Shown piece after piece: positions 1 to 20,238 of a stretch of 20,238 bases of DNA. Numbering within the stretch: position 1 is the stretch's first letter; every line of letters starts with the position of its first letter. The position numbers and the translations under genes were made by a program. The notes beneath the pieces are model-generated. The model did not search any database, was not told the DNA's origin, and was given only the letters and a program-made list of their open reading frames with translations. This DNA is from Octopus sinensis (taxonomy: Eukaryota), in the NCBI RefSeq assembly GCF_006345805.1, contig NW_021824016.1, positions 1 through 20,238 of the forward strand, written 5' to 3'.

Positions 1-10
1 TCCTCTCGCT

Positions 11-338
11 TTATATAAAATACACATATGCATTCACACACAGAAATACACTCAGATATGCACACACACACACGTATATATGTATATATAACCATACACA
101 CATACACACATGTGAGTATATATATATGTATGTGTGTGTGTGTGTGTGTGCGTTTGCTGTATACACAATCACACACACACACACAGATATACACATAATA
201 CTTACATTTATATACATACATATAAATATATATTTGCACATATATAAATGTATGTTATATGTATGTATATATATATATATATATATATAAATATTTCCAT
301 ATATATATATAAATGTTTATATTCATTGCATATATATA

Positions 339-385
<47 letters not shown>

Positions 386-456
386 GTGTGTGTGGTGTAT
401 ATACATATATATGTATATAAATATATGTATATATATATTATATATATATATATATC

Positions 457-491
<35 letters not shown>

Positions 492-697
492 GTGGTGTGT
501 ATATATTATGTATATATGTGCATATATTTATACATATATGTATGTTTATCTTATTAATAAATTTCAGGGTATCCAAAAAATTTAGAAAGTTTTTGCTACC
601 AGTGGTCACTTATGTGTATAAATGTATACTGTATTTTTATATGTATGTATATATATATATATTTGTATATATATGTGTCTGTATATATATGTGTATG

Positions 698-732
<35 letters not shown>

Positions 733-735
733 ATA
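11..735. repeat. Compound (TA)n/(CA)n/(TG)n microsatellite block
   Basis: Near-continuous dinucleotide runs; source of the [12 protein letters not shown] ORFs. Confidence 0.95.
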
Positions 736-1173
736 AACACGCACGTTCACACTAAGTCTCTCATCAGCTATAACATGCACATACCTATCCACCCCTAGCT
801 ATACACACTCATGCGCACGTAGTCATGTGTGTGTGTGTGTGTGTGTGTCATGCGACGTATTGCCGTTATGTATTCTGATTTGACAACTCCTTCAAATTGA
901 TATATGTTGTAATTGTATCAAGCAAAGATGAAATAACCTAAGACTCTTCTTTTCTCCAGGGGTTTTCCTTCTTTCTGTTGAATATCTTAATTTCGTTTAG
1001 CGAGAAGTCAAAATATTATTACCAAAAAGTAACGCCGAAATGAGACGATGGAAAGAAGATTGGTTCAAAATATAAAGTAAGATTTGTACGCTCGAAGATA
1101 AATTATTTTCAATTATTTCGGAATACCTATAACGTTGGCAAATAATTATAATAAAACGATTAATTGCAGACAA

Positions 1174-1270
1174 GCGTGGGAGCGAAGTTTAGTTAGGAAG
1201 TCAGTTTCGTAATCTCACGTTTTCGGTTTCGATTCTACTGCAGAGCCCCTTATACGCATTAGGTGTCTCT
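1174..1270 (+). mobile_element. Degenerate 5' head of tRNA-derived SINE (family A-like)
   Basis: B-box-like GGTTTCGATTC followed by TACTGC...AGGTGTCT; loosely colinear with the reverse complement of 4560-4649. Confidence 0.45.
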
Positions 1271-1308
1271 GTATGTATATATATATATATATATATATAT
1301 AATTATGA

Positions 1309-1340
<32 letters not shown>

Positions 1341-1545
1341 CTAATATCTGGTATAATTTTAAACAGGGCAAATTTTATACATTAGTATCAGCGCTAAGCA
1401 ATGATGAGGCTAAACGAACTTTTAATAAGAGTTCATATACATATATACATGTGTGTGTGTATGAGTGTGAGAGAGAAAAAATGAGAGAGAAAGACATTTC
1501 TCTACCACTCGTCTTTCTCCCACGCACCTTTTCTGTAAATACAGG

Positions 1546-1582
1546 CACACACACACACTCATACGCACGCACACGCACGCAC

Positions 1583-1631
<49 letters not shown>
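1546..1631. repeat. (CA)n / (CACG)n microsatellite
   Basis: Direct reading of the sequence. Confidence 0.95.
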
Positions 1632-1633
<2 letters not shown>

Positions 1634-2769
1634 GCTTTCCTGTTTCGATTCCCAGCCGAAGAATTACAACAATTTTGTTATGTGAAATTGGCAACATCCC
1701 GCCGTTGCTGGTTAATTTCTTTCGAAAACTTAGAACAACTTTACAACGAAATACCCTCTATATATATATAAACGCTAATTAGTGTCAGTGATTAATTGAT
1801 TCATTAGTGAAATGACTTAAGTATCTATTCTTAGGTACATACATAAATATATCTATGAGTGCAGATATGTACACACATACGTGTATAATTTATTACACAT
1901 ATTTTTCATACGTCTCCTCACAAGCTCAAACACAGACACGTGTATATGTCTGTGCGAGCGTGTCTGTTTATGCGTCTTGTCTGTGTGGATATCCGTCTAT
2001 GATATTGTATAGGTATGAATTCATCATCATGTAATTATTGTTTAATTATTTAACTACATATCATGCTAATTGAACCTGATGAGAAAATTACTTTTGCTGG
2101 TAATTAAACCCTGTCTTGAGATACACTTACAGGAAGGTATCTTCTTTTTCTTTCAAAATCTTTAAACATTTAGCAACTTCTTTTACTGAGAATTTTTCAA
2201 AGATACCAAGTATGAAAATATGTAAAATGAATATGTGTATGTCCCTTTGATCGAAAAAAAACCCCAGAAAAATTTATTTAAAATTTTAAAAATTATGTGA
2301 CTATTGAATTATTATATTGGCTTGCAATGTTGATTTGCTCTCAAATCAAAAACTAAGTGTTCGGAAGAGAAATCGAAAAACCGCTCTTTAAATATAAATC
2401 AGATCTTCGATGTTGAATATAAAGAAGAAAAAAAAGAATAGAAAATTAAGGTAATGAAATTTAAAACATTTTCAAAAATTTCATAGCATCCCGAGAGCCA
2501 AATTTTTAACACCAATTTTCTGTTGTTTAGCGGATTTGAATACTGATCTGTTTTCGTTTGATATAACGATAGAATATTGAAGATAAGATTTATATCGATA
2601 TCTAGTACTCATCAGTGACAGCTTTATAAACACCAAAGGTATGTACTAAAGACAATGCCACTGAGGTAAAATTTAAATTTTAAAAAAAGCTTGCAGTAGT
2701 TTTGAACTCGAAAGGTATCCATTCGTCACGATCTAAGATACTGAGAATTGAGAATTGCTCATATATTTC

Positions 2770-2957
2770 AGATAATCCTTTCTACAACACAGAATGCCTG
2801 AAATTTTCTAGAGTAGGGGGAACGATCATAACAGCTACTCCAGTACTCAACTAATACTTCTTTCATCGACGCAGAAAGGATGAAAAGATCAATCTACGAG
2901 ATTTGAACTCATAAAGATGAATGAAATGCTGTTAAACATTTTGTCCGACGTGTTCGC
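2770..2957 (-). mobile_element. SINE family B (tRNA head plus CORE-like body), decayed
   Basis: Minus strand reads ...GTCGGACAAAATGTTTAACAGCATTTC...GAGTTCAAATC (B box)...TTTTCATCCTTTCTGCGTCGATGAAAGAAGTATTAGTTGAGTACTGG; similar segments at 3158, 3289, 3505, 4770 and 5118. Resembles octopus SINEs from memory. Confidence 0.75.
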
Positions 2958-3157
2958 TTTTTTTAAACTTTAGGTTGTATATATTTATGAAGTAAATTTC
3001 TTTCAAACAGGATTTGATCGGGCTCACATGCAAGTTTCTAATAGGACTTGCCGCCACTATTTTATGAAATATTTCCTTACGTTTAACATCAAATTTATAG
3101 AAGGAAAGAATAAAATTGGTTTCAAGCTTAGGCACAAACCACCATGTAATGATGTAA

Positions 3158-3236
3158 GACGTTGAGCTCGCAGAATCGTTAGAAAATCGGATTAAAATTG
3201 CTTTGAGGAATTTGTTTTTAGTGTTTGTATTCTGAG
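3158..3236 (+). mobile_element. SINE family B 5' fragment
   Basis: GAGCTCGCAGAATCGTTAG...TCGGA...TGCTTTGAGGAATTTGTT...TTCTGAG, colinear with 3289-3385. Confidence 0.7.
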
Positions 3237-3288
3237 ACCCTATCAGGTGATCTTTAAGGTGGTGATAATAAAAAAATGTACACAACTA

Positions 3289-3385
3289 AAGCGGTGGATT
3301 GGCAGAACTATAATGATTTCGGACCGGATGCCTTGAGGGATTTGTTCCTGCGCTCGGAGTTCTGAGTAAAAATTCCACATAGATG
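3289..3385 (+). mobile_element. SINE family B 5' fragment
   Basis: GCGGTGGATTGGCAGAA...TCGGA...TGCCTTGAGGGATTTGTT...GTTCTGAGTAAAAATTCC; shares ordered motifs with 3158-3236. Confidence 0.7.
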
Positions 3386-3504
3386 CATAAAAGGCACGCA
3401 CTCTGGTGAACCCGCAGGCTCTAGTGTGGTAATTAAAAAAAATTCTCGAAACAAATACCAGCTCCAAATGGATGGTGTTGGACGAAGGTGTGATGAGTCA
3501 TGAC

Positions 3505-3623
3505 AAAAGGATTGAAAACAGAATCTCGACCCGGATTCGGAATCAGAACTTAAAGAGAACTTACTGAATATAAGCATAGCAAATTATGTCTGGCATTCGT
3601 TAGGTTTCTGCCGATTCATTACC
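3505..3623 (-). mobile_element. SINE family B 5' fragment
   Basis: Minus strand GGTAATGAATCGGCAGAAAC...CTTTAAGTTCTGATTCCGAATCC...TTTTCAATCCTTTT has the same motif order as the other family B copies. Confidence 0.65.
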
Positions 3624-4392
3624 GAGTTTATAACCTTATAATATCTTCGTGCCGTACCTTTCTCAAACACGTCGTAGATTTCAACTGAGAAAATCATTTT
3701 ACACAGGAATCAACCCACAGCTAAATTCTTCGCCTCTTCTTATGCAAAATTTATAGCTACATACATACATACATACATGTATACATACCATACACATATG
3801 TGTATGTATGTGTGCATGTGTTTGAGTGTGTGTGTGCGTGTGTGTGTCTGTGTGTGTGTGTTAATCGACATATACGATTGAAGTTCTTAGAATAATTTCA
3901 ATAGCGGCATGTAGTAAAACCAGTGAATACTAAGAAGCGGAAATACCTAGCTGTGTTAATTAGTTTTCCTAATTAATAAGAAAGATATAGATATAAATTA
4001 ACAGATATAAAGTTTATGTAACTGGAGTACTGGAGTTATTGGAGTAATTGAGAATTTACGTGAAAATATAAAGTAATTAACGATGGAAGTGATAACGCGC
4101 CCTCCTGTAGTCATTAACATTCCACCCTTCTTCATGCTGAGCCGAACTCATGTCAGTTACAATCGATATGATATTTGTTTAATTTTTTTTTGTTTTGCTT
4201 TGTAGCCAGGAGGAAAAGCTTGTGCGCATGACCCATTACAAACACTCTAAAACTGTTAGAAGTTATCTTCAAACTTGTATTCTGACTTCAGAGTCTGCAA
4301 CAAAGTGGACTCAGCGGAAGTCTGCATAAGCCAAGTACATAATATATATTTAAAATATATTACTGGTACTTAGAAAGGCGCAATAGTAAAGT

Positions 4393-4649
4393 AGACGAAT
4401 GAATGAATCGAAGCCCAGTATTTCCTTTTATAAGCCTGGTGTTTATTTCACCGGTATCTTTTGCTGAACTGCTAAGTTACGGGGGCGCAAACACCAGAAC
4501 CGGTTGTCAAGCGATACGACGGACTTCTTTCAGTCTCCGTCTATAAAATCCACTCAGAAGAGACTTGCCCAGGGTGCTACGCGGTGGGACTGAACACAGA
4601 ATCATGCGGTTGGGAAGCAAGCTTCTTACCACACAGCCACACCTGCGCC
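4393..4649 (-). mobile_element. tRNA-derived SINE family A, near full length with internal deletion
   Basis: Minus strand begins GGCGCAGGTG-TGGCTGTGTGG (A box, 4629-4639)...GTTCAGTCC (B box, 4587-4595). 4527-4640 matches 10146-10280 and 4431-4513 matches 19281-19362 within this window. Confidence 0.9.
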
Positions 4650-4769
4650 TATCCATTTACGAAATATGTTGAATCTAGGGGGGAAAATACCACTCATAAT
4701 TCCTGCAGTCTAAATAAAGCTGACATTCTATATATTGAGGCAGATTAAATCGATGCAAACTGCTTTCAA

Positions 4770-4880
4770 AATGTGAATTTCCAGAATTAATTGAACGTCG
4801 GATAAAAAGCTTTACGTTCTGGTATCGAGTCCCGCTGAGGCCATAAGTGACTTTCGTCCTTCTAGTGTGGAGAAACAAAA
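4770..4880 (+). mobile_element. SINE family B fragment, decayed
   Basis: CAGAATT...ACGTCGGATAAAAAGCTTTACGTTCTGGTATCGAGTCCCGCTGAGG...CTTTCGTCCTTCT follows the family B motif order. Confidence 0.6.
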
Positions 4881-5117
4881 AAAAATCAAGAAACTTTATT
4901 TTCTATCTGTGCAGTACGGTACATTGGGACGTTTTTTCTCTTAAGTTTTAGTTACTTCATGAGGAGAGTTTACGAGCCCCTCAAAAAACAACGTAGTTAG
5001 TTCGGTCAGAGAAAGAGACGAGGAAGAAAACGGGGGGACGGAGAAGAATAAGAAGAAGATGATGATGAAACGATCATCATCCAATTCCATTCTTTTCTCC
5101 AGGCCTTGACTGTCACT

Positions 5118-5243
5118 AACCGAAAGAATAAAAGGCAAAGATGACTCCGCTCAGCGATATTTTTAAATCAAAAAGCGCAGAGAACCGTAACAGACACCAC
5201 AATGTATTCTGTACGACGCACTAATGATTCGGTCAAATTACAG
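5118..5243 (-). mobile_element. SINE family B fragment, decayed
   Basis: Minus strand GACCGAATCATTAGTGCGTCGTACAGAATAC...CGCTGAG...CTTTGCCTTTTATTCTTTCGG. Confidence 0.6.
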
Positions 5244-5667
5244 TCATTAGTCAAATGGTGGTAGTATAGGAAGAGGAGTCGGTTTAATAGTATATTGCTT
5301 CCCTTAAAACAATTAGGCTGTGGTAATGTCGAAAGCCCAAAATTAAAGACCCGGAGAAATCTTCTAAGGCAATAAGGTTCAGAATTGTGCAAGTGAAACT
5401 TCGTAAACATGAGATAAAATAAGAAAGTTTGTTTCAAGATAAAGTGAAATAAGTGTGGACTCTATTGCCAGGTTAACTAGATATTGTGTAAGGTTGAGAT
5501 ATCTGTGTGTGCGCACGTGTGTGTGAGTGTCTATGTGTGTATACACAGAGATATACACATACACATATAAGCATATGGACATATATACATGAATATATGT
5601 AATGTATGTATGCATATATATATGTGTGTGTATATATCTGTAAATATAATATGTGACAATTATTCGG

Positions 5668-5741
5668 TAGCCATGATAAAACTCCGAGTTTCGGACGCCG
5701 AGGTGGAAATCCACGCCGCCATCTCTTCAGTTATCCGGCTA
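5668..5741 (-). ncRNA. Minimal type I hammerhead ribozyme, core intact
   Basis: Minus strand: TAGCCG-GATAA [CTGAAGA] GATGGCGGCGTGG-ATTT-CCACCTCGGCGTCC [GAAA] CTC-G-GAG [TT] / TTATC-A-TGGCTA. Stem I 11 bp with one bulge, imperfect stem II, stem III with a 1-nt loop, GUU triplet; predicted cut between 5680 and 5679. Confidence 0.8.
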
Positions 5742-5774
5742 TCGGAAAAAATGCTATGAAAATCTTTTTTCCGA

Positions 5775-5848
5775 TGGCCGGATAACTGAAAAGATGGCGG
5801 CGTAGATTTCCACCTCTGCATCCGAAACTCGGAGTTTTATCATGGCTA
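5775..5848 (+). ncRNA. Mirror hammerhead copy with core substitution (CTGAAAA; G8 replaced by A at 5791)
   Basis: Reverse complement of 5668-5741 with 5 differences, one at the conserved G8 position; predicted inactive as encoded. Confidence 0.7.
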
Positions 5849-5947
5849 CCGAATAATTGTCACATATTAATTACATTTACAGATAAATTTCTCGACATAA
5901 TATTGAGGTCTCATTCATTCTTTTGTTATCTTACCATTTTTATCAAT

Positions 5948-5983
<36 letters not shown>

Positions 5984-6017
5984 ATATGTATATATATACA
6001 TGTGTATATACACACAC

Positions 6018-6073
<56 letters not shown>

Positions 6074-6106
6074 GGATCTATCTATCTGTCTCTTCAGTGT
6101 GTGTGA

Positions 6107-6137
<31 letters not shown>

Positions 6138-6240
6138 GACGTACACTTACGCACACCCTCTCTCTCTCCCTCCCACTCTCTCACTCACACACGCGCACGT
6201 ACATACGCACGTACACGCTCACAAAACACAATTATACATA
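5948..6240. repeat. Compound (TA)n/(CA)n/(CT)n microsatellite block
   Basis: Direct reading; long CA run at about 6022-6072. Confidence 0.95.
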
Positions 6241-6562
6241 CCATAAACCAATAGTTGTCAGTCCGCTCAGAAACAATTCCCAGACCAACAATATTTAGGA
6301 AACAGCAAATGATATTTATTCTTCCCTTTATTCAGTTGTAGCAAACGAAATAACTTTATTAATTTCATTCTCTCACACCTGTCATTTACAGTGTGATTCC
6401 GAATTGATGAAACTGTCACCTCTTGTGAGGGTCACTATTTTAATATCATTGATGTTTATTTAGTACGACTTGTCCTTCCTAGATTGGACAGCTCGCTTGT
6501 AAACCAAGGAATGCGTATGCAGGGACGGCGATGGCCTGCGTTAGGGACAGGAGGTTGACTCT

Positions 6563-6646
6563 CATATATGTGTGTATGTGTGTGTGCGTGTGCGTGTGTG
6601 CGTGTGTATATATATATATATATATATGTGTGTATGTATATATGCG

Positions 6647-6680
<34 letters not shown>

Positions 6681-6806
6681 TATAAACTATAAATTACATA
6701 TATGTGTAGATATTGTACTCTCCTCGCCGATACATGCTGTACACATATGTACACTCAAAACCATATGATATATATCTATAGATGCATACATTCAGAATTA
6801 TATATA

Positions 6807-6845
<39 letters not shown>

Positions 6846-7142
6846 TTATACATACATATATTTACTATTTTTATATATTCATAAATACATACATAAATAC
6901 ATGTATAATACACGTACACACACAAATATATATGTATATATATATATATATTTGTGTGTATGTGTGTGTATGTGTATATATATATAGACAAATTCATATT
7001 TATGTATCAGTGTATCTGTGTGTCTATCTGTCAATTTATACACATAAACACACACACATATGAATATATACATGGGTACACATGCGTGCGCGCACGTGCA
7101 CACACACACACAAACACACAGACACACAGACGCATATACATA
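6563..7142. repeat. Compound TA/TG/CA microsatellite block
   Basis: Direct reading. Confidence 0.9.
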
Positions 7143-7449
7143 GGCATAAGGATTAAAGTCAACGTGATTCATATTGTTTTGAAATGGACGGTAAATAAGA
7201 CGTGAAGCAGCCTCGTGATGAAATTCAAACCGTTTACAAACTCATTTACAGCGTTGAGTGAAATAAATAGTTCCTTTATAGGGGTTATTCGCAGCAAGTG
7301 AACGAGTTATTCATACTTAAACGTGTAAGGATATGTAAATGCTTATGGCCATAAACACTCAAACATATGTATGCACAAACGTGTACATAAACACACATAC
7401 CATTACGTATATTAGATTTACACACTTTATGTTCATATGTGTATATTTT

Positions 7450-7490
<41 letters not shown>

Positions 7491-7790
7491 CGCAAATGTA
7501 TACCTATATATAATACACGCAGACACCTATATATATATAATACATACAAATACACACACACATATATATACATACATATATACACACATATACATATGTA
7601 TATCAATGTTTGTTTTTATGTTAAGTTATAATAAAAACAACTTTACATGAATCAGAAGGGCTGCTCTATACTTTTGTAAAGTAGAAATTTATCATTCTTT
7701 AACACACCTAGTATTGATAGTGACTTCGAAGCTATCATATGGCTGTCCGATAATCACTACAGGAACTTTAAAATGCTATCGTTGTTAGAG

Positions 7791-7825
<35 letters not shown>

Positions 7826-7939
7826 ATCATTTCAAAATGTATCTACTTGTCGATTTTTGGCGATTTTTTTTCTGTTAGAATCTTTTACATTTATAGGTGA
7901 GTTCTCAATCAGCGCAGGCATGAGATTATGCAACACAAC

Positions 7940-8170
7940 AACGTGTAGGGGTAGTGGTTCTTGGCAATCATTCGGACTGTTACAAGTAGCAGACAAAATG
8001 TCCCTCAAATCATGGCCTCAAATCTGCTTTAAAAGTTAAAAATGATGGAAAAGAACGATACACAGAAAAAGAATTACACAATATGGGGACGTGACAATAG
8101 GGACGCGACAACAGAGGCGCATTAGATAATACGTTTGATCAATCCTCAGGTTGACTTCAGGCTATGCATC
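7940..8170 (+). mobile_element. Decayed interspersed repeat (family D, ...AATAGCAGCCAAAT... motif)
   Basis: ACAAGTAGCAGACAAAATGTCCCTCAAATC resembles motifs at 14518-14538, 15212-15231 and 16278-16300; ends ...GATCAATCCTCAGGTTGACTTCAGGCTA. Resembles an octopus SINE-like tail from memory. Confidence 0.5.
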
Positions 8171-8285
8171 CCTGCAAAAACACCAACACATTGAAAGCAA
8201 ATTGCACACACCCATACTGATATAGACTGAAACTCACACACATACTCACGTGCGTGTGCAAATGAAATTATATGTCTGTCGCATA

Positions 8286-8469
8286 GAGATTAAAGAAAAA
8301 ATACGACGATTATTTTAGTGAAATATTTTCATTCATGTAAGTAGCCGTACTCGATTCTAGATTTTAAAATTATATTAATATATAATTTTAAAATCAAGAA
8401 TCGGGTATGGCTAGTCACATGAATGAAAGTACTTCACTAAAATAATCGTCGTATTTTTTTCTTAATCTC
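8286..8469. mobile_element. Fold-back element, 90-bp arms
   Basis: Arms 8286-8375 and 8380-8469, 4-nt spacer TAAT, 9 mismatches by ungapped manual alignment. Confidence 0.75.
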
Positions 8470-9890
8470 CAAGCTAAATCTTTAATCAATGTTGAAGTTA
8501 ACTCTTAAATCACTAATCTAAATCTCTAGTCACGATTTCAACTTTGCGTTTCAGCTTAAATCCCACAATCACTTTGAGAGGCTAAACTTTAAATTCTCAA
8601 ATATCACAGGCAGTTCACGTATGTATCTGTGTGTATGTTTGTGTGCATGCGCGCATTTGTGTGAAATCAGAATCAACATGGAACATTCATAGGTAAGTCG
8701 ATATATTGTAAAGTAATTATATTATTTAATGCACTTCTTAGGGAGTTACAATCACCAATGAAGGATTCGTCATGGCCACGACGCGATCAACGCCCATTTG
8801 AGTAGAAATTCAGCGCTGGGATAGCCTGTATGTACGTATGTATGTATGCATGCATACACATATGTATGTGTTTACCTTATTTATCTACATCTGTGTGAGT
8901 ATGTGCGTAATAAATGTTGGTTAAATCGCAAATTTTAAATCCAGAGGCAAAGAAAAAAACCTACAGAAGCACATTTGCTAGCGATACGAATCCGAGGGAA
9001 GCATTGGAAACTAATTAGCTTCAAGAAAAAAAAAAGCTAATAATAATAAGTGTAGGAGAGTTGTCACAGGAAAAACCTTTGCTTGCTTTCCCGACGAATT
9101 TATCGAAGAAAGGGAAAGGGACAATAATCATACATGTGTTTTTGAAAAAGTGGAGGGGTGTTCCATAAGCCACCGAAAAAAAGACGAGCTGAAAAACGTG
9201 GCCTGTATTTGGCCCGATAATCGTTCCAACGATTAGGGAAGAGTAAATGGACGTCAGCATCTAGCTTTGAAAGTCGAGGTTTAGGTGTGAAAAAAATGGA
9301 GCTAACGGCCTCGTGACTTCAAAAAAAATGATGCCATAGTATTCGGGGAAAAATCTCGAGGACCCAAGGTTTTATAGAGAGTACAAATTAGTACAACATA
9401 TCTTGTGGTTTCATAAAAGGTGACTAAATGGGTATCCTGCTGTAAAATACTCCCTCGGACGGTAATGTTCTCTACAACAGCGGCGATGATGATAATAGAA
9501 GGGATAATGATAATGATGACGATCATGAGCGAGCCACACGTGCAATAACTCCCAAAACACTTAACATCGACTGATGCCGATGATGATGGTTATGATGATG
9601 ATGTTGAGGCGATAGGATAGAGTAGGTGTAATTCAGTTACGCCCCTTTGCTTTCAGAGTTCAAATCAGATCGATGGTTGGGAATTTTAACTTAGCCCAAG
9701 TACAACTACGCATAAGATGTATTTTGTGACTTACTGCATGCGTTCAAAACATTATCATTATTAATATATCATTAATATCGAGATAATACTAAATTAAATC
9801 TTACGTTTATATTAACATCTTGCCATTATGACATACATGGACTAGATATCAGAGGCCATAATATAATTCGATATGTCTTTTATCTTCAAC

Positions 9891-10283
9891 TTTTATCTTT
9901 CACTTGTTTTAATCAAGAAACAGCGACTATTCTATAGTAGAGCTTTGGAGGGTTTAGTCGACAAATCGACGCCAGTACTTATCCTATCATCCCCTTTGCA
10001 GAAATGTGGAAGTAAATAAACCAACACTCGTTATAAAGTGTTAGTGGGGCACAATTACAAATACGAAGATCCACAGACGTACATATATATATATATATTT
10101 GTATAATATAATGTATATTATATATTATAATATTGAAGTCGGTCTTTCTTCAGTTTCCGTCTACCATGTCTATCCAAAACTCTCGGGGCTACAGATTTAA
10201 AAGTTACCAAGAAGTCATACAGCGGGACTGAAACTGGAACTACGTGGTTGAGAAGCAAGCATCTTACCACAGAGACACTCGCA

Positions 10284-10286
<3 letters not shown>
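9891..10286 (-). mobile_element. tRNA-derived SINE family A, full length, diverged, with internal TA microsatellite
   Basis: Shares TTCAGT(T/C)TCCGTCTA, GGGACTGAA and GGTTG(A/G)GAAGCAAGC(A/T)TCTTACCACA with 4527-4640; A-rich 3' tail on the minus strand (...AAAACAAGTGAAAGATAAAA). Confidence 0.85.

Positions 10287-10356
<70 letters not shown>
10286..10356. repeat. Perfect (CA)n, about 35 units
   Basis: Direct reading. Confidence 0.97.
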
Positions 10357-10360
<4 letters not shown>

Positions 10361-10794
10361 ATATATACACGTACGTATATATACATATGTCCGTACCCCA
10401 CTCACCGTATATTATATAAAACGTTTGATTAACTCCAGTAGAGTTCTAAGCCAAATTTATAACATTCATTTTTTGGCTCAATCAGTAGGTCGCCATTTTA
10501 CTTAGCCTGTGACGCTCATGATTTTGTTTAAGTCATGCTCCACACAACATTTGGGCGTATCTTAAAAAATACCTCAAGCGTTATTACTACATAGATGGTT
10601 GTGTTAATATATAAATACCATGCAATAACAAATACTATGTTTATAGAGGAAAGTAACGCTGAAACGGGTTCATTTCAATGGTTCACGTCATACAGTTAGA
10701 TAAAACTTATATATACATTCAAATGTAGCCGAGTAAAAGAACTTAACACTCACTTCCGTGCGATCAATACGCACTTGCATGGGTACGTACATAC

Positions 10795-10884
10795 TAACAG
10801 ACACAAAGCATAAACAAACAGACAGACAGATTGAGAAGGAGATAGATTAGATACATAAACAGACAGACAGACAGACAGACAGTC

Positions 10885-10928
<44 letters not shown>

Positions 10929-11040
10929 TCTTAGGTAGATAAATGGATGGATGGATGGAGATAGATTCTTAGGTAGATAAATGGATGGATGGATGGATAG
11001 AGGGATAAATTTATATATATATATATATATATATATATCA
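10795..11040. repeat. Compound (GACA)n/(GATA)n/(GGAT)n/(TA)n with a 38-bp tandem duplication
   Basis: Direct reading; duplication at 10922-10997. Confidence 0.95.
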
Positions 11041-11113
11041 ATAAAGATAGTGGATACCGTTAAAAGTGAAACTGGTGAAATAACAATTGAGGGCAAGCTA
11101 TACAGTGTAATAT

Positions 11114-11139
11114 TGATGATGATGATACCACTACTACTG

Positions 11140-11211
<72 letters not shown>
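11114..11211. repeat. Compound trinucleotide repeat (GAT)n-(CTA)n-(AAT)n
   Basis: Direct reading. Confidence 0.95.
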
Positions 11212-11317
11212 GGAATAAAGTGAATGTTAAACGATATTTGCTCTTCCAAGACAAATTATATTTGTCTCTAACAAATTCTTTGAGGAAATACTAGTTTTCA
11301 AAGAGCCATCATATTGA

Positions 11318-11552
11318 TACACACACACAGAAATATATACTTATAAAAATATATACATATACTTATATTCACAGATACAAATAAACGTACACATATACAT
11401 ACATAAATACAAACATATGGATACACAAACATGCATATATACACATACATGTGTGTCTATATATATACTTGTATATATATACATAATATATATGATATAT
11501 ATATATATGTATATGTATATATACATACATATATATATATACATACACACAC

Positions 11553-11588
<36 letters not shown>

Positions 11589-11672
11589 TATATATATATA
11601 ATATATAATATAATATATTATACATCATATATACATTAGATTTATTTATCATATATATTATATTTAAATATA
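11318..11672. repeat. Degenerate TA/CA microsatellite block
   Basis: Direct reading. Confidence 0.9.
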
Positions 11673-11954
11673 TGAGGGAGAATAGCAATGACATACATCT
11701 TTGAACGGCACAAAATATTAGATGTATATTTTGTTTGTAAATATTATACATACAAAAAAAATACAATAAAAATACATAACACATTATGCTAAATTTCCCT
11801 GTAAAGATGTTTCAAAAATTTAAAAAGATTTACATTTTTTTCCTTCTTCTTTTCTATTTTCTATTTATTTATTTTAGGGAATCTCCGTTGAAACAAATAC
11901 AAACGTTGACATATGGATTTTGCGTATTTCAACAGTATATACATGCAGGTACAA

Positions 11955-12088
11955 ACACACACATACGTATGTATGTATGTATGTATGTATGTATGTATGT
12001 ATGTATGTATAAAGATATATATATATATACATATACATATGTATATATATATATACATATACATACATAGATATATATAGATACATAC

Positions 12089-12153
<65 letters not shown>

Positions 12154-12327
12154 TATACATCTATATTATATTTTATATATATTCATTTATATATATACAT
12201 CTATATATACATACCTGATATATATATATACATCTATATATATATATAATATATCTGTAAATATATATATATATTATATATATTATATGTAAAACACACA
12301 CACACACACCATATATATATATATATA

Positions 12328-12369
<42 letters not shown>

Positions 12370-12370
12370 C
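11955..12370. repeat. (GTAT)n followed by long degenerate (TA)n block
   Basis: Direct reading. Confidence 0.95.
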
Positions 12371-12889
12371 TTATAGTCAATCAAGTTATGATCAATACTA
12401 TGGCTGGGTGAAATTCCAAAGTTTGATTCTTCATATGAGGTGGAAATATTTTTTAACGAAAAATCATAATCAAGTTTTTTGTAATATTATAGTATTTAAT
12501 ATGAGCTTCAATGAATATCAGATTTGCCTCATCTGACTCCTACATATGAAGAGGAATTATGTACAATAAATTCAACGTACTGACATCCACATAAATATAT
12601 ATATGTATACTGTTGGTCTGATATAGATACCATTAGATATGATTCCCGTGTGCGTGTGTGTGCGTGTGTGTGTGAACATATGTGTGCATATAATATAAAT
12701 ATATATTTATATATTTGTAAAACATCGATTGTCAAGCGAAACTCATACACACACACAACCTAAGATTACACAGAAAAAGAATATACAACATACAACCACT
12801 CTCACACACAACAAATACCATTCACATCAGCATAGAATATATACATCTGCCCATAAAATTATACCCGAAAGTATAGAAGACTAAACACT

Positions 12890-13475
12890 TATATACGCAC
12901 ACGTGTGACACACATATATACGCGGGCGTGCTTAAGCATTAAGATATTTCCTGCAATACACACACTCACACACACACACTCACGCTCACACACACACACA
13001 TATATATATATACACTCACACAAACATATATATATATATATATATATATATACTCTTGCATGCACGCATGCACGAACACAGAAACGTACACACACAGCAG
13101 CACTGAGACGACGCACTCATACATATAAGGCATAGATAGACTGACATTCACATAAACCTACACATGCACACACACACACACACACACATACACACGCACA
13201 AGCATTCACATGCACGCCCATGCACATGCACATACAAACACAAACACACAGAAAACAGACACTTGCCCGGAAGTGTTCTAGAAAGTTAACCTGAAAATAC
13301 AGGTAACAAACACACACACAGACATACACACGCAACCAAACGAACAAACGTATACACACTCACACGTAGACACATAAAAACACGTACACGCATACACGTT
13401 AACACACATATACATCATGCATATACATATATATCTACATATCTGTATATGTGTGGTTGTGTGTGTATATATATA

Positions 13476-13513
<38 letters not shown>

Positions 13514-13521
13514 TATATATA
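12890..13521. repeat. Degenerate CA/TA microsatellite block
   Basis: Direct reading. Confidence 0.85.
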
Positions 13522-13555
13522 TCATTACAGAGATGTATTTGCATAGCAAGTGATT

Positions 13556-13577
13556 TGATCTGAGATCGTGTACTGAA

Positions 13578-13613
<36 letters not shown>

Positions 13614-13635
13614 TTCAGCACATGATCTCAGATCA
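13556..13635. repeat. 80-bp palindrome centred on (TA)14
   Basis: TGATCTGAGATCGTGTACTGAAATTG-(TA)14-CAATTTCAGCACATGATCTCAGATCA; 26-bp unique arms with 2 transition mismatches. Confidence 0.9.
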
Positions 13636-13729
13636 TACACACATGCTTATATGTATACGTGTATATAAATATATGTGCAGAGAGAGAGAGAAAGAGAGAA
13701 ATTGTGAGTTGAGAGAGAGAGAGAGAAAG

Positions 13730-13780
<51 letters not shown>

Positions 13781-14383
13781 CCAATGCATGATGAACATTG
13801 TTGTTAATCAGGTAATGAATCTAAAATAGTTTAGCGTGTGGCGTTGGTGGGATTTACTAACTGGTTTCAAGAATAAACAGTCGTATATATATATATTCAA
13901 TTATACCATCACAGATTAGATTTGCTTGGCTACGGTCGAAGGATTTTCTCTCATCTGTCAAATATGTATATACACACATGTTCTCACTTACATACAAATC
14001 TATAAAAAGGCAGAGTCGTATACGCACGAACCTAGACACATGTATGTATTTATGTTAAAAAAAAAAGAGAGAGAAGTACAAGTGTACAAGTATACTAAAT
14101 ATAGTTATTATCCTGATAGACTAGATATAGAACTGGATATATATATAAATATATGTACGTGTGTGTATTTATATATATATATATATATATATACATATGC
14201 GTATATACAGAGGGTCACACATATATATATAAGTATATATATCTACATATGTATGTACGTGTGTGTGTACATATAAATTTGCATGCTTCAACGTATGCTT
14301 GTATTTACGTGCGAAAACACCTGCTTTCGTAGTTTCTGATATTCTCAGTAATAGGTGCACGAGTAGGTAATTTACAGCATATC

Positions 14384-14385
<2 letters not shown>

Positions 14386-14444
<59 letters not shown>

Positions 14445-14468
14445 CACACACGCACGCTCACACGCATA
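14386..14468. repeat. (CA)n microsatellite
   Basis: Direct reading. Confidence 0.95.
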
Positions 14469-14486
14469 CGGATGATCTTTGCATAT

Positions 14487-14626
14487 ATAATTTAGGGTAT
14501 CTAAGAGATACCTCCACGCTGGAAATAGCAGCCAAATGTTGACTCTAAAACCACATTAAATGTTTTAGAGTCAAGTTTTGGCTGTTACTTCCAGCATGGA
14601 GGTATCTCTTAGATACCCTAAATTAT
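14487..14626. repeat. Fold-back element, 65-bp arms, derived from family D repeat
   Basis: Arms 14487-14551 and 14562-14626, 10-nt spacer, 5 mismatches; the left arm is homologous to 15187-15230. Confidence 0.85.
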
Positions 14627-14714
14627 GATTTTAATCATTATTATTACCTTTTTAAGTTTTTATTCCCATGCTGGCCACTTGATAGGATCGATAATTAAAC
14701 TAAGATCTTATCCC

Positions 14715-15120
14715 TATATATATATATATTAACACTATATATATATATATTATATCTATATATATATTTATATATATATATACATATATATATATATTTT
14801 ATATATATATATATATATACATATATATATCTATTTTATATATATATATGGCGGTGCCCCGGCATGCCACAGCTCATAAGCTTAAACTGGAAAAATCAAA
14901 AAAATCAAAATCATATATTATATATATATATTTATATATATACATATATATATATATAGTATATATATATATATAATACAATATATTATATATATTATAT
15001 ATATATACATATATATATATAATATATATAATATATATATATATATATATTATATATCTAGACATATATAATATACATATATACACGCACAAACACACTC
15101 ACACACACACATATATAAAC
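14715..15120. repeat. Long degenerate (TA)n block
   Basis: Direct reading. Confidence 0.95.
14850..14912 (+). mobile_element. SINE 3' tail fragment inside TA microsatellite
   Basis: GGCGGTGCCCCGGCATGCCACAGCTCATAAGCTTAAACTGG followed by an AAAAATC-repeat tail; resembles the 3' end of family A-type octopus SINEs from memory. Confidence 0.55.
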
Positions 15121-15129
15121 TTAATATAA

Positions 15130-15240
15130 GCACCAGTTTGCAATATTTCCACAAGAATGATAATTACAAATGTCCCTAAATGTGACTAGGGTGTTAGGAA
15201 ACACCTACATAGCTAGAAATAAGAGCTAAACTGCTCTAAT
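15130..15240 (+). mobile_element. Family D repeat fragment
   Basis: TAGGGTGTTAGGAAACACCTACATAGCTAGAAATAAGAGCTAAA aligns with 14493-14537. Confidence 0.55.
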
Positions 15241-15615
15241 GCTATAGTTAACGCACATGTATAAAAACATATATACTAGTATATGTATGTATGTGTGTAT
15301 GTATTTATATATGTGTGTGTGTGTGTGTGTCTACGTATGTGTGAGGGCTTATTATATTAAAAGTAAACTGTCTACTTTGAGTTTCCTCACATCCAGGGCA
15401 GATTTCGGAAAGCGGACAGTCCAACAAGGGTGAAACACAAAGTTGGGGCCCAAATTTTGATATAATAAATATATTCATCTAGAGTTACATAGAATTTTGT
15501 ATCAGATAATGTTCAACTCTGCTTTAAATTGTATTTTAATATACCTTCTCGCCGTACATATATATATATATATATAATATATTACACACACATATATAAT
15601 ATATATGTTTGTATG

Positions 15616-15687
<72 letters not shown>

Positions 15688-16224
15688 GTACTTACGAATG
15701 TATTTATTTGAAATGACTATATATGTGGGTCTATATATTTATATACACACATACACACGCAGACACAATCGCGTAGACACACACACACACACACACACAT
15801 ACACATAACAGCGTGATGCAGCAGATAATCACAAGCTCCCTCCCTGGCTCAGCGGCCACTGAGCCAACTGTGACGGATGAAACCTCTTCTTAGAAGTCTT
15901 TGACACTGTATAGCAGAAACTGCATGAGCCGCTGCTAGCTGAAATTTATGAAACGTGAATCAGTGAGCCTGCCTCCAAGCTCACATGATTCTGTGTGATT
16001 ATAAATCTCACATGACAACTACACGGTTCTGCTATCAGTCCTACTTCCATTCTTTCGAGTCGACTAAATTATATTCGGCTAACTTTCGGGAAGTGAAAAA
16101 ACTTGACTAACGCTATTTTGAGAGACCGTTTCTCTTTCGGAGTTTTTCATACTTTACCCTTTGTCTTAGTTTCAGTTTCTGAAAGCCACTTCGATCTTCG
16201 GTTTTAGAAAATTATTCTAGTCTT

Positions 16225-16332
16225 CCGGTGACCAGCCTCGTGACCTAAAGATATACCCGTGACATGGTCATCCGACCAGCTGTGTGTAATTGCCAAATTT
16301 CTAAATGCAAACTCTACACTCTTAGAAAAAAT
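16225..16332 (+). mobile_element. Family D repeat fragment, decayed
   Basis: GTGACATGGTCATCCGACCAGCTG...AATTGCCAAATTTC...CTCTACACTCTTAGAAAAAA; motif order similar to 7960-8040. Confidence 0.45.
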
Positions 16333-16494
16333 GGTATTTTACTCTGTGTGTGTGTGTATTTCAGTGCAAACCAAGGCAAAATTGGTGCATATTTTGCGGT
16401 TGCTTTGGAAACTGTGACCAAAGTGTCTCCAATAGAAGTTAGTTGGAGTGGGACAACTCCGACCATAATCGAAAATATTCAAACGCCAATACAT

Positions 16495-16596
16495 GCATTC
16501 ATGTATGTGCGTATATATATAGGTGTCTATATGTATTTGTGCAAATATGCATTGCGTGTGTACACAAAAACACACGCGTATTTGTGTGTGTGAGAG

Positions 16597-16627
<31 letters not shown>

Positions 16628-16949
16628 TATGTGTGTGTGTATGTATGTGTGTGTATAAATATATATAAAAATATAAATGTACATATATATTATTATTCTA
16701 TAATATATGCATGTATATATGTATGTTTGTATAATACATATATATTACATTTATCACAAATATGACATATATAAAACAAGCATCTACATTATATATATCA
16801 AAATATATATGTAACGATATATATATATTAATGGACAGATAAATATATACATTATTATGTAAATATATATATATGTAACAAATATAAATGCATCACATAT
16901 ATATTTACGTGTGTGTGCGTATATATGCACCTACGCATATGTCTATATT

Positions 16950-16986
<37 letters not shown>

Positions 16987-17082
16987 TCATACATATATAT
17001 ATTTACATATATACTATATATATACATATGTGTGCGTGCGCGTGTGTGTGCGTGTATGTGAGAGAGGGAGTGAGAGAGAGGA
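16495..17082. repeat. Degenerate TA/TG microsatellite block
   Basis: Direct reading. Confidence 0.9.
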
Positions 17083-17703
17083 TTTCTTTTGTATGCCTGA
17101 AGGTACACACGTATGTTAAGTTGATTGGTGAGTGTATGTGTGTGAGATTGAGTGGGAGTGATTATATTCCCAATAAAGGACTTATAATAGTGTGGACAAT
17201 GTCATTTGTGATATTTATATATTGAATATACAGTTGTAACAGTTAGCAGGTATCAATGACGCTTAGATTTCCACTAAACGAGATCAGTTTTTCAATGAAC
17301 GAAAATTTTTAACCGCTGTATTATATATACAAATATCTAAAAAAAATCACAATAGCATAAAGGATTGAGTATTTCGAATACATTTGCGTCCTTGACGTAA
17401 TTCTCAGGCAAAATCAAAGACGGTTGATTCATAGAAATTGATACGTAAACTCCATCCTGCATGCGTAAGGAGTTTTTGTGTAAGAAAATTCGCTGAAATA
17501 GCATTCATTAAGCGTTGACAATACTATGAGATGACGAATTGCCCCTGCACTGAAATACGCACACGCGCACACGCACATACATATATACATATATACATAT
17601 ATAATATATATATAAAATATATATATATTAAATATATATATATATACAAATAAATATATACATATATTAATTTACATATATACATTATATATATATATAT
17701 ATA

Positions 17704-17746
<43 letters not shown>

Positions 17747-17885
17747 TTTTGTATCCGAAAGGTTTTTGTATCCGGGAGATCCAAAATGGTAATAAAGTTA
17801 TGTAAGCGCAACGAAAGGACCGTAGTTAGACTTCCGGTTCGATACTAGTACGAGGGACGTGTCTAATGCGGATCCTATGCGAACA

Positions 17886-18165
17886 TGTATATGTTAAATG
17901 AAATTAGACAACATTGTCAAGGCAGTGTGAACTTTCTAGGACATTTATATTATAAAAGAATGGGTGTCTTACAGCTCTTTCGTGGATATAAGGGATATCC
18001 CTCCAATTGAACTCTACCATTTCCCTCTATTTAACTCTCTCATATCGTCTCTGATGAAGTCATATCCCTCATATCTCTGAAACAGCTGTAAGGCTACATC
18101 TCTCTTTATAAATGTCCAAGAAATTTCACACTACCTTTGTTGTCTCATTTTATTTAACACATATA
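17886..18165. mobile_element. Second, older fold-back element with hammerhead ribozyme; probable Penelope-like element pseudo-LTR remnant
   Basis: Arms about 17886-18009 and 18051-18165, roughly 80% identical by eye with two 5-nt indels and a spacer of about 40 nt; hammerhead at the inner end of the right arm; outer ends run into TA/TG repeats. Confidence 0.75.
18047..18094 (+). ncRNA. Minimal type I hammerhead ribozyme with palindromic stem III
   Basis: GTCT [CTGATGA] AGTCATAT-CCCTC-ATATCTCT [GAAA] CAGCTG [TA] / AGGC. Stem I 4 bp (AGAC in the mirror arm), stem II 6 of 8 pairs, stem III is the loopless palindrome ACAGCTGT, GUA triplet; predicted cut after 18090. Confidence 0.8.
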
Positions 18166-18419
18166 AGTGTGTGAGTGTGTGTATGCATCCATATTTGTAT
18201 ATAAAGATATAAGGATGCATACATGTATATGTGTGTATGTGTATAATCATATATACATGACGATGCATGTATATATATGTAAACAGTTGGGCAGTGACAC
18301 ACACACTGAATGTGCACATGTATGCACACATTCATATATATATATACACATACAATATTAAACGTTTTGCTGATGTTTAGAATTAGGTTAGTGTGTTCTT
18401 GAATACAGGATTTTTAAAC

Positions 18420-18499
18420 AATAACACGAATACTAATTCTACTACTACCACTACTACTACTACTACTACTGCTACTGCTGTTGCTGATGATGATGGTGG

Positions 18500-18551
<52 letters not shown>

Positions 18552-18562
18552 AATAATAATAA
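18420..18562. repeat. Compound trinucleotide repeat (CTA)n-(GAT)n-(AAT)n
   Basis: Direct reading. Confidence 0.95.
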
Positions 18563-18584
18563 GGTACACAGCCACTCCCCAAGC

Positions 18585-18795
18585 CATATATTCGTAAGGT
18601 CTGTTCCAGGAATCTGTGACGTATATCCCTATCGCTGGACGGGACACCGCGTTACTAATATTTTTCAGCGCAGTGTAGTAACAGAAAATGAAGTGTTTTC
18701 TTCATCAGCACAATGCATTGTGTTATCTTGGTATCGAAACCACAATCTTATTAGCGCAACTGCAACATCTTTAACCAGTATTCCACGGACATCCA
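18585..18795 (-). mobile_element. tRNA-derived SINE family C, decayed
   Basis: Minus strand starts TGGATGTCCG-TGGAATACTGG (A-box-like)-TTAAAGATGTTG...GATTGT-GGTTTCGATACC (B box); body AAAACACTTCATTTTC...GGTGTCCCGTCCAG resembles another octopus SINE from memory. Confidence 0.7.
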
Positions 18796-19029
18796 CAATA
18801 AAACATTTATAGCAATATAGATGTCCGTAGAACAAACATATGCAGTTTCTCTGACTGCCTCCTTCTCCCACTCTCTTAATTACAGAATATACACACACAG
18901 ACACGCGCACGCACGCACACACGCGCATACACACATACATATATTGCGACCTCTCATTACCTCATTTTATGAAGATTAATTTTATGAGAAAAAGTGCGAT
19001 TAGGGAGTTCCCTATGCGAATATAACTAT

Positions 19030-19048
19030 TTGTCTGTCTGTCTATCGG

Positions 19049-19120
<72 letters not shown>

Positions 19121-19204
19121 TGTTTATAAATATATATATGTGTGTGAGTGTGTGTGTTTATATATTTGTATAAATATATTTACTTACATACATATATATG
19201 CATG

Positions 19205-19250
<46 letters not shown>
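19030..19250. repeat. (CTAT)n followed by TA and (TG)n microsatellites
   Basis: Direct reading. Confidence 0.95.
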
Positions 19251-19252
<2 letters not shown>

Positions 19253-19276
19253 TATCGAAATTCAGTAGGAATTCAG

Positions 19277-19395
19277 TTTGTAAGCCTAGTACTTCTATTG
19301 CTCTCTGTTGCCGAACCGCTAAGATACGGGGACGTAAACAGACAAGCATCGGTTGTCAAGCGACGGTGGGAGGGACAAACACAGATACGCAAACA
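19277..19395 (-). mobile_element. SINE family A 3'-half fragment
   Basis: TAAGCCTAGT...TTGCCGAACCGCTAAGATACGGGGACGTAAACA...CGGTTGTCAAGCGA matches 4431-4514. Confidence 0.85.
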
Positions 19396-20063
19396 TATAG
19401 TGTGTGTGTGTGTGTGTGGGTGTGTGTGTGTGTGTGTGTGCTTGTGTATGTAAGTGTACATATATATTCTTTATGTGCGTGTGTATATATACTGATATAG
19501 ATAGATATATGCTAAGTAGTGGATAATATATTGGAAGTATAATTCTCTGCGTGAGAAACAAATTAGCCGTGCAATACAAATATATATAATATTTTATAGA
19601 ATTAATCCATTTTCTCAGAAATGCGTAAACTTGTACTTTCGAAAATTTAATCATATTCATTTCATCGACGTATACATACATATATACGTACATGTGTACT
19701 TTAAATATATGTATATGTGTGTGTATGTGTTTGTGTGTGTGTGCGTTTGTGTGTGTCTATGTGCTTGTATGTGTCGTTCTATGTGTCTGTGTATCTATAT
19801 ATGCATAAATGAACAAGCGCCCTCGCACGCACACACACACACACGCAGAGAGTTATGGCAGTGCAAAGAAGAAAAGTTTAAAAACTGGTAAAAACGACTG
19901 CACACGGGCACACACACACACGCATCCCTAATTAAGTATAGCGCAAACACGAGAATCAAAAATCAGATATATTCGCAGTCTTAACAAATTGAATGGTTAT
20001 GTATATATATATCTATATATATACTTTAGAACGTGCTTCTTTTCTGATATATGTTTTATATAC

Positions 20064-20116
<53 letters not shown>

Positions 20117-20118
<2 letters not shown>

Positions 20119-20238
20119 CGGGGTGAATGAAAAGTAACTCGCTATTTTAAAATGCTTATAAATCATTTATCAATTTTTGCGTTCTTATCTTTGAAGTATA
20201 AATAAAACTACATGCGAAAAGCTTTCTTTCATATATAT
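20117..20238 (+). mobile_element. Possible terminal inverted repeat end of a Tc1/mariner-type element
   Basis: CACGGGGTGAATGAAAAGTAAC starts abruptly after a TA/CA run and resembles mariner TIR starts; no partner TIR is visible in the window. Confidence 0.25.

What the first reader, a model, noticed from the sequence alone, without database searches (positions are those of the whole stretch)
5635..5947. Head-to-head double hammerhead fold-back element
Seen: a 105-bp-arm inverted repeat whose arms each encode a type I hammerhead facing outward. The minus-strand copy (5668-5741) has all core nucleotides (CUGAAGA, GAAA, UH), an 11-bp stem I and a stem III with an unfoldable 1-nt loop. Known: minimal type I hammerheads with very short stem III occur in Penelope-like element pseudo-LTRs and retrozymes and cleave best as dimers; PLEs often leave inverted truncated pLTRs and some target microsatellites. 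Inference: a young, ORF-less PLE-derived unit of about 300 bp that may be a non-autonomous mobile family in its own right.
Basis: partly seen in the sequence, partly recalled or inferred. Interest (0 to 1): 0.8.

Follow-up and report, generated by a model that had tools for sequence, protein, structure and literature searches.

The report
Fold-back stub of Hydra-clade Penelope retroelement
This hairpin with two back-to-back hammerhead ribozyme motifs is real, but it is the tail end of a common protein-coding jumping gene, likely inserted twice in opposite directions, and not a mobile family of its own.

Summary
The inverted repeat and both type I hammerhead motifs are real: the left core is intact, the right has G8→A. 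It is not an ORF-less family. The right arm plus tail is colinear with the hammerhead pseudo-LTR of an autonomous Hydra-clade Penelope-like element (PLE), upstream of the ORF and downstream of its stop.

In 85 position-ordered loci, 57 carry an adjacent inverted arm, with 55 different junctions, so each fold-back was likely made anew at insertion. Of 49 classed pairs, 47 join a short-ended arm to a long-tailed arm (20 of 20 in a younger subfamily, arms up to 1.6 kb). Core bases are not significantly better conserved than the tail (p=0.17).

The architecture is in print (inverted truncated copy, one-sided tail, (TA)n target, same stem III), and this scan noted it in three other genomes. Two side results are worth keeping. 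Paired arms often stop at matching points, which suggests double priming on one RNA. The youngest, ORF-intact subfamily (1,397 exact 25-mer hits) has U4→C fixed in the ribozyme core, which suggests cleavage is dispensable.

The parts
5635..5762 (-). Inverted, 5'-truncated PLE end; runs from about 83 nt upstream of the hammerhead cut site to the short 3' end (+45)
   Evidence: minus-strand sequence continues into the 3' UTR in longer copies and in contigs of four runs (loose ends at 5763)
5668..5741 (-). Type I hammerhead motif, core intact (CUGAAGA 5730-5724; predicted cut 5680|5679)
   Evidence: sequence; same layout as Hydra-PLE motifs in Craig 2021 File S2
5763..5764 (.). Inversion junction, 2-nt filler
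   Evidence: junctions of other copies differ
5765..5947 (+). Direct, 5'-truncated PLE end; from about 71 nt upstream of the cut site to the long 3' end (+112)
   Evidence: whole stretch colinear with the pLTR upstream of the ORF in L123, L124, L126 (80-90%) and L229 (79%)
5775..5848 (+). Type I hammerhead motif with G8→A at 5791 (predicted inactive); cut position 5836|5837
5885..5947 (+). One-sided tail between the two 3' ends; 5' UTR sequence that ends about 100 nt before the ORF's ATG in tandem copies
5580..5634 (.). TA/TG-rich microsatellite flank (left side of target)
   Evidence: sequence
5951..6010 (.). (TA)n flank (right side of target); no target-site duplication can be read

Best explanation
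The element is a doubly truncated, head-to-head insertion of the hammerhead-bearing end of a Hydra-clade Penelope-like retrotransposon, likely made in one event when the element's RT-endonuclease cut both strands of a (TA)n tract and primed two cDNAs, one from each of its two start sites. Shown: identity with the pLTR of the autonomous element, variable junctions, short/long pairing of ends, both arms from the same source variant, then independent decay. Inferred: the two cDNAs were primed on opposite target strands (+45 and +112), stopped in or just past the U-rich stretch 5' of the ribozyme's stem I, and were joined end to end by microhomology or filler. Inferred: the copy is inert. The ribozymes are passengers, and any read-through RNA would form a duplex of about 115 bp rather than a hammerhead.
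For: Colinearity with the ORF. Hydra motifs. 57 of 85 loci paired; 47 of 49 classed pairs short+long, 2 short+short, 0 long+long (binomial p=4e-12 against 50:50). Young subfamily: 20 of 20 classed pairs among 40 loci, arms up to 1.6 kb. 55 distinct junctions among 57 pairs. Arms share source-diagnostic bases (34/35 at -31 and 31/32 at -40, against 59% and 70% expected) but differ 9.5% within versus 10.9% between loci elsewhere. Long arms that begin after the cut site, some covering only the tail (7 old, 3 young), and 27 of 51 old pairs where the short arm reaches more than 5 nt further 5', cannot be simple copies of the other arm. 66 of 142 arms stop at -95..-60. Two internal RT start sites, double-strand cutting and a predicted dimer are reported for another PLE (PMC11167929).
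Against: No biochemical test here. 28 of 85 old and 16 of 40 young loci had no adjacent partner by my rule, and 8 old and 4 young pairs had an unclassed end. One long/long pair exists (L016). Samples were chosen by an exact 27-mer or 25-mer and come from two contigs. Overall rank correlation of arm lengths is not significant (rho 0.23, p=0.11 old; 0.006 young); only the excess of near-equal pairs is. Later deletion at the palindrome centre could mimic asymmetry. One junction occurs three times (4-nt microhomology), and the window's junction type resembles that of L206.
Confidence: 0.9

Rival explanations
1. Same origin, different mechanism: one cDNA primed at the long end folds back on itself and is copied to make the second arm, which is joined to the target at the short end.
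For: Near-equal 5' stop points are in excess (old 21 of 51 within 12 nt vs 11.9 expected, p=0.001; young 11 of 25 within 25 nt vs 3.3, p=5e-5); short microhomologies at many junctions; arms share source variants.
Against: The short arm reaches further 5' than the long arm in 27 of 51 old and 7 of 25 young pairs, and in the window itself by about 11 nt; some long arms hold only the tail. These need later deletion to fit.
Confidence: 0.25
2. The ~300-bp double hammerhead is a non-autonomous family that is itself transcribed and remobilised by the PLE protein.
For: 23 of 85 loci have both hammerheads complete; all 40 scored hits of the first search were fold-backs of similar size (biased by the query); one junction recurs three times.
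Against: 55 distinct junctions of 57; continuous size range from tail-only to kilobases; no significant core conservation (4.2% vs 5.6%, p=0.17); summed contig depth over the window's junction is far below that over the arms in four runs (depth is not copy number); predicted duplex hides both ribozymes.
Confidence: 0.04
3. A MITE or foldback DNA transposon whose inverted repeats happen to contain a hammerhead-like motif.
For: Short, ORF-less, long inverted repeat, AT-rich target.
Against: Repeat is not terminal (one-sided tail), centre varies, no target duplication, and the sequence is the end of an RT-encoding element.
Confidence: 0.01

Closest known systems
Hydra clade of EN+ Penelope-like elements (Craig et al. 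2021, PMC8557442), nearest listed family Hydra-1_Obim
   Same: C-terminal GIY-YIG-type EN; RWK, DKT, CxCX5C, CxxC/CxH motifs; (TA)n target; hammerhead near the 3' end with an extra base after A9, 4-bp palindromic stem III with a 1-nt loop, and U at the cut site. Stem III actc-g-gagt is identical to that of Hydra-2_aMil and Penelope-16_HM.
   Different: A separate family: about 61% protein identity to Hydra-1_Obim (137 of 224 residues, my hand count of L116 against the sequence printed). Different stems I and II; longer stem II; tail about 67 nt rather than 30-40; clear pLTRs, where Hydra-1_Obim is listed as having none.
Inverted 5'-truncated copy plus one-sided tail of PLE insertions (Craig 2021 Fig. 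2; Penelope-13_HM; Cervera & De la Pena 2014, PMC4209133)
   Same: Inverted truncated copy next to the direct copy, tail at one end, two hammerheads 100-700 bp apart on opposite strands.
   Different: Nothing structural; the window is the shortest end of the size range. The counts of end pairing and matched stop points are my addition.
PAc (Poseidon) in vitro mechanism (Frangieh et al. 2024, PMC11167929)
   Same: Two internal RT start sites that bound the tail, AT-rich target, both strands cut, hammerhead cleavage not needed for insertion.
   Different: PAc start sites lie inside the ORF; here both ends lie in the 5' UTR. The parts of that paper I read do not describe pairing of start sites in inverted insertions.
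Non-LTR retrozymes (bioRxiv 10.64898/2026.07.22.740005)
   Same: ORF-less, PLE pLTR-related, type I hammerhead.
   Different: Retrozymes are same-strand tandem repeats; this is an opposite-strand pair with no fixed unit.

Membership tests
Hydra-clade PLE | Single ORF with RT and C-terminal GIY-YIG EN, linked to this sequence | tested here: met
   717-codon open frames in L227, L228, L229 followed by the hammerhead end; broken ORFs of the window's own subfamily between the same ends. Pfam gave no hit for the protein, so domains are read from motifs.
Hydra-clade PLE | RWK motif, DKG changed to DKT | tested here: met
   RMRWKAFF and FSDKTKNL in the printed translations against section 11
Hydra-clade PLE | CxCX5C linker, no CCHH, CxxC and CxH around conserved E and N | tested here: met
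   CSCRNKELC; CGLCDMER...LNTRTE...CPH; absence of CCHH judged by eye
Hydra-clade PLE | Canonical hammerhead in sense near the 3' end / pLTR | tested here: met
   the young subfamily departs at U4
Hydra-clade PLE | Insertion into (TA)n | tested here: met
   3' flank of the direct arm: TA 54, CA 12, other 19 of 85
Hydra-clade PLE | Placement in the Hydra clade on an RT tree | not tested
   no reference set was loaded; only a hand comparison with one published protein
Type I hammerhead ribozyme | Core CUGANGA / GAAA / UH with three helices, open stem I | tested here: met
   left arm complete; right arm G8→A
Type I hammerhead ribozyme | Covariation or preferential conservation of core and stems | tested here: inconclusive
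   core 25/595 vs tail 208/3704, p=0.17; inverted arms only, p=0.07. Source-level variants are mostly one-sided G-U/G-C or G-U/A-U changes, some breaking pairs; I noticed no two-sided change, and no formal pair count was run
Type I hammerhead ribozyme | Self-cleavage | not testable with these tools
   only contigs were available; they cannot show RNA ends
Non-LTR retrozyme | Same-strand tandem units each with a hammerhead | tested here: not met
   opposite strands in the window; same-strand repeats seen at 3 of the first 30 loci's 26 places (L147/148, L154/155, L162)
Independent non-autonomous family | Fixed internal junction shared by copies | tested here: not met
   55 distinct junction tuples among 57 pairs
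MITE | Terminal inverted repeats and target-site duplication | tested here: not met
   one-sided tail, variable centre, no readable duplication

The most novel reading that the evidence does not exclude
The insertions record the PLE mechanism in vivo. A dimeric RT-EN primes the two target strands from different start sites on the same RNA, giving near-strict short/long pairing and matched stop points. The most recently expanded, ORF-intact subfamily spread to well over a thousand arms with a U4→C ribozyme core, a natural experiment showing that efficient hammerhead cleavage is not needed for PLE spread.
Probability: 0.5. Interest if true: 0.5.

Novelty: new member of a known kind. Interest (0 to 1): 0.27.

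Why it matters
The finding itself is ordinary: a truncated PLE insertion of a described shape, in a Hydra-clade family that I did not find among the families listed by Craig et al. Its value is as a dataset. How PLEs make inverted/tailed insertions and what their hammerheads do are open questions in the papers read. This family offers many countable insertions and two subfamilies that differ at a catalytic core base, which makes both questions directly testable. It also warns that such hairpins can be mistaken for MITEs, microRNA precursors (top Rfam hit mir-2513, below threshold) or retrozymes.

Tried and rejected
Rfam scan: only sub-threshold microRNA hairpin models among the 150 listed. False lead: the near-intact PLE ORF beside one copy (L061) belongs to a different element that inserted into an internal (TA)n of this family. 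Pfam: no hit for the family's protein. Cleaved RNA as template: 0 of 57 partner arms start within 3 nt of the cut site. Homogenisation of arms after insertion: little support, with 32 shared against 292 one-arm variants. Expression: no RNA holder listed; four runs guessed to be RNA hold contigs over the ORF and hammerhead, but contigs show neither strand, ends nor level, so this is not used. A transcription start at the -70 to -90 hotspot was considered; upstream pLTRs in L123, L124, L126, L229 start further 5', so it is not supported and not excluded. Literature: 6 searches turned up no listing that describes this family, end pairing counts or a U4C PLE hammerhead; most subscription papers and Repbase/Dfam are not searched, so this is weak. 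No hit by sequence in the scan's earlier findings.

Full report
OBSERVATION. The window is microsatellite-rich animal DNA from a 2.72-Gb assembly. An octopus-like host is my inference from composition and from the nearest published protein; no call names it. The inverted repeat is at 5647-5751 / 5765-5869, 105 nt, 95% complementary. Each arm reads outward as a type I hammerhead. The minus copy has CUGAAGA (5730-5724), a long interrupted stem II, GAAA, stem III ACUC-G-GAGU, U17 and an 11-bp stem I with one bulge; the cut is predicted at 5680|5679. The plus copy has G8→A. Rfam lists no hammerhead among the best 150 of 263 matches, and monomer folding is unremarkable.

THE FAMILY. The 313-nt query gave 3,479 candidates; the 40 scored were all similar fold-backs, as expected from the query. 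An exact 27-mer from the hammerhead has 1,148 hits, a lower bound. Walking 5' from the hammerhead through longer copies leads on the same strand through about 0.9 kb of low-complexity 3' UTR into an RT with a C-terminal endonuclease. Of 14 loci fetched at 10 kb, the window's right arm plus tail lies directly upstream of the ORF in L123-L126 (76-90%) and downstream of its stop in L128-L134 and L136; L127 holds only an inverted UTR piece and a tail upstream, and L135 none. L126 has the textbook form: inverted truncated copy, pLTR, ORF. The tail is 5' UTR sequence ending about 100 nt before the ATG. Contigs from four runs with four different organism labels match the arms and run on into the 3' UTR at 5763.

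CLADE. The protein has RWK, DKT, YKDD, CxCX5C, no CCHH by eye, and CxxC and CxH around E and N, the features given for the Hydra clade (PMC8557442, section 11). That paper's supplement lists Hydra-1_Obim, about 61% identical over 224 residues by my hand count, and Hydra hammerheads of the same layout, including an identical stem III in two families. Penelope-13_HM there has an inverted truncated copy with a hammerhead on each strand. No tree was built.

IS THE FOLD-BACK A UNIT? I took the first 100 listed hits of the 27-mer, dropped second members of close pairs, four hits at the end of the list and one copy used as reference, leaving 85 loci. Of these, 57 have an adjacent inverted arm and 28 do not. 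Junctions range from +83 to -305 relative to the cut site, with 55 distinct tuples among 57; one recurs three times at a 4-nt microhomology. 23 of 85 have both hammerheads complete, because 66 of 142 arms stop at -95..-60, the U-rich stretch just 5' of stem I. So the double hammerhead is the commonest short product, not a fixed unit.

ENDS. There are two 3' ends, about +45 and +112. Among the 57 pairs, 47 are short+long, 2 short+short, 0 long+long and 8 unclassed. One long/long pair was seen in the first sample (L016). A protein search found a younger subfamily with open frames up to 717 codons. In 40 position-ordered loci of it, 24 have an adjacent pair: 20 short+long and 4 long+unclassed, with arms up to 1.6 kb. 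Paired arms stop at nearly the same point more often than shuffled pairs (old 21 of 51 within 12 nt, p=0.001, with the short class widened to +75; young 11 of 25 within 25 nt, p=5e-5, adding one widely spaced pair), although overall rank correlation is not significant. The 3' flank is TA in 54, CA in 12 and other in 19 of 85.

SELECTION AND AGE. In the window's subfamily the 5' core differs from column majority in 25 of 595 bases, the non-CpG tail in 208 of 3,704 (p=0.17), CpG sites in 120 of 1,239. In inverted arms alone the core trend is p=0.07. This fits mostly neutral decay after insertion. The two arms of a locus share source-diagnostic bases but otherwise differ almost as much as arms of different loci. 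Divergence is 5.9% against 3.5% for the young subfamily. The young subfamily's core reads C at position 4: 97 of the first 100 of 1,397 hits and 60 of 60 aligned arms. PMC3088659 says U4C considerably decreases activity in vitro yet still lets a viroid infect, so impaired rather than dead is the safe reading.

MECHANISM. PMC11167929 reports for another PLE that both target strands are cut at AT-rich DNA, that RT starts at two internal sites bounding the tail, that the protein is predicted to be a dimer, and that hammerhead mutants still insert. The simplest fit here is two cDNAs primed on opposite strands from the two sites and joined at their truncated ends. It resembles L1 twin priming (recalled, no call), except that both arms cover the same part of the RNA. 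Fold-back copying of one cDNA remains possible but does not explain tail-only arms or short arms that reach further 5'. The product is predicted inert: the ribozymes face away on opposite strands, and either read-through RNA folds into a duplex of about -190 to -200 kcal/mol.

WHAT WAS READ. PMC4209133: parts 1-2 of 4, which already report dual minimal hammerheads 100-700 bp apart on opposite strands. PMC8557442: passages, section 11, supplement rows and part 2; Fig. 2 legend states the tail is often at one end only. PMC11167929: parts 1-2 of 4. bioRxiv 10.64898/2026.07.22.740005: part 1 of 5, supplements not seen. PMC13282606 and PMC3088659: passages. The scan's notes show the same kind of insertion in three other genomes, seen after my reading was formed and not checked.

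VERDICT. Real, PLE-derived, known architecture, probably unnamed family of a known clade. Interest 0.27; the pairing statistics and the U4C subfamily are the parts worth following.

Noticed in passing
L227-L278 (e.g. G000:C3:133909500-133916500): Younger subfamily of the same Hydra element with intact 717-codon frames, a 3' UTR of about 180 nt instead of about 920, and a hammerhead core with U4→C fixed (60 of 60 arms; 1,397 exact 25-mer hits).
   Followed up: partly
L061:2605-6660 (G000:C1:74674000-74683999): A different, near-intact PLE (RT, CxxxxCxxC linker, GIY-YIG, one frameshift, its own minimal hammerhead near 6530; Neptune-like by recalled motifs) inserted into an internal (TA)n of this family's 3' UTR.
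   Followed up: partly
L230:4500-6800 (oriented; G000:C3:152803500-152810600): A repeat of about 477 nt period carrying a CTGATGA...GAAA hammerhead-like core, three copies on each strand: a possible tandem retrozyme in an inverted array.
   Followed up: no
L123:3680 (oriented): An older variant of the hammerhead has C at the cut site and a different stem II; a similar stem II shows up as loose ends in three runs.
   Followed up: no
L145, L149, L151, L156, L159: Short ends at +41 run into (CA)n rather than (TA)n, matching the last bases of the element: the short end seems to use either microsatellite by microhomology.
   Followed up: partly
L243: Two copies of the same inverted unit (same stop points) about 1.3 kb apart; local duplication or assembly artefact.
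   Followed up: no
window 8313-8447: Another long AT-rich hairpin (about 60-bp arms) that draws weak microRNA-model hits; possibly a MITE.
   Followed up: no
window 4420-4650 and 9950-10280: Two diverged copies of a SINE-like repeat also seen next to many fetched loci.
   Followed up: no
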